Counted from the first letter of the stretch, positions 1 to 64,000 are shown. The stretch is DNA of 64,000 nucleotides from Planctomycetota bacterium (GCA_039190745.1 JBCCXZ010000004.1:1-64000), one strand, 5' to 3'. Notes: generated by a model not told the origin, from the letters alone. A program made the numbers and translations.

Positions 1-373
1 CTTCCTGGATCACCACTTCTGCGGCCGGGTACTCTTCGCGGAACCGCCGCAGAAAATCGGGCAGGAAGTACGGGGCGATCGTCGGGATCACCCCGATCCG
101 CAGCCGCCCGCTCTGGCCGTCGTCCGCGATTTGGGCCTTCGTGTCCTCCAGGATCGCCAGCATCTCTTCAGACCGGCTCTGCAGCAGCACCCCCGCGTCG
201 GTCAGCTCCACCGCACGGGTCTTCCGCTCGAACAGCGGCTGGCCGAACGCTTCTTCCAACCGCTGGATCGAGCGGCTCAACGCCGGCTGTGAGATCGCGA
301 GTTCTTCGGCCGCCCGCGTGACGTTGCCCACCCTAGCCACGGTCAAGAACTGTCGGAGCTGATCAAAATCCAC
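1..373 (-). CDS. LysR-family regulator, OxyR-like (3' end runs off the window)
   Basis: Manual translation from GTG at 373: [61 protein letters not shown]...[16 protein letters not shown]. This is a LysR HTH, and the gene is divergent from katG. The redox cysteines lie outside the window. Confidence 0.9.
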
Positions 374-395
374 GATAATCTTCCCAAACCAACAC

Positions 396-2892
<2,497 letters not shown>

Positions 2893-2924
2893 CGTTAGGC
2901 CGCTGCAGCACGCCCGCTGAACAA

Positions 2925-2971
2925 GACGCCTGGCCCCCGAAGGCAACGCCGGACGGGGCCGGGCGTTTTTT
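2925..2971 (+). terminator. Rho-independent terminator after katG
   Basis: Stem GACGCCTGGCCCC ... GGGGCCGGGCGTT followed by a T-run. Confidence 0.7.
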
Positions 2972-3095
2972 GTGCGCCGGGCGCCAGCAGTAGCTGCACT
3001 CACCACGCTTGCGTGTTCCCCGCAAGATCGCAGCCGCCGCGGCCGATGAGGGAAGAGACGCTCTCTTCTTCTCTCTCATCACACCCGGCCGACGC

Positions 3096-5102
3096 ATGAC
3101 GCCGCAACGCCAGCACGCGCACCGCGCCGAACCAGCGCCCGCGCCCAATACGGTGCAAATCCTGCCTGAGGGCGAATCGCGCCACTGCCCCTACTGCAAC
3201 GAGCTGATCAGCTCGCTCGCCCGCAAATGTTGGCGGTGCCACGAGTACGTCTGCGAACCGCAGGAAGAACTCGACGACCGCACGTACCAATTCGCCCGCC
3301 GCGAGGTGCTGCAAGACTGCGTCGACGACATCCGCAAGTGGATCACCCGCATAGGCTTCGGCTCCGTCATGGGCATCGCCGCCGTGGCGATGCTCGGCAC
3401 GCTCCGCTTCGAGGACCTGCTCGAGAGCATGGTCGCCGAACGGGTCCAAGAAACCGCCGGGCCAGTGCTCGAGAAGAGCCAGGAGAAACTCGACGAGACC
3501 GACGAGGTGCTCGACGGCGTCCAAGACAGCCTGCGGCTCGCTAAGCACCGCATCGCCCAGTTCGACTCGGTCACCGACCAGCTCGCCCAGGCCGAGGTCG
3601 AGGTGCTCAAGATCGAGCAGGCCCGGCAAGAACTCGAAAACCGCGCCGCCGAACTCGGCGAACAGTTCGGCCAGCTCGAACACCGCTTCATCAACGCCAA
3701 GCGCGAGCTCCGCGGCGACCGCGAGCAACGCATGGAGGAGATGCTCGCCGGCTTCTCCAACCACGTCATCACTTACAACCAACTCGTTGAGGTGCTCTCG
3801 CACTCCGCCGACCCCGCCAGCGGGCGGATGCTCGAAGCCCTCGCCCCGCTCGGCCGGAGGCACATCCAGCTCATCGGCCCGTTCTCACTCTCGGCCGAGA
3901 AGCCGACCGTCGTCTTCTCCTCCGCGGTGAAGCTCAGCTGGCAGCTGGGCCTGCGTGACTTCGACCGGGTGAACTACCGCGTCTGGTACGACACCCAGCC
4001 CGACTTCCGCGGCGAGCACTCCCGCCAGGCCACCACCCGCATGACCAGCCACACCCTTCCGGTCGACTTCCCCCACGGGCTGGTCTACTGGCGCGTCGAG
4101 GCGGTCGACGACCACGGCCACGTCATCGCCACCAGCAACGTGGGGCACTTCGAGCACTACTCCGACACGATCGACCGCATCCGCAGCACCGGCGTGGTGC
4201 GGGTGGGCGTCGCCTACTCAGCCCAAGGCGAGTTCGCCTACTTCGACGAGGACCAACGCCGCCTCACCGGCTACGACATCGAGCTCAGCCGCTGGCTCGC
4301 CAGCCGCGTTCTCCCCGGCGAGACCGGCATCCGACCCGTGTTCGTCAACTACGACTGGCGGCAGCTCCTCAAGTCGGTCAGCCGCAACGAGGTCGACTTC
4401 ATCATCTCGACCATCACCATCACGCCCGACCGCGAAGAGGAGTACGGCATCCGCTTCAGCAGCCCGTACTACAAAACCTCGCAGGCGTGCGTGGTGCTCA
4501 AGGAAGGCGGCATCCGCGCCGGCAAGCAGCTCCGCGGCAGACGACTCGCCGTCCAAACCGGCACCTCTAGCGAGACCGTCGCCGAGGCCTTCACCGAGGC
4601 CGCCCGTTTGTACCGCTCGTCGAGTTCCGAAGACTCGTTCGACGCACTGCTCAAGGGCGAGGTCGACGCCATCATCACCGATTTCGACTTCGCCCAGGGC
4701 TACGTCCGCAAGCTGGGCCACGCCGCTGCGGTGATCCCGCTCCAGGAGAGCGACTTCCCCGAAAACTACACCGGCACCCGGTCCGAAGAGTACGGCATCG
4801 CGGTCGCGAAGCCGGAAACCTACCTACTCACGCGCTTGAACAACGCCATCGACGCCGCCAAGCGGTCCAACATCCTAGAAGCCCTCCGCTCGCGATTCGT
4901 CACCGGCCACCACGACGCGGACACAATCGCCGCGCCCTTGCCGCCGGCTGCGCCCGCGACCGTCCTGACCGCGACGCCCCGCGCCCCGGCGATCCAGGCC
5001 TCGACAATCACCCCGGTCGAACAGGAACACGCCCCGATCGAACCGGCAGCGGAACCATCGCTGGTCGACCGCCCGGTCAGCGCGAACCCACTCCGTCGTT
5101 AG
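3096..5102 (+). CDS. Membrane-anchored protein: Zn-ribbon, TM helix, coiled coil and a family 3 (polar amino acid type) solute-binding domain
   Basis: CPYC..CWRC, then hydrophobic IGFGSVMGIAAVAMLG, a heptad-rich region, and a PBPb-like part (IRSTGVVRVG..GYDIEL..VDFIISTITITPDREE..AVQTGT..YGIAV). Start uncertain; the ORF is open from 3009. Confidence 0.75.
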   Translation: MTPQRQHAHRAEPAPAPNTVQILPEGESRHCPYCNELISSLARKCWRCHEYVCEPQEELDDRTYQFARREVLQDCVDDIRKWITRIGFGSVMGIAAVAMLGTLRFEDLLESMVAERVQETAGPVLEKSQEKLDETDEVLDGVQDSLRLAKHRIAQFDSVTDQLAQAEVEVLKIEQARQELENRAAELGEQFGQLEHRFINAKRELRGDREQRMEEMLAGFSNHVITYNQLVEVLSHSADPASGRMLEALAPLGRRHIQLIGPFSLSAEKPTVVFSSAVKLSWQLGLRDFDRVNYRVWYDTQPDFRGEHSRQATTRMTSHTLPVDFPHGLVYWRVEAVDDHGHVIATSNVGHFEHYSDTIDRIRSTGVVRVGVAYSAQGEFAYFDEDQRRLTGYDIELSRWLASRVLPGETGIRPVFVNYDWRQLLKSVSRNEVDFIISTITITPDREEEYGIRFSSPYYKTSQACVVLKEGGIRAGKQLRGRRLAVQTGTSSETVAEAFTEAARLYRSSSSEDSFDALLKGEVDAIITDFDFAQGYVRKLGHAAAVIPLQESDFPENYTGTRSEEYGIAVAKPETYLLTRLNNAIDAAKRSNILEALRSRFVTGHHDADTIAAPLPPAAPATVLTATPRAPAIQASTITPVEQEHAPIEPAAEPSLVDRPVSANPLRR

Positions 5103-5112
5103 CCGCGGCGAA

Positions 5113-7506
5113 CTAACGGCCTCGGTAGATCTGCACGTCGTCCAGCAACACGGGCGAGCCCCAGCAGCTCTCGAAGCCGATCCGGCCCGAGCCGGGCGCC
5201 GCCCCGCTGGTCTGCTGCACCAGGGTCATCCGCTTCTCAGGGTCGGCCGCGTCCAGCAGCGGTAGTTCCAACGTCGGCCCATCGTCGACGAGCCGGAACA
5301 AGTACAACCGGCTACGCGGGTCGATAGAGAAGCTCTCCGCCGCGAGCAGCGTAATGGTCTTGGGCGATGGCCGCTCGTGGATCTCTAGGCTGTGCCCGGA
5401 ACTGAGGCCCAACGGCCAGAAGTTGCTCCGCACGCCGCGGGTGAGGATCGAGTTGTGCCACCCCGGGCCCGAGCTGTGCCTGTCCGACGCACGCGTCATG
5501 ACGGCAAAGCTACCCCCGTACCCCGAGAGGAAGTTGTCGGCGAACAGCACACGGCCAACGACTGTAAGCCGCTCGTCGCCGGGCGAGAACTCTTGCCGCG
5601 TGAGCAGGTAGGGCCGTTGGCGCCAAGTATCGATGTGCTCGCCGCCACGCGCCGCGCCGAGCCGCACGGCGCCGCGTTCAGCTTCGACATTGCCTAGCGC
5701 CTTCCAGGAGCCGGGGTCGAGGGCGTCGCCCTCAAAGCTGTCGGCGAGAACGAGTTCCGCCCCGAGAGGCCCCAACTGATCGAAGGCTTCCTGCCCCACG
5801 ATGCTGAGAGCAGGCATCGCGTGGGAACTGGCGTGCGCGGGCCACAGGCTAGCGAGCCCGTCGGGCGTGGGCTCTTGCGAGACCCGGACGTTCTCCACGA
5901 TCAGACCGCCGTCGCAGCCCTCGATCGCCACAAAGTTCTGGTAGCCGCTAAAGAGCGACCGACAGCGGACCGTCTTCCGAACCGACGGGTCGTCGGTGAG
6001 CGACACGGTGAACGCGACGTTCATCCCATCGTCCCGCATCGACAGGCGGTAACGCTCACCGGCAATGGGGTTCCGGAAGCCCCGCCAGGAGATGTTCGTC
6101 AGCTCCCGGTCCCCCTCGTGCTTGGTCGCAGCCTCAAGCACGCCGTCGCCTTTGCCGTCCCCGCCGCGGAAGCAGCAGCGGACGCAGGTGGCGAGCGACT
6201 CTTCCCATTCGGTGCCCGCCGCGCCGAGCACGTCGGCCGCACGCGTCAGGATCGAAACCGATTGCTCAAGGCCTGAAACCCCGCCGCGGGGTTCCGGGAA
6301 CACCACGTCGCAAGAAACCGTCACCGGCCCCAGCGACGGGTCGAACGCCCGTTGGCTCAAAAGGTACGGCCGTCGCGCCGCGCCCGTCGGCGGACGCACC
6401 TCCAGCCCCGCAGGCGTCGATCGCGCATCGGCCCACACCCGCCAATCGACCTCGTGCGAAGCATTGTTTCTAAAATCAGAGGCAACCGCCTCGCTCTCGC
6501 CGTTCCCCACCAGCCGGCGGGCGGCAGCCGTCGGGAGGAATCGCCGCGCGTCCGCGCTGCGGCTCTGCAGCGTCCCACGCGTCCACTGCAGCGAGTCCCC
6601 CTTGGTCAGCTCGAATCTCCCCGGGCCGTCGGCCACCGAGGTCGTCGGGTAGGCCTCAACCTTCCCCGAAAAGACGCTCACCTCCGAGACGCCGAAGTCG
6701 TCGACCAGCACGCCAAACTCGGTGCCGAGGTCGACGACCTTGCCGTTGGGTGTCTCAACAGTAAAGCCGTGCCCGGCCTCGGGGACAAAGGCCACCAAGC
6801 CGCCGTTGCGCAGCTCTCCGCCGGCGGGCCGCACCAGGTACTCGACCGGGCCGATCAACCGCAGCCGCACGCCCGAATCGTAAGTCAGCTCCAGCTCACC
6901 CTCAGCCAGCTCGAGCGTCTGGCCGCCCCGCACACCCGACTCGAGCGCCAACGAATCGTTGGGGTTGGCCCAGGCGTCGGGCGAGGAGATGAACGAAACG
7001 GTTGCCACCAAACCCGCCGGCGCCGGCGTGCCGGCATCCGCGACCAGTCCGCCATCGGACCCGGGCTGGGGCGCACGCACGCCAAACTGTTGCCAACCAA
7101 ACACAACCAATAAGCACACAGCCAGCGCCGCGACCAATCCCAGAGACCGCGACCAACGCCCGGCACCCCCTCGGCGTGCCTGAACCTCAGGCGAACAGAG
7201 TGCGACCGCCAAACCCTCGCCCGGCTGCGGTTCAGCCGCGGGCATGTACGGGGCCAGCCGCCGAGCCAACCCTTCCGCCTCCTCCCGCATCCGGCTGCCG
7301 GCAGTCGACGAAAGCGAGCTGTGCAACGCGATGAACCGGAGATAGTAATGCCTCGCCGCCGGGTTGTTCGCCAGCAACACGTTCAGCCGCGTTTCCTGCT
7401 CGGGCGTGTGCACCCGGTCGCAGGCCGCACTGATCAGCCGCGAGAGTTCGCCCACCGTCTGCGGGTCGAGCGGGCTTTCGTGTTCGGAGGATTCAGGCAG
7501 GGTCAC
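5113..7506 (-). CDS. FecR-domain anti-sigma factor with a duplicated C-terminal domain
   Basis: N-terminal anti-sigma segment (LNVLLANNPAARHYY), TM helix, FecR motif GFTVETPNGKVVDLGTEFGV..SEVSVFSGKV. Lies downstream of an ECF sigma gene. Confidence 0.88.
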   Translation of the reverse strand: MTLPESSEHESPLDPQTVGELSRLISAACDRVHTPEQETRLNVLLANNPAARHYYLRFIALHSSLSSTAGSRMREEAEGLARRLAPYMPAAEPQPGEGLAVALCSPEVQARRGGAGRWSRSLGLVAALAVCLLVVFGWQQFGVRAPQPGSDGGLVADAGTPAPAGLVATVSFISSPDAWANPNDSLALESGVRGGQTLELAEGELELTYDSGVRLRLIGPVEYLVRPAGGELRNGGLVAFVPEAGHGFTVETPNGKVVDLGTEFGVLVDDFGVSEVSVFSGKVEAYPTTSVADGPGRFELTKGDSLQWTRGTLQSRSADARRFLPTAAARRLVGNGESEAVASDFRNNASHEVDWRVWADARSTPAGLEVRPPTGAARRPYLLSQRAFDPSLGPVTVSCDVVFPEPRGGVSGLEQSVSILTRAADVLGAAGTEWEESLATCVRCCFRGGDGKGDGVLEAATKHEGDRELTNISWRGFRNPIAGERYRLSMRDDGMNVAFTVSLTDDPSVRKTVRCRSLFSGYQNFVAIEGCDGGLIVENVRVSQEPTPDGLASLWPAHASSHAMPALSIVGQEAFDQLGPLGAELVLADSFEGDALDPGSWKALGNVEAERGAVRLGAARGGEHIDTWRQRPYLLTRQEFSPGDERLTVVGRVLFADNFLSGYGGSFAVMTRASDRHSSGPGWHNSILTRGVRSNFWPLGLSSGHSLEIHERPSPKTITLLAAESFSIDPRSRLYLFRLVDDGPTLELPLLDAADPEKRMTLVQQTSGAAPGSGRIGFESCWGSPVLLDDVQIYRGR

Positions 7507-7540
7507 GTCAATCGGCTTCGTTGTTTGGCTGTCAATGAGT

Positions 7541-7588
7541 GGGGGAGACTTGGGTTGGGGAGACTCTTGGGTTGGGGAGACTTGGAGG
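7541..7588 (+). repeat. G-rich tandem repeat (GGGGAGACTTGGGTT-type, about 3 copies)
   Basis: GGGGGAGACTTGGGTT GGGGAGACTCTTGGGTT GGGGAGACTTGGAGG between the sigma and anti-sigma genes. Confidence 0.85.
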
Positions 7589-7598
7589 TTCTCAGCGG

Positions 7599-8168
7599 CT
7601 ACTCCCTAAGCTCGCGGAGCATCCTTCGCTCGACGCACTCCAGCAGCGCCCTCCGGATGCGGCCGAGCGACTTCGAAAGCGAGTTGGCGGAGCGCCCCAA
7701 CTCCTCGGCCATCCGCTTCACGGTCGCGTCGGGCTGGTAGCGTTTGCGGATCAACGCCTGATCGGCTTCGGGCAGCCTCTCGACACAGTTCGAGAGCGCG
7801 CCGAGCATCTCTCTCCGCTCCGAAGAAGGGTCGGCCTGCATCTCCGCGGCCTCGTCGGCTAGTTGCTCCAGCACGCCGATGTCGAGCACACGAGCGGCCC
7901 GCCCCAGCCGCTCGCGGTGCTTCAGCGCCTGCAGCCGGGCAATCTTGCACGCCCAGGCGTAAAAGTTTGTCCCCGACTCGAATGTGTCGAATTTCCGCCA
8001 CAACACCAGGCTCGTCTCCTGCAGCACATCGGCCGCGTCCCCCGCGGCAGGCAAGAGTGCCATCAAGTAAAACTGCAAACGCGCGTAGTGCGCCGAGTAC
8101 AGTTCCAGGAACTCCCCGACACGAGTCGGGTCACCTCCGGAGTTCGATGAGCTCGTGTCGACTGCCAT
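7599..8168 (-). CDS. ECF sigma-70 factor (Rhodopirellula/Verrucomicrobium type)
   Basis: DAADVLQETSLVLWRKFDTFESGTNFYAWACKIAR (region 2) and a region 4 HTH. Start taken at ATG 8168; the ORF is open to 8228. Confidence 0.93.
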   Translation of the reverse strand: MAVDTSSSNSGGDPTRVGEFLELYSAHYARLQFYLMALLPAAGDAADVLQETSLVLWRKFDTFESGTNFYAWACKIARLQALKHRERLGRAARVLDIGVLEQLADEAAEMQADPSSERREMLGALSNCVERLPEADQALIRKRYQPDATVKRMAEELGRSANSLSKSLGRIRRALLECVERRMLRELRE

Positions 8169-8735
8169 AGGATCCGACTCTAGAGGAGGTAGCCGGGCTG
8201 GATGGGTCGCCAAGGTGCTCGAACGCAAAGTCTTTCCGACGAGTGTCCTTGGGCGCAGCTCTCAGCCTCTGCAGTTACCAAATACGCCCTCGTCAACGAA
8301 AGTGAGCGACGAACCCTCCAGATTCTCATCTTCACGCAGACGGTTCGCCACCTCGGAGACCCCAGGCGGATATGCAGCATTCCGGGAAACTGGATCAGCA
8401 GACCCAAGTCTTTTCCCACACAATACTTGCGCCCAGTCCCCAGAAGCGACTAGGTTTTCGACTCAGAAACAGCCGTCTCCCCGTATTTGTTAGTGGCGTG
8501 AGGTGGAGCAAAGCGTGTAGCCGGCCCCCGGTTGGCAACTACGATGAGATGCGGGTCGGCAATTCCGATCGAGGCGCATCCCAGGCGAGTCGCTCCTCTA
8601 CTTTTCGCATGCAGGAACAAGGCCGCGGTGTCGAAACCAGTGGCCGCCCGTCCCCGGGAACCCGATCAAGACGGTGCCCCGGACCTAATCCCGTTTTTCT
8701 GATCGCGTTGATTCTCAACTGAGAGGGTACGACTA

Positions 8736-9326
8736 ATGAGGTTACTCGCTGTCTGTCTGTCTTTGTCGCTGCTCACGGCAGCGGCCCCCGCACAAGAGCT
8801 GCTCTCCAACCCCGGTTTCGAGAGCGGCCCCGGCGACAACTGGGGCAAGTTCGGAGCCGCCGACTTCAACAACTTCTTCGGCCCGAACGCGCACGCCAGC
8901 CTGTTCATGGACAACCCCGGCAACTTCGGCGGCGTCTTCCAGAGCGTCTCGCTCCCCGGCGCCGCGGGCATGACCTACAAGTTCGATTTGTTGGACGTCC
9001 GCATCGAAGACAACGCCGCGGCGAACCTCCGCTTCGGCTTGGAGTACTACCAGGCAGACGACTCCACCTCGACCGGCCCCGCCACGATCGTGCCGATCCC
9101 GCTGACCACGACCGGCGACGGCCTCAGCTTCAGCATGACCGGCACCGCCCCCGCGGGCACCGCAATCGTCCGGCCGATCATCCAGTTCGACAACGTCACC
9201 TCCACGGCCAGCGGCCAGGAGAACGCATTCGTGTTCGACGTCTCCCTCACCAAAGTCCCTGAGCCAGGCGCCGCGGCTTTGGCGTTGGTCTCCTCGGCAC
9301 TGTTGGCCGTTCGTCGGCGCCGCTAG
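8736..9326 (+). CDS. Secreted PEP-CTERM protein with one CBM-like domain
   Basis: Signal peptide; LLSNPGFE start typical of galactose-binding-fold modules; C-terminal VPEP-TM-RRRR. Confidence 0.85.
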   Translation: MRLLAVCLSLSLLTAAAPAQELLSNPGFESGPGDNWGKFGAADFNNFFGPNAHASLFMDNPGNFGGVFQSVSLPGAAGMTYKFDLLDVRIEDNAAANLRFGLEYYQADDSTSTGPATIVPIPLTTTGDGLSFSMTGTAPAGTAIVRPIIQFDNVTSTASGQENAFVFDVSLTKVPEPGAAALALVSSALLAVRRRR

Positions 9327-9513
9327 CCCGGCGAGGATCACAAGCGACACCTGCGCAAGCGACACCCACCCGGCGACCGCGCACCGCGGCGCCGGGGTGG
9401 GTTCGACACGACTCATCCGCACGAATCTCAATCGACACAAGACAACCGGAACACCCTCCATAGGCGTCGCGAGGCCAATTAGCCTTGAGACGCCCCACCA
9501 GGAAACGAACACC

Positions 9514-10842
9514 ATGAGACTCGCAGCCACGCTGGCACTGCTGCTCTCGGTCGCCGCGGCCCCGACGGCCCACGCGGTCACCAACCTGCTGACCAACTCA
9601 GGCTTCCTCGACACCGACATGCCCGCCGACGGCATCCTCGGCGACGGCTGGGGCAACTTCGGCGCCACCGACTTCAACGCCTTCTTCGGCGCCGGCAACC
9701 CCCACGCCAGCCTCTTCGCTGACGACGCCTTCAACACCGGCGGCGTCTTCCAGCAGGGGATCGTCGGCACGCCGGGCACGACCTATCAGTTCGACCTAAC
9801 CGACGTGCGCATCGAGACTAACTGGGACGCCGACCTGAACTTCGGCGTCGAGTTCTACGCGGCCGACGACACCACCAAGCTCGGCGAGACGATCGTCACC
9901 GCAGACACTGCGACACGGCTCTTGAACGGCCAGACCGACGGCAATTCCTTCAGCATGCAGGCCACCGCCCCTCCGCTCACCGCGTTCGCCCGGCCAATCA
10001 TCAGCTTCGAGAACGTCAACTTCGCCTACGTCGCCGGCACGCCCCAGGCGAACTCCTTCGTCTTCCGCACCTTCCTTTCCGAAGCGCCCGGCATCGGCGA
10101 CGAGTTCCTCAAGAACCCCGGCCTGGAAGACACCGACGGCCTCGGCGACACCGGCGACTTCTGGTCCTCATTCGGAGCCGCGGGCTTTAACGACTTCTTC
10201 GGCGGCAACGGCCACGGCAGCCTCTTTGCAGACAACCCCGGCAACTTCGGCGGCATCTTCCAACAGTCCATCCTGGGCGACGCGGGGACCGAGTACGAGT
10301 TCAGCCTCAATGATGTCCGCATCGAAAGCAACTTCGACGCCGACCTCAGCTTCGGGCTCGAGTACTACGCCGAGGACAACACCACCAAGCTCGGCGAAAC
10401 GATCGAGCTCATCGACACCAACACCGGCATGGTCGACGGCAACGCCTTTGTCATGAGCGGCACCGCCCCGCTAGACACCGTGTTTGTCCGGCCGATCGTG
10501 CTGTTCGACAACGTCGTCTCCACAGCCTCGAGCGACGAGAACGTCTTCATCTTCGACGCCTCACTCACCGAGCTGAGCGGGGTGCCCGAGGACGCCGACT
10601 TCGACGGCGACGGTGACGTCGACCTCGCCGACCTCGTTACCCTGCAGCGCGGCTTCGGCGTGGGCACGACCCTGGCCGAGGGCGACGCCAACGGCAGCGG
10701 CTCGGTCAACGGCGTCGACCTCGCCGTCTGGGAGTCGCAGTTCACCGGCGCACCTGTCGCCGCGATCGCCGCCGTCCCCGAGCCGACCTCCGCCGCCCTG
10801 CTGGGCGTCGCCGCCATCGGCCTGCTCCGCCGGCGGCGTTAG
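9514..10842 (+). CDS. PEP-CTERM protein with two tandem CBM-like domains and a dockerin-like Ca-binding repeat
   Basis: Signal peptide [12 protein letters not shown]; two copies of the domain seen in 8736..9326; [24 protein letters not shown]. Confidence 0.85.
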
Positions 10843-10880
10843 GGCACGGCTTGAACACCACCCGGAAAGGAAGCGTGAGA

Positions 10881-11915
10881 GTGTCTGGAACAGAGAAGAG
10901 GCGCCTCAAGCGTGGCGCTTTCACCCTGGTCGAGCTGCTGGTGGTGATCGCCATCATCGGCGTCCTGGTCGCGCTGCTGCTGCCGGCCGTGCAGGCCGCC
11001 CGCGAGGCCGCCCGCCGCTCGCAGTGCCAGAACAACCTCAAGCAGATCGGCCTGGCGATGCTCAACTACGAGCAGACCCAGGGCGCCCTGCCCGCCGGCG
11101 GTTGGTTCTACCAATGGGTAGGCGACCCCGACCTGGGCTACGGCGAAGACCAGCCCGGGGGTTGGGTCTTTAGTCTGTTGGAGTTTGTCGAGGCGCAGAA
11201 CATCCGCCAGATGTCCGCCGGCCTCACCGGAAACGACAAGCGGCTCCGGCTTGCCGAGATGTCCGCCACTCCTATTTCGGTCTTCGTCTGCCCCTCACGC
11301 CGCCCGGCCGAGGCCTGGACCGCCATCTCGCCGTTCGCACAGCCGATCAACGCCGAGCTCCCCGCGCTTTGTGCCAGGACCGACTACGGGGCCGTGGTCA
11401 GCGGCGGCATCCCCGACCTCAACAACCCGGCGGAAGCACTGAACACGCGGCCCCGGGAGTTCGACGGCTTCCCGCTCACCATTGAAGAAGCAAAAGACGA
11501 AGAGGCGTGGACCAGCGGGCCCTTTTTCAACGGCAACTGGAACCCCAACGGCGTGGTGATCCCCCGCTACCCGATCGAGCTGCGGCAGATCACCGACGGC
11601 ACAAGCCGCACCTACTTCGTCGGCGAGCGGTACATGAACCCCGACCGCTACACCGACGGCCAAGACGTCAACGACGACCAGAGTATGTATGTCGGGTATG
11701 ATGCAGACTTGATGGTATCGACGTTCTTCCAGCCGCTGCCCGACACTCCAGGGGTCGCCCCCGGCAGAGAATTCCGCTTCGGCAGCGCCCACCCGGGCGC
11801 GTTCCACGTCGTCTACTGCGACGGCTCGGTCCACGCCGTCAATTTCGACATTGAGCACGCCGTCCACCAAGCCATGGGCAGCCGCGCCAACGCAGAAGTC
11901 CAAGCCATTGAGTAA
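10881..11915 (+). CDS. DUF1559 prepilin-type N-terminal cleavage/methylation protein with H-X9-DG C-terminus
   Basis: [63 protein letters not shown]. Start GTG 10875 or 10881, after AAAGGAAG. Confidence 0.93.
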
Positions 11916-12564
11916 CCCCAGAGCCGGCGCCAATCGATCCGCCTACACCTCCGGCAACCCGGCTTCCCGTGTCGCATTGGTTGCCTTGGTGGCGCTCGGC
12001 CTGAGCGGCTGCAACCGCGGGCCGGCACGCGTCGGCATGCCCAACTTCAAGCCCGACCGGGTTGCGGCGCGGGCCTTGGAAGAGTTCGACGCCGACGGCG
12101 ACGGGGCCCTCAACAGCGAAGAACTCCAAGCCGCGCCGGGGATCGCCGCCGCGGTGCCGCTGATGGACGCCGACGGCAACCGTCAGCTCACCGCCGACGA
12201 GATCGCCGCCGAGCTGCAAAAGTGGCGCGACGAAAAGGCCGCGCTGATCTCCCTGAGCTGCCGGGTCACCCAGAAGGGCCGCCCCGTGAGCGGGGCGCAG
12301 GTCCGCCTCGTCCCGGAAGCCTGTTTCGACGACACGATCCCCGACGCCAGCGGCGTCTCCGACGCGGCCGGCAACGCCGACCTCAGCTGCGACCCCGAGC
12401 ACAAACCCGAGACCCTCAAGTCGTACCGCGCCGTCAAACCCGGCATCTACCGTGTCGAGGTCACGCACCCGAGTATCACTGTGCCGCCGGAGTTCAACTC
12501 CAGCACCACCATCGGCGCCGCGGTGTCGCTGCGGAACTCCAACCCGCTCTCCATCGAGCTCTAG
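11908..12564 (+). CDS. Lipoprotein with EF-hand-like loops and a carboxypeptidase-regulatory-like beta domain
   Basis: Lipobox [16 protein letters not shown] and [12 protein letters not shown] loops; G.YRVEV. The TTG start overlaps the end of the DUF1559 gene and is uncertain. Confidence 0.75.
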
Positions 12565-12622
12565 TAATCAGCCGGCGTGGCCGCCCGGAACCGGCCCCGC
12601 CCGACCCACAACCTAGGCGAAC

Positions 12623-14785
12623 ATGGCCGGCGGAACCCACACCCACAGAGCTCCGCTAGCCGCGCTCTGCGTCTTCTGTTTGGTCACCGGCGGCGCCCCG
12701 GCCGTCGCCGTCGACGTCTGGCTCACCACCGGCGACCGCTCCAGCCTCCTCGACCAACAGCAGGACCTTATCTTCGAGCCCGGCAACGGCTCCGGCGGGT
12801 TCACCATCACAGTCGACCCCTCCACCACCTACCAGACCATCGACGGCTTCGGCGCCTCGCTCACCGACTCCTCCGCTTGGCTCATCGAGAACGAGCTGAA
12901 CAGCTCCCAGCGCGACAAGCTGATGAACCTGCTGTTCGACCCGGAGAGCGGCGTCGGCCTCAGCTACCTCCGCCAGCCGATGGGCTCGCCCGACTTCACC
13001 GCCTCGGGCTTCTACACCTACAACGACCTCCCCCCCGGCCAGACCGACGTCTCGCAGAGCCAGTTCTCCATCGCCCACGACCAGCAGTACATCATCCCCC
13101 AGCTGCTCCAGGCCCAGGCGATCAACCCAGACCTCAGCATCATGGCCTCCCCTTGGTCGGCCCCCGCGTGGATGAAAACCAACGGCTCGCTCATCGGCGG
13201 CCAGCTCCAATCGCAGTACCACGCCTCGTACGCCCGCTACTTCCGCAAGTTCATCGAGGCCTACGCCGCCGAGGGGCTAGAGATCGACGCGGTCACCCTC
13301 CAGAACGAGCCGCTCTTCTCGCCCTCCAACTACCCGGGCATGACCATGTCCTCCGCCCAGCAGGGCGACATCATCAAGAACCACCTCGGCCCCGAGTTCC
13401 AGGCCGCCGGCATCAACACCGACATCGTCCTCTACGACCACAACTGGGACGTCACCAGCTACGCCATCGACCAGCTCAACGACCCCGGCGTCAAGCAGTA
13501 CGTCGCCGGCACCGCCTTCCACGGCTACGCGGGGGACGTCTCCGCCCAGTCGACCGTCCACAACGCCCACCCCGACCGCGGCGTCTACTTCACCGAGATC
13601 TCCGGCGGCGACTTCGCCCCCAACTTCTCCGACAATCTCGTCTTCGGCGTCGAGAACATCATCATCGGCAACACCCGCAACTGGGGCAAAACCGCCGTCT
13701 ACTGGAACCTCGCCCTCGACCAAAACAACGGCCCCCACCTCGGCGGCTGCAGCGACTGCCGCGGCGTGGTGACCATCGACACCGGCAGCGGCGACGTCAC
13801 CCTGAACGAGGAGTACTACACGCTCGCCCACGCCAGCAAGTTCGTCCAGCCCGGCGCCGCGCGGATCGACTCACGCACCATCAACGGCGTCGTCGAGACT
13901 GTCGCCTTCGAAAACCCCGACGGCTCCCGCGCCCTGATTGCCCTAAACCCCGGCAACGCGACCCGCGACTTCCGGATCGTTGAGGGCGGCGAGCACGTCG
14001 CCTACTCACTGCCCGGCAAGAGCGTCGCCACCTTCACCTGGCCCACCCGCAACGCCGACTTCGACAACGGCGGCTTCGAGCAGCTCGGGGGCTCCACCCA
14101 GGGCTGGATCGATTTCGGCAACGCCGCCGGCAACGTCGAGGCCTCGGAAGAACACGTCCTGTCCGGCGACTACGCCCTCGAACTCTTCGGCCAGTCCAAC
14201 GGCCCGAACAACTTCTCCGGCGTCTCGCAGGGCATGAGCGTTGAGGCCGGCGACGTCGTCCGCGCCACCGCCAGCACGTTCATCGACTCGCTCGACTCGC
14301 TCGCCGGCACCGGCAACGAAGTCGTCATGAAGATCGAGTTCTTCGACGAGTTCGGCGGCCAGTTCGGCACGCCCGACCTGATCGAAGAGCACCAGATCAC
14401 CATCGCCGATGCGCTCTCCGCCAACGACGCCTGGCAAGACCACTCCCTCGAACGCACCGCCCCCGCCGGAGCCAAAGAGGCCCGCCTCGTGTTCTTCTTC
14501 TTCCAGCCGTCCTTCGAGTCCGGCTCGGTGTTCGTCGACGCCAGCTCGATCGAACTCGTCACCAACCCTTTGAGCGACCTCGACCTCGACGCAGACGTCG
14601 ACGTCGCCGACCTCCTGGCCATCCAACGCAGCGGCGACGCACAGGCCCTCGCCGACTGGGAGCTCAACTTCGGCAGCGGCGCCCAAACCCTCGCCGCGGC
14701 CACGGCTGTGCCGGAACCCGCCTCCGTGGTCGCAGCGATCGCATGCCTCGCGTTCGTCGTTGCGGCCCGCTTTAGCCGGAACTAA
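12623..14785 (+). CDS. GH30 glycoside hydrolase (glucosylceramidase/endo-beta-1,6-glucanase-like) with CBM-like domain and PEP-CTERM
   Basis: YQTIDGFGASLTDSSA, ASPWSAPAWMK, QNEP (acid/base), YFTE (nucleophile), HASKFVQPGA, then an NGGFE module and VPEP-TM. Confidence 0.92.
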   Translation: MAGGTHTHRAPLAALCVFCLVTGGAPAVAVDVWLTTGDRSSLLDQQQDLIFEPGNGSGGFTITVDPSTTYQTIDGFGASLTDSSAWLIENELNSSQRDKLMNLLFDPESGVGLSYLRQPMGSPDFTASGFYTYNDLPPGQTDVSQSQFSIAHDQQYIIPQLLQAQAINPDLSIMASPWSAPAWMKTNGSLIGGQLQSQYHASYARYFRKFIEAYAAEGLEIDAVTLQNEPLFSPSNYPGMTMSSAQQGDIIKNHLGPEFQAAGINTDIVLYDHNWDVTSYAIDQLNDPGVKQYVAGTAFHGYAGDVSAQSTVHNAHPDRGVYFTEISGGDFAPNFSDNLVFGVENIIIGNTRNWGKTAVYWNLALDQNNGPHLGGCSDCRGVVTIDTGSGDVTLNEEYYTLAHASKFVQPGAARIDSRTINGVVETVAFENPDGSRALIALNPGNATRDFRIVEGGEHVAYSLPGKSVATFTWPTRNADFDNGGFEQLGGSTQGWIDFGNAAGNVEASEEHVLSGDYALELFGQSNGPNNFSGVSQGMSVEAGDVVRATASTFIDSLDSLAGTGNEVVMKIEFFDEFGGQFGTPDLIEEHQITIADALSANDAWQDHSLERTAPAGAKEARLVFFFFQPSFESGSVFVDASSIELVTNPLSDLDLDADVDVADLLAIQRSGDAQALADWELNFGSGAQTLAAATAVPEPASVVAAIACLAFVVAARFSRN

Positions 14786-14793
14786 GCTGCCGA

Positions 14794-15282
14794 TCAATCG
14801 CTCCGCCGGGCGTACTTCCGCAGCATCTCGGTCGTCAGCTCGATAACAAACTCGTTCGCCTCGTCCGCCGAGATCGACTTCCGCTGCGGCAGCGAAACCT
14901 CGCCCCAAGAAGACTTTTTCTTCGCCGCCTTCGGTTTACCCGGCTCCCGGGTCTGGGCCGAGTCGCCCATCTTGTAGAGAGTCACCCAGTGATCACCGAC
15001 CACCGCCCCGTCCCCGGGCTTGTAGGTGCTCAGCTCGAACACGCCCTCTTCGTTGAGCATCCCAAACGCCGGCTTACCGACCTTGTAGCTGCTGCCGGCG
15101 GTCGCCGGGGCGAACATCACTTTGGCGCCGGTCAACGGCTGCCCGTCGACGGTCACCCGCCCCGCCGCCGGGGCTAAGTCATAAGGCGGCGAATCGCACC
15201 CCGCGAGCAACGCGCCCGTCAGCGTCAGCAGGCCGAGGCCCCTCCGGCAAACTCTAAGCCCCATCCGGGAAACTCTAAGCAT
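14794..15282 (-). CDS. Lipoprotein partner of DUF1559
   Basis: Lipobox LAGC; G.VTVDGQPL..A.V.F.P..FELSTY...DGAVVGDH.V pattern; directly downstream of a DUF1559 gene. Confidence 0.82.
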   Translation of the reverse strand: MLRVSRMGLRVCRRGLGLLTLTGALLAGCDSPPYDLAPAAGRVTVDGQPLTGAKVMFAPATAGSSYKVGKPAFGMLNEEGVFELSTYKPGDGAVVGDHWVTLYKMGDSAQTREPGKPKAAKKKSSWGEVSLPQRKSISADEANEFVIELTTEMLRKYARRSD

Positions 15283-15306
15283 AGTCGTGTGCCCCGCGGC
15301 CGAGAA

Positions 15307-16392
15307 TCAATCGATCGGTTCCAGGATCCGCCCGTCGATCCGGTCGCCCAGCAGCCAGAAGACCTCCGTCGACAAGTCTTCGGTCAGAAAATGGACCGAC
15401 CCGTCCACAAAAGCAAAGAACGCCCCGCCCTGGTGCCAGCTGAACGCGCAGTCGTCGGCCGACCCGCCGCTCGGGAGCTGGCTGATAGTGAACTCGTCCA
15501 AGGGGAATCTGGCCACCCCCCCGATGTTACAGTTGATCGGTTTCTCGGTCTTGAACAGCGTGCTGCCGTCTTCGCCCACCGCACCGGCCCAAATCGGGTA
15601 GTTGTCCAACGTCGTGAAGTACGACGCCTCGCCCACAGCGATCGTGTTGCTAAGGCCATCGCTCACGTCCTTCACGCGGATTTTCTCAATTGGGTCTTTC
15701 TGTACAGTGTCGAGCGTGCCGTCGCCGTCGATGTCGATGAAAAAGCAACTAAACTCACCCAATGCCTCGGCGGTCCGCAGGAACATGCCGCGGTCGCACG
15801 GTCCGCGTGAGCCCTTGTAGTGGGACGTACCCATACCTTCTTTCTCGTAAGGCCCTCCGGCCACACCGATGTACGCCCCGTCCACCCGCTCGGGCAATCC
15901 GGTCGATGGACACAGAAATGTTGAAATCACCGTGTCAGTACCCGGAACTAAAGGAGGCGTAAAGCTTCCCGTCCATGCGCTGAAAAAGAACCCCGTTGCA
16001 AACGGGTCGGTACTGTTGGCGATCTTCCAAGGGTTGCCCTCAAACCCAGGAACGCTGTTGTTCACCAGCAAGTCGTACGAGGCCTGCTGATCGAGATTCG
16101 GCAGGATCCGGCTCGCCCAACCAAGCCCGTCCTCGTCGGCAAACGACTTCTTGATCGCTCCCGAGTACAGCCCCCGCGGGAACTCCCGGTAAGCCGACTC
16201 GTAAGCCAACAACGCCAGGCCGATCTGCTTCAGGTTGTTGGCACAAGAAATCCGCCGGGCCGACTCCCGCGCCGACTGGATCGCCGGCAACAGCAAAGCC
16301 ACCAAGACGCCGATGATTGCGATCACGACCAGCAACTCAACAAGCGTGAAGGCGCGTCGGCTGCAAAGCTTCTTGGTCGGTGGCAACTGCAT
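15307..16392 (-). CDS. DUF1559 prepilin-type protein with H-X9-DG C-terminus
   Basis: [40 protein letters not shown]. Start ATG 16392. Confidence 0.93.
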
Positions 16393-16472
16393 ACTTGTTT
16401 GAGCTTCCTGTTGGGGGTGGCGAACAACCAAGAGCGAGCAACTTAATCTGCTGACAGCGGCGTCGACAACCG

Positions 16473-16511
16473 CTTCACACAATCCTTGCTCGATCTTCAC
16501 GAACGTTTCAC
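16473..16511. promoter_or_regulatory. Candidate PhoB/OmpR-family direct-repeat box
   Basis: CTTCAC (16473), CTTCAC (16495) and TTTCAC (16506) on an 11-bp register in a divergent intergenic region. Confidence 0.4.
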
Positions 16512-16793
16512 ATCTCACCCGTTTCCAGATGTTCCGCTCGCAGAGACAATTGCCGCAACGGTGCTCCTAAAGAGATACCAGTGACCGGTACCTAGTCGCG
16601 CTCTCTCCTCCCGAAGAAGGACTGCTCGAAGCCGACAGATCCGCAAGGCAGAGCAGCAAACACCAAGCGCTAAACCGGCCGCCGCTTCGGCCGTACAACA
16701 ATCCTGTCGTCGCCCCAAGCCGATGCCGCCCCGAGCAGCGACGGCCCAAGGCGATCCATCCACGACGCCGCCCACCAGAAGGATCTCCACACG

Positions 16794-18188
16794 ATGAGAC
16801 TGCTCAGCGTACGCAATCACCTAGCCTCCACAGTCGCGGCCTCTGCATTCGCGATCTCTCTGCTCGCTACGACCCTGCCGAACACGGCCTCAGCCGATCT
16901 CTACATCAACGAAATCTTCTTCGACCCGGGCGGAAACGGCGAGGACGACCGCGACGAGTACATCGAACTCCGCGGCACGCCCGGGATGTCCCTCGCAAAC
17001 CACTACCTCATTTTCATCGAGGCCGAGGACAACCGCTTCGACAGCGGCGGGGCCGGCCTCATCGAGAACATCTTCAGCCTCGGAGACGACCCCCTCACCC
17101 CTGCCGTCGAGACCGCATTCACCCTCGGAACCGATGACGGCAACGGCAACGGCTTCCTCACCATCCGCCAGAAGGGCTCGCTCTACACCGCCCCGCCCGC
17201 CGGCGTCACCGACCTCATCAACACCGGCAGCGGCGTCGGCTACGGCAACGGAGCCTCCAGCACCATCCGTGCACAGGACGAGTCCGACCCGCTCGACGAC
17301 AACACCGTCGGCCGGCTCGAGAACGGCGGCTGGACCGCCATGCTCATCCGCGACGACAGCGCGGCCAACGCACCCTTCCTGGGCCAAGACCTCGACCAGA
17401 ACAACGACGGGCTCGACCCCGCCTCCGCCGACATCGGCGACTGGAACGATCATTGGACCATCCTCGACTCGATCGGCATGACCGAGCCCGGCGAGGGCGG
17501 CAACGCCCGCTACTACGGGGCGGTCAATTACGGCAACGAGTACCCGGGGCAGCCGCTCCCCAGCATCCTCGGCGGACCCACCATGGTCCCCGACCTCGAG
17601 CCCGGCGCCGTCTACGTCCCTGTTGGCTTCGAGATCGAGTACCTCGGCCGCTGGGGCGACTCCACCGATCAAACCCCCGCCGACTGGCACGTCTCTAACC
17701 TCAGCGACGACCCCCTCACCGGTTCCACAGGCGTACCCGGAACCGGCGGCATCCCCGACTGGCGCCAAGCGGCCGACCCCCACGGCGTCGGAGCCGCTGA
17801 CCAGTTCGTCGAGACCACCCAGGGCGTCCCCTACGGGACCCCCCTGACCACCACCATCGGATCCTCGAACCTGTTCATCCGCGACGGCGACTTCGGCATT
17901 CCCGACGGCGACGTCGACGCGGCCGACCTCGCCGTCTGGGAAACCAACCTCGGCTTCGGCATCGGAGACGACGGCTTCTTCTTCAGCGGCTCCGACGGCC
18001 CCACCGCCACCCGCACCCACGGCGACGCCGACAACAACCGCCTGGTCGACCTCTTCGACCTCATGCGTTGGCAACGGAACTACACCGGCGCCCTGCCGGT
18101 CTCCGCCGTCCAGACCGTGCCCGAACCCGCCTCGGCAATCACGGCATTGCTCGCCGGAGCCGCGTTGCTCATCCGCCGGCAGCGGTAA
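16794..18188 (+). CDS. Lamin-tail-domain PEP-CTERM protein
   Basis: Signal peptide; LYINEIFFDPGG...DEYIELRG; dockerin-like repeats; VPEP-TM-RRQR. Confidence 0.82.
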   Translation: MRLLSVRNHLASTVAASAFAISLLATTLPNTASADLYINEIFFDPGGNGEDDRDEYIELRGTPGMSLANHYLIFIEAEDNRFDSGGAGLIENIFSLGDDPLTPAVETAFTLGTDDGNGNGFLTIRQKGSLYTAPPAGVTDLINTGSGVGYGNGASSTIRAQDESDPLDDNTVGRLENGGWTAMLIRDDSAANAPFLGQDLDQNNDGLDPASADIGDWNDHWTILDSIGMTEPGEGGNARYYGAVNYGNEYPGQPLPSILGGPTMVPDLEPGAVYVPVGFEIEYLGRWGDSTDQTPADWHVSNLSDDPLTGSTGVPGTGGIPDWRQAADPHGVGAADQFVETTQGVPYGTPLTTTIGSSNLFIRDGDFGIPDGDVDAADLAVWETNLGFGIGDDGFFFSGSDGPTATRTHGDADNNRLVDLFDLMRWQRNYTGALPVSAVQTVPEPASAITALLAGAALLIRRQR

Positions 18189-18223
18189 GCAAGCGAGCCG
18201 GAAGCAACAGATAGCCGCGCAGC

Positions 18224-18261
18224 AAACGAGCCCCCGGGAGAGAACACCCGGGGGCTCGTTT
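18224..18261. terminator. Hairpin terminator, possibly bidirectional
   Basis: Perfect 15-bp stem AAACGAGCCCCCGGG-N8-CCCGGGGGCTCGTTT. Confidence 0.75.
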
Positions 18262-18282
18262 CGTAAGCGGCAGGCGTTTCTT

Positions 18283-18307
18283 GTAGGAGGCCTCTCTGAG
18301 GCCGATT
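18283..18307 (+). repeat. GTAG-type REP, single copy
   Basis: GTAGGAGGCCTCTCTGAGGCCGATT, one mismatch from the copy at 59579. Confidence 0.75.
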
Positions 18308-18469
18308 ACGGCATCCAAAGTCGAACCGCAACACCCTTCCGGCAACAGCCTCTCCCCACCCGCACTCTCGCTGGGGCGCCTCCGATACACGCCCCAGCTA
18401 CCCCCCGCAGCCAAACCCTGCAGCCTGGCAAAGACGCACGCCTCTTCAGGCCCCCTTCCGGCTAGGCAC

Positions 18470-18511
18470 AAAAAAGCACCCCCGGCCGCCACTGGGGCGG
18501 CCGGGGGTGTT
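18470..18511 (-). terminator. Rho-independent terminator of the 18591..19328 gene
   Basis: A6 followed by GCACCCCCGGCCGCC-loop-GGCGGCCGGGGGTGT. Confidence 0.8.
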
Positions 18512-18590
18512 ATGGTGATCGAACGGGCTTCAATCAAAGGTGCCGTTCGTGGAAGCCAGAAGCTTGCCGTTCGCTCAACTCAGTCAGAAA

Positions 18591-19328
18591 CTACCGACGC
18601 CGACGGGCGAGGGCGGCGAGGCCCAGGCCGATCAGAGCCAGCGAGGCGGGCTCGGGCACCACGGTGCCGGGCGAGCCGATCGAGTGGCCGGCAGCGTCGT
18701 CGCCGGCGAGCCCGTTGCTCTCGTAGGCGCCGAGCTGACCGACCACCGCGAGACGGGCCGGGGCTTCGATGATGTTGCCCGGAGCGGTCAGGAAGTCGCC
18801 GTTGAGCTCCGCGACGTAAGTCTCGTTCAGGCCGCCGGTCGGGTAGATGGCGCCGTCGATGATTTCAGAAGTGAGCAGGTTGCCGTCGAACAGCGTCACG
18901 GCGTCGCTGCCGCTGCCCAGCCCAGAACCGTCACTGATATAACCGATCTGCACGCCCGCAAGGTTGCCGTTGGGCGCGCCCCACTGCGTGACGAAATCGT
19001 CAATCGCATCTTGAGCAGTAGCCCAATCGTCCTCCCAAGAAACGAGCACAACCACCGACTCACCGGGGGCAATCGTGTCGATGCCGATCAGCGGGTCGTT
19101 CTTCGTCGGATCAAACGAATCGTCGTCGTAGTACACATTCCCGTCCAAGCCGGTCGCCGCGCCCGAGCCAAAGTTGGTCACCTCGAACCAGTCGGAAGTG
19201 GCGTCCGGGCCGCTCACGCCCGACCACAGCTCGGTAATCTTGAGATCAGCAGCCGAAAGGTCGAGCTGGGCGTTGGCCGAACCGGCCGCGCACAGCGACA
19301 AAGCGATTGCGCAGAGCGTCTTCTTCAT
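18591..19328 (-). CDS. Lamin-tail-domain PEP-CTERM protein
   Basis: Signal peptide; LKITELWSG...DWFEVTNFG..IAPGESVV; VPEP-TM-RRRR. Confidence 0.85.
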   Translation of the reverse strand: MKKTLCAIALSLCAAGSANAQLDLSAADLKITELWSGVSGPDATSDWFEVTNFGSGAATGLDGNVYYDDDSFDPTKNDPLIGIDTIAPGESVVVLVSWEDDWATAQDAIDDFVTQWGAPNGNLAGVQIGYISDGSGLGSGSDAVTLFDGNLLTSEIIDGAIYPTGGLNETYVAELNGDFLTAPGNIIEAPARLAVVGQLGAYESNGLAGDDAAGHSIGSPGTVVPEPASLALIGLGLAALARRRR

Positions 19329-19598
19329 TAGAACAGTTCTCCTAGCAGCAGAATCTTCGATGACAGGCCAGACGCGGGGGGAAGGTTTGCTACGACGCCC
19401 GGCACAATCCGGAGCCGTGGAGCACCCCCTCTTCGGGAGTGAGTACTCGGCAGCCGCACCCGTGCGGCGACTACGCAGCGCTGGCCAAGAGCTGAGGAGA
19501 ATAAAGGCCCTTTGTGAAGAAGACGCTAAGCCAAGACGCTGCTAATCGTTAAGACTTCGCGTAGGCATCAAGCCAATCTACCTGCTCGAAAGCAAACG

Positions 19599-19877
19599 GA
19601 TTTCAAGAGCAAGTGGCCGCGCAATAATGTATACATATGAACACACTTCAAGAGCCGCGAGTCCCATCACGCTACACGAACAACCCAGGCAGCAGGAGCC
19701 GCCCATTGAGTCCCAGAAAACACAACGCTACGGAACGTAAACTCGAGTGATTTAGTCCGCCCACAGCTAGCCGCCAAGCTACAAACCGCGCGTCAAACCC
19801 GCACCCGACGTGACAAAAGAAGCGAGTTTTGGCGTATCGCCGCGTGTGCCCGATTCCGAGCCAAAAGACAAAACAGC
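19599..19877 (+). repeat. ~280-bp conserved non-coding element, copy 1
   Basis: Homologous to the reverse complement of 40144..40426; the core 19809-19873 matches 58/65 nt by hand alignment. Confidence 0.85.
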
Positions 19878-19904
19878 CGGCCACTCGTCACCAACGGCCC
19901 GTCG

Positions 19905-22139
19905 TCAAAGCGGCCGCCGCCCGGCCCGGTACGCCTCCAGCCTCGAGCGGAGCTGCTCGACCGTCGCCTCCGGGGCCCGGCCCTCGGCCGCCTTCACAGC
20001 GGCCTCCATCGTCGCCGAAGCCGACTCGAAATCCCCCGCAGCCGCTTGGCACATCGCCAGCGTGTCGACCACGCCCAGGTTCGCCCCGCCCGTCTGCCGC
20101 ACCGCCAACTCCGCCGCCGCCAACGCCTCCGCCGCCTGCGCCGCGGTGGGCTCCGGCAACGAAGCCAGCGTCCGGGCCAACCCGTTCAACGCCGCCAGAT
20201 ACTCCGGATCGAGCCGCACCGCTTCGCGGAACTGCTCGCACGCCGCCCCGGCATCGCCGTTCTTCGCCAACGCCAACCCCAGGTTGTACCGCCACACCGG
20301 CCGCTCCGAATCAACCGCAACCGCAGAGCGGTACGCTTCGACCGCCCGCCCCGCGTCGCCCGAAACCAAGTAGGCATTCCCCAAGTTGTACGCCGCCTCT
20401 GCTGACTCCGGCCGCAACCGGGCCGCGGCCTCCAAGTGCTCCACCGCCTCAGCGGCCCGCCCCTCCTTCAGCAGCAGCCCGCCCAAGTTGTACCTCGCAT
20501 CAAACAAGCCCGGCGCCGCCTCAATGGCCGCCTCGTACGCCGCCCGGGCGCCCGCCGCGTCCCCCAACTCGCTGAGCACGTACCCCAGGTTGAAAGACGC
20601 CTCCGCATGATCCGGCGCCGCCACAGCCGCATCTCGATAGTGCACCGCCGCCTCCGCAAGCCGGCCGCTGCCCTCCAAAGCCACACCCAGGTTGAAATGC
20701 GCTTTCGAGTACCCGGGACGCAGCACCAACGCCTGCTCCAACGCGGCGACCGCCTCGCTCTCCTGCCCCGCGTCTGCCAACCTCACGCCCAGATTGAGCT
20801 GCGAGCCGGCCAGCTTGATCCTCGCATCCGAATCCTCAGGCAGCTCCTCGATCTGGAACCGAGTCACCAACCCGTTCAGGTAAGCAGACCCCAGCTCCGC
20901 GCGACCCGCGTTGATCAACTCGTTGGTAATCGAGAGCTCGCTCAACGGACCGGCGGTCGGCCGCTCCACCCAGAAACCCGGGAACGGCTGCGCCGCCAGG
21001 AAGACTTCTTCGTCGTCGACGGACAGCAGGGCCGCGTCGGACAGCAGCGTTTTCAACTCGGTCGCCCCCTTGTAGACCGCCGCCAGCCGGCCGCGGCCGT
21101 CGATCAAGAAAGAGGTCGGCACCGGCATAGGCCCCTTGTTATCCAGGAGCCCTCGGAGCACAAGGTTCAGGTCCGTTACCAACGCATCCCCAGCGACCCC
21201 AGATCCGAACGGCCACTCCGCCGAGCCCTCCAGCCAAGCCCGGGCCTTCTCGCGCTCTTCCGGCTTGTCGACCGACAGAGCCAGCACATCGATCCCCGCC
21301 TCACGCAGCCGTTCAGCTTCGGTGCTCCACTCCTTCAGCTCTCTCGAGCAAGGGACGCACCAACTCGCCCACAGGTTGACCAGCACCGGCCGCCCCGGCT
21401 CCAACAGCGGCGCCCTGCCGCCGTCAAACCGCTCGTACTGCAGCCCTGGCATCGGCACCCGCCCGGCGAGCCAGATGCGTGCCGCATCGGTCCACGGCTC
21501 CGGGGCCAGCGGCTCCGAACGCAACGCTACGGCCGGACGCCGCGCGAGCGGCTCGGCGCGGCCGGAACCTTCCACAAGCAAGTACCGCCGGCCAGGCCCC
21601 AGACCGTTGAACTCCTCCGCCGGCCCGCCGGGCCAACGCACAACAACTCGATCCGCCGGCTGGTCGCCCAAGCCGAAGTGCACCAGCTTGCTCGACTGCG
21701 CGAGGTACCCCTCACCAGCACGGACCGTGTCGACCTGGAGCGGTCGGTCTCCGCCCTGAGCGTACAACTCGATTCGGGCCCCAATCGCGTCGCGGTTGAC
21801 GGTCGTCCCGCGCAACACCAGCTGGAGCGAACGCCCGCCGTCGGCAGATGTATTCCGCAGAATCCGCAGCCTCGGGGCCGTCCGGTTGGCCGAGACGACA
21901 TCGACCGCGCCGTCGCCGTCCCAGTCCGTGACGCCCAACGCCCGGCCGTCGTCGGGAAAATCAAACCCGGCCACGCTCGAGACGTCGGCGTAAGGGAACG
22001 AGCCTCGATTGAGGTAGCAACAATTCCGCTCTCGGCCGCTGAAAGAACCGCCGGTCTGCAGCAGCTCGAACAACGCCTCCCAGCCCTGCCGGTAAGCGTC
22101 GCCCACACTGTGGGTGTAGTCATTGGGCGATTGCGACAC
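19905..22139 (-). CDS. ASPIC/UnbV, thioredoxin-like (WCVPC) and TPR protein; probably the C-terminal part of a UGA-readthrough protein
   Basis: DWDGDGAVD blade; NRDAIGARI..GEGYLAQSS..HFGLG..VRWPGG; NLWASWCVPC; multiple TPRs. In frame with the upstream ORF. Confidence 0.85.
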   Translation of the reverse strand: MSQSPNDYTHSVGDAYRQGWEALFELLQTGGSFSGRERNCCYLNRGSFPYADVSSVAGFDFPDDGRALGVTDWDGDGAVDVVSANRTAPRLRILRNTSADGGRSLQLVLRGTTVNRDAIGARIELYAQGGDRPLQVDTVRAGEGYLAQSSKLVHFGLGDQPADRVVVRWPGGPAEEFNGLGPGRRYLLVEGSGRAEPLARRPAVALRSEPLAPEPWTDAARIWLAGRVPMPGLQYERFDGGRAPLLEPGRPVLVNLWASWCVPCSRELKEWSTEAERLREAGIDVLALSVDKPEEREKARAWLEGSAEWPFGSGVAGDALVTDLNLVLRGLLDNKGPMPVPTSFLIDGRGRLAAVYKGATELKTLLSDAALLSVDDEEVFLAAQPFPGFWVERPTAGPLSELSITNELINAGRAELGSAYLNGLVTRFQIEELPEDSDARIKLAGSQLNLGVRLADAGQESEAVAALEQALVLRPGYSKAHFNLGVALEGSGRLAEAAVHYRDAAVAAPDHAEASFNLGYVLSELGDAAGARAAYEAAIEAAPGLFDARYNLGGLLLKEGRAAEAVEHLEAAARLRPESAEAAYNLGNAYLVSGDAGRAVEAYRSAVAVDSERPVWRYNLGLALAKNGDAGAACEQFREAVRLDPEYLAALNGLARTLASLPEPTAAQAAEALAAAELAVRQTGGANLGVVDTLAMCQAAAGDFESASATMEAAVKAAEGRAPEATVEQLRSRLEAYRAGRRPL

Positions 22140-22163
22140 GACCTGCCGCCAGTAGAAACTTCA
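22133..22163 (-). other. In-frame UGA plus SECIS-like hairpin (candidate selenocysteine recoding site)
   Basis: mRNA UGA-AGUUUCUACUG(11 nt)-GCGGCA-GGUCG-UGUCGC: 6-bp stem with a GGU-containing loop. Confidence 0.6.
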
Positions 22164-24080
22164 CAAGTCACCCGTGTCGGGGTTGGTCGCCATCCCGTTG
22201 GTGACCAGGATGTCCCGCAAGCCGTCGTTGTTGATGTCGGTCTGCAAAGAACTCCAAGCCCAGCGGCCCATCGTGACGCCCGCCTGCTCGCTCACGTCGC
22301 GGAACGTGCCGTCACCCGCGTTCTCGAACAGCGAGTTCCCCCGCGCGTGCCGCTGGAACTCGCTCAGCGTCTGCGCGTCGTCGCCGCCGCGGAAGCGCCG
22401 CTGGAACGCAACCCGATTGCCCGCAGAAGAGAACATGTTGCTGACATAGATATCTATCAGCCCGTCGTTGTTGAAGTCTCCCCAAGAGACGCCCATCCCG
22501 GCCGAAATGTCTTCCACCCCGGCGTCGGGCGCAATGTTGACGAACATGCCGCCGTCGTTCCGGTAGAGACAGTTGCGACCGAAGTCGTTCGCCACGTAGA
22601 GGTCCGGGTCGCCGTCGTTGTCGAAGTCGTCCCAGCTCGCCGCGAGAGTGTAGCGTGTGTTGTCTGCGTCGAGCCCGACTTCGGCGGTCACGTCAATCAG
22701 CTCCCACGAGCCGTCGTTGCGGAGCAGAGAGTTGCGGTGGCCATTGTTCGCGTCGTGATAGGGCACCGGCGCACTCTCGCCGCCGGACGGCGGCGAGTAG
22801 CCGCAGACGTACAGATCGAGATCGCCGTCCAAGTCGTAATCGGCGGCCGCGAGTGTTGTCGCGATGCCAATATGCTGCTTCAACACACTCCGGAACCGCG
22901 TGCCGTCGTTGCCGAAGACCACCAACGTGGAGTTGGTGACCAGCACGAGGTCTTGGTCTCCGTCGTTGTCGAGGTCCAGAAAGAGAGCGCTGCGAGATCG
23001 GTCGAGCACACCCAACCCCGAACTGGCAGTGGCGTCAACGGCGCTGCAGTCTGCTTGCTGCAAGAAGAGCCGGTTAGGGACCCCGCCGGGTTGGCAGAGG
23101 TAAATGTCGTCCAGCCCATCGCCGTTCGCGTCGCCCAGTGCCATACCCTGGTGCCCAAAAACGTCGATCCCTAGCGACTTCTGCAATCGAGACCGCCAGT
23201 AGTTGGTGCCCTTCATCACCTGAGCTTGAAACGACTCGTTGCCGCAAAGCACGGCGGCCGTCACATCCTCGAACAGCGGTCGGCCGCTCGCAGGCCCGAC
23301 CGCTTCACGGAAATCGCGTGCCGTGATCGAAGCCAGCCGGAGCTCTGGGCGGCCCCGCATATCGGGGGACGGTGTCAAATCCCACCGGCACGTCCACGTT
23401 GCGTTTTGCTGAACGATCGGCCCGTCGTCGTTGGCGCCCGCGGCGGCGTCGGCCTGGAAGTAGGCCTCAGTCTCGCAAGAGTCTCCATCCAGCCGCACGC
23501 GGATAACCTTGAACTTGTAGTGCACGCGGCGACTGCCCGCGAACGGCTCGGCCAAACCGGCTATGGCTTGGGCCAAGGCTTCCAGCCCCACAGACGCGGC
23601 TGGAGACGCATCGGCCTCAGCATCAACCAACACCTCGATCGATTCATCTGCAAAACCGTTTTTCAACTCGATCGGTCGGAGCGGTGAGACCGCAACACTA
23701 ACCAAAGCAAGGTCTGACAGAACGTTGTCATTGATTGCCTCCGGTGCGCTGAGCAGTTCACCGAGCTTCTTGAGTTGCTTTCCGGCAACGTCGTTAATGA
23801 CTTCCGTATCCCAGCCATCGAGAGACGGGTCTTTGCGGTCGAGCACTCGGCTCAGAGAGTCGCGGACCGGCTTGCTCTCGGTTGCGATCTGCCGGGAGAC
23901 ACCAGCCTCTCGTTGCCGACTCGAACTCCCTTCCGCTTCGGGAGTCGAGCGGGTGCTTGAGCCCGGATTGGCGGACGGACCGGCGCCCAGGCCGCCAAGT
24001 TCTTCGTTGGGCCGATCGCAGCCGATCCATGACGCTGTTGAGAACAGCAGCACTGAACACCAGAATTTACAAGGTGGCAT
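22161..24080 (-). CDS. FG-GAP/VCBS-repeat (CRTAC1-like) lipoprotein; probably the N-terminal part of a UGA-readthrough protein
   Basis: Lipobox-like WIGC; six DxDxDG blades (GDANGDGLDD, DLDNDGDQD, DYDLDGDLD, DFDNDGDPD, GDFNNDGLID, DINNDGLRD); ends DTGDL-TGA. Confidence 0.88.
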   Translation of the reverse strand: MPPCKFWCSVLLFSTASWIGCDRPNEELGGLGAGPSANPGSSTRSTPEAEGSSSRQREAGVSRQIATESKPVRDSLSRVLDRKDPSLDGWDTEVINDVAGKQLKKLGELLSAPEAINDNVLSDLALVSVAVSPLRPIELKNGFADESIEVLVDAEADASPAASVGLEALAQAIAGLAEPFAGSRRVHYKFKVIRVRLDGDSCETEAYFQADAAAGANDDGPIVQQNATWTCRWDLTPSPDMRGRPELRLASITARDFREAVGPASGRPLFEDVTAAVLCGNESFQAQVMKGTNYWRSRLQKSLGIDVFGHQGMALGDANGDGLDDIYLCQPGGVPNRLFLQQADCSAVDATASSGLGVLDRSRSALFLDLDNDGDQDLVLVTNSTLVVFGNDGTRFRSVLKQHIGIATTLAAADYDLDGDLDLYVCGYSPPSGGESAPVPYHDANNGHRNSLLRNDGSWELIDVTAEVGLDADNTRYTLAASWDDFDNDGDPDLYVANDFGRNCLYRNDGGMFVNIAPDAGVEDISAGMGVSWGDFNNDGLIDIYVSNMFSSAGNRVAFQRRFRGGDDAQTLSEFQRHARGNSLFENAGDGTFRDVSEQAGVTMGRWAWSSLQTDINNDGLRDILVTNGMATNPDTGDL

Positions 24081-24606
24081 GGATCAGAGCCGACGCGGGA
24101 AGAGCAGTCTAGAAGGGACGGCGGGCCGAGCCGAGGAGCAGTCGGTGCGACCGTCCGTCAACAAGTCCACCTCCTAACTATAGGCGGCTCACTGAAAATG
24201 GTTAGGCCAGCTTGGAAACGACTCCCTTGGATCACAATCCCTAGGGTGTTGCACCCTCAGCTGCCAAGCATGCCGGCAGTCTTTCGTTTTCACACGTCTC
24301 CATCGCTTATCGCTGCTAACGCACCTAGCTTGAGGTCCTCGACAACTTTCGACTCCTGCGGCAAACCGCCATTCGTTCGCCGCAATCCCTTATCTGACAT
24401 TGCTTTACCTTGACCTGCACGCAGATCCAATCCGGCATACTCGCTTTCTTTTTCGGTTTTCGATACCAAACGGAGCAGGAAAGCGCCTTACCTCTAATAG
24501 GCGGGAGCTGGGTGCCGACTCAGGCGTTCGAAAGCCCAGTGTGCGGAAAGGCAGATGTCGCTTGGCGGATCACGAAACGGTGACAGACGGTGCTGATGGC
24601 GATCCG

Positions 24607-25137
24607 ATGAGCGACGCCGAACGCCGAGAGGCGTTTGCGAGGCTGTTTGCCCGTCACGACCGGTGGCTGTTCTCCTACCTTGTGACTCTGCTGGCGAACC
24701 CCGCACACGCGGAAGAGGTATTCCAAGAAGTCTGTGTGGTCTTGTGGAGGGAGTACGAGAAATTTGAGCTCGGCACGGACTTCGTGAAGTGGGTGAGCGT
24801 GATTGCCCACAACCAAGTCCGGAAGTTCCGCAGACAGCAGCACGGCAAGGCGTTTCAGTTCAGCGCCGAAGCGATGGACCAGATCGCCTCCCACGCTAGC
24901 CAACGTGCGGACATGTTCGACTACCGACGCGACGCTTTACAGCGGTGCCTTACGAAGCTCTCCACGTCCGACCGAGAGCTGATTAAGAGTTGTTACGACG
25001 GCGAAAAGAGCACCTTTAAGTCAGTTGCCCACCGGCTGGGCAAGCCAGAGAACACAATTTACAAAGCACTCAACCGGATCCGGCGGATGCTCTACGAGTG
25101 CATCAACCGGACCTTGTCCGCGGAAGGCCTGCATTGA
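24607..25137 (+). CDS. ECF sigma-70 factor (Rhodopirellula/Verrucomicrobium type)
   Basis: HAEEVFQEVCVVLWREYEKFELGTDFVKW and a region 4 HTH. Alternative TTG start at 24562. Confidence 0.92.
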   Translation: MSDAERREAFARLFARHDRWLFSYLVTLLANPAHAEEVFQEVCVVLWREYEKFELGTDFVKWVSVIAHNQVRKFRRQQHGKAFQFSAEAMDQIASHASQRADMFDYRRDALQRCLTKLSTSDRELIKSCYDGEKSTFKSVAHRLGKPENTIYKALNRIRRMLYECINRTLSAEGLH

Positions 25138-26993
25138 ACCCGCCAGTCGACCAAGCCCGTCTGCTCCGTGCGTGCGGCGACCTGTGTAATGGTCTTCTGC
25201 CCGGCGACGAGGCTACGTGGCTGGACGGCGTCATCGCCGCGGACGCCGAAGCGTGCCAGGCGTACGTCGACTACATGACGATGCACGCGACGCTGCACTT
25301 CGGTGATCTGGCTGCGGGCGGCGAGAGCTATTCTGCCTTGACCCCAACTATTTCAGCCCTCGTGGACGCGCCCGCTTCGGCCGACTCCAACAATGCGATG
25401 CTTGGGCTCGGCGGCATCGATCTCGCGGAGACTGAGGTCGGCAGCTCAAAACCGACCCCGCCTCGGAAGCTGAGCTCTTGGTTTGTCGTTGCAGCGTCGC
25501 TCGTTGCTGTGGCCGTCACCGCGAGCCTGCTGACTGCCTTTGCTCTGCAGAGAAACCCCAGACTTATTGCGGCGGTAGACACGAGCCCGAACGAGAACGG
25601 TAGGCCCGCGGTCGCACGAGTGACCGGGACCCAAAACTGCCTGTGGAGCCGGGACGCGATCGCGTTCGGCTACGGCTCGCAACTGCGTGCCGGGCAGCAG
25701 CTCGATCTGGTCGAAGGGCTGGCCGAAATCACGTTCGAAGACGGCGCCACCGTCCTGCTTGAGGGGCCCGCTCGCTTCGTTGTTGAAGACCGGCATGGAG
25801 TCGGGCTCAAGCGAGGCCGATTGGCGGCCGTTGTGCCAAGACGCGCCCGCGGATTCCGGGTCCACACCGACTCGATCGACGTTTACGACGTCGGCACCGA
25901 GTTTGGCATGTTCGCCAGAGAATCCGGGGCCGCTGAGGTGCACGTCTTCAACGGGCTGCTGAAGGCCGAGTTGCTCGACGCGAGCGGGCAGACGCAGCAA
26001 AAAGTCGAACTCAACGCCAGCGAAGCCATCCGAGTCAGCCCCGTTTCCACTACGGTCATGGAGTTCCCGGCCGACGAAGCCGCATTTGTGCGGACGCTCC
26101 TTCCCAAGTCGGGCCCGCAAGACGGGCTGCTTACCTACGAGGGCTTTGACTATCCTTCCGGCCCGCTGTCGGCGCAGAATGGCGGTTTTGGTTGGGCCGG
26201 GCCGTGGTTCAGCATCTCCGAGGCTGAAGAGGGTCTTTCCTCCAACATGGTCGGGATGGGGAGCGTCTCCACCGAGGGACTGGTGCCGAAGGGCAACCAC
26301 GCCGCTCTCACCGGCCAGGCGAACCGTATCCGGCGCTCATTAGCAACCTCTGTCGGCGGCGTGTACGACGTGGCGGGGCTGGTTGAGAACCAGGATGGCG
26401 TCCGGCTGATCGGCCGCGACGGCCAGCAGGTATACCTCAGCTTTGTGCAGCGGGTTTCCGACACCGACAACGGGTTCTACGGTTTCGAACTCCACCGCGG
26501 CGATGGCAACCCCAACCGCGTGCTTTGCATTGGGAACGGCGCCGAAGAGACCGCCTACGGCGTGACTTCGAACTTCAACATCTATGGGTCGCAGAATTTC
26601 CCGGCCTTGGGGCAAGAAAACGACGAAGCAAACCTGTTTGTGGTTAAAATAAGTTTTGGGGTAGGCAACCGCGATCTTGTCTCTGTCTACCGGAACCCCG
26701 AGTCTCTGCGGGACGAGCAGGCCTGTGTTGCCGACGTGCAGCTGAAGGGGAACTTTGCATTCGACCGGATCAGCCTCGCCAATTTCGATGGCGAGAAAAC
26801 GCTGGAATCGGATGAAATACGTGTAGGAACCCACTTCCTAGCGGTCACGGGAAGGTGGGGCAGCGAGCGAGGGAGGCTCATGCGTCGCGTGACGCTGCTG
26901 GAAGACCGCCGACAGCGGGCGGCATTCGGCGTCCATCAACTTGTACTTCTCGATCCGCGCGTGGGCAGCCGCTACGGACCGATCGTTCACTAA
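25134..26993 (+). CDS. FecR-domain anti-sigma factor
   Basis: TTG start overlaps the sigma stop (TTGA); TM helix; GFRVHT..VYDVGTEFG..EVHVFNG; large C-terminal beta domain. Confidence 0.88.
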   Translation: MNPPVDQARLLRACGDLCNGLLPGDEATWLDGVIAADAEACQAYVDYMTMHATLHFGDLAAGGESYSALTPTISALVDAPASADSNNAMLGLGGIDLAETEVGSSKPTPPRKLSSWFVVAASLVAVAVTASLLTAFALQRNPRLIAAVDTSPNENGRPAVARVTGTQNCLWSRDAIAFGYGSQLRAGQQLDLVEGLAEITFEDGATVLLEGPARFVVEDRHGVGLKRGRLAAVVPRRARGFRVHTDSIDVYDVGTEFGMFARESGAAEVHVFNGLLKAELLDASGQTQQKVELNASEAIRVSPVSTTVMEFPADEAAFVRTLLPKSGPQDGLLTYEGFDYPSGPLSAQNGGFGWAGPWFSISEAEEGLSSNMVGMGSVSTEGLVPKGNHAALTGQANRIRRSLATSVGGVYDVAGLVENQDGVRLIGRDGQQVYLSFVQRVSDTDNGFYGFELHRGDGNPNRVLCIGNGAEETAYGVTSNFNIYGSQNFPALGQENDEANLFVVKISFGVGNRDLVSVYRNPESLRDEQACVADVQLKGNFAFDRISLANFDGEKTLESDEIRVGTHFLAVTGRWGSERGRLMRRVTLLEDRRQRAAFGVHQLVLLDPRVGSRYGPIVH

Positions 26994-27189
26994 CGACTTT
27001 TCACTGCATTTTTTTGATTCACGGGAGGTGTGGCGCGTCCGCCTTGGCGGGGGCGTTGGATAGTCCCGGCCGGGGCAGCGGCCGCGGCTTGTTGTGGCGT
27101 TTCCCGCCCGTGGCGGGCACGCTGATTGTGTCTCTTCTTTGACGACTTGTTCTTTTGGTTTTGGGAATGACATCCCGGAGGTAGCACTA

Positions 27190-28083
27190 ATGAAGCGTCT
27201 ATTGGCATTACTCATTGTCGGGCTTATTGCTCTGCCCGCGGCGGCCCAGCCGACCGTGGACGGCACGCTCGACGCGGCAGACTACGGGACGGCGCTCGCC
27301 GTTCAGACAGTCAACACAGACTTCGGCGACAACGAAAGCGAGTGGAACGCGGCATACGCCACCATCGACAGCGGCAAGCTATTCCTGATGTTCACCGGCA
27401 ACCTGCAAGCCAACTTCAACAAGCTTGAGTTGTTCGTCGACTCAGTAGCGGGCGGCAGCAACGTGCTCGACTCGATCGGCAACGACGGCGCGGGAGCACT
27501 GACCGGGATGACACTCGATACCGCGATCGCGCCCGAGTACCACTTCATACTGCGGCGTGGCGCCTCAAAGTTCGACGTTGACCTGGCAACGCTCAATTCT
27601 GGCGCGTTCGGCCCCGGCAGCCTGATTATCGATGGCAACAATCCGGGCCCCGGAGAGGATGTCTTCGGCGGCAGTGACGCGGGTTCAACAACTGGGATTG
27701 CGGGCACTTCGCTCGACCTAGCGTACGATGGCAGCAACGTCGCCGGCATCGGCGCCGGCACCGGCGCGGCTGACCAAGCCGCGGCCCTGGCGGTCACTAC
27801 CGGCCTGGAGCTGTCGATCGACCTGGCAGACATCGGCAACCCGACCGGCCCTATCCGCGTGATGCTGCTGCAGAACAACGACAACCACGACTTCCTGTCG
27901 AACCAGACGCTCGGCGGCCTCCCGGCGGGCACCGGCAACCTAGGCAGCCCCGCCTCGGGACAGGATTTCTCCGGCATCCCCGGCGATCAGTTCTTCACCA
28001 TCTTCCAGGTCCCCGAACCGACCTCAATCGGCTTGGGCCTGCTCTCGGTGTTGGGCCTGACCGCCACGCGTCGGCGTCGGTAG
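27190..28083 (+). CDS. PEP-CTERM protein with a DOMON/CBM9-like domain; paralog of 33520..34905
   Basis: GGAGG RBS; signal peptide; TGNLQANFNKLELFVDS; VPEP-TM-RRRR. Fold assignment is tentative. Confidence 0.82.
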   Translation: MKRLLALLIVGLIALPAAAQPTVDGTLDAADYGTALAVQTVNTDFGDNESEWNAAYATIDSGKLFLMFTGNLQANFNKLELFVDSVAGGSNVLDSIGNDGAGALTGMTLDTAIAPEYHFILRRGASKFDVDLATLNSGAFGPGSLIIDGNNPGPGEDVFGGSDAGSTTGIAGTSLDLAYDGSNVAGIGAGTGAADQAAALAVTTGLELSIDLADIGNPTGPIRVMLLQNNDNHDFLSNQTLGGLPAGTGNLGSPASGQDFSGIPGDQFFTIFQVPEPTSIGLGLLSVLGLTATRRRR

Positions 28084-28388
28084 TCAAACGGAGATTGGCT
28101 TAAGGAGATAGTAAGCAGAGGGCAGTCGCGGCACGCGTCCCGCCGGCCGGCACACCACCGACCGGCGGGGCGACCGCGTCGCCCCGAACACAACACAACT
28201 GCAACTGGGCCAAATCTCACCGGCGACCGTCGGCCGGCAGCCTCCCCTACTCGAGGCTGCCGGTCCACGCTTGTCGGACCACTGAATGGTTGACGGACCC
28301 AACGGACTTGGGTGCAACTCGTCTCGACATCGTCACTCGAACACAAGCCCGCAAGCTAGGGCGCTTATCGAAGGAGGGATTCAACCCC

Positions 28389-29492
28389 ATGAAGAATCGT
28401 TCTTGCACATCAGCCCACGCAGCGTGTGCGCGCCGCGGCTTTACGTTGGTCGAACTGCTGGTGGTGATCGCCATCATCGGCGTGCTGGTGGCGTTGCTCC
28501 TGCCCGCTGTGCAGTCGGCACGCGAAGCAGCCCGGCGCATTCAGTGTGCGAACAACCTCAAGAATCTCGGGCTGGCTTGCCTCAATTTCCACGATTCGGC
28601 CAAACACTTCCCCGTGAGCGTTCCGCAGTTTGGCGGAGGAGATCGCAGAGTCGTATGTTTTCCCGGTGGCGGCATCGACAATGAAGATACTGATCTTTAT
28701 GAAGGCACTACAGACGAAGGCCTAAGCGGTCGCGGCTGGCAAGTCGACATCCTCCCACAGATGGAACAACAAGCAGCGGGAGACCGGATCAAGCAAGCGA
28801 TTGAGACGAACAAGAATCGTGCTGGTGGGCGATTCCTTGCGAGGGCCAACAACGGCGTTGGCATGGGTTCAGCCGAGATAAGGGACATCATATCCAACCA
28901 ACTCCTATTCTTGACTTGCCCTTCGGACCCATCGGCTATCCCTTCCGAGGAACAATGGTACTGGGACACCCCGCCGGTCACGGTAGGCACCACCAGCTAC
29001 AAGGGCTCCGTCGGGGACACGTTAATGGACATTGCCTCGGAACCGTGTGGAATTAATGCTGATCCACCTCAATCGATCGAAACCGGATCGCCCGACGTGC
29101 ATGGTTCACTGTCGAACAACGGTCTTTTTCAAAGGTCGAGTGTTTGGGAGCCGATCAACCTCCGCAGAGTTAGCGACGGGGCCAGCAATACCTTCATGAT
29201 CGGCGAGAATGTTGTCTCGTTCGACTACCACTCTGCGGCGTTGTTTGCCGACGGCGACTGGGCCACCTGTGGCATCCCGCTGAACTACATGCCGCCGAGC
29301 TTTACTGTCACCGAGCTCAAAGACCCTAACTTCACGAATAGCGTTCGCGGCTTTAAGAGTCTGCACCCAGGCGGAGCCCAGTTTGTCATGGCCGACGGTT
29401 CGGTCCACTTTGTCCAGGAGGACATCGATACTTTCACTTATCGGGCGCTCTCTACCCGCGACGGGTTTGAGGTCGTCTCTTTGACCGATTAG
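28389..29492 (+). CDS. DUF1559 prepilin-type protein with H-X9-DG C-terminus
   Basis: [50 protein letters not shown]. Confidence 0.93.
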   Translation: MKNRSCTSAHAACARRGFTLVELLVVIAIIGVLVALLLPAVQSAREAARRIQCANNLKNLGLACLNFHDSAKHFPVSVPQFGGGDRRVVCFPGGGIDNEDTDLYEGTTDEGLSGRGWQVDILPQMEQQAAGDRIKQAIETNKNRAGGRFLARANNGVGMGSAEIRDIISNQLLFLTCPSDPSAIPSEEQWYWDTPPVTVGTTSYKGSVGDTLMDIASEPCGINADPPQSIETGSPDVHGSLSNNGLFQRSSVWEPINLRRVSDGASNTFMIGENVVSFDYHSAALFADGDWATCGIPLNYMPPSFTVTELKDPNFTNSVRGFKSLHPGGAQFVMADGSVHFVQEDIDTFTYRALSTRDGFEVVSLTD

Positions 29493-29543
29493 TGAAAGCA
29501 GCGGTAGGCATCTAGACACAAGGATCGAATAGGAGATCGCTGA

Positions 29544-30017
29544 GTGTTGATTGCAAGAAACACCTTCAATGCGAGGGCACTTTCATGCGTGGTGCTTCTA
29601 GGCATCGTCGGTTGCGGCGGGGCTTACGACGCATCAGTGGAAGGCGTGGTTACGCTAGACGGCAACCCGATTGCCTCCGGGATTATCTCGTTTGTGCCCC
29701 AAGAAGGGGGCGTTCCCGCTTATGCAAGGTCCGACGACTCGGGTCACTACGAAGCCTACACCGGCAGCCGAGCAGGGATTCACCCAGGGGAATACGGCGT
29801 GACGATCGTCGCTCGGGGGCAACCCAAAGAAACGCACTCCGCATCTGGTGGTCCTGGAGCTGCCGGCGTACGGCTCACTCCGGCATGGTACGGATCGAGC
29901 AAACACACTCCTCTCAGAGCGGATGTCGAACCCGGTTCGAATGAGATCAATCTCGAACTCTCCAGCGACCCGCCGCCCGAATGGGAACCGCCGGGCAAAA
30001 GACGACGGCGACGTTAG
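29544..30017 (+). CDS. Lipoprotein partner of DUF1559 (carboxypeptidase-regulatory-like domain)
   Basis: Lipobox IVGC; VEGVVTLDGNPI..G.I.F.P..PGEYGVTI..PAWY..V.PGSNEINLEL. Confidence 0.82.
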   Translation: MLIARNTFNARALSCVVLLGIVGCGGAYDASVEGVVTLDGNPIASGIISFVPQEGGVPAYARSDDSGHYEAYTGSRAGIHPGEYGVTIVARGQPKETHSASGGPGAAGVRLTPAWYGSSKHTPLRADVEPGSNEINLELSSDPPPEWEPPGKRRRRR

Positions 30018-30133
30018 GTGATGCGATCGACATTACGGCACGGCGTACGCAATGACGCACCAAGAGAACAAGCCGGAACAGGCAAGGCCATCGGAAGCAG
30101 AGACAGGCGACGCCCAAGCGTCTCAGCAGGAAC

Positions 30134-33100
30134 ATGATCCACAACCAGAATGCACATCCCGCTCACGGCGTTCGCGTGCCGGCTCTGAAAGCGACCCGCT
30201 CGTTGTTGTTGCTCTCGCTCTTGGCCACGGCTCCGTTTCAGGCTCTCGCCGTGGACGTGTCGCCGGCCCCGATCTATCAGATCTTTGAGGCCCGCTGGGA
30301 CACGATCAACGAGCGGATGCCCGACATCTTCGGTGCCGGCTACGGCCGGTTCTGGCTCCCGCCGCCGAACATCGCTGACTCCGGCGGGCTGTCGGTCGGC
30401 TACGACGTGTTCGACCGGTTCGACTACGGCAGCCCGAACAACCAAACACTCTACGGCACGGAGAACGGACTGAAGTCTCTCGTCTCGTCTGCCCACAGAG
30501 CGGGGCTGCTGGTCAACACCGACCTGATCCTCAATCACAACGGCTTCCGCGACCACACAACCCCCGGCTTCATCGGCCAGGGCGACTACCCCGGGTTCGT
30601 TACCACACTCAGCCCGCAGGACGACCCCAACGGAGTCGGCGAGCCCTTCGGCGACTTTCACGCGCCCTCTTTCGATACAGACCCCGGCGCGGACCCCGAG
30701 ACATTCCGCCTGGCGGGGCTGATCGACATCGTCCAGTCACGCAACAACAACTTCATCCGCCACCCGGTAGGCCCGGACCCGCAGAATATCCCCTCGGGCA
30801 GCATCTGGGATCAGCCCGACCCCAACAACGCCCGGTTCTACCCCGACCAGGCGCTCGGCACGCCGGTGAACGACCCCGTGCTGGGCAACACCGTGCTCTA
30901 CGACTTCAACAAGGCCGACCCGCTCGCGGGCGACCCGGTCGTGGAGAACGCGATGGCGTTAACCATGCGGAGCGTGCGTTATGCCGTTCAGGAGATCGGC
31001 ATCGACGGCTTCCGCATCGACGCCGCCCGCCATTTCCCCCGCTGGGTGCTGGACTACTTCGACCAGGCGACCTTCCTCTCCAAGAAGCAGACCTTGCTCG
31101 ACGGCAGCACACACCACCCCTACTCCTTCATCGAGACAGGCGGCGACAGCAATGCGTTCCTCCAGAGCTTCATCCGCAAGGACATCACCAGCGACACCAC
31201 CGTCGGCGGCAACCGCGACGCGCTGGACTTCAACCTGTTCTTCACGATGCGTGACAACCTCACCAGCAACGGCGCCGCCAACAATTGGCACCCGATCCGC
31301 AACGACAGTATCGACCTCAACGACGACGGCCTCCGCAACGGCAGCCAGGGCGTCAAGTTCGTGCAGAGCCACGACGATACCGGGCCGTTCTTGGAGAACG
31401 TAGCCTACGCCTACACGCTGCTCCTGCCCGGCGAGGCAATCGTCTACCAGAACGCCAAGCAATTCGGAGACAACCGCGACTTCCCTCGTGACGGCAAAGT
31501 CGACGCCCTCGGCGGTTTCTTCGGCGAGACGATTACCACGCTGATCGACATCCGCAACACGCACGGCCGCGGCGACTTCCGCGAGCGTTGGTTGGACGAC
31601 GCCTTCAACCCGAACGGATTCTCTAACGTCTACGTCTATGAGCGTTCCGACTCAATGGTCGTGGGGCTCAACAGCCGCAACGACGCGGTCGTCGAGACCC
31701 GCACCGGCGTGCAGACCGACTTTGCCCCGGGCACAATCCTGGTTGAACTGACCGGCAACTCCGCCGACGCGGCCGTCGACCCCGGTGGCGTAATCCCGGA
31801 GTCGGTCCAGGTAAACAGCTCTGGGCAGATCGATATCAGCATCCCGGCAAACCAGGGCCACGGACGAGGCTACGTAGTGTACGGCCTGGCCACGCCCAAC
31901 AGCACGCTCACGCTCACCAACGTCGACGGCGTGCTCGCCGGCGAGACGCCCACCGCGGAGAACAACGGCACGGCTCGACAGACCGACATCCAGATCATCC
32001 GTTCGAACACGTTCGACGTACAACTCACTACTGCACCTGTAAGCGTGCCCGACCCGAACAACCCCGGGCAGTTTGTCCGAGACTTCGACGCGGACGGTGA
32101 CCAAGCCATTCTTAAGATCGACGGCGGAGTCGACCTAAACAGCAACCCCGGAGTGGACAACGTAACCCCGGGTTCGGTTTCTTACGGTTTTGAGGAGTTC
32201 GTCACCACGAAGGCGCCCGGCTACGTCGACGACGGCAGCGGCAACAACATCGGCACGGGGACGGGCAACTACGTACAGACAATCGACGCGACCCAACTCT
32301 CCGAGGGCCGCCACTACCTCACAACCAGGGTCTTCCGTCACCGGGACAGCGGACCTGCTGTGTACGAAGACCAGAAAGAGACGATCTACATCGACCTCCT
32401 GCCGCCAGAGTCGGCAGTGGTGAGCTTCGAACCCCTGGCCAACCTCCCGGAGAGGACCGAGAACCGAGAGCTGATCGTTGAATCGGTCGACCAGACCGGG
32501 GACTCGATGCACTTCTTCCTCAATCTGCCGGAAAACGTCACCGATGCCGAAGTGCTTCAGATGGCGCTCAACGACGAGGGAACTGCCGACCTCTACGACC
32601 AAGACCAGTGGAGCGACGACTTCCGGATGCTCGGCACGGGCAACCACGTGGCGACGATCGTGACTTTCGAGCCGACGTTCGACGGGACCAACGGCTTCAA
32701 CATCCAGCGTGTACCCGGGTTGCTGATCGACAGCCGTCGCAGCGCAGGCTTCGGGGACTTGGATGTCGACAACAGCATCACGCCGTCCGACCTGTCCGGT
32801 ATCGACAACGACTCCTTCGAAGACGTCCTCTACAGCCAGGGCGACAAGTTCAACGCCTCGGCTGATGTCGACGGCGACGGCGACGTAGACAACCTCGACC
32901 TCTTCGGGCTAGGAGACGAGTTAGTAGCAGCCGGCGCCTCGCAGGCGGCGCTCGACGCCTACGTCGACGTACGCATCAGACGAGGCGACCTCGACACCGA
33001 CGGCCTCACGAACTCGGCGGACGTGGCGCAGCTCTACGCCAGCTTCGGGACCACCGGTTGGCTGGAGGACTTGAACGCAGACGGGGCCGTCGACCTTGGC

Positions 33101-33451
33101 GATGTCCAATCGCTTGTGGAGGACGTCGTCGGCTCCATGATGGGAGACCTCGACCTCGACGGCGATATCGACGCCAACGACCTGCTCGCGCTGCAACGCG
33201 GTTTCGGCTTGTCCTCGCCGCGATACGACCAGGGAGATGTCAACGTAGACGGCTTCGTTGACGCAACCGACTCGACACTCCTGCGGGACGCATTCGGTTT
33301 CGGCGCAACTGCGTTGACCTCGATCGCCACCGTCCCCGAACCAGGAACCATGCTGATCGCGACGGCCCTGTTGGGACTCGCTTGCGTAAGGCGCCGACCG
33401 GCCAGGCCCATCGAGGGAGGGGACCGGCGGGTTTACTTTTCTTTGATTTGA
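30134..33451 (+). CDS. GH13 alpha-amylase family protein with dockerin-like repeats and PEP-CTERM
   Basis: DLILNH, GFRIDAARH (nucleophile), FIE, FVQSHD; many GDLDxDG repeats; VPEP-TM-RRRP. Confidence 0.9.
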   Translation: MIHNQNAHPAHGVRVPALKATRSLLLLSLLATAPFQALAVDVSPAPIYQIFEARWDTINERMPDIFGAGYGRFWLPPPNIADSGGLSVGYDVFDRFDYGSPNNQTLYGTENGLKSLVSSAHRAGLLVNTDLILNHNGFRDHTTPGFIGQGDYPGFVTTLSPQDDPNGVGEPFGDFHAPSFDTDPGADPETFRLAGLIDIVQSRNNNFIRHPVGPDPQNIPSGSIWDQPDPNNARFYPDQALGTPVNDPVLGNTVLYDFNKADPLAGDPVVENAMALTMRSVRYAVQEIGIDGFRIDAARHFPRWVLDYFDQATFLSKKQTLLDGSTHHPYSFIETGGDSNAFLQSFIRKDITSDTTVGGNRDALDFNLFFTMRDNLTSNGAANNWHPIRNDSIDLNDDGLRNGSQGVKFVQSHDDTGPFLENVAYAYTLLLPGEAIVYQNAKQFGDNRDFPRDGKVDALGGFFGETITTLIDIRNTHGRGDFRERWLDDAFNPNGFSNVYVYERSDSMVVGLNSRNDAVVETRTGVQTDFAPGTILVELTGNSADAAVDPGGVIPESVQVNSSGQIDISIPANQGHGRGYVVYGLATPNSTLTLTNVDGVLAGETPTAENNGTARQTDIQIIRSNTFDVQLTTAPVSVPDPNNPGQFVRDFDADGDQAILKIDGGVDLNSNPGVDNVTPGSVSYGFEEFVTTKAPGYVDDGSGNNIGTGTGNYVQTIDATQLSEGRHYLTTRVFRHRDSGPAVYEDQKETIYIDLLPPESAVVSFEPLANLPERTENRELIVESVDQTGDSMHFFLNLPENVTDAEVLQMALNDEGTADLYDQDQWSDDFRMLGTGNHVATIVTFEPTFDGTNGFNIQRVPGLLIDSRRSAGFGDLDVDNSITPSDLSGIDNDSFEDVLYSQGDKFNASADVDGDGDVDNLDLFGLGDELVAAGASQAALDAYVDVRIRRGDLDTDGLTNSADVAQLYASFGTTGWLEDLNADGAVDLGDVQSLVEDVVGSMMGDLDLDGDIDANDLLALQRGFGLSSPRYDQGDVNVDGFVDATDSTLLRDAFGFGATALTSIATVPEPGTMLIATALLGLACVRRRPARPIEGGDRRVYFSLI

Positions 33452-33519
33452 TTTCTTGCTTGCGGTGATGAACAGACTTCGATGAACCATCTCGCACCAC
33501 AATGAGGGAGGATTTTGAA

Positions 33520-34905
33520 ATGAGACGCAACTTGAATCTCGGGGCACTCGTAGCTTGTTTGGCGGTCGGCGGCTCTGCTTTGGCGCAAGTGCCCGTCATC
33601 GACGGCACCGCCGACGGCCTTTACGGATTGGCCCTTTCGACTCAGAACACAAGCACCGGCTTTGGGGACAACAGCTCTGCGGACCCGATCGCGACCGCAA
33701 ATGGCGGTTCCGAGATCAACCAAGTCTTCGCGACTGTCGGCAACGACGGCGTAGAGGACCGGCTCTATGTCACGATCACTGGCAATCTCGAAACCAACTT
33801 CAACAAGCTCGAGATCTTCATCGATTCCGAGGCCGGCGTTGGTCAAAACGAAATTGTTGGCAGTACCCTTCCCACCGACGTTGATGGTTTTTGCTGTGGC
33901 TTCAACGGAGTGACTGCCACTACGGACGGAGCGTTGCAACGACAGGATTTCTTACTCTTCGATGCCGATTTTGAAGCGGACTACTACCTCACGTTCTCCA
34001 ACGGCTCCGAGGAGATCGGCGGAACGAACTTCTGGGCCGGTTCGGCGCACTATGCAGAACTCAACAACGGACCAACAGGACGCAACGTCCGTGCCGGCGT
34101 GATCTTCGCCCCACAGGGCATCTCGGACATCCTCCGAGCCCCGAATACCGCCGATATCGACCAAGACATCGACGTGGATATCGCGGACGCTCTGGCCGGC
34201 CAGCGGCTAGGGAATGACCTGAACGGAGATTGGTCGGCGCAGCTCGGCACCGACCGAACGGAAGCCAACGACTTCTTCGTACCGTTCGATGGCGGACCCA
34301 ACAGCGCTACCCAACTGCCGTTGGCTGGAGTGCTGCCCAATACGACCCCAGGTCAGGTGTTCGACCAGAACTACGCATTGGGCGACGGCGGCTGCACGGC
34401 CGACACCACCGACGGCGGCGCCGGTTGCGTGGCCCGCGAGCTTGAGTTCTTGCTTCCGGTTGATTCCAACGACCCGACGAACGCCCTGAACCATCGCGAC
34501 TTCGATAACGAAATCCGTCTTGAGATGGCGTTCGACAACAGCAACGTTGATGGAGTCGAAGGCGCCAACGACGGCAGCTTCGCAGGTGACCCTGAGAACG
34601 TAGTTACAGGCTTTGAGTTCTCTATCCCGCTGAGTGAAATCGGGAGCCCCGGCGCAGGCGACGACATCAAGATCACTACCTATGTCAATGGCACAGCCCA
34701 CGACTTCGCATCCAACCAGTTTGGCGGTGTAGGCGTTCTATCCGCCAATCCAGGCGGGGCGCCTGACCTAAGCACTATCGCAGGCGATCAATTCGTCACG
34801 ATTACGGTCCCGAGTCCGCCAGCTATTGGCGCCGTGCCCGAGCCGGGTTCGGTTGCCCTCGTTGCGTTGGCTGGTTTGGCCCTCGGCGTGACCCGTCGTC
34901 GGTAG
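33520..34905 (+). CDS. PEP-CTERM protein, paralog of 27190..28083 with insertions
   Basis: GAGGGAGG RBS; TGNLETNFNKLEIFIDS; TGFEFSIPLSEIG; HDFASNQ; VPEP-TM-RRR. Confidence 0.82.
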   Translation: MRRNLNLGALVACLAVGGSALAQVPVIDGTADGLYGLALSTQNTSTGFGDNSSADPIATANGGSEINQVFATVGNDGVEDRLYVTITGNLETNFNKLEIFIDSEAGVGQNEIVGSTLPTDVDGFCCGFNGVTATTDGALQRQDFLLFDADFEADYYLTFSNGSEEIGGTNFWAGSAHYAELNNGPTGRNVRAGVIFAPQGISDILRAPNTADIDQDIDVDIADALAGQRLGNDLNGDWSAQLGTDRTEANDFFVPFDGGPNSATQLPLAGVLPNTTPGQVFDQNYALGDGGCTADTTDGGAGCVARELEFLLPVDSNDPTNALNHRDFDNEIRLEMAFDNSNVDGVEGANDGSFAGDPENVVTGFEFSIPLSEIGSPGAGDDIKITTYVNGTAHDFASNQFGGVGVLSANPGGAPDLSTIAGDQFVTITVPSPPAIGAVPEPGSVALVALAGLALGVTRRR

Positions 34906-34924
34906 CCCCTGCAGCAGCTTTGCC

Positions 34925-34961
34925 AACCGGCCGCGGCCCAGCGCCGCGGCCGGTTTTTCTT
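34925..34961 (+). terminator. Rho-independent terminator
   Basis: AACCGGCCGCGGC-CCAGC-GCCGCGGCCGGTT followed by TTTCTT. Confidence 0.8.
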
Positions 34962-34993
34962 TACCTTAAACCGTACAAACGAAAGCAATCGCC

Positions 34994-36979
34994 GTGGCCC
35001 GAAACGACGCGGACCCACTCAGAATCGCGGTACTCCTGATCGTGGCCAGTTCGGCAGCCCTCGCCGGATGCAACGAGGGAGGGCAAACCACGGTCGCGTC
35101 CGAGCCGCAAACGGCGGCTGCTTCCGAGGCCTCGGTTACCAAGAAGACGCCGGAGCCGTATGACGAAACGTTCCGAGGCGTATCGACAGAGAACGTGCCG
35201 GCCTGGGTCGCCGACGCAATCTTCTACCAGATATTCCCTGAGCGTTTCCGCAACGGCGACCCTAACAACGACCCCACCAGAGAATCCCTTGAGTTCCCCG
35301 ACGTGGTCGGCGACGACTGGCGCATCTCCTCGTGGACGGCAGATTGGTACGGGCGCGACGACTGGGAGAAAGCACTAGGCGAGAACTTCTACGACGACGG
35401 CGTCTTCCACCGCCGCTACGGCGGCGATCTGCAAGGGGTGATCGACAAGCTTGATTACGTTGGCTCGCTCGGCGTGAACACGCTGTACTTCAACCCGGTG
35501 TTCTACGGCCGCTCGATGCACAAGTACGACGGGGCGTCGATGCACCACATCGACCCCTACTTCGGCCCCGACCCTGTGGGCGACTTTGCCCTGATGAAAG
35601 AGGAGACGGCCGACCCGTCCAGCTGGCAATGGACAGCCGCCGATAAGCTCTTCCTGAAACTGCTTAAGGAAGCCAAAGACCGCGGCATCCGGGTGATCAT
35701 CGACGGAGTCTTCAACCACACCGGGCGGGACTTCTTCGCGTTTGCGGACATCCGTGAAAAGCAGGAGGCGTCCGACTACACCGACTGGTACATCGTCCAG
35801 CGATTCGACGATCCCAGCACTACGCAGAACGAATTCCGCTACAAGGGCTGGTGGGGCGTCGACACCCTGCCGGAGTTCGCCAACTCGCCCGACGGCGCAG
35901 ACCTCCACCCCGGTCCGCGCGAGTACGTCATGGCGATCACCGCGCGGTGGATGGACCCCAACGGCGACGGCGACCCTTCCGACGGGATCGACGGCTGGCG
36001 ACTGGACGTCGCGAACGAGGTGCCGACCGGATTCTGGAAGGCGTGGAACCAACGCGTGCGTGAGATCAACCCGGAAGCGTACACCGTTGCCGAAATCTGG
36101 GACGATGCCCTGAACTTCCTGCGAGACGGCGGTTTCTCGGCCACGATGAACTACCACGGCTTCGCCTACCCGGTGAAGGGATACTTGATCGATGGCAAGC
36201 TGACTCCGAACGACTTCGGCCAGCAACTCGAGGGCCGGCGAGTTCAGTACCCGCTCGCGATGCAGTTCGGTCTGCAGAACCTGATCGACTCGCACGACAC
36301 CGACCGCGTCGCCTCGATGGTTGTCAATGCTGGGCACGCCCCGTACGAGAACGCGGAGCGGTTTGACTACGACATCGGCGGCCGCGTCTCGCCTCGGTAC
36401 GATCCCGAATACAGCGTCCGAGCCCCCAACAAACGAGAACGCAGGATCCAACGGCTGGTCGCCCTTACGCAGATGACCAGCTTGGGAGCGCCGATGGTCT
36501 ACTACGGCACCGAAGCCGGCATGTGGGGCGGCGACGATCCTTGCGACCGGATGCCGATGGTCTGGGAAGACTTGGAGTACGCCGCTCAGACCGCGGACCC
36601 ACTCGGACGCGAGCGGGAGCCGGATGCCGTTGGTTTCGACAGCAACCTCTTCAATTTCTTCAGAGGGGCTATCTCGTTGAGAAAGGGGTATCCCCCGTTC
36701 CGCCGGGGCACGTCTGCAACACTTGCCGTGGACGACGCCGCACAGTTCTACGCTTTCCAGCGAGAGTACGGAGACGAGAAGCTGATTGTCTGCATCAACC
36801 GAGGCGAGGAGGCCTATCAATGGGATCTCCCGATCGGGCCCAAGGAGGGGGTCGAGAAGATTTTTAGCGCCGCCCCCGATTCCTGGGACGTCGGCGTCCG
36901 AAAGAACGAAGGCGGCTACTCGATTGAGCTTCCGGGCTTGGACGCGGCCGTGCTGGAATTGTTCCCCACGCTGGAGTAG
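34994..36979 (+). CDS. GH13 neopullulanase/cyclomaltodextrinase-type lipoprotein
   Basis: Lipobox LAGC; IFYQIFPERF.NGD, YGGDLQG, DGVFNH, GWRLDVA, AEIW, LIDSHD, YYGTE. Confidence 0.92.
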   Translation: MARNDADPLRIAVLLIVASSAALAGCNEGGQTTVASEPQTAAASEASVTKKTPEPYDETFRGVSTENVPAWVADAIFYQIFPERFRNGDPNNDPTRESLEFPDVVGDDWRISSWTADWYGRDDWEKALGENFYDDGVFHRRYGGDLQGVIDKLDYVGSLGVNTLYFNPVFYGRSMHKYDGASMHHIDPYFGPDPVGDFALMKEETADPSSWQWTAADKLFLKLLKEAKDRGIRVIIDGVFNHTGRDFFAFADIREKQEASDYTDWYIVQRFDDPSTTQNEFRYKGWWGVDTLPEFANSPDGADLHPGPREYVMAITARWMDPNGDGDPSDGIDGWRLDVANEVPTGFWKAWNQRVREINPEAYTVAEIWDDALNFLRDGGFSATMNYHGFAYPVKGYLIDGKLTPNDFGQQLEGRRVQYPLAMQFGLQNLIDSHDTDRVASMVVNAGHAPYENAERFDYDIGGRVSPRYDPEYSVRAPNKRERRIQRLVALTQMTSLGAPMVYYGTEAGMWGGDDPCDRMPMVWEDLEYAAQTADPLGREREPDAVGFDSNLFNFFRGAISLRKGYPPFRRGTSATLAVDDAAQFYAFQREYGDEKLIVCINRGEEAYQWDLPIGPKEGVEKIFSAAPDSWDVGVRKNEGGYSIELPGLDAAVLELFPTLE

Positions 36980-36982
36980 CGA

Positions 36983-39295
36983 GTGCCCCAGGACCGCAGT
37001 TATGCCGGACGCGGTCGCAGCGCGTGGGTTCGCCTTCTGCTGACCTGCCTCCTTACGGCCGGCCTCGCGGGTTGCGGCGGCGAGGCGGGCACGCGAGTGA
37101 CTCTTTGGCACCAGATGCGGCCCGGCGATCGCCTGGTGCTTGAGGAGCGCCTGGAGCAGTTCCGTGCATTGCACCCCAATGCCGATGTCCGTGCACTCTA
37201 CAAAGAAACCGAAGAGTTGCGCAGCGGCGTTGAGTCGGCTGTACTCGCTGGGCAAGGCCCCGAGATCGTCTATGGCCCGTCGGACGCGGTCGGCATCTAC
37301 CACACGATCGGCGGCGTGCAGGATATGTCGCCTTGGTTCTCTAATGAGGTTTGCGAAGCCTTTGACAACCGGGCCCTTGTACGGCTGAAAGATCCTGATG
37401 ATCCGGCGACCGAGGAGCTCGTGTTCGTCGGCGACCGCTTTGGCAACCACCTCGGGTTGGTCTACAACCGCAGTTTCCTCGCCGAGCCCCCGAAGACTGC
37501 TGCTGAGTTCGTCGAAGCCGCCAAGGCGAACACCGTCGACGAGAACGGCGACGGGCGTCCCGAGCGGTACGGGGTGGTTTGGAACTATACCGAACCTTTC
37601 TTCGTTGTGCCGTTCCTGACAGGATTCGCTTCGTGGGTCCTGGACGACGACGGTGAAGGGCCTCCCACTCCGACGCTTGATAATGAGGCCGCGGTAGCCG
37701 CCTACGAGTATGTCTCCGAGTTGAAGCTGAAGCACAAGGTCTTGCCGCGGTCGGCGGACTACGAGGCGGCGGCGGCGCTGTTTCTTTCCGGCAAGTCGGC
37801 GATGATCCTCGACGGCGATTGGAGCTGGCAGAAATACCTGAGCGAGCCGGGGATCGACGCGGCCGTGGGGCTGCTGCCGGTGGTCGAGTCGACGGGCCTG
37901 CCAATGGCGTCGACCGTCGCGCCGAAGGGCTACAGTCTTACAGTCGCCGCTAAGGGCGCTAACCGCGAGCTGGCGGTGGAGCTGATCCGGTTCCTCACGA
38001 GCGAAGAAACCCAGCGGGTATTCCTGCAGGAGCAGAAGGTGCTGCCCTCGCGGTTGGCGGTGCGTGAAGACCCGATTATCGAGAGCGATCCGACGCTGCG
38101 GGTTGGTCTTGAGCTGGCTGAACGCGGGCCATTGATGCCAACGGCCACCGAACTGCGAGCGGTGTGGGACGCGATGCGGCCTCCCTACCAGGCACTGATG
38201 GCGGGTCAGCTCTCGCCTAAGGAAGCCGCGGCGGAGATGCAGGCCAGCGCCGTCAAGAAAATTGAGATTATGACCAGTGAGGTCGAGCCGGACGGGTCGG
38301 CGATCCTGGTGCAAGTGATCGGACTGGCCTTGCTCCTTGGCGGCCTCGCATATTTCCGGGGTACGTTCGTGGAATTCTTCCGCGACCTGCCACGGCAACC
38401 GCTTTCGTATTTGTTTGTGCTGCCAGCGATCGCGGTGATTTTCCTGACGGTGCTGTTCCCGCTGGTCTACAACGTGGTGCTCTCGTTTAGCAACATGTCG
38501 CTGGCGAACTTCCACGACTGGGAGATCGTCGGCCTGCACAACTACGCTTCGATGCTTGCCGGCGATGCGGCCCGGGATTTCTGGGAGCTGTTCGGCTGGA
38601 CGGTGTTCTGGACGGTGATCAACGTGGCGTTTCACGTTTCGCTCGGAGTGTTGCTGGCGGTGGTGATCAACGGACCGGTGCGAGGGAAGAGCATCTATCG
38701 AGTGATGCTGATTATCCCGTGGGCCGTTCCGGCGTACATCACGGCCCTGACTTGGCGTGGGATGTTCGATTACGAGTTTGGGGCGGTGAATCACTTCATC
38801 ACGGCCCTGAACGAGTATTTGCCGACCGCATTGCAGTTGCCGCTCCTGGACTGGCTGAAGACTGAGGGTCCCGCTTTCGCGGCGTGCATTGTCGCGAACG
38901 TGTGGCTGGGTTTCCCATTCATGATGGTGATCGCGCTAGGAGGCCTGCAGGGGATTCCGAAGGAGTTGTACGAGGCGGCGAGCATCGACGGGGCGAGCCG
39001 GCTGCGGCAGTTCTGGTCGGTAACCGTCCCGATGCTCAAGCCGGTGCTGCTGCCGGCGGTGACGCTGGGTTCGATCTGGACCTTCAACAATCTGAACGTG
39101 GTGTGGCTGGTCTCTAACGGCGGCGAGCCGAGCGACGAGACGCACATCCTTGTCTCCTACGTCTACAAAGCGGTGTTCAACCTGTACCAGTACGGTTCGG
39201 GGGCGGCGCTCTCGATGGTGATCTTCTTCATCCTGCTGGCGTTCTCGATGACCTTCCTCCGCAGTGCCAAGGCCACGGAGAACGTGTATGGCTGA
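36983..39295 (+). CDS. Fused sugar ABC solute-binding protein and MalF-type permease
   Basis: Lipobox LAGC; MalE-like solute-binding domain over the first ~430 aa; then TM helices and the EAA loop LQGIPKELYEAASIDGAS. Confidence 0.9.
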   Translation: MPQDRSYAGRGRSAWVRLLLTCLLTAGLAGCGGEAGTRVTLWHQMRPGDRLVLEERLEQFRALHPNADVRALYKETEELRSGVESAVLAGQGPEIVYGPSDAVGIYHTIGGVQDMSPWFSNEVCEAFDNRALVRLKDPDDPATEELVFVGDRFGNHLGLVYNRSFLAEPPKTAAEFVEAAKANTVDENGDGRPERYGVVWNYTEPFFVVPFLTGFASWVLDDDGEGPPTPTLDNEAAVAAYEYVSELKLKHKVLPRSADYEAAAALFLSGKSAMILDGDWSWQKYLSEPGIDAAVGLLPVVESTGLPMASTVAPKGYSLTVAAKGANRELAVELIRFLTSEETQRVFLQEQKVLPSRLAVREDPIIESDPTLRVGLELAERGPLMPTATELRAVWDAMRPPYQALMAGQLSPKEAAAEMQASAVKKIEIMTSEVEPDGSAILVQVIGLALLLGGLAYFRGTFVEFFRDLPRQPLSYLFVLPAIAVIFLTVLFPLVYNVVLSFSNMSLANFHDWEIVGLHNYASMLAGDAARDFWELFGWTVFWTVINVAFHVSLGVLLAVVINGPVRGKSIYRVMLIIPWAVPAYITALTWRGMFDYEFGAVNHFITALNEYLPTALQLPLLDWLKTEGPAFAACIVANVWLGFPFMMVIALGGLQGIPKELYEAASIDGASRLRQFWSVTVPMLKPVLLPAVTLGSIWTFNNLNVVWLVSNGGEPSDETHILVSYVYKAVFNLYQYGSGAALSMVIFFILLAFSMTFLRSAKATENVYG

Positions 39296-40136
39296 GCCTA
39301 GTGAACCGCGGGAATCGATGGGGCTGACGGCGTTGCGGCACGCGGTGCTGCTGCTGTTTGTGGCGATCGCGGTCTGGCCGGTGCTGGACGTGGTGAGCAT
39401 CTCGCTGCGGCCGGGGAACCGGCTGCGGACGACGGAGCTGGAGCTGATCCCCAAGGATTGGACGCTCGATTCGTACAAGCAGCTGTTCACCGACGAGCCG
39501 TTCCTGCGGTGGATGGGTAACTCGATGCTGGTTTCGCTGACGGTGACGATCACGGGCGTAGCCCTGGCGTCGGTGGCGGGGTACGCGTTCAGCCGGTGGC
39601 GGTTTGTGGGGCGGCAGACGATGATGCTCTCGATCCTCACGACCCAGATGTTCCCGGCGACGATGCTGCTGTTGCCGCTGTACCTGCTGATCGCGAAGCT
39701 GGGGTTGGTGAATACCTACTTGGGTTTAGTGGTGTTCTACACGTCGACGGCGTTGCCGTTCTGTGTTTGGCAGATGAAGGGCTTCTACGACACGATCCCC
39801 GCCTCACTGGAAGAGGCGGCGACGATCGACGGGTGCAGCCGGTGGGACGCGTTCCGGTTGGTGATCCTGCCGTTGGCGGTGCCGGGGCTGGTGATCACGG
39901 CGTTGTTCAGCTTCATGACGGCTTGGAGCGAGTACATCGTGGCGGCGCAGGTGCTGCAGGACGAGTCTCTGTTCACGCTGCCGCTGGGGATCAAGAGCTT
40001 CCAGGCGAGCATGTCGACGCAGTGGGGGCTGTACGCGGCGGCCTCGATTCTGGTGAGTGTGCCGGTGGTGGCGGTGTTTATCTTCCTGAGCCGGTTCTTG
40101 GTGTCGGGAATGACGCTGGGTGCGGTGAAGGAGTAG
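39288..40136 (+). CDS. Sugar ABC transporter permease, MalG-type
   Basis: AGYAFSR; FYDTIPASLEEAATIDG; start overlaps the end of the upstream gene. Confidence 0.93.
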   Translation: MAEPSEPRESMGLTALRHAVLLLFVAIAVWPVLDVVSISLRPGNRLRTTELELIPKDWTLDSYKQLFTDEPFLRWMGNSMLVSLTVTITGVALASVAGYAFSRWRFVGRQTMMLSILTTQMFPATMLLLPLYLLIAKLGLVNTYLGLVVFYTSTALPFCVWQMKGFYDTIPASLEEAATIDGCSRWDAFRLVILPLAVPGLVITALFSFMTAWSEYIVAAQVLQDESLFTLPLGIKSFQASMSTQWGLYAAASILVSVPVVAVFIFLSRFLVSGMTLGAVKE

Positions 40137-40143
40137 CGCCGCT

Positions 40144-40426
40144 GCTCTTTTGTCTTTAGGCACGGAATCGGGTACACGCGGCGATACGCCAAAAATCGTC
40201 TGTTTTGTCACGGTTGGTTGCGGGTTCGCCAGCGACGCGTAGCGTCGCGGCTAGCTGCGGGCGGACTTTAATCTTTGAGTTTGCGTTCTTAGACGTCGAG
40301 TTTTTGGGGTCAGAAGGAATGAGCCACAGGTGGACGCAGATGAACACAGATGCTGTTGCTTGCGTCTCACCCAATAGTGTTCATACGTTTATATATCATG
40401 GAGTGGCCATTTGCTAACCTGCAATC
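40144..40426 (-). repeat. ~280-bp conserved non-coding element, copy 2 (inverted)
   Basis: Reverse-complement homolog of 19599..19877; carries a CCACAG.TGGACGCAGATGAACACAGAT half-repeat at about 40322-40351. Confidence 0.85.
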
Positions 40427-40447
40427 GCCCATCTCGGGGGGTCGCGG

Positions 40448-41200
40448 CTACGCCGCGTCTCGCTGACGGCGGGCGTAGACGGCTTGGGCGAGCTTGCCGC
40501 CGATGAGGCCGAGGAGGGTTGTTGCGAGCCAGCCGCCGATAACAACGAAGCGCTTCGCGTGGAGGATGTAAGGGAACGTGGTGGCGACGCCGTTGGCCTC
40601 CAGAGCGACGATTCCCGACTTGCCGAAGCTCCGCCAGAGCTCTTGGCGGACCACGCCGTCGGCTTTGAGGCCGTTCGCCTCCTGGTAGTCCCTGACGGCC
40701 CGCCGCGTCTGGCTCCCGAAATCACCGTCGACTTCGAGGAGCGGGCTGGTGGAGTGCGCCTCGTTGAGCGCCGCTTGGAGGGCACGCACCGCGGGCCCCG
40801 ACCGAAGGGAGTTGAGCGACGGCATAGGCGTGGTAAACGTCCGGCCGTCGCGGGTGCGGGTGATTTGCGTGGCGGGAGCCTGAGGGCCTGCTCCGATCGA
40901 GGAGGCGTAGAAGGCGTCTTCCAGCAGCACGCGGAGCGGCATGTCGTCGACGTAGGTGAAGGCGAGCCAGTGCAGGATCGCGCCCACGCAGAAGCCGGCG
41001 GCGAAGGCTTGGCGGTAGCCGCGGTCGACGAAGGCAACGACGGCGTAGTAGAGCAGCACGATCAAGACGGCCGCGGCGATGACGTGTTGCCACGCCTCGG
41101 TGTGCTGCATGAGGGCTACGCAGCCCGCGGCGAGGAAGGCGGTGGACGCCAAGAGCGCGCGGAGTGACATACGCAGCGGGTGGGGGGCCTCTTCCATCAT
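40448..41200 (-). CDS. Membrane protein with a peptidoglycan-binding (PG_binding_1-like) domain
   Basis: Three TM segments, then AVRALQAALN..VDGDFGSQTRRAVRDYQEANGLKADGVV, then a C-terminal TM. Start uncertain. Confidence 0.78.
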   Translation of the reverse strand: MMEEAPHPLRMSLRALLASTAFLAAGCVALMQHTEAWQHVIAAAVLIVLLYYAVVAFVDRGYRQAFAAGFCVGAILHWLAFTYVDDMPLRVLLEDAFYASSIGAGPQAPATQITRTRDGRTFTTPMPSLNSLRSGPAVRALQAALNEAHSTSPLLEVDGDFGSQTRRAVRDYQEANGLKADGVVRQELWRSFGKSGIVALEANGVATTFPYILHAKRFVVIGGWLATTLLGLIGGKLAQAVYARRQRDAA

Positions 41201-41278
41201 GCGGTCGAGTGTAGCTGGCGATGCCGGAACGCTCCAAGCCATCCGGTCGCCGTCGGGAGCGCGGCGGCGTGAATGGGC

Positions 41279-42259
41279 TCAGGGCCGGCCGTCCGGCCCC
41301 TCGCTCTTGGTCGTCTTTGGCGGGATGAGCCGCATCAGCGCAGGAGCGATCACCGGCAGTAGGCAGAGCGTGATGGCAACGCCGATGACGTTGAAGGCGA
41401 TCTGGGCGTTGGCGATGACGTTCTGGGCGCCCTCGCCGGGGAGGCGTTCGGCCAGCGAGATCAACGGACCAATGAAGAGCAGGCCGCAGACGACCGAGGC
41501 GGCGTTGAAGACGAAGTGGAAGACGCCGGTGCGGACGGCTTCGCGGGAGCGTCCGGCGGTGGCGACGAGCGTGTTGGAGACGGTGCCGATTTCGGCGCCG
41601 AGCATGATGGCCACGCCGGCTGCGGCGGTGACGGCTCCGCTCTCGGCGAGCTTGACCACGATGCCAACGGTGGCCGACGAGGACTGGATGACGACGGTGA
41701 CCAGGGCCCCGCAGAGGGCACCGAGGACGGGGGTCTCGCCGAAGCGTTCGATCCACTCCTGCCAGGCGGGCGTCTGGGCGAGGGGCTCGAGGGTGGCGTC
41801 GAGGCTTTCGAGGGCGAAGAACAGCAAGCCTACGCCGAGCAGGCAGGCGCCAACCTGTTTCACGCGTTTGCCCTTGGCGAGGAACTTCATCAGCAGGCCC
41901 GCGAGCATCAGCAGGGGGCCGAACTGTGTGACGCCCAGGGCGATGACCTTGGCGCCGATAGTGGTGCCGATGTTGGCGCCCATGACGACGCCCAGGGCCT
42001 GGGGGAAGGTCATGGCCCGGGCCTCGACCATGGCGATCACCATGATGATGGTGACCGAGGACGAGTCGAGCACCGTGCAGGCGACGGCGCCGGTGAGGAC
42101 GCCCATCACGGGGTTGGTGGTGAAGCGGTCGATCAGTTTCCGGGCCCGCTCTTCGGCGAGCGACTCGAAGCCCTCGGACATCTGCTCGACGCCCAGGATC
42201 AGCAGCGAGATGCCGGCGAGGACGCCGAGGGCGACCTCGAAGTAGTCGTAGGGGTTCAT
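41279..42259 (-). CDS. Na/Pi cotransporter family protein
   Basis: Repeated (D/Q)SSS motif; GANIGTT and GAEIGT. Confidence 0.9.
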   Translation of the reverse strand: MNPYDYFEVALGVLAGISLLILGVEQMSEGFESLAEERARKLIDRFTTNPVMGVLTGAVACTVLDSSSVTIIMVIAMVEARAMTFPQALGVVMGANIGTTIGAKVIALGVTQFGPLLMLAGLLMKFLAKGKRVKQVGACLLGVGLLFFALESLDATLEPLAQTPAWQEWIERFGETPVLGALCGALVTVVIQSSSATVGIVVKLAESGAVTAAAGVAIMLGAEIGTVSNTLVATAGRSREAVRTGVFHFVFNAASVVCGLLFIGPLISLAERLPGEGAQNVIANAQIAFNVIGVAITLCLLPVIAPALMRLIPPKTTKSEGPDGRP

Positions 42260-42299
42260 TGTCTTCCCCTCGATTACGCTCGGGGCTCTGGGGCGATTG

Positions 42300-42965
42300 C
42301 TAGTTCTTGAGTTGTTCTTCGAGCCACTCGCTCCACTCCTTGGTAATGGCGGGAGCGGCGAGGACCGATTCGATGGCGGCGGGGTCTCTCTCTTTGCTGG
42401 CGTAGAGCTTGGTGATCGTGGAGACGGGGATGGCGCCCTCGGGGGTGTCGAGGTGCTTGAGGGCGTCGCCGGCTTGGAGTTCGCCTTCTTCGTCGATGGC
42501 GAAGTAGAAGCCGGAGTGGCCGGTGGCGAGCATGTGCTTGAGGACCGACTTGTCGCCTAGGCGGAGCGCGAACTTGGAGCACGGCATGCGCGGCTCGGTG
42601 ACGCGGAGCACGACGCTGCCGCAGCGGTAGCGGGCGCCGATGAGGGCGTCGTCTTCCAGCAGTCCGGTGGTAGTGAGGTTTTCGCCGAAGGCGCCCCAGG
42701 TGAACTCTATGTTGGGGTAGTCAGCTCGCCACTGGTCGTAGTGCTCAGAGGCGAAGCCGTAGATCGCTTTGTCGGGCCCGCCGTGGACGGTGAGGTCGGC
42801 CTGGGCGTCGCCGTGGAGGTTGTGGCCCTCGGCCTTCACGGAGCCCTCGACGGGGGACTTGTAGATGCCGGTGCGGACGGTGCGGCCGTTGTCTTGCACT
42901 TCCCGGACCTGACCGACGTTGACGGAAATGATGGAGGGGGTTGGTTGAGCCATGGTCGGTTCCAT
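42300..42965 (-). CDS. MOSC domain protein (YiiM-like)
   Basis: TGIYK.P, D.Q.D..HGG.DKA, FGENLTT, PRMPC.K, SGFY. Confidence 0.92.
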   Translation of the reverse strand: MEPTMAQPTPSIISVNVGQVREVQDNGRTVRTGIYKSPVEGSVKAEGHNLHGDAQADLTVHGGPDKAIYGFASEHYDQWRADYPNIEFTWGAFGENLTTTGLLEDDALIGARYRCGSVVLRVTEPRMPCSKFALRLGDKSVLKHMLATGHSGFYFAIDEEGELQAGDALKHLDTPEGAIPVSTITKLYASKERDPAAIESVLAAPAITKEWSEWLEEQLKN

Positions 42966-42996
42966 CGGCCTCGGAGAGGCGTCCTAGAGGCGGGTG

Positions 42997-44145
42997 CTAC
43001 TCTGGCTGCTGGTTGGGGGCCTCGTTGGAATCGCTGACGCGGTGGGTGTCGAGCCCCAACGCGGCGGCTCGTTTCTTCCAGCGTTGCCGGGCGACGCGGC
43101 GCATGTCGGTGGCGGTGTCTGCCTCGTCCACGATCTCGGTGCCCAGCAGCGTCTCGATGAGGTCTTCGAGGGTTACGAGGCCGTCGGTGCCGCCGTACTC
43201 GTCGAGCACCAGGGCGATGTGCTCGCCGCTCTTGAGCAGCAGGTCGAACAGCGCGGTGAGCTTGGCCGAGGAGGGGACGGTTTGGATCTCGCGGCGGAGC
43301 GTGGCGAGGGTGGCGTCGGGTTGGTCGTGGGCACGCAGCAGGATGTCGCTGCGGAGGACGAAGCCGGTGACGCCGTCGATCGACTCGTCGTAAACGGGGA
43401 TGCGGGAGACGGGCAGGTCGGGCTGCTGGGCAACGACCTCGCCGACGGTGTGTTCTTCGGGGAGGGCGATCACGACCGTGCGGGGGGTCATGATGTCCTG
43501 CACGCGGAGCTTGCCGAGACGGAAGAGGTTGACGAGGATCTTCGACTCGCCGGGGTCGAGTTGGCCGCTCTTGGCTCCGATCTCTGCGAGGGCGGCGACT
43601 TCTTCTCGGGTAACGACGTGCTGGTGGCTGCCGCCGATGAGTTTGGTGAACAGCTCGGAGAGCCAGACCAGCGGCAGAAGCAGCCAGACTAGCAGCTGAG
43701 TGAGCGTGGCGATGGCGGGGGCGAGCGTGCGCCAGTACACGGCCCCGATGGTCTTGGGGATGATCTCGGAGAGGAAGAGGATGAGCAGGGTCATCGCGGC
43801 GGAGGCCCAGCCGACGGCTTGGTTGCCCCAGATGCTGGCAGCCTGCGCGCCGACGCCGGCGGCCCCGACGGTGTGGGCGACGGTGTTGAGGCTGAGGATG
43901 GCCGAGAGCGGCCGGTCGATGTTGGCCTTGAGGGCGGCGAGACGCTCGGCGGAGCGCTGGCCCTCCTCCTTGAGCACGGCGATGTAGGAGGGCGAGACGC
44001 TGAGCAGCACCGCCTCGGCGATCGAGCAGAAGAAGGAGAAGCCGATCGCGACGAACGCGAAGAAAATAAGCCAGAAGAGGCTGCCCTCCTCCGCCGCTGC
44101 GGTGACGGGGACGGCGGCGAGGGTTACGAGACTGGTTGGCAACAT
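42997..44145 (-). CDS. CNNM (DUF21)/CBS domain hemolysin-family protein
   Basis: SFFCSIAEAVLLS, AILSLNT.AHT.GA, SEIIPKTIG, IMTPRT, DEYGGTDGLVTLED. Confidence 0.92.
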   Translation of the reverse strand: MLPTSLVTLAAVPVTAAAEEGSLFWLIFFAFVAIGFSFFCSIAEAVLLSVSPSYIAVLKEEGQRSAERLAALKANIDRPLSAILSLNTVAHTVGAAGVGAQAASIWGNQAVGWASAAMTLLILFLSEIIPKTIGAVYWRTLAPAIATLTQLLVWLLLPLVWLSELFTKLIGGSHQHVVTREEVAALAEIGAKSGQLDPGESKILVNLFRLGKLRVQDIMTPRTVVIALPEEHTVGEVVAQQPDLPVSRIPVYDESIDGVTGFVLRSDILLRAHDQPDATLATLRREIQTVPSSAKLTALFDLLLKSGEHIALVLDEYGGTDGLVTLEDLIETLLGTEIVDEADTATDMRRVARQRWKKRAAALGLDTHRVSDSNEAPNQQPE

Positions 44146-44336
44146 CGGCGTGGTTGTTGAGGGTGGATTGCGTGCCGCCGCATGCGGCCGGTCGCTGTGT
44201 TTGTGCAGCCTACGGCATCGGCGCGGGCTTTGAAACGGCGCCGGCTTGGAGGGCCGTGTTGAGGGGGCGTCGCGTGCGCTTTTCCGCTAGAATAGAAGGG
44301 GTGGAACGCGGGTTGCGAACGTGGAGGAATCGGCGG

Positions 44337-45788
44337 ATGAGGCGTGTATTCTGGGCGGCATTGGCGTGGGTGGTTAGCGGGGCGGTCGGGGCGACCGCCG
44401 ACCCGCTCTACCCGAGCTTCAACGCTTTTCTGGCGGAGATCGACCGCATCGAGGCGATTGCCGACCCGACGCAACGGACGGGGGAGCTCGACACATTTTG
44501 GAACGGCCTGAAGTCGGCCGGGCAGGTGCCTTACGTGCAGGGGAACCAGGCGGCAATGCTCTACCGCGGAGCGGCGAGCAGCGTCACCTTCCCCGGCGAC
44601 GCGAACCGCTGGAACGCCAATGCATGGTCGGCGACGCAGGTGCCGGGGACCGATCTTTGGTTGCGGCAGTCGACGCTGCCGAGCGACGCGCGGGTGGATT
44701 ACAAGATCGTGCGGAACGGGCAGTGGATACTCGATCCGAACAACCCGTTGCAGCAGTGGTCGGGGTTCGGGCCGAACTCGGAACTGCGGATGGAGGAGTA
44801 CGAGTTCCCCGCCGAGACGGTTCTTGGCGCCGGCGTGGCGCGCGGTTCGTTGAGCGGCAACCAGCGGCTGTCGAGCTCGGCGATCAACGCCGACGTGAAC
44901 GTACGCGTGTACACGCCGTCAGGCTACGACCAGCATCAAGACCTGCCGGTGGTGTACGTGACCGACGGGCACGAGTACCTCGACAACCGGCTGGGGTCGA
45001 TGGCGACGGTGCTGGACAACCTGATCGGCGACGGGCGGTTGCAGCCGACGATCGCGGTGTTCATCGACCCGCGAGACCCCCGCACGGGCGTCAACCGGCG
45101 GGCCAGTCAGCTGGGCGGCAGCGGCAAGGGGGCGTTCGCCGACTTCATCGCCGACGAACTCGTGCCGACCATCGACGCGGGCTACCGGACGGACGCTAGC
45201 GCCGACAAGCGGGTGATCCTGGGCACGTCGCTCGGCGGGCTGTTCTCGGCCTATATGGGGGCGCGTCACCCGGACGTGGTTTCGAACGCGGCGATCCAAT
45301 CGCCGGCGTTTTGGTACGACGACTCGATCTACAGCACGTATTTCAACAGCACGACGCTGGACGACCAGCTGCGCATCTACATGGAGTCGGGCACGATCAA
45401 CGACGGCAACGGCGGGCCGACGATGGCGACGATCCTCGCCGATGGCGGGTACGACTACGTGTACGACGCGGTGAACCAGGGCCACTCGTGGGGGCACTGG
45501 AAGGGGGAGCTGGACGCGGCGCTGATCCACCTCATTGGGCCGGAGGCGTTTGCGGGCGACGCGGATCAGGATGGGGACGTTGACGTATCGGACCTGCTCC
45601 GTTGGCAGCAGTCGGGCGACGCAGCGGGGATCTCCGAGTGGCGAAACGCATTTGACGGCGGCTCGGCACAGTCAGCCGTGCGGGCCGTTCCTGAACCGGG
45701 TTCGGGAGGCGTGGCACTCATCGGCGCCGGGTGCTTCATCCGTCGGCCGGCCCGCTGCTACCGGAATCTTCGCTGCACGAATCGCTAA
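44337..45788 (+). CDS. Secreted alpha/beta-hydrolase esterase (Fes-like) with PEP-CTERM
   Basis: GGAGG RBS; signal peptide; Ig-like N-terminal domain; VYTPSGY, GTSLGG nucleophile, GHSWGHW; VPEP. Confidence 0.87.
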   Translation: MRRVFWAALAWVVSGAVGATADPLYPSFNAFLAEIDRIEAIADPTQRTGELDTFWNGLKSAGQVPYVQGNQAAMLYRGAASSVTFPGDANRWNANAWSATQVPGTDLWLRQSTLPSDARVDYKIVRNGQWILDPNNPLQQWSGFGPNSELRMEEYEFPAETVLGAGVARGSLSGNQRLSSSAINADVNVRVYTPSGYDQHQDLPVVYVTDGHEYLDNRLGSMATVLDNLIGDGRLQPTIAVFIDPRDPRTGVNRRASQLGGSGKGAFADFIADELVPTIDAGYRTDASADKRVILGTSLGGLFSAYMGARHPDVVSNAAIQSPAFWYDDSIYSTYFNSTTLDDQLRIYMESGTINDGNGGPTMATILADGGYDYVYDAVNQGHSWGHWKGELDAALIHLIGPEAFAGDADQDGDVDVSDLLRWQQSGDAAGISEWRNAFDGGSAQSAVRAVPEPGSGGVALIGAGCFIRRPARCYRNLRCTNR

Positions 45789-45850
45789 CCCACCCAACGC
45801 CGCTAACCCACCCAACGCCACAGCGGCCGCGGCTCGGTGACCGCGGCCGC
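45783..45850 (+). repeat. 18-bp tandem duplication spanning the stop codon, followed by a GC hairpin
   Basis: CGCTAACCCACCCAACGC twice (45783-45818), then GCGGCCGCGG-N8-CCGCGGCCGC. Confidence 0.8.
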
Positions 45851-45916
45851 CGGGGTGGGCGTCGCCTGTCATTGGCGTCTGAGCTGGCGTCCCTACCAGC
45901 GACGGGGAAGACGCGT

Positions 45917-46297
45917 TCAAGAAGGCGACATGATGTATTCATCTTCCTGCCCCACGGGCTGATCCCACGGTGAGATCGCCTGCTTACGGCGTTTGCCGCC
46001 GGCGCGGGCGAGCGTGCGTCCCACGGCGTGGGCCAGCCGGTCGGCAACGCGGCCAATGCAACGGCCGACGTTGGGGTCGCGGTCGGAGACCCTCACCTCT
46101 CCCGCTCCGCTGAGTTTGACCGCCAGCCGGCAGGCCTTGTCGTGGCCGCCGCGGGGGCCATTCACGTCCTCTACGACAAGCGACACGCGTCGTGCGCGGC
46201 CAGAGAAACGAGCGAGGGCGGCGCGGACGCGCTCCTCGGCGAGCCGTCGGGTTTCCTTGGACAAGACGCCGCTGCGGTCGACCATCGAGAGTTTCAT
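45917..46297 (-). CDS. HPF/RaiA family ribosome-associated protein
   Basis: L.RF...V.L.VEDVNGPRGG.DKAC motif. Confidence 0.78.
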   Translation of the reverse strand: MKLSMVDRSGVLSKETRRLAEERVRAALARFSGRARRVSLVVEDVNGPRGGHDKACRLAVKLSGAGEVRVSDRDPNVGRCIGRVADRLAHAVGRTLARAGGKRRKQAISPWDQPVGQEDEYIMSPS

Positions 46298-46558
46298 CGC
46301 GTGTCTCCGGGGGTTGCATTTCTGGCGGGCGGGCAAGGCCCTGCCCGCCTCTATCCATTAATACGACCAACCGGACACTTTGATAAAGAAGATTTGCGAG
46401 TCGATTCCTTAGAGAAAAACTAACTGCTGTCCGCTTCGGTGGCGCGAGGCGTCGTTTACGCAGGCGGGATTCCCGCCGGGCCACGCCCGAGGGCTGGCCG
46501 AACGTGGGAACCGCTTAAAGAAACGCGGCATAGAACGAGACCGCGCCGAGAGAATCCG

Positions 46559-47542
46559 CTACTCGAGGAAGCCGTTGGGGTGCGACTGGTGCCACTTCCA
46601 GGCGCTGGTGACGATCGACTCGACGCCGACGTGCTGGGGCTCCCAGCCGAGAGTTTCTTTGGCGAGCGTGGGGTCGGCGACCAGCTCGGGCGGGTCGCCC
46701 TGGCGGCGGCCGGTGATCTCCGACGGGATCGGGTGGCCCGTAGCGGCGCGGCAGGCCTCAATCACCTCACGGACGCTGGCGCCCTTGCCGGTGCCGAGGT
46801 TCAGGCAAAGCCCCTTGCCGGGCTTGATCTTCTCCAGGGCCAGGATGTGCGCCGCGGCGAGGTCGTCCACATGGATGTAGTCGCGGATGCAGGTGCCGTC
46901 TGGCGTGGGGTAGTCGTCTCCGAAGATCTTGATGCTCGCCCGCTGGCCGAGGGCCACTTGCAGCACGAGCGGGATGAGGTGCGTCTCGGGGTCGTGGTCT
47001 TCGCCGATGCTGCCGTCCTCGGCGGCGCCCGAGGCGTTGAAGTAGCGGAGCGCGGCGTAGCCCAGCCCGTAGGCGTGGGCGTAGTCGGCCATGGCGTGCT
47101 CCATGACCAGTTTGGTGAAGCCGTAGGGGTTGATCGGCGCCTGCTTCTCGCTCTCGGTGATGGGCACTTCTTCGGGCACGCCGTAGGTAGCGCAGGTGCT
47201 GGAGAAGACCAGCCGGTCGATATTGCAGGCCCGCATGGCGTCGAGCAGCGAGAGCGTGCCGACGACGTTGTTCTGGTAATAGGCCGCGGGGTCGACGACC
47301 GAGACGCCCACGAGGGCCGAGGCGGCGAAGTGCATCACGGCCTCGATCTGGTGCTCGCGGAAGACGGCCTTGAGGATCTCGGCGGTCATGAGGTCGCCGA
47401 TGATGAGGCGGTCTTCGGGGACGGCTCCTCGGTGGCCCTCGCTGAGGTTGTCGTAGACCCAGACGTCGTGGCCGCCCTGCATGAGCAGCCGCGCGGTGTG
47501 GGAACCGACGTAACCCGCCCCGCCTGTGAGAAGAACCCGCAT
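46559..47542 (-). CDS. galE: UDP-glucose 4-epimerase
   Basis: TGGAGYVGSH, FSSTCATYG, PYGFTK, LRYFNA.G, DGTCIRDYIHV. Confidence 0.96.
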   Translation of the reverse strand: MRVLLTGGAGYVGSHTARLLMQGGHDVWVYDNLSEGHRGAVPEDRLIIGDLMTAEILKAVFREHQIEAVMHFAASALVGVSVVDPAAYYQNNVVGTLSLLDAMRACNIDRLVFSSTCATYGVPEEVPITESEKQAPINPYGFTKLVMEHAMADYAHAYGLGYAALRYFNASGAAEDGSIGEDHDPETHLIPLVLQVALGQRASIKIFGDDYPTPDGTCIRDYIHVDDLAAAHILALEKIKPGKGLCLNLGTGKGASVREVIEACRAATGHPIPSEITGRRQGDPPELVADPTLAKETLGWEPQHVGVESIVTSAWKWHQSHPNGFLE

Positions 47543-47691
47543 GCCGCACCCCTGTGTTTCTCGTGTCTCTGGTGATCGCGAACGGGTCAGTTTCGCCGAT
47601 GGGGCGTGGATTGGCAAACCCGCCTAGCTGCGGACCGGGCCGGCCGTCATGATGCCGGGCGGTCGCCCCATGTTGCAGTTCCGGAGTTCTC

Positions 47692-48672
47692 TTGGCCGAA
47701 GCGGAAGGACCTCAATCGCGCGTCGCGTGCCGGGCGTACGGAAGGCTCGTTGAGTGGCTCGCCGCGAGCGGCGGGAGCGTGGCCGTGACGACGTACAACT
47801 CGGGCCGGCTGTTGGTGCTGGCGGCGCCGGAGGGGCGGCTGCGTTGGCGGGCGTGGCGTTTCGAGAGGCCGATGGGGCTCGCCGTCGAGGGCGACCGGGC
47901 GGCGCTAGCCGTGCGGGAGGAGGTGCTGCGCTTCTCGGCGAGGCAGACCGAGTCCGGCGGGCGGCTGCGGCAGGTCGGCCAGTGCGAGACAGGCAGAGTC
48001 GACACGCACGAAGTTGCGATCGTCGGCAGTCGGGTGCTGTTTGCCAACACGCGGGCGAACTGCGTCGCCCGGGCTAAACCGGGCGGCGGCTACGCGGTGC
48101 GTTGGCGGCCTTCGTTTGTGGACCCGGAACTACGACGAGACCAATGCCATATGAACGGACTGGGCGTGCGCGACGGCGAGCTGGCGACGGTCACGCTGTT
48201 CGGCCGGAGCGACCAGCCCCGCGGGTGGCGGACCGACGCACGGTACTCCAGCGGCGAGCTGATGGCGGTCGCTGATGAGAGCACGCTCGCCGGCGGGCTG
48301 TGCATGCCGCACTCGCCGCGTTGGCACGACGGGCGTTGGTGGCTGTGCGACTCGGGACGCGGCACGCTGTGCCGGGTATCGGACAGCAAGGCGGAGCCGA
48401 TCGCTGAGCTGCCGGGGTTCACACGGGGGCTTTGCATCGTGGGCGGTTACGCGCTTGTCGGCCGGTCGCGGTTCCGCGACGAACATGTGCTGGACACGAA
48501 ACGCATTACTGGACGCACGCAGACGCCCCGCTCCGGGGTGTCACTGGTGGACCTCGCAAGCGGCAAGGAAGTGGGCGGCGTGGATTTCCTCCGCGGTGGT
48601 CGGGAGGTGTTCGAGGTTACTCTGCTGCCGGGGCTGCCGCGGCCGCGGTTGGTGCTGCCGACGGAGTTGTGA
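47692..48672 (+). CDS. TIGR03032/DUF4915 family protein
   Basis: TTY..G.L, F.RPMGL, D.HE, F.NT..NC, W.P.F, D.CH.NG, MPHSPRW, LPGFTRGL. Confidence 0.85.
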   Translation: MAEAEGPQSRVACRAYGRLVEWLAASGGSVAVTTYNSGRLLVLAAPEGRLRWRAWRFERPMGLAVEGDRAALAVREEVLRFSARQTESGGRLRQVGQCETGRVDTHEVAIVGSRVLFANTRANCVARAKPGGGYAVRWRPSFVDPELRRDQCHMNGLGVRDGELATVTLFGRSDQPRGWRTDARYSSGELMAVADESTLAGGLCMPHSPRWHDGRWWLCDSGRGTLCRVSDSKAEPIAELPGFTRGLCIVGGYALVGRSRFRDEHVLDTKRITGRTQTPRSGVSLVDLASGKEVGGVDFLRGGREVFEVTLLPGLPRPRLVLPTEL

Positions 48673-49096
48673 CCGACGCAGCCGGAGCCCGCGAGGCCTT
48701 GAAGGCGTGCCAGAGGATCAACGAGAACGGCGCCCACCAGATGAGGTCGTTGGTGAGGATGGTCCAGCCCATCCGCGGCGGGAGCGTTCCCTGCATCACG
48801 GCGTCCACGAAGCCGATGGGGCCGAAGATTTTCCCGAGCAAACCCACAAGAATAATCGGCCAGTGCCGCACGGGGTCGGCCGCGGCGCAGGCGTAGCCGA
48901 CGCCGTAGACGCCCACAATCATGCCGATGCACTGCCAGAGCTGTGGGTAGGTCGGCAACGGGTCAAACCCTGCCCAGCGGAAGATGGCCATCGGGAAGAA
49001 GATGGCCCAGGCACCCCAGGCGAGGTTGTAGACGGCCGCGGCCCAGAGGACCTGGGTCATCCAGCGGGGGGATTCGTTAGTCGCCTGGGGGTTCAT
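48617..49096 (-). CDS. Small integral membrane protein (about 4 TM)
   Basis: AAVYNLAWG..WQCIGMIVGVYGVGY..HWPIILVGLLGKIFGPIGF..NDLIWW; overlaps the convergent gene by 56 bp. Confidence 0.75.
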   Translation of the reverse strand: MNPQATNESPRWMTQVLWAAAVYNLAWGAWAIFFPMAIFRWAGFDPLPTYPQLWQCIGMIVGVYGVGYACAAADPVRHWPIILVGLLGKIFGPIGFVDAVMQGTLPPRMGWTILTNDLIWWAPFSLILWHAFKASRAPAASVTTPSAAPTAAAAAPAAE

Positions 49097-49254
49097 CGTC
49101 TGGATCCTTTGGTCGAATACGTGCCTTCGCTGCTTGAACCGCGATTATGGCAGGACGGCAACTGCCTAGCGGCCACGGCTGCGGGTTGACGCGGGCCGGT
49201 TTTTCCGGTCTTTCGCGGTACGCACGGAGCTTCTTGTCCACCCGAGGAAGAGAT

Positions 49255-50691
49255 ATGTCGACCAGCTCGACGATTGTTTGGTTCCGCCAAGACCTGCGCC
49301 TGGCGGACAACCCGGCGCTGCTCCGGGCGGCAGAGTCGGGTTCGGTCGTGCCGGTGTACGTCTGGAGCCCCGAGGAGGAGGGCGACTGGGCCCCCGGCGG
49401 GGCTGGGAAGTGGTGGCTGCACCGGTCGCTCGAGTCGCTCGACGGATCGCTGCGGGAGATAGGTTCGCGGCTGGTGGTGCGTCGGGGCGACTCGCTCCAG
49501 CAGCTCCGGGCCATTGCCGAAGAAACCGGCGCTGAGCGGGTGTTCTGGAACCGGCGTTATGAGCCGCAGGCCATCGAGCGCGACAAACAGATCAAGGCGT
49601 CGCTTGCCGAGGACGGGTTGGGCGTCGAGAGCTTCAACGCGGCGCTGCTGCATGAGCCGTGGACCGTGGCCACGCAACAGGGCCAGCCATACAAGGTGTT
49701 CACGCCGTACTGGCGGGCGTGCCTGAAACAGGACATTCGGCGGGAGCCTCTGTCGAAGCCGAAGACACTCGATGCGCCTGGTTCATGGCCAAAGAGCGTG
49801 GAGCTCGATTCGTTAGCGTTAAACCCCAAGATCGCTTGGGACGCCGGTCTGGCCGAGACGTGGGACGTCGGCGAGGCGGCGGCGATGAAGCGGCTGAGGG
49901 CGTTCGCCAAGCGGGGCATGGCCGACTACGGCGACGAACGGAACCGCATGGACCACGACGGCGTGTCGATGCTCTCGCCCTACCTGCACTGGGGCGAGCT
50001 GAGCCCGCGGCAGGCGTTCGCCGCGGCGGACAAGCTGCGGGAGAAAGACCCCGGCGCGGCGGACGGCGTGAAGGTGTTCCTCAGCGAGATCGGTTGGCGG
50101 GAGTTTAGCTACCACCTGATGTACCACTTCCCCACGGTGGTCGACCAACCGCTGCGGGAGGAGTTCACGCGGTTCGAGTGGGACGACGATCGAGAGGCTT
50201 TGAAACGTTGGCAGCGCGGGCAGACGGGCTTCCCCGTGGTCGACGCGGCGATGCGGCAGCTCTACGCCACCGGCTGGATGCACAACCGGGCGCGGATGAT
50301 CGTGGCGTCGTTCCTCACGAAAGACCTGCTGATTCCCTGGCAGCGGGGCGCGGAGTGGTTTTGGGACACGCTGGTCGACGCCGACCTGGCGAGCAACACG
50401 CAGGGCTGGCAGTGGACGGCCGGCTGCGGGGCGGATGCGTCGCCGTTCTTCCGGGTGTTCAACCCGGTGAGCCAGTCGGAGAAGTTCGACCCGCAGGGGG
50501 ACTACATCCGCCGGTGGGTGCCGGAGCTGGGCGGGCTCGACCGGCCGCACATCTTCCAGCCGCACGAGGCGCCGCCGGGCGTGCTGCGGGCGGCGGGCGT
50601 CGAGTTGGGCAAGGACTACCCGCTGCCGATGGTCGACCACGGTGAGGCCCGGAAGCGGGCGTTGGACGTGTACCAGAGCATGAAGAATTAG
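49255..50691 (+). CDS. phrB: Deoxyribodipyrimidine photolyase
   Basis: WFRQDLRLADNPAL, S.LSPYLHWGELS, WREF, G.TGFP.VDAAMRQL..TGWMHNRARM, FRVFNP. Confidence 0.95.
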   Translation: MSTSSTIVWFRQDLRLADNPALLRAAESGSVVPVYVWSPEEEGDWAPGGAGKWWLHRSLESLDGSLREIGSRLVVRRGDSLQQLRAIAEETGAERVFWNRRYEPQAIERDKQIKASLAEDGLGVESFNAALLHEPWTVATQQGQPYKVFTPYWRACLKQDIRREPLSKPKTLDAPGSWPKSVELDSLALNPKIAWDAGLAETWDVGEAAAMKRLRAFAKRGMADYGDERNRMDHDGVSMLSPYLHWGELSPRQAFAAADKLREKDPGAADGVKVFLSEIGWREFSYHLMYHFPTVVDQPLREEFTRFEWDDDREALKRWQRGQTGFPVVDAAMRQLYATGWMHNRARMIVASFLTKDLLIPWQRGAEWFWDTLVDADLASNTQGWQWTAGCGADASPFFRVFNPVSQSEKFDPQGDYIRRWVPELGGLDRPHIFQPHEAPPGVLRAAGVELGKDYPLPMVDHGEARKRALDVYQSMKN

Positions 50692-50769
50692 CCGCAGATG
50701 GACGCAGATAAACGCAGATGATGAACAGGAAGCTCCTTATCTGTGTTCATCTGCGTTCATCTGTGGCTA
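50689..50769. repeat. 10-bp-periodic palindromic element (CAGAT family)
   Basis: TAGCCGCAGATGGACGCAGATAAACGCAGAT ... ATCTGTGTTCATCTGCGTTCATCTGTGGCTA. Confidence 0.9.
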
Positions 50770-53121
50770 GCTCCAACTAGAAGTACATCGCGACTCTGAG
50801 GAGAGCCGCTGGAGGCTGGTGAGGTCGTCTTCGATCAGCCGGTCGAGTGCGTACATGCCGAGGAAGCCGGCCATGCCCACGCCGCTAGCGATCATCAGGT
50901 ACACCTTCTGGGTGTCGCCGTAGGCCACGACGAGCCAGACGCCGAGCATCGGCACGAGCGTGGCTAGGGCGAGGAAGAAGCGGTTCCAGAACCGGACGGT
51001 GCGGACGTCGGAGGGCTGCGGGCAGCTTGTCGCGTTGTTACGGACCAAAGCCGGGATGAAAGTGTGCACTGCCAGCGTCGTCACGAGGAAGTACGGGTAA
51101 GCTGCTCCGATGCAGCCGCAGAGCACCAGCGACAGTACGAAATGGGTGTAGAAGCCTAGTTGCGACTCGATCGGCAGCCCCCAGTTGATGGCGATGGGGA
51201 ACGCGAGCCCAGCGCCGGTCCACATGACGATGCTCAAGAGCGCAACGAACCGGCCGAAGTGCAGCGCGTGGTGCGAGCCCTCGCCGACCTTGCGGGGGTC
51301 GTCGCTGCGGAGCATGTTCGCCACTTTCCGCGCCCGGCCGACGCCGATGAACATGCTCACGGGGAACACCAGCGCGTTGATCACCAACTGCACCTTCTCG
51401 AACCGGGTGTGCAGCTCGGGCACTTCCTGAACGAGCCAGGCTTCGTTGTAGTGGTAGTTGAAGATTCCGGCGAGGACGTTGGGGACCATCGACGCGACCA
51501 CCACCCACAACAGCGGCAGCAAGAGCGCCACGCCGGCAAACCCGCCCTGGGGCTCCTGCATCAGCTTCCAGCTCGTCGGGTCGAGGCAGAGCCGCAGGGC
51601 CGAGGCCAGCTGCTGGGCGTCCTCGTAGCGGTCGGCCTTTACCGGCTGCAGGCAGCGGACGAGCACCTGGCGGAGCGAGTCGGGGCAGTCGGCGGGCAGT
51701 TTTTTGCAGAGCTCGTTCAAGTTCGCCGTGCGGCGGGCGTCGATCATCCGCTGCAGGCCGGCGAGCGAACCGATCTTGGTCGGCTCGTCCGCAAAAGGAC
51801 GGTCGCCGGTGAGCAATTCCCAGAGCATCACGCCGACGGAGTAGATGTCGCTGGCCTCGCGCACCATGCGGGGCGAGCCGCCCAAGAGCGGGTGGCAGGC
51901 CTCGAGCTGCTCGGGCGACATGTAGGCGAGCGAACCGCCGAACGTATCGGCCGGGTCTTCGCCCACCCGGCCGCCGTTGAAGCTGATGTTGAAGTCCGCC
52001 AGCTTCGGTGAACCCTTCGCCCCTAGCAGGACGTTGGCGGGTTTGACGTCGCGGTGCATGACGCCCTTCTCGTGGGCGTAGGCCAGGCCCTCGGCGAGCT
52101 GAGCGCCGATCTCGCAGACGGCCAGCGGCCAGCTGGCTTCCTTGAACCAGCGCCGCTGGGCGGAACCCTCGGGCGGCGCCTGGCCGCGGCTGCCCAGCTT
52201 GGCGTCGACCACCTCGACCACCAGCCGGCCGGAGCGCTGCTTGACGGGCGTGTTTTTGACCGCCGTGAGCAGGTCGCCCAGCGTGCCGCCGGGCACCACT
52301 TCCATGTAAAGCAGCCGGGCCTGCGGGTCGTCGGCGATGCGTTGGTCGAAAACGCGGACGATATTGGGGTGATCGAGCTGCGCGAGCGTCTGCGGTTCGC
52401 TGCCGGTGTGCGCGGAGATTTTTAAGGCGACCAGCCGCTCCATCGACACCTGCCGGGCGAGGAACACCTTGGCGAAGGCTCCCGAGCCGAGCGGGAGCAT
52501 CAGCTCGAAGTCATCCAACACGTCGCCGGGTTTGAGGTGGTCGTAAGGCTTGTCATCGGCCAGCCGGACGTCGGAGACGTGCGCGGGGCCGTCCTCTGCG
52601 GGGCCGGCGAGCGTGCTGCCGAAGTAAATCTCGGTGGGCGAGCCGGAGACCGCCATGCCGCCGACCATCTGCTGCAGCGCCGCGGCGCGGTCGGGGAACC
52701 GCTGGGTCAGCTCGCGCTCGTTTACCGTGTCGCCCGCCTGCATCCGCACCTGCAGCTCCTCGTAGATCAGTTCGACCGGCAGGGCCTCGACCGGGCCGAG
52801 CTGCGGCAGCTCGGCGGCGTAGGTTTCCAGTTTCTTGGGCTCGTGGGCATTGGACCAGCGGTGCTCAAGGTCGACTTTGATCAGTTCGGGGAGGGCGATC
52901 TGGTCGACTTCTGCCATGCCGGTGAGGTACTCGGCTAGCTGAGGCGGCTCCCCGTCTCCGGCAAGGCAGCCCTCCCAGCGGGCGATGACCGCGTCGAGCT
53001 GTTCGGCGACCCGCTCCCAAGCTTGTTCGGTGTCCGATGGCGCAGCAACCGACGCCTGCGGCTGTGCCCGGGTGGCTTCGTCGCTAGAATAGCGGTCGGA
53101 TTGAGGACCTTCGTTGGTCAT
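50767..53121 (-). CDS. Membrane-anchored Ser/Thr protein kinase
   Basis: LGSGAFAKV, VALK, HRDVKPAN, DFN, GSLAYMSPEQ, SDIYSVG; about 6 C-terminal TM helices. Start ATG 53121. Confidence 0.93.
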   Translation of the reverse strand: MTNEGPQSDRYSSDEATRAQPQASVAAPSDTEQAWERVAEQLDAVIARWEGCLAGDGEPPQLAEYLTGMAEVDQIALPELIKVDLEHRWSNAHEPKKLETYAAELPQLGPVEALPVELIYEELQVRMQAGDTVNERELTQRFPDRAAALQQMVGGMAVSGSPTEIYFGSTLAGPAEDGPAHVSDVRLADDKPYDHLKPGDVLDDFELMLPLGSGAFAKVFLARQVSMERLVALKISAHTGSEPQTLAQLDHPNIVRVFDQRIADDPQARLLYMEVVPGGTLGDLLTAVKNTPVKQRSGRLVVEVVDAKLGSRGQAPPEGSAQRRWFKEASWPLAVCEIGAQLAEGLAYAHEKGVMHRDVKPANVLLGAKGSPKLADFNISFNGGRVGEDPADTFGGSLAYMSPEQLEACHPLLGGSPRMVREASDIYSVGVMLWELLTGDRPFADEPTKIGSLAGLQRMIDARRTANLNELCKKLPADCPDSLRQVLVRCLQPVKADRYEDAQQLASALRLCLDPTSWKLMQEPQGGFAGVALLLPLLWVVVASMVPNVLAGIFNYHYNEAWLVQEVPELHTRFEKVQLVINALVFPVSMFIGVGRARKVANMLRSDDPRKVGEGSHHALHFGRFVALLSIVMWTGAGLAFPIAINWGLPIESQLGFYTHFVLSLVLCGCIGAAYPYFLVTTLAVHTFIPALVRNNATSCPQPSDVRTVRFWNRFFLALATLVPMLGVWLVVAYGDTQKVYLMIASGVGMAGFLGMYALDRLIEDDLTSLQRLSSESRCTSSWS

Positions 53122-53208
53122 CTGGATCGGCTTCCGCAGCTCGTTGTCGGCCCCTGATTCCCTCTGGCTCGGTAGTGTAAGCGGGAACAAGGCGCGACGG
53201 GGGCAGGC

Positions 53209-53802
53209 ATGTCTGACCATAATACGCAAATTCTTGAGCGGCTACGATCGGGCGACGAATCCGCCCTGGCGGAGTTCTTGCAGGCCAACGAGCACGCCCT
53301 GCTGGCGTTCCTGCGGAAACGCATCGGCCCGCAGCTTGCCCGGAAGGTTGAGCCGGAGGACGTGCTGCAAGACGCCAGCATGGAGGCGGTCCGCTCGCTG
53401 GAGAAAGTGGACCTCTCGAACTGGGACCCGCTCTCCTGGATGTTCCAGATCTGCGAGCGGAAGATCATCGACGCCCACCGCAAGTTTTTTGTGAGCCAGA
53501 AGCGCGACGCCTCCCGCGAGGCGGCCCTGCCGGACGGCACGGGGGCCCCGGGCATCGCCGACCTGCTGGTGGCGAGCATGACCACGCCGAGCGCCGCCTT
53601 CTCCCGCGACCAGAAGCAGCTCCGCATGCTGGCTGCGATCGACACCCTGCCCGAAGAGCAGCGGGAAGCCTTGCGGCTGCGGTATCTGATCGGGCTGAGC
53701 TCGAAGGAAATCGCGGCCAAGCTGGGGAAGAGCGACGGTGCGGTGCGGGTGATGCTCTCCAGGTCTCTGGCAAAGCTCCAGGTCATGCTGGCCGAAGAGT
53801 AG
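53209..53802 (+). CDS. ECF sigma-70 factor (planctomycete kinase-associated type)
   Basis: LARKVEPEDVLQD; SMTTPS linker; LPEEQREALRLRY...EIAAKLG. Confidence 0.92.
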   Translation: MSDHNTQILERLRSGDESALAEFLQANEHALLAFLRKRIGPQLARKVEPEDVLQDASMEAVRSLEKVDLSNWDPLSWMFQICERKIIDAHRKFFVSQKRDASREAALPDGTGAPGIADLLVASMTTPSAAFSRDQKQLRMLAAIDTLPEEQREALRLRYLIGLSSKEIAAKLGKSDGAVRVMLSRSLAKLQVMLAEE

Positions 53803-54141
53803 GCGGTGTCGATTCGGATGAAGGAGATGAGGGGATGTTGGGGATGACGGGGGATGAAGAAGAGCAAGTGGCTTGGATTTAGCATCCTGCGGTAATCAAG
53901 ACGGGATCTCAGCGAGAAATTCCTCCCAGGGTCATTTGCTTGCTTCGTTTCTCTTTCCTTTTCTTTTCTTCATATCTATTCGCAACACTCTCTGCGGTAG
54001 TGGGTCTTCTGTGAAGAAAGAGCATCATCGGCAATATCCCCTCTCCATCTCCAACATCCCCCCATCCCCTTCTCTGCAATCCGGCCAGCCTAGCGTATTT
54101 TTCTTGAACCCCTTCTGGGGCTCGGCGGCACTACCGTTAGC

Positions 54142-54657
54142 ATGACCGCCGTGAGCGAATGCGTGCACTTCGACCTGGCCACCCTCGTCCGCGACCATCA
54201 GCAGGCCGTGTGGAGGTACCTGCGCTACCTCGGCGCCGACCCGCCGGACGCGGACGACCTGACGCAGGAGACGTTCCTGGCGGTGGCGCGTTCGGAGTTT
54301 GTGGAGCAGAGCCGGGAACAAACGGCCGGCTACCTCCGCACGGTGGCGAGGAACCAACTGCTGATGGCCCGGCGGAAGGCGGGCCGGCGGATCGCGACGG
54401 TCGACCTGGAGGCGGCCGAGGCGGTGTGGGCCGAGACGCCCTCGGCGGGGACCGACCGGTTCTTGAAGGCCTTAAGCGGGTGCATCGAACAGCTCGAGGG
54501 CCGCTCCCGCGAGGCGGTGCAGCGGTTCTACAAGGACGGCGCCGGGCGGGTGGAGATCGCCGAGGCGCTGGGCATGACGCCCGACGGCGTGAAGACGCTC
54601 CTGCGGCGCACGCGGGACGTGCTGCGGCGTTGCGTCGAGCGGAGTGCGAAGGAATGA
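54142..54657 (+). CDS. ECF sigma-70 factor
   Basis: DADDLTQETFL, YLRTVARN, EIAEALGMT..VKTLLRR. Confidence 0.9.
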   Translation: MTAVSECVHFDLATLVRDHQQAVWRYLRYLGADPPDADDLTQETFLAVARSEFVEQSREQTAGYLRTVARNQLLMARRKAGRRIATVDLEAAEAVWAETPSAGTDRFLKALSGCIEQLEGRSREAVQRFYKDGAGRVEIAEALGMTPDGVKTLLRRTRDVLRRCVERSAKE

Positions 54658-54836
54658 CCACGAAAGGCGCGAAAGGGACAAAAGGAACAAAGTGGGAGGA
54701 TGGAGTGGGAGTGGGAGAAAGAAGATTTGGGAACACTAATCCCCGCTAATCTGCGCTAATCCAGATCAGTGAAGATTAGCGCCGATTAGTGTTCTCTCCT
54801 CTTCTCTTCCTCCGTGCTCTCTGTGCCTCTGTGGTT
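54657..54836. repeat. Cluster of periodic palindromic repeats
   Basis: ACCACGAAA-type half (54657-85), GGGAGT tract, complete CTAAT/ATTAG palindrome (54731-94) and CTCCGTG/CTCTGTG half (54810-36). Confidence 0.85.
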
Positions 54837-54856
54837 CAAAAGAACAAGTGATCGCT

Positions 54857-57301
54857 ATGGCTGAAAACAACGAACAACACGACCCGCAGGAGGAGCTCCG
54901 CGATCGGCTGATCGACGGGGCGCTCGAGGAGCTTGTGGGGGGCGTGGCGCCGCCGGACCTTTCGGAACGGGTCCTCGAGGCGGCCGGCGAAGCGGGGCAG
55001 AACACGGGTGCGGAACGGGTTTCTTTCACCGAACCGGAGGGCAAGAAGATGGCGAGCGTGACGACTGGATCGCGGAGTTGGGGTCGGCCATTGGCGGCTT
55101 TTGCGGTCGCGGCGTGCTTGTTGGTGGCCGTGGGCGTGATGAGCGTGCAGCAGGCGGGCGACGGGGTCGAGAACCGAGAAGTCGCGGGCGGGAAACCGTT
55201 GGTGGAAGAGCCGCAGTCGGGCGATTCGCGCACGTCTCGCCTAGGCAATCCGTTGGGCTCGGTTGCCGTGGAAGCCGAGCAGTTTGCTCAGGAAGCAGAT
55301 GGCGGACTGCGGATGATGGTCGAGCCGCGGATTGTCACCAAGAGTGAGCTGGGGGACGGGCTCGCGGTTGTGGAAGGCAGCGAGGCGGCGCCAGTGGCCG
55401 GGAAGCGTCTCGACTTTTCTGCGTCGGGACCGGTTGAAGAGTCGCTCGTCCGCAAGCAGGCCGAACAAGGCCTCGCCGGCCGAGAGAAAACCTCTGCAGG
55501 CGTCCGATTCCGTGTGGACGAATCCCCCGGCCAGGAACTGACCCGCTATCTGGCAGAGTCTTCTCAGGAACCCGCCGCGGCGTCCGTCGCGGTGCTCGAC
55601 GCGGTTCCGGCATCCCCGCCGCTGCCCGCTTCCTCGGCGGCGCCGTCCTTCGGCGCTCCTCTCAATCAACGCAAGTTCGACGACTCCCGCGTGGCGGGGC
55701 GGACGGCTATGGGCCGACGCATGCAACCCGCGCGTGGCGGCGCGATCACCAGCTTTGAAGGGCGCGACGGAACCGGGTTCTCCTTCGGGTTTCAAGGCGT
55801 GGGCGGCGGCGGTCTGGGCGGCGAGTTCGGCGTCGGTCCTGGCAACTCCGGCGACCAGTACGCCCGGATCCACGACAACCCGTTCAAGGCGATCACGCTC
55901 GGCTCGCCGGACAATCGGCTGAGTACGTTCTCGATCGACGTCGACACCGCGGCGTACGCCAACGTGCGGCAGTTCCTTATGCAGGGGCACACGCTGCCGC
56001 CGGCCGACGCGGTGCGGATCGAGGAGATGATCAACTACTTCGACTACGAGTACAGCGGCCCCACGGGCGACGTGCCGTTCGCGGCGAACATGGAGGTGGC
56101 CTCCTGCCCCTGGCAGCCGAAGCACCGGCTGGTGCGGATCGGGCTGAAGGGCCGCGAGCCGCTCGAAACTCGTCAGCAGAAGCGGAAGAACCTGGTGTTC
56201 CTCGTCGACGTGTCGGGCTCGATGAACCAGCAGAACAAGCTGCCGCTGCTGGTGGACGGCATGAAGATGCTCGCCCGCCAGCTGCACGACGAAGACCAAG
56301 TGGCGATCGTCGTCTACGCCGGCAGCGAGGGGCTCGCCCTGGAGAGCACCCCCGGCAGCCAGCGGCAGAAGATCCTCGACACGCTCGGCAACCTGCGGGC
56401 GGGCGGCTCGACCGCGGGCGGCGCCGGCATCACGCTCGCCTACAAGGTGGCCAAGGACCACTTCATCGAGGGCGGCGTGAACCGCGTGATCCTCGCCACC
56501 GACGGCGACTTCAACGTCGGCACGACCAGCACCGCCGAGCTGGAGCGGCTCGCCGAGACCAAGGCCCGCCAGACCGGCGTGTTCCTCACGGTCCTCGGCT
56601 TCGGCCGCGGCAACCTGAACGACGCGATGATGGAGGCCATCTCCGGCAAGGGCAACGGCAACTACCACTACATCGACGGCCTAACCGAGGCCCGCAAGGT
56701 GCTGGTGCACGAGCTGGAAGCGACGCTGGTCACGATCGCGAAGGACGTAAAGATCCAGGTCGAGTTCAACCCGCAGCACGTCGCCGGCTATCGGCTGATC
56801 GGTTATGAGAACCGCGTCCTGGCCGCCGAAGATTTCAACGACGACAAGAAGGACGCGGGCGAAATCGGCGCCGGGCACACGGTGACGGCGCTCTACGAGA
56901 TCGTCCCGGTGGGCGTCGAAGTAAACGCGGCCGGCGTCGACCCGCTGAAGTACGGGGCGACGAAGAAGCCGGCCCCCGAGGCTTCGGCCGAGATCGAGCC
57001 CAGCCCGGAGATGCTCACGCTGAAGATCCGCTACAAGCAGCCGGACGGCGACACGAGCACGAAGCTAGAGTTCCCGCTGACCGACGGCGAGGCGGAGTTC
57101 AAAGACGCCTCAGTGGACTTCAAGTTCGCCTCGGCCGTGGCCGGCTTCGGCATGCTGCTGCGGGGCTCGGAGCACGCGGGCGACGCAACGCTCGACAGCG
57201 TGCTGCAAATCGCCGAGGAGGGCATGAACCGCGACGAGCACGGCTACCGCACGGAGCTGATGCAGCTCATCAAACGGGCGAAGGAGCTCTCGGGGGAGTA
57301 G
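54857..57301 (+). CDS. YfbK-like von Willebrand factor A / DUF3520 protein with an N-terminal TM segment
   Basis: STFSIDVDTA.Y, VRIEEMINYF, MIDAS DVSGSM, ILATDGDFNVG, YRLIGYENR, DAGEIGAGHTVTALYE. Confidence 0.9.
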   Translation: MAENNEQHDPQEELRDRLIDGALEELVGGVAPPDLSERVLEAAGEAGQNTGAERVSFTEPEGKKMASVTTGSRSWGRPLAAFAVAACLLVAVGVMSVQQAGDGVENREVAGGKPLVEEPQSGDSRTSRLGNPLGSVAVEAEQFAQEADGGLRMMVEPRIVTKSELGDGLAVVEGSEAAPVAGKRLDFSASGPVEESLVRKQAEQGLAGREKTSAGVRFRVDESPGQELTRYLAESSQEPAAASVAVLDAVPASPPLPASSAAPSFGAPLNQRKFDDSRVAGRTAMGRRMQPARGGAITSFEGRDGTGFSFGFQGVGGGGLGGEFGVGPGNSGDQYARIHDNPFKAITLGSPDNRLSTFSIDVDTAAYANVRQFLMQGHTLPPADAVRIEEMINYFDYEYSGPTGDVPFAANMEVASCPWQPKHRLVRIGLKGREPLETRQQKRKNLVFLVDVSGSMNQQNKLPLLVDGMKMLARQLHDEDQVAIVVYAGSEGLALESTPGSQRQKILDTLGNLRAGGSTAGGAGITLAYKVAKDHFIEGGVNRVILATDGDFNVGTTSTAELERLAETKARQTGVFLTVLGFGRGNLNDAMMEAISGKGNGNYHYIDGLTEARKVLVHELEATLVTIAKDVKIQVEFNPQHVAGYRLIGYENRVLAAEDFNDDKKDAGEIGAGHTVTALYEIVPVGVEVNAAGVDPLKYGATKKPAPEASAEIEPSPEMLTLKIRYKQPDGDTSTKLEFPLTDGEAEFKDASVDFKFASAVAGFGMLLRGSEHAGDATLDSVLQIAEEGMNRDEHGYRTELMQLIKRAKELSGE

Positions 57302-57347
57302 TCTCCGCTGCCGTTCGGGTTGGAGAGACGGGGTTGGAGAAACACCG

Positions 57348-57372
57348 GCCCCGGGCGGCTCGCCCGGGGCTA
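57348..57372. repeat. REP-like hairpin between convergent genes
   Basis: GCCCCGGGCG-GCT-CGCCCGGGGC-TA. Confidence 0.65.
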
Positions 57373-57395
57373 AATGGGTTGGCGGACGCCCATAC

Positions 57396-59486
57396 TTAAC
57401 CGACGTCGCCGAGGTCGAGGGCTTCGCCGTAGCGGTGCATCACCTGGCGTCGTAGGCCGGTGTGGCGGTCGTGCTTCAGGCCGGGGTCTTCGGAGACCAA
57501 CAGCTGCGCCTCGCGGCGGGCTTCTTCCAGGATGTCGGCGTCTCGGCCGAGGTCGGCGATCCGCAGCGGCGGCAGGCCGTGCTGCTGGGTGCCGAACAGG
57601 TCGCCGGGGCCGCGGAGTTTGAAGTCGAGCTCGGCGAGGTCGAAACCGTTGGTGCTTTCGGAGAAGGCTTCGAGCCGTTCCCTGCCTTGCTCGGAGTCGT
57701 CGCCCAGCAGGACGCCGCAGTAACCGGGGTGCTGGCCCCGCCCTACCCTGCCCCGCAGCTGGTGGAGCTGAGCGAGGCCGAACCGCTCGGCGCCGTCGAC
57801 GGTGATCACCGTCGCGTTGGGCACGTCGACGCCCACCTCGATGACGGTGGTGCTCACCAGCACCTGCGTCTCGCCGGCGCGGAAGCGGTCCATCGCGGCT
57901 TGCTTTGTCTCGGCGGGCAGCTTGCCGTGCAGCAGGTCGGTGCGGAACTCTTCCAGCTCGCCGTTGGAGAGCTTCTCGAACGCCTCAGCCACGCTGGGGG
58001 CGGCGATGGCGTGCGACTCCTCGATGAGCGGCGCCACGACATACGCCTGGCGGCCTTCGCGCAGCCGGTCGCGGAGAAACGACCACCACTTCGCTTGGGC
58101 GTGCGGCTCGACGAGGTAGGTGCTCACCTCGCGGCGGCCTTCGGGGAGGGCGTCGAGCACTGAGACGTCGAGGTCGCCGAAGAGGGCCATCGTCACCGTG
58201 CGGGGGATCGGCGTGGCGGTCATCACCAGGTAGTGCGGCGACCGCTCGCCCTGCCGGAGGGCGGCCCGCTGGCGGACGCCGAACTTGTGCTGCTCGTCGA
58301 CGACGACCAGGCCGAGGTTCTTGAACCGCACCGACTCCTGGATCACCGCGTGGGTGCCGAGCACGACGTCGATGGCGCCCGACTCGATGCGGGCGAGCAG
58401 CTCCAGCCGCTCCGACTTGGGCATCCCGCCGGTAAGGGTGGCGTGGCGGACGCGGCTGGCTTCGAGCAGCGAGGCGAGCGTCTTGGCGTGCTGGCGGGCG
58501 AGGATCTCGGTCGGCGCCATCAGCGCGGCTTGCGCCCCGCCGGCGACCGCGGTGAGCATGGCGTACACGGCCACCATGGTCTTGCCGCTGCCGACGTCGC
58601 CCTGCAGCATGCGGTTCATCGGGCGCTCGAGCGCCAGATCGGCAGCCACTTCGGCGATCGCCTTGCTTTGACTGGAGGTGAGCTCGAACGGCATCAGCCG
58701 GCGGATGCGGGCGTCGAGCTTCGCGTCGCACGGCAAGGGCGGGGCGGGCGTTTCGCGCTGGGTCGCGCGGCGGAGGGCGAGCGCGAGCTGCAGGACGAAC
58801 AGTTCTTGGAACACGAAACGTCGTCGGGCGGCGTCGAGCTCCTCTTGGTCCTGCGGGGCGTGGATCAACCGCGTGGCCATCGCGAGCGGCAGGAGTTGGT
58901 AGCGGTCGAGCAGCGCGGGCTCGAAGACCTCCTCCAGCACGTCGGCGTAAGCGGCGGCCGTCTCGCCGACGATCCGCCGCATGTGAAACTGCGACAGCCC
59001 GTCGGTGAGCGGGTAAATGGGCGCTAGCTTGCGGTCGCCGGTGTGCTCCTCGTCGTCGAGGTCGGTCACCTGAGGGTGGGACATCTCCCACATCATGCCC
59101 CGCATCCGCGGCTTGGCCGTGAATAGGACGCGTTTGCCCTTGCTGAATTTCTTCTGCATGAAGGGCTGGTTGAACCAAGTGGCGCGGAGGTGGCCGGTGG
59201 CATCTTCGATCAGCACCGAGACGCGGCCCTTGCCGAAGCCACGCGACGACGAGGCGACCTCGGCAACCGTGCCGACGACGCTCTGCAGGGCGTCTTCTTC
59301 GAGGTCGGCGATGGCGCGGCGGTCGGAGAGGTCCTGGTAGTCGCGGGGGAAGCAGAACAGCAGGTCGGCGACGGTGTGGAGCTTCATCCGCCGCAGATGG
59401 CGGGCTCGGTCGCCGACGTAGGGCAACTCCTGCACGGGCGTGTTCAGCCGCCGGCGGGCATCGGCGTGGGCGTCTTCGGGGTCCAT
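57396..59486 (-). CDS. recG: ATP-dependent DNA helicase RecG
   Basis: QGDVGSGKT, MAPTEILA.QH, DEQHKFGV, MTATPIPRT, QLHQLRGRVGRG, RGPGD.FG.QQ.G. Start ATG 59486. Confidence 0.96.
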   Translation of the reverse strand: MDPEDAHADARRRLNTPVQELPYVGDRARHLRRMKLHTVADLLFCFPRDYQDLSDRRAIADLEEDALQSVVGTVAEVASSSRGFGKGRVSVLIEDATGHLRATWFNQPFMQKKFSKGKRVLFTAKPRMRGMMWEMSHPQVTDLDDEEHTGDRKLAPIYPLTDGLSQFHMRRIVGETAAAYADVLEEVFEPALLDRYQLLPLAMATRLIHAPQDQEELDAARRRFVFQELFVLQLALALRRATQRETPAPPLPCDAKLDARIRRLMPFELTSSQSKAIAEVAADLALERPMNRMLQGDVGSGKTMVAVYAMLTAVAGGAQAALMAPTEILARQHAKTLASLLEASRVRHATLTGGMPKSERLELLARIESGAIDVVLGTHAVIQESVRFKNLGLVVVDEQHKFGVRQRAALRQGERSPHYLVMTATPIPRTVTMALFGDLDVSVLDALPEGRREVSTYLVEPHAQAKWWSFLRDRLREGRQAYVVAPLIEESHAIAAPSVAEAFEKLSNGELEEFRTDLLHGKLPAETKQAAMDRFRAGETQVLVSTTVIEVGVDVPNATVITVDGAERFGLAQLHQLRGRVGRGQHPGYCGVLLGDDSEQGRERLEAFSESTNGFDLAELDFKLRGPGDLFGTQQHGLPPLRIADLGRDADILEEARREAQLLVSEDPGLKHDRHTGLRRQVMHRYGEALDLGDVG

Positions 59487-59578
59487 GCCGGAATTGTAGT
59501 CGAGTCGATTGGAAAAGAAGGGGATGGGGAGATGATGGAGATAGAGGGGGATGAAAGAGAGATAAGATAGCACGGGTT

Positions 59579-59649
59579 GTAGGAGGCCTCTCTAAGGCCG
59601 ATTCCGTTTTGTGATTGAGACCGATATCGCCCTCAGAGAGGGCTCCTAC
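59579..59649. repeat. Inverted GTAG-type REP pair (REPIN-like)
   Basis: GTAGGAGGCCTCTCTAAGGCCGAT (59579-602) and ATCGCCCTCAGAGAGGGCTCCTAC (59626-49), nested inside purine/pyrimidine arms at about 59517-59697. Confidence 0.85.
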
Positions 59650-59713
59650 AGAAGAACTCTATCCCCTTCACCTCCATCATCCCCTTATCTCCTTCCCGTC
59701 AACCGACTCGGGT

Positions 59714-60169
59714 TCAAAGAAAACGCTGGTAGGCCTCGACGGCTAAGCCGTCCACAAGATCGTTCTCCGTGTGCCCGCTGTGGCCGGCGACGCGGGTGTA
59801 CTTGACCGAGTGCGTGGCGAGCAGTTCGTCGAGGCGGCGCCAGAGTTCCTCGTTCTTCACGGGCACGAGCTTCTTGCCCTCCTTGCGTTTCCAGCCGTTG
59901 GCCTTCCACTTGGGCATCCACTCGCTCATGCCCTTGCCGACGTAGACGCTGTCGGTGAACAGCTCGACGCGGGTGGCGCGCTTCAGGGCGGAGAGCCCCT
60001 CGATGACGCCCAGCAGTTCCATGCGGTTGTTCGTGGTGTGCTCCTCGCCGCCGGAGGCCTGGGTCTCTTTGCCGGAGGCGGGATGGCGGAGCAGGTAGGC
60101 CCAGCCGCCGGGGCCGGGGTTTCCGCTGCAGGCGCCGTCGGTGTAGAGGTGGACTTCGGGGTCGGCCAT
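59714..60169 (-). CDS. rnhA: Ribonuclease HI
   Basis: YTDGACSGNPGPGGW, TTNNRMEL, TDS.YV, VKN.ELW, GHSGH.EN..VD. Confidence 0.97.
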   Translation of the reverse strand: MADPEVHLYTDGACSGNPGPGGWAYLLRHPASGKETQASGGEEHTTNNRMELLGVIEGLSALKRATRVELFTDSVYVGKGMSEWMPKWKANGWKRKEGKKLVPVKNEELWRRLDELLATHSVKYTRVAGHSGHTENDLVDGLAVEAYQRFL

Positions 60170-60201
60170 TCGGTAGGGAATCCGTTCTGCGGTGCTGGTT
60201 T

Positions 60202-60361
60202 AACCACGGAGACACGGAGTGCACGAAGGAGAGAAAAGCTAAGGGATACTAATTGACGCTAATCCTCACTAATCCGGATTAGTGTAGATCAGTGAAGATT
60301 AATGTTCCCTCTAGCAACTTGCTTCTGGTTCTTCTCCACGTTTCCTCCGTGTCTCTGTGGT
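60202..60361. repeat. Nested palindromes: CACGGAG-family arms around a CTAAT/ATTAG element
   Basis: AACCACGGAGACACGGAG (from 60202) and CTCCGTGTCTCTGTGGT (to 60361) enclose ACTAAT..GCTAAT..ACTAAT/ATTAGT..ATCAGT..ATTAAT (60242-310). Confidence 0.85.
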
Positions 60362-60375
60362 GAAACAATCGGGAA

Positions 60376-62109
60376 TCAATGCGACGCGCCGGCGGCGGTG
60401 AGGCCGCGGAGGTCGTCGACCAGCGACGCGGCCGTGCCGGGAAGCTCCGTGAGTTGCCACGGCAGGACCACGGTGAAGGTGCTGCCCTTGCCGAGCTCGC
60501 TTTCGAGCGTGATGTCGCCGCCCAGCAGCCGGCAGATCTCGCGGACGATCGAAAGCCCGAGTCCGGTGCCGCTGAACTCGCGGGTCATCGCCGTGCCGGA
60601 AGGCAGCACCGAGGCGCCCTGGCGGAACTTCTCGAAGACCCGGGCGCGGTCGGCCTCGCCGATCCCGACGCCGGTGTCCTCGACCGCGAGCCGCAGGTCG
60701 CCCGACGCGTCACGCGAGGCGGTCACGTGCACGCGGCCGCCGTCGGGGGTGAACTTGATGGCGTTGGAGAGGAGGTTGTTGAGCACCTGCTCGATCTTGC
60801 CACGGTCCTGGCGGAGGGGCGGCAAGCCGGGATCGATCTCGTAGTCGAGGTCGATGTTCTTCTTCTCACTCAGCGGCCGGGCGAGGTCGGTCTGCGACGA
60901 GACGAGCGTGCCGATCTCGAACTCTTCGGCCCCGACGTCCATGCGGCCGCTTTCCATCTTGGCGAGGTCCAAGATGTCGTTGATCATCCGCAGGAGCTGC
61001 TTGCCGGAGTTCTGGATGTTGGAAGCGAACCGTCGCTGCTTGTCGTCGAGCGCGTCGACGCCGACCAAGAGGTCGCTGAAGCCGATAATGCTGTTGAGCG
61101 GTGTGCGGAGCTCGTGGCTGACGGTGGCGAGGAAGTCGCCCTTCACCTTGTTCATCTCGAACAGCCGCATGTTGGCCTGGGCGAGCTCGTCGATCTTGCC
61201 GTCCAGCTCGCTGTTGACGCCCTTTAGTTCGTCCTGATGGCGGAGGAGCTGGCGGAGCATGCGGTTGAAGGCGGCGCCGAGCTCTTCGAACTCGTCGCCG
61301 GTGTGGATGACGGCCCGCTGCTCGACGTCGCCGCGGCGGACGGCGTTGCTCACGTCCCGCAGGTGGCGGAGCGGCTTGACGATGATGTAGCGGACGATGA
61401 CCCACATCGCGACCATCGAAGCAAAGGCCGTGACGATAGCGGTCGAGAGCATGATGGTGTGGAGCCGGGTCTGCCCGGCGACGATCTCTTCGGCGTCCAT
61501 GTCGACGCGGACGACGGCCAGCAGATCGCCGATCTGCAAATCGGGCCAAACCACTGGCGTTACGGTGCTGTGGCATCCGATGCAGTGATTGCTCGCGTAG
61601 ACCGGCTCGTAGTAGCGGTACTGCTGCTGCGGAGCGCTGCCCTCCTCGGAATCGGCGCCAGGAGGAGTTTCGACCGGCAGGATGCGGTCGTCCCACTCTT
61701 CGAGGGCTTCGATTTCTGTATCTTTGCTGAGCTGCTTGCCGAGGCGCTGCCACTTGCTCATCAGCTCCCACTCGTACTCGTCCGTGGGCTCCGACAGCCC
61801 GTCGGGGTTGTCCGGGTGCAGCACGGCCCAACGGTACAAGTCGCCGCGGATGTAGCGGGCGGTTGTCTCGTCGACGACCTGCATGGCCTCGATCGACTCC
61901 TGCTTGTTGAAGTGGGCCTCAACCAGCGTCGCCGTGACCAGGGCTTCGCCGATGAAACGGTTCCGCTTGAAAATCTGCTTGTTCGTCTCGCGGCCGTACC
62001 ACCAGAAGCTGCCCATGATGAGCACGAGCAACGAGACGCCGAAGATCCACCGGCACTTCCGCTCCAGGCCGGTTTCGCCGAGGGCCCGTTTGAAGGTGCG
62101 GTAGCTCAT
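60376..62109 (-). CDS. Sensor histidine kinase (periplasmic CxxCH, HAMP, HisKA, HATPase)
   Basis: Two TM helices, CIGCH, HAMP (DEFEELG.AFN.M), SHELRTPL, NAIKFT, GTGLGL. Confidence 0.94.
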   Translation of the reverse strand: MSYRTFKRALGETGLERKCRWIFGVSLLVLIMGSFWWYGRETNKQIFKRNRFIGEALVTATLVEAHFNKQESIEAMQVVDETTARYIRGDLYRWAVLHPDNPDGLSEPTDEYEWELMSKWQRLGKQLSKDTEIEALEEWDDRILPVETPPGADSEEGSAPQQQYRYYEPVYASNHCIGCHSTVTPVVWPDLQIGDLLAVVRVDMDAEEIVAGQTRLHTIMLSTAIVTAFASMVAMWVIVRYIIVKPLRHLRDVSNAVRRGDVEQRAVIHTGDEFEELGAAFNRMLRQLLRHQDELKGVNSELDGKIDELAQANMRLFEMNKVKGDFLATVSHELRTPLNSIIGFSDLLVGVDALDDKQRRFASNIQNSGKQLLRMINDILDLAKMESGRMDVGAEEFEIGTLVSSQTDLARPLSEKKNIDLDYEIDPGLPPLRQDRGKIEQVLNNLLSNAIKFTPDGGRVHVTASRDASGDLRLAVEDTGVGIGEADRARVFEKFRQGASVLPSGTAMTREFSGTGLGLSIVREICRLLGGDITLESELGKGSTFTVVLPWQLTELPGTAASLVDDLRGLTAAGASH

Positions 62110-62232
62110 GGGGGAGTGGTAGTGGGAGTGGGAGTTGGGAGAGCGGGCCGCTCCCGCGGCTACCTATTCTATTGGGGGCGAGAACTTGGGGCCAACCGGG
62201 GTTTGCTAGCCCCGATGGTCGCCGGCTTTCGG

Positions 62233-64000
62233 CTAGAGCATGTCTTGCGGGTCGATGTCGACGGTGAGCGTGACCGACTCCGGCGGGTGCCAGGCGTGCA
62301 GCGTGCGGTGCGTCAGGTCGCGGACCGTGTTGATGGCCTCGCCCTGGAGCTGCACCTGATAGCGGTACTCTCCGCGGAGCTTGGGGATCGCTGCGGGGGC
62401 CGGACCCATGACGCGCGTTTCGCTAGCGTCGGCCTTCAGGTTCCCGGCGAGCGCTTTGGCCGACTCGCGGACGACCGCGTTGGCTTCGCCGCGGAGGACG
62501 ATGCGTACCATCGCGCCAAGCGGCGGGTATTTGAGCCGGGCCCGGGCGACGAGTTCCGCCTCCGCGAACCGCGGGAAGTCGTGCCGGGCGGCGGCGACGA
62601 TCGCGGGGTGGTCGGGGCTGAGCGTCTGCACCAGGACGCGGCCGCCACGGTCGCCCCGGCCTGTGCGTCCGGCGACCTGCGCGACCAGTTGGAACGTGCG
62701 CTCCCCGGCGCGGAAGTCGGGCAGGTGCAGCGCCGTGTCGGCATTGATTACGCCCACCAGCGTGACGTTGGGGAAGTCCAAGCCCTTGGCGATCATCTGG
62801 GTGCCGAGCAGGATGTCGATCTCGCCGCGGCGGAATGCGGAGAGCACGCGCTCGTGGGCGCCGGCGCCGCGCATGCTGTCGGTGTCCATCCGGGCGCACT
62901 TGTAGTCGGGGAAACGGGCGCGGACCTCGGCTTCGAGCTTCTGCGTGCCGAGGCCGCCGTAGCGGATGGCGTCCGACTTGCAGTCGGGGCACTTGGTCGG
63001 CGGCTCGGCGCGGTAGTCGCAGTAGTGGCAGAGCGCGGTATTGTCCTGCCGGTGGTAGGTGAGCGACAACTCGCAGTGGGGGCACTCGAGCTTGAACCCG
63101 CACGCGGGGCACTGCACGTGCGTGGAGAAGCCGCGGCGGTTGAGCAGGTAGATTACCTGCCCGCCGTCGCGGAGCGCGGCCTGCGTGGCCTGGTGCAGGG
63201 GCCGACTGATGCCGCCCCGCCCGCCGCGGGCCTGGCCGGGGTCGCGGAGGTCGACGATCGCCACGTCGGGCATAGGGCGATTGGCCACGCGCTTGGGGAG
63301 CGAAAGCTTGCGGTACTCGCCGGTCGAGGCCCGGTGCCAGGACTCCATCGACGGCGTAGCGCTGCCCAGCACGAGCGGCACGCCCTCTCGCGCGGCGCGT
63401 TGCCAGGCGACGTCACGCGCGTGGTAGCGGGGCGAGGTGTCTTGCTTGAAGGTCGCCTCGTGCTCTTCGTCGATAACGATGAGGCCAAGGTTCCTCGCGG
63501 GGGCGAACACCGCGCTGCGGGCGCCGACGACCACCTGCACCTCGCCGCGGAGGATGCACCGCCAGTGGTCGTGCCGCTGCACCTCCGACTGGTGGCTGTG
63601 CAAGACGGCGATGCGGTCGAACCGCGCCCGGAACCGCCGCACGGTCTGCGGGGTGAGGCTGATCTCCGGAACGAGCACGATCGCCTGCCGGCCGTACTCG
63701 ACGACCCGCTGGATGGCTTGCAGGTAGACCTCGGTCTTGCCGCTGCCGGTCACTCCGTGCAGGACGAGCCCGGTCGCCTCGCGGGATTCGAGCGCGGTGT
63801 GGATTTCGTCAAGCGCGGCCTGCTGGTCGAGGTTGAGCTGCAGCGGCCGCTCGCGAGGGACGGCTTCTTCTTCGGCCCGGTCGGTGGCGACACGCTTGGT
63901 CGTTTTCTCCACCAGGCCCTTCTTCAAGAGCTGCGTGACCGGCGCCATGGTGCAGCCGGCCGACTCGGTGAGCCGCACGGCGGTGATCGGCTCCTCGACT
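62233..64000 (-). CDS. priA: Primosomal protein N' (5' end outside the window)
   Basis: GVTGSGKTEVY, LVPEISLTPQ, DEEHE, LNRRG, four CxxC motifs, GTQMIAKGLDF, QVAGR.GR. Confidence 0.97.
   Translation of the reverse strand, partial: VEEPITAVRLTESAGCTMAPVTQLLKKGLVEKTTKRVATDRAEEEAVPRERPLQLNLDQQAALDEIHTALESREATGLVLHGVTGSGKTEVYLQAIQRVVEYGRQAIVLVPEISLTPQTVRRFRARFDRIAVLHSHQSEVQRHDHWRCILRGEVQVVVGARSAVFAPARNLGLIVIDEEHEATFKQDTSPRYHARDVAWQRAAREGVPLVLGSATPSMESWHRASTGEYRKLSLPKRVANRPMPDVAIVDLRDPGQARGGRGGISRPLHQATQAALRDGGQVIYLLNRRGFSTHVQCPACGFKLECPHCELSLTYHRQDNTALCHYCDYRAEPPTKCPDCKSDAIRYGGLGTQKLEAEVRARFPDYKCARMDTDSMRGAGAHERVLSAFRRGEIDILLGTQMIAKGLDFPNVTLVGVINADTALHLPDFRAGERTFQLVAQVAGRTGRGDRGGRVLVQTLSPDHPAIVAAARHDFPRFAEAELVARARLKYPPLGAMVRIVLRGEANAVVRESAKALAGNLKADASETRVMGPAPAAIPKLRGEYRYQVQLQGEAINTVRDLTHRTLHAWHPPESVTLTVDIDPQDML

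Follow-up and report, generated by a model that had tools for sequence, protein, structure and literature searches.

Two minus-strand open reading frames (ORFs) in the DNA of a Planctomycetota bacterium lie in the same frame, separated by a TGA, and public gene calls list them as two proteins. Are they two genes, or one gene whose in-frame UGA is translated? We analyzed a window of 64,000 nucleotides (GCA_039190745.1 JBCCXZ010000004.1:1-64000), following a first-pass annotation, made from the sequence alone, which had proposed that the codon specifies selenocysteine (Sec). A conserved TGA, Cys in close relatives, a covarying hairpin and co-occurring Sec machinery bear this proposal out. Judged by these comparisons, UGA640 is almost certainly read as selenocysteine, so that the gene yields a single exported protein of 1391 residues, a member of a widespread bacterial family.

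Results

The upstream ORF (22161..24080, minus strand; 639 aa) begins with ATG and the downstream ORF (19905..22139, minus strand; 744 aa) with GTG. Translated through in one frame, they yield 1391 residues with the TGA as codon 640 (22161..22163, minus strand). The read-through gene spans 19905..24080 on the minus strand and comprises 1391 codons plus a terminal TGA stop at 19905-19907. The minus-strand codons around the in-frame TGA are GGT GAC TTG TGA AGT TTC TAC TGG CGG CAG GTC GTG TCG C; seven sense codons separate it from the GTG of the downstream ORF. Both the coordinates and the translation agree with the split ORF pair described in the first-pass annotation. Uninterrupted homologues of 1000-1450 aa have a domain order identical to that of the read-through product.

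The annotation had also assigned to the 1391-aa product FG-GAP/UnbV_ASPIC, CxxC thioredoxin and TPR domains, and Pfam finds the same parts: FG-GAP_3 and FG-GAP (609-636) precede the TGA, while UnbV_ASPIC (765-833), AhpC-TSA/Redoxin (895-1008) and TPRs come after it. The FG-GAP repeats and UnbV_ASPIC score over the Pfam cut-offs (PF13517, 116.8 bits; PF01839, 49.8 bits; PF07593, 59.7 bits), with E-values of 6.2e-34 for FG-GAP_3 and 3e-13 for FG-GAP. According to Pfam, a structure model and Foldseek, the FG-GAP beta-propeller, whose blades carry calcium-type loops (Dx[DN]xDG), has approximate bounds at residues 305-745 (21846..23168, minus strand). The model (m206db086dc47; pLDDT 93.3) matches murine CRTAC1 (9etn_A) in Foldseek with an E-value of 1.1e-25, a TMt of 0.72 and 18% identity in 627 aligned columns. 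The codon-640 residue is the first of helix 580-586 in this model (model numbering; add 60). The UnbV_ASPIC domain (residues 765-833; 21582..21788, minus strand; Pfam, 2.7e-16) was placed at the same position by a second analysis.

The TlpA/ResA-like thioredoxin-fold domain (residues 895-1008; 21057..21398, minus strand) was identified by Pfam AhpC-TSA and Redoxin, both above cut-off at 1.2e-09, and its CxxC (C908 and C911; 21348-21359, minus strand) stands at the N terminus of model helix 849-860. Foldseek matches for this domain include ResA (2f9s_A/1st9_A; TMt, 0.83) and TlpA (4txv, 4txo and 1jfu). The domain scores far below the NCBIfam equivalog cut-offs for TlpA (NF047696, 44.6 versus 230) and ResA (NF002854, 37.5 versus 170), and the likeness holds only for Pfam domain families and fold, not as an equivalog. 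The TPR repeats cover roughly residues 1090-1361 (19998..20813, minus strand; TPR_2, 1.8e-27, plus other TPR families).

At the other end of the protein, a signal-peptide-like N terminus (residues 1-21; 24018..24080, minus strand) reads MPPCKFWCSVLLFSTASWIG followed by Cys in the translation, and this ending, SWIG before the Cys, is a possible lipobox. Read in this way, the upstream half may be a lipoprotein, as had been proposed. The NCBI call of the upstream half uses a GTG start 78 codons later and hence is without the N-terminal signal. The next domain (approximately residues 87-263; 23292..23822, minus strand) was delimited from an AF2 model (ma010667d75ac; pLDDT 88.5) and structural alignment. 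VIA-align of model residues 27-203 gave Z scores of 10-13.6 to LinA, scytalone dehydratase, ketosteroid-isomerase-like and other NTF2-like chains, with 107-144 residues aligned at an rmsd of 2.2-3.6 in many chains. The modeled domain thus has the NTF2-like (SnoaL-like) cone-shaped alpha+beta fold, an assignment of fold only and not of function.

We then compared the codon-640 column among homologues. TGA stands in this column in all 48 TGA-bearing homologues, which come from 12 of 41 related genomes and have identities down to 32%, as well as in 58 of the best 80 loci on Planctomycetota, Verrucomicrobiota and Acidobacteriota contigs. The interrupting stop is always TGA and always in frame, never TAA or TAG (48/48 and 58/58). 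Of 112 aligned database homologues without an interruption, 8 have Cys at this position, mostly the closest ones, and homologue L037 has a TGC codon there. Conservation of the TGA across phyla and Cys at this column elsewhere had both been proposed as checks on the Sec reading. Across the wider family this position varies (among others, S, 30; A, 25; D, 13; G, 7; and E, 6 of the 112 homologues), so the fold can do without this residue, and not every member needs it for function. One relative holds 16 TGA-form copies. Homologue G013:C110 looks degraded, with a second TGA replacing a Trp codon, as does G017:C1, which is split between frames.

Could the TGA be a nonsense mutation, the mark of a pseudogene or a sequencing error in this strain? 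A single base change separates it from the Cys codons of the closest uninterrupted homologues, and the two copies just named do look degraded. Against this, more than 100 loci from three phyla share the codon at this column, and their frames are intact on both sides over ∼1000-1600 aa. A strain-specific mutation or error is contradicted by this column in related genomes and in three phyla, and we give it practically no credence.

A 17-nt hairpin 11 nt past the UGA had been proposed as a SECIS element, and the sequence agrees at every position. After an 11-nt spacer (22160-22150, minus strand), the hairpin GCGGCA-GGUCG-UGUCGC (22133..22149, minus strand) consists of the 5′ arm GCGGCA (22149-22144), the loop GGUCG (22143-22139) and the 3′ arm UGUCGC (22138-22133). 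The downstream GTG (22139-22137) takes one base from the end of the loop and two from the start of the 3′ arm and is thus buried in the hairpin, as had been noted. As far as it is set out in the text of a 2026 catalogue of prokaryotic selenoproteins, the bSECIS model calls for a loop of 3-9 nt, a stem of 4-16 bp, a G within the first two nucleotides of the loop, a UGA-to-loop distance of 16-37 nt and a minimum free energy no higher than -7.5 kcal/mol (PMC13188914). With a 5-nt loop starting GG, a 6-bp stem and 11 + 6 = 17 nt from UGA to loop, the hairpin lies within this geometry. Folded alone, the 17 nt reach -7.3 kcal/mol where the model asks for -7.5 (z, -3.12; 1 of 200 shuffles as good); with 3 nt added on each side, the value is -8.7 kcal/mol. 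In the 45-nt and 60-nt contexts, folding does not stand out from that of shuffles (z, 0.42 and 0.06), and at 60 nt the minimum-energy fold is another structure. Taken by itself, this sequence is therefore only weak support for a SECIS, and the argument has to come from comparison.

In an alignment of 104 distinct hairpin sequences, 92.6% of cells are paired and five of the six pairs change on both sides, a level that none of 500 shuffles reached; slid controls gave 16.5-67.1%. These compensatory changes supply the covariation that had been suggested as a check. RNAalifold, given the 104 sequences, missed the hairpin and returned three other pairs at -1.74 kcal/mol. Pair 18-28 varies (GU, 48; AU, 38; GC, 8; CG, 1; and UA, 1), and the amino acid that follows VV switches among S, P, A and T to match it. 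In a divergent subfamily, a hairpin with a GGUC loop is retained on a stem of different sequence. The complete set of six pairs is seen in 53 of 58 Sec forms versus 0 of 22 non-Sec forms encoding the same peptide, and the first Val codon of WRQVV is GTC in 80/81 Sec forms versus 4/18 non-Sec forms with that peptide. As non-Sec forms with the same peptide use other codons, the coding of WRQVVS does not explain the hairpin, an objection that the first-pass annotation had raised against itself.

To decode such a codon, the cell needs Sec machinery, and the genome contains it: selD, selB, selA and tRNA-Sec form one cluster on contig C29. The profile scores (selA, 511.5 bits; selB, 296.9 bits; selD, 267.6 bits) are all over the cut-offs, and the tRNA-Sec (69.4 bits) is called SeC(tca) by ARAGORN. 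The search for sel genes that had been recommended thus found all four components. Among the 12 genomes with TGA forms, selA is over the cut-off in 11, the exception being a genome that is 72% complete; conversely, of 24 genomes without selA, only that same incomplete genome has TGA forms. FdhA had no match over the cut-off in the present genome. Its UnbV_ASPIC genes number two and both are Sec forms. The paralogue, on contig C7, keeps U, the candidate partner Cys discussed below and CxxC, and has a canonical LLSSC lipobox.

These data also bear on two further readings of the locus. Translation might stop at the UGA and restart at the GTG, giving two proteins, with the hairpin acting as a coupling or regulatory element and not as a SECIS. 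GTG is found at codon +8 in nearly all copies (79/81, in the WRQVV context), and the public calls do show two proteins. Yet the seven codons from TGA to GTG encode the same SFFWRQV peptide as in uninterrupted homologues, the stop is without exception an in-frame TGA, TGA forms track selA, and the downstream part would consist of exported-type domains without a signal peptide, cut off mid-propeller. We consider a restart very improbable. The UGA might instead specify one of the standard amino acids (Trp, Cys or Arg), inserted by a near-cognate tRNA or under a reassigned code, with no selenium involved. Read-through by itself would likewise keep the frame open, and nothing speaks specifically for this reading. 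Because the gene itself ends in TGA, this codon does serve as a stop in the genome; moreover, TGA forms occur almost only in genomes with selA, and the position and loop of the hairpin are those of a bacterial SECIS. We rate this reading as low as a restart. Decoding of UGA640 as Sec makes the two called ORFs one gene.

We looked for residues that might work together with Sec640. The candidate partner is Cys687 (in RNCCYLN; 22020..22022, minus strand), 47 residues away, chosen by co-occurrence: it is present in 39/52 Sec forms, 6/6 Cys forms and 10/75 other forms, which leaves 13 of the 52 Sec forms without it. The CxxC is intact in 50/52 Sec forms, 4/6 Cys forms and 20/75 other forms; His and Tyr forms retain it without Sec. 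In the model, Sec caps one helix and CxxC caps the helix of the thioredoxin fold. Among nine phylogenetically independent pairs, Sec and CxxC differed in the same way in 4.9, in opposite ways in 0.1 and not at all in 4.0 (median P = 0.0625, not significant); the corresponding contrast of Sec with Cys687 was not significant either (median P = 0.125). That Cys687 and CxxC are kept far more often in Sec forms suggests a built-in redox relay, with the independent contrasts falling short of significance.

Alternatively, Sec640 and Cys687 may form a metal- or metalloid-binding site that is not catalytic, the TlpA-like domain keeping the pair reduced; the UGA would still encode Sec. TlpA keeps the copper-site cysteines of ScoI and CoxB reduced for binding, and among the Foldseek matches is TlpA joined by mixed disulfides to ScoI and to cytochrome oxidase subunit II (4txo and 4txv). 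Co-occurrence of Sec and Cys687 fits such a site, as does the fact that several catalogued bacterial selenoproteins bind metal (Table 1 of PMC13188914). On the other hand, the only metal-site motif found was that of the calcium-type Dx[DN]xDG blade loops, and a quarter of the Sec forms (13/52) do without Cys687. We regard a metal site as unlikely, though deserving more weight than the alternatives above.

Discussion

We consider it highly probable that UGA640 encodes Sec by way of an fdhF-type hairpin within one 1391-aa gene; its product probably has a redox role. tRNA-Sec and SelB, recruited by the hairpin 11 nt after the codon, would decode UGA640. The product would carry, in order, a signal peptide, an NTF2-like domain, a calcium-type FG-GAP propeller with an UnbV/ASPIC sandwich (CRTAC1-like), a TlpA/ResA-like CxxC domain and TPRs. 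Sec640 would start a short helix inserted ahead of the last blade and is likely to be redox-active. Cys687 would be its likely partner, the two forming a selenenylsulfide, and the fused TlpA-like CxxC domain may re-reduce the pair. The whole protein could then be a self-contained extracytoplasmic selenium-dependent oxidoreductase, and the NTF2-like pocket domain hints that its substrate is perhaps a small hydrophobic molecule. More tentatively, with the odds somewhat against it, the protein may typify a large ignored class of selenoenzymes: exported CRTAC1-like propellers with a complete extracytoplasmic relay from Sec640 through Cys687 to CxxC, a small substrate presented by the NTF2-like pocket, and a role, in some planctomycetes, as the main reason for keeping the Sec machinery.

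The family has appeared in print before: Table S9 of Kim et al. 2016 (PLoS One, PMC4807772) contains four 'ASPIC UnbV / FG-GAP' selenoprotein candidates, each annotated as two adjacent genes in planctomycete hosts, three of the four SECIS-positive by bSECISearch. The four gene pairs are given without alignment, family analysis or function, and the aligned residue in the closest hit is Gly. Judged by these descriptions, domain content, two-gene annotation and hosts are the same as for the present gene. The 2026 catalogue leaves the family out: Table 1, covering 119 prokaryotic selenoprotein families, has no FG-GAP, UnbV_ASPIC or CRTAC1 entry, and its main text does not mention FG-GAP, ASPIC, propeller, VCBS or Planctomyc (PMC13188914).

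Compared with known systems, the gene resembles the Escherichia coli fdhF type in its in-frame UGA and in the short hairpin that follows, whose apical loop contains GGU and lies 17 nt from the UGA. The minimal fdhF element, reportedly defined by Liu and colleagues in 1998, is a stem-loop of 17 nt placed 11 nt downstream of the UGA, a geometry that the present hairpin shares. Like other selenoprotein genes read by SelB, this one is accompanied by a full selA, selB, selC and selD set and has Cys-bearing homologues. The product differs in being a 1391-aa exported multidomain propeller, not a molybdoenzyme or a small protein of thioredoxin fold, and instead of a UxxC or CxxU motif it has a candidate partner Cys 47 residues off. 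With the CRTAC1/ASPIC-UnbV family (9etn) it shares the FG-GAP calcium-type propeller and UnbV_ASPIC, whereas the NTF2-like domain, the TlpA-like CxxC domain, the TPRs and the selenocysteine are absent from the 551-residue CRTAC1 chain. With TlpA and ResA it shares a thioredoxin fold with CxxC at a helix N terminus; those are free membrane-anchored proteins, whereas here the domain is internal and fused.

Reading frame and annotation of the gene

The minus strand of the window carries an in-frame TGA at positions 22163 to 22161, which is codon 640 of a single frame of 1,391 residues; the junction reads GGT GAC TTG TGA AGT TTC TAC TGG CGG CAG GTC GTG TCG C. The ORF list gives the two sides as separate minus-strand entries, an upstream ORF of 639 amino acids (aa) (22161 to 24080) and a downstream ORF of 744 aa with a GTG start (19905 to 22139). 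This GTG is made up of the last loop base of a putative SECIS hairpin and two bases of its 3′ arm. The coordinates and description in the first-pass annotation were all correct when compared with the sequence, the ORF list, and the translation. Its prediction that gene callers would split the gene also held: the halves are entered in the public protein collection as separate proteins of 639 aa (or 561 aa) and 744 aa. The 561-aa form, which uses a later GTG start, and the 744-aa entry come from the same 119,697-bp contig. The NCBI start for the upstream half is this GTG, 78 codons past the ATG used here (23847 to 24080, minus strand), and it drops the signal-peptide-like N terminus. Judged by eye, that N terminus (MPPCKFWCSVLLFSTASWIG followed by C) resembles a signal peptide and may contain a lipobox. 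The true start may be either the ATG or the later GTG. A look for expression turned up no RNA data set listed as containing positions 21600 to 22700; the only data set with that whole segment is the probable source sample.

The gene neighborhood (PEP-CTERM, ECF sigma with FecR, DUF1559 proteins, and GH30) offered no functional lead. Immediately downstream, in the same orientation, is a PEP-CTERM protein (18591 to 19328, minus strand), and an ECF sigma-70 region 2 protein (24400 to 25137, plus strand), overlapped by a FecR-domain protein (25098 to 26993), forms a pair that is transcribed divergently from the gene. Two proteins with DUF1559 and N-terminal-methylation domains, which are typical of planctomycetes, are located nearby (15307 to 16518, minus strand, and 28290 to 29492, plus strand).

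Domain architecture and predicted structure

Pfam placed FG-GAP_3 and FG-GAP (residues 609 to 636) upstream of the TGA and UnbV_ASPIC (765 to 833), AhpC-TSA/Redoxin (895 to 1008), and TPRs of many families (about 1090 to 1361) downstream of it. An AlphaFold2 model of residues 61 to 1100 (m206db086dc47), computed with 60 aligned sequences, had a mean pLDDT of 93.3 and a pTM of 0.94. Using Foldseek, the model matched murine CRTAC1 (9etn_A; E = 1.1e-25; TMt, 0.72; 627 columns; 18% identity), and its redoxin part matched ResA (2f9s_A and 1st9_A; TMt, 0.83) as well as TlpA (4txv, 4txo, and 1jfu). The N-terminal 230 residues, modeled alone (pLDDT, 88.5), are predicted to adopt an NTF2-like cone fold, with Z scores of 10 to 13.6 to LinA, scytalone dehydratase, ketosteroid-isomerase-like proteins, and many other NTF2-like chains. 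In the model, the TGA-site residue is the first of a short helix (580 to 586, model numbering) that is inserted before the last propeller blade, and the CxxC motif (848/851, model numbering) caps the thioredoxin-fold helix.

Conservation of the TGA and selenocysteine machinery

The first-pass annotation had named three signs that would support selenocysteine: Cys at the TGA column in other homologs, conservation of the TGA in genomes with sel genes, and sel genes in this genome. All three were found. Among the best 120 of 7,826 matches, most uninterrupted homologs were 1,000 to 1,450 aa long and had the same domain order. The residues at the TGA column in the 112 that could be aligned were S (30), A (25), D (13), C (8), G (7), E (6), and others, and the eight Cys forms were mostly among the closest matches, with the context DL[C]SFFWRQVV. 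We searched the window's own genome and 40 relatives (41 genomes) in six frames and obtained 63 matches in 15 genomes. An in-frame TGA was present in 48 of these matches, from 12 genomes, and occupied the identical alignment column in all 48; these include a divergent group (32 to 42% identity; context DLuSNFWRTVVR). A pattern scan of one genome per species then yielded 592 relatives, of which we kept the best 80 loci, which are top scorers and not a random sample; the column held TGA in 58 of them and a sense codon in 22. The TGA forms among these 80 occur in Planctomycetota, Verrucomicrobiota (Akkermansiaceae, Roseibacillus), and Acidobacteriota (Holophagales, Thermoanaerobaculia, Bryobacterales).

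Across the 41 genomes, selA scored over the cutoff in 17, including 11 of the 12 with TGA forms. The exception (G030) has TGA forms without selA, is 72% complete, and is the sole TGA-form genome among the 24 that lack selA. As related genomes are not independent, we attach no P value to this co-occurrence.

Copy number and integrity vary among the relatives. One genome (G033) has 16 TGA-form copies, several of them tandem neighbors on a single contig (C243, C255, C84), and another (G032, contig C76) has three copies roughly 4 kb apart on one strand. At locus L035 (G013:C110:337-1311), another in-frame TGA replaces Trp four codons past the Sec codon (uIFFuRQVV) and also disrupts the first hairpin pair; the copy is probably either decaying or misassembled. 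The match at locus L070 (G017:C1:167900-168918) is in two adjoining pieces in different frames and looks like a frameshifted copy.

The window's own genome (3.89 Mb, 125 contigs, 95% complete) carries selA, selB, and selD (profile scores of 511.5, 296.9, and 267.6 bits, respectively) and a tRNA-Sec (69.4 bits, above the Rfam cutoff; called SeC with anticodon tca by ARAGORN). These form a single cluster on contig C29 (17243 to 22934; L001, L009, L013, and L021) in the order selD (minus strand), selB, selA, and tRNA-Sec. The selD match (303 positions) lies inside a 741-aa open frame, so a fusion of SelD with another domain is possible.

A second TGA-form copy is located on contig C7. Its read-through product of 1,264 aa matches the window's protein in architecture and retains both the partner Cys and CxxC; the lipobox is a canonical LLSSC, and the hairpin of the gene is identical. 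UnbV_ASPIC occurs only twice in this genome, both times in TGA forms. Despite the full Sec machinery, no FdhA scored over the cutoff (best, 52.7 bits versus 814.2 bits). None of the 18 AhpC-TSA matches in this genome had an internal stop. A genome scan for TGA codons with open frames on either side and, downstream, a hairpin with a GGT[CT] loop and 5 bp or more gave 276 candidates, 31 of them long, and Pfam found no domain across the TGA in the 20 longest of these 31. The scan is crude and low-powered, and short selenoproteins and those with other loop types escape it, so other selenoproteins may remain. We conclude that codon 640 is almost certainly a selenocysteine codon in a real, large, widely distributed family.

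The hairpin downstream of the TGA

The putative SECIS hairpin, GCGGCA-GGUCG-UGUCGC (22149 to 22133, minus strand), starts 11 nt after the TGA and has a 6-bp stem, a 5-nt loop starting with GG, and a UGA-to-loop distance of 17 nt. The bare 17 nt folded at −7.3 kcal/mol (z = −3.12) and at −8.7 kcal/mol with 3 nt added on each side. In a 45-nt context, the hairpin was in the minimum-energy fold yet did no better than shuffles, and in a 60-nt context, the minimum-energy fold was another structure. Folding energy is thus weak support, and the real evidence for the predicted hairpin is the comparison across homologs.

In 104 distinct 48-nt stretches, 92.6% of cells were paired, compared to 16.5 to 67.1% when the partner was slid, and five of the six pairs showed changes on both sides (12 cells). 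None of 500 shuffles matched the observed value for four of five measures, and one of 500 did so for the remaining measure (number of pairs changed on both sides). Pair 18-28 occurred as GU (48), AU (38), GC (8), CG (1), and UA (1), and the residue after Val-Val (S, P, A, or T) varied together with the third position of the Arg codon. The first-pass annotation had allowed that the pairing might come entirely from the coding of WRQVVS, and two comparisons argue against this. Among sequences encoding WRQVV, the first Val codon was GTC in 80 of 81 Sec forms versus 4 of 18 non-Sec forms, and all six pairs were present in 53 of 58 Sec forms versus 0 of 22 non-Sec forms.

In the divergent subfamily, a different stem encloses a 4-nt GGUC loop (GCGCAC-GGUC-GUGCGC), and this hairpin was in the minimum-energy fold of five of eight folded sequences and, in a weaker version, of a sixth. 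RNAalifold, run on the 104 stretches, predicted three other pairs (−1.74 kcal/mol) in place of the hairpin, which goes against the hairpin reading. The ungapped alignment of these stretches mixes two registers, that of the divergent subfamily having the 4-nt loop. The pair counts and controls on the same stretches led us to retain the named hairpin despite this outcome. The recoding mechanism is the ordinary bacterial one.

Possible role of Sec640

For a comparison of redox residues, we aligned 133 rows (52 Sec, 6 Cys, and 75 other forms). The CxxC of the redoxin domain was intact in 50 of 52 Sec, 4 of 6 Cys, and 20 of 75 other forms, and a Cys at position 687, at the start of the next strand (RNCCYLN), was present in 39 of 52, 6 of 6, and 10 of 75, respectively. 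The Sec/Cys state changed at least 11 times on a FastTree tree, and nine phylogenetically independent pairs differed in this state. For CxxC, 4.9 pairs differed in the same way, 0.1 differed in the opposite way, and 4.0 showed no difference (median P = 0.0625); for Cys687, the values were 3.9, 0.2, and 4.9 (median P = 0.125). The apparent link of the Sec/Cys state with CxxC and Cys687 is therefore consistent in direction and not significant. CxxC is also intact without Sec in small clades with His (P0040, P0059, P0079, and P0095) or Tyr (P0015, P0019, and L075) at the Sec column, which may use different chemistry at the same site.

We infer a redox relay in which Sec640 would be the residue that reacts, with Cys687 as its partner, and the fused TlpA-like domain would act as the reductant. 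A serious alternative is that the Sec/Cys pair binds metal and is kept reduced by the TlpA-like domain.

Relation to known selenoproteins

The UnbV_ASPIC/FG-GAP selenoprotein family is already in print, although its documentation is scant and catalogues lack it. Table S9 of Kim et al. (2016; PMC4807772) lists four candidates, of which planctomycete P1 has three and P2 has one. All four are annotated as gene pairs; bSECISearch scored three as SECIS positive, Gly was the aligned residue in the closest match, and the candidates are not taken up in the main text. Table 1 of a 2026 review (119 families; PMC13188914) and a word search of its main text returned no entry with these domains, and none of the nine new families in the consulted portion of the deep-Sep paper is this propeller family. 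No selenoprotein model in NCBIfam covers the propeller part, and a literature search for selenoproteins with FG-GAP, ASPIC/UnbV, CRTAC1, or VCBS returned unrelated work only. The "11 nucleotides" of a mycobacterial preprint refers to selC-selA spacing and not to a SECIS element.

Gene callers split this family at the Sec codon, and domain architectures, protein counts, and selenoproteome sizes are consequently wrong where it occurs, in Planctomycetota, Verrucomicrobiota, and Acidobacteriota. An exported family with up to 16 copies per genome would shift estimates of which bacteria are selenium rich, and it offers a testable approach to what bacterial CRTAC1/ASPIC-UnbV proteins do. Judged by the 2026 catalogue, the family would represent a selenoprotein with a beta-propeller scaffold and without a UxxC or CxxU motif, and the geometry of the window's hairpin fits the bacterial SECIS model of the same review (PMC13188914).
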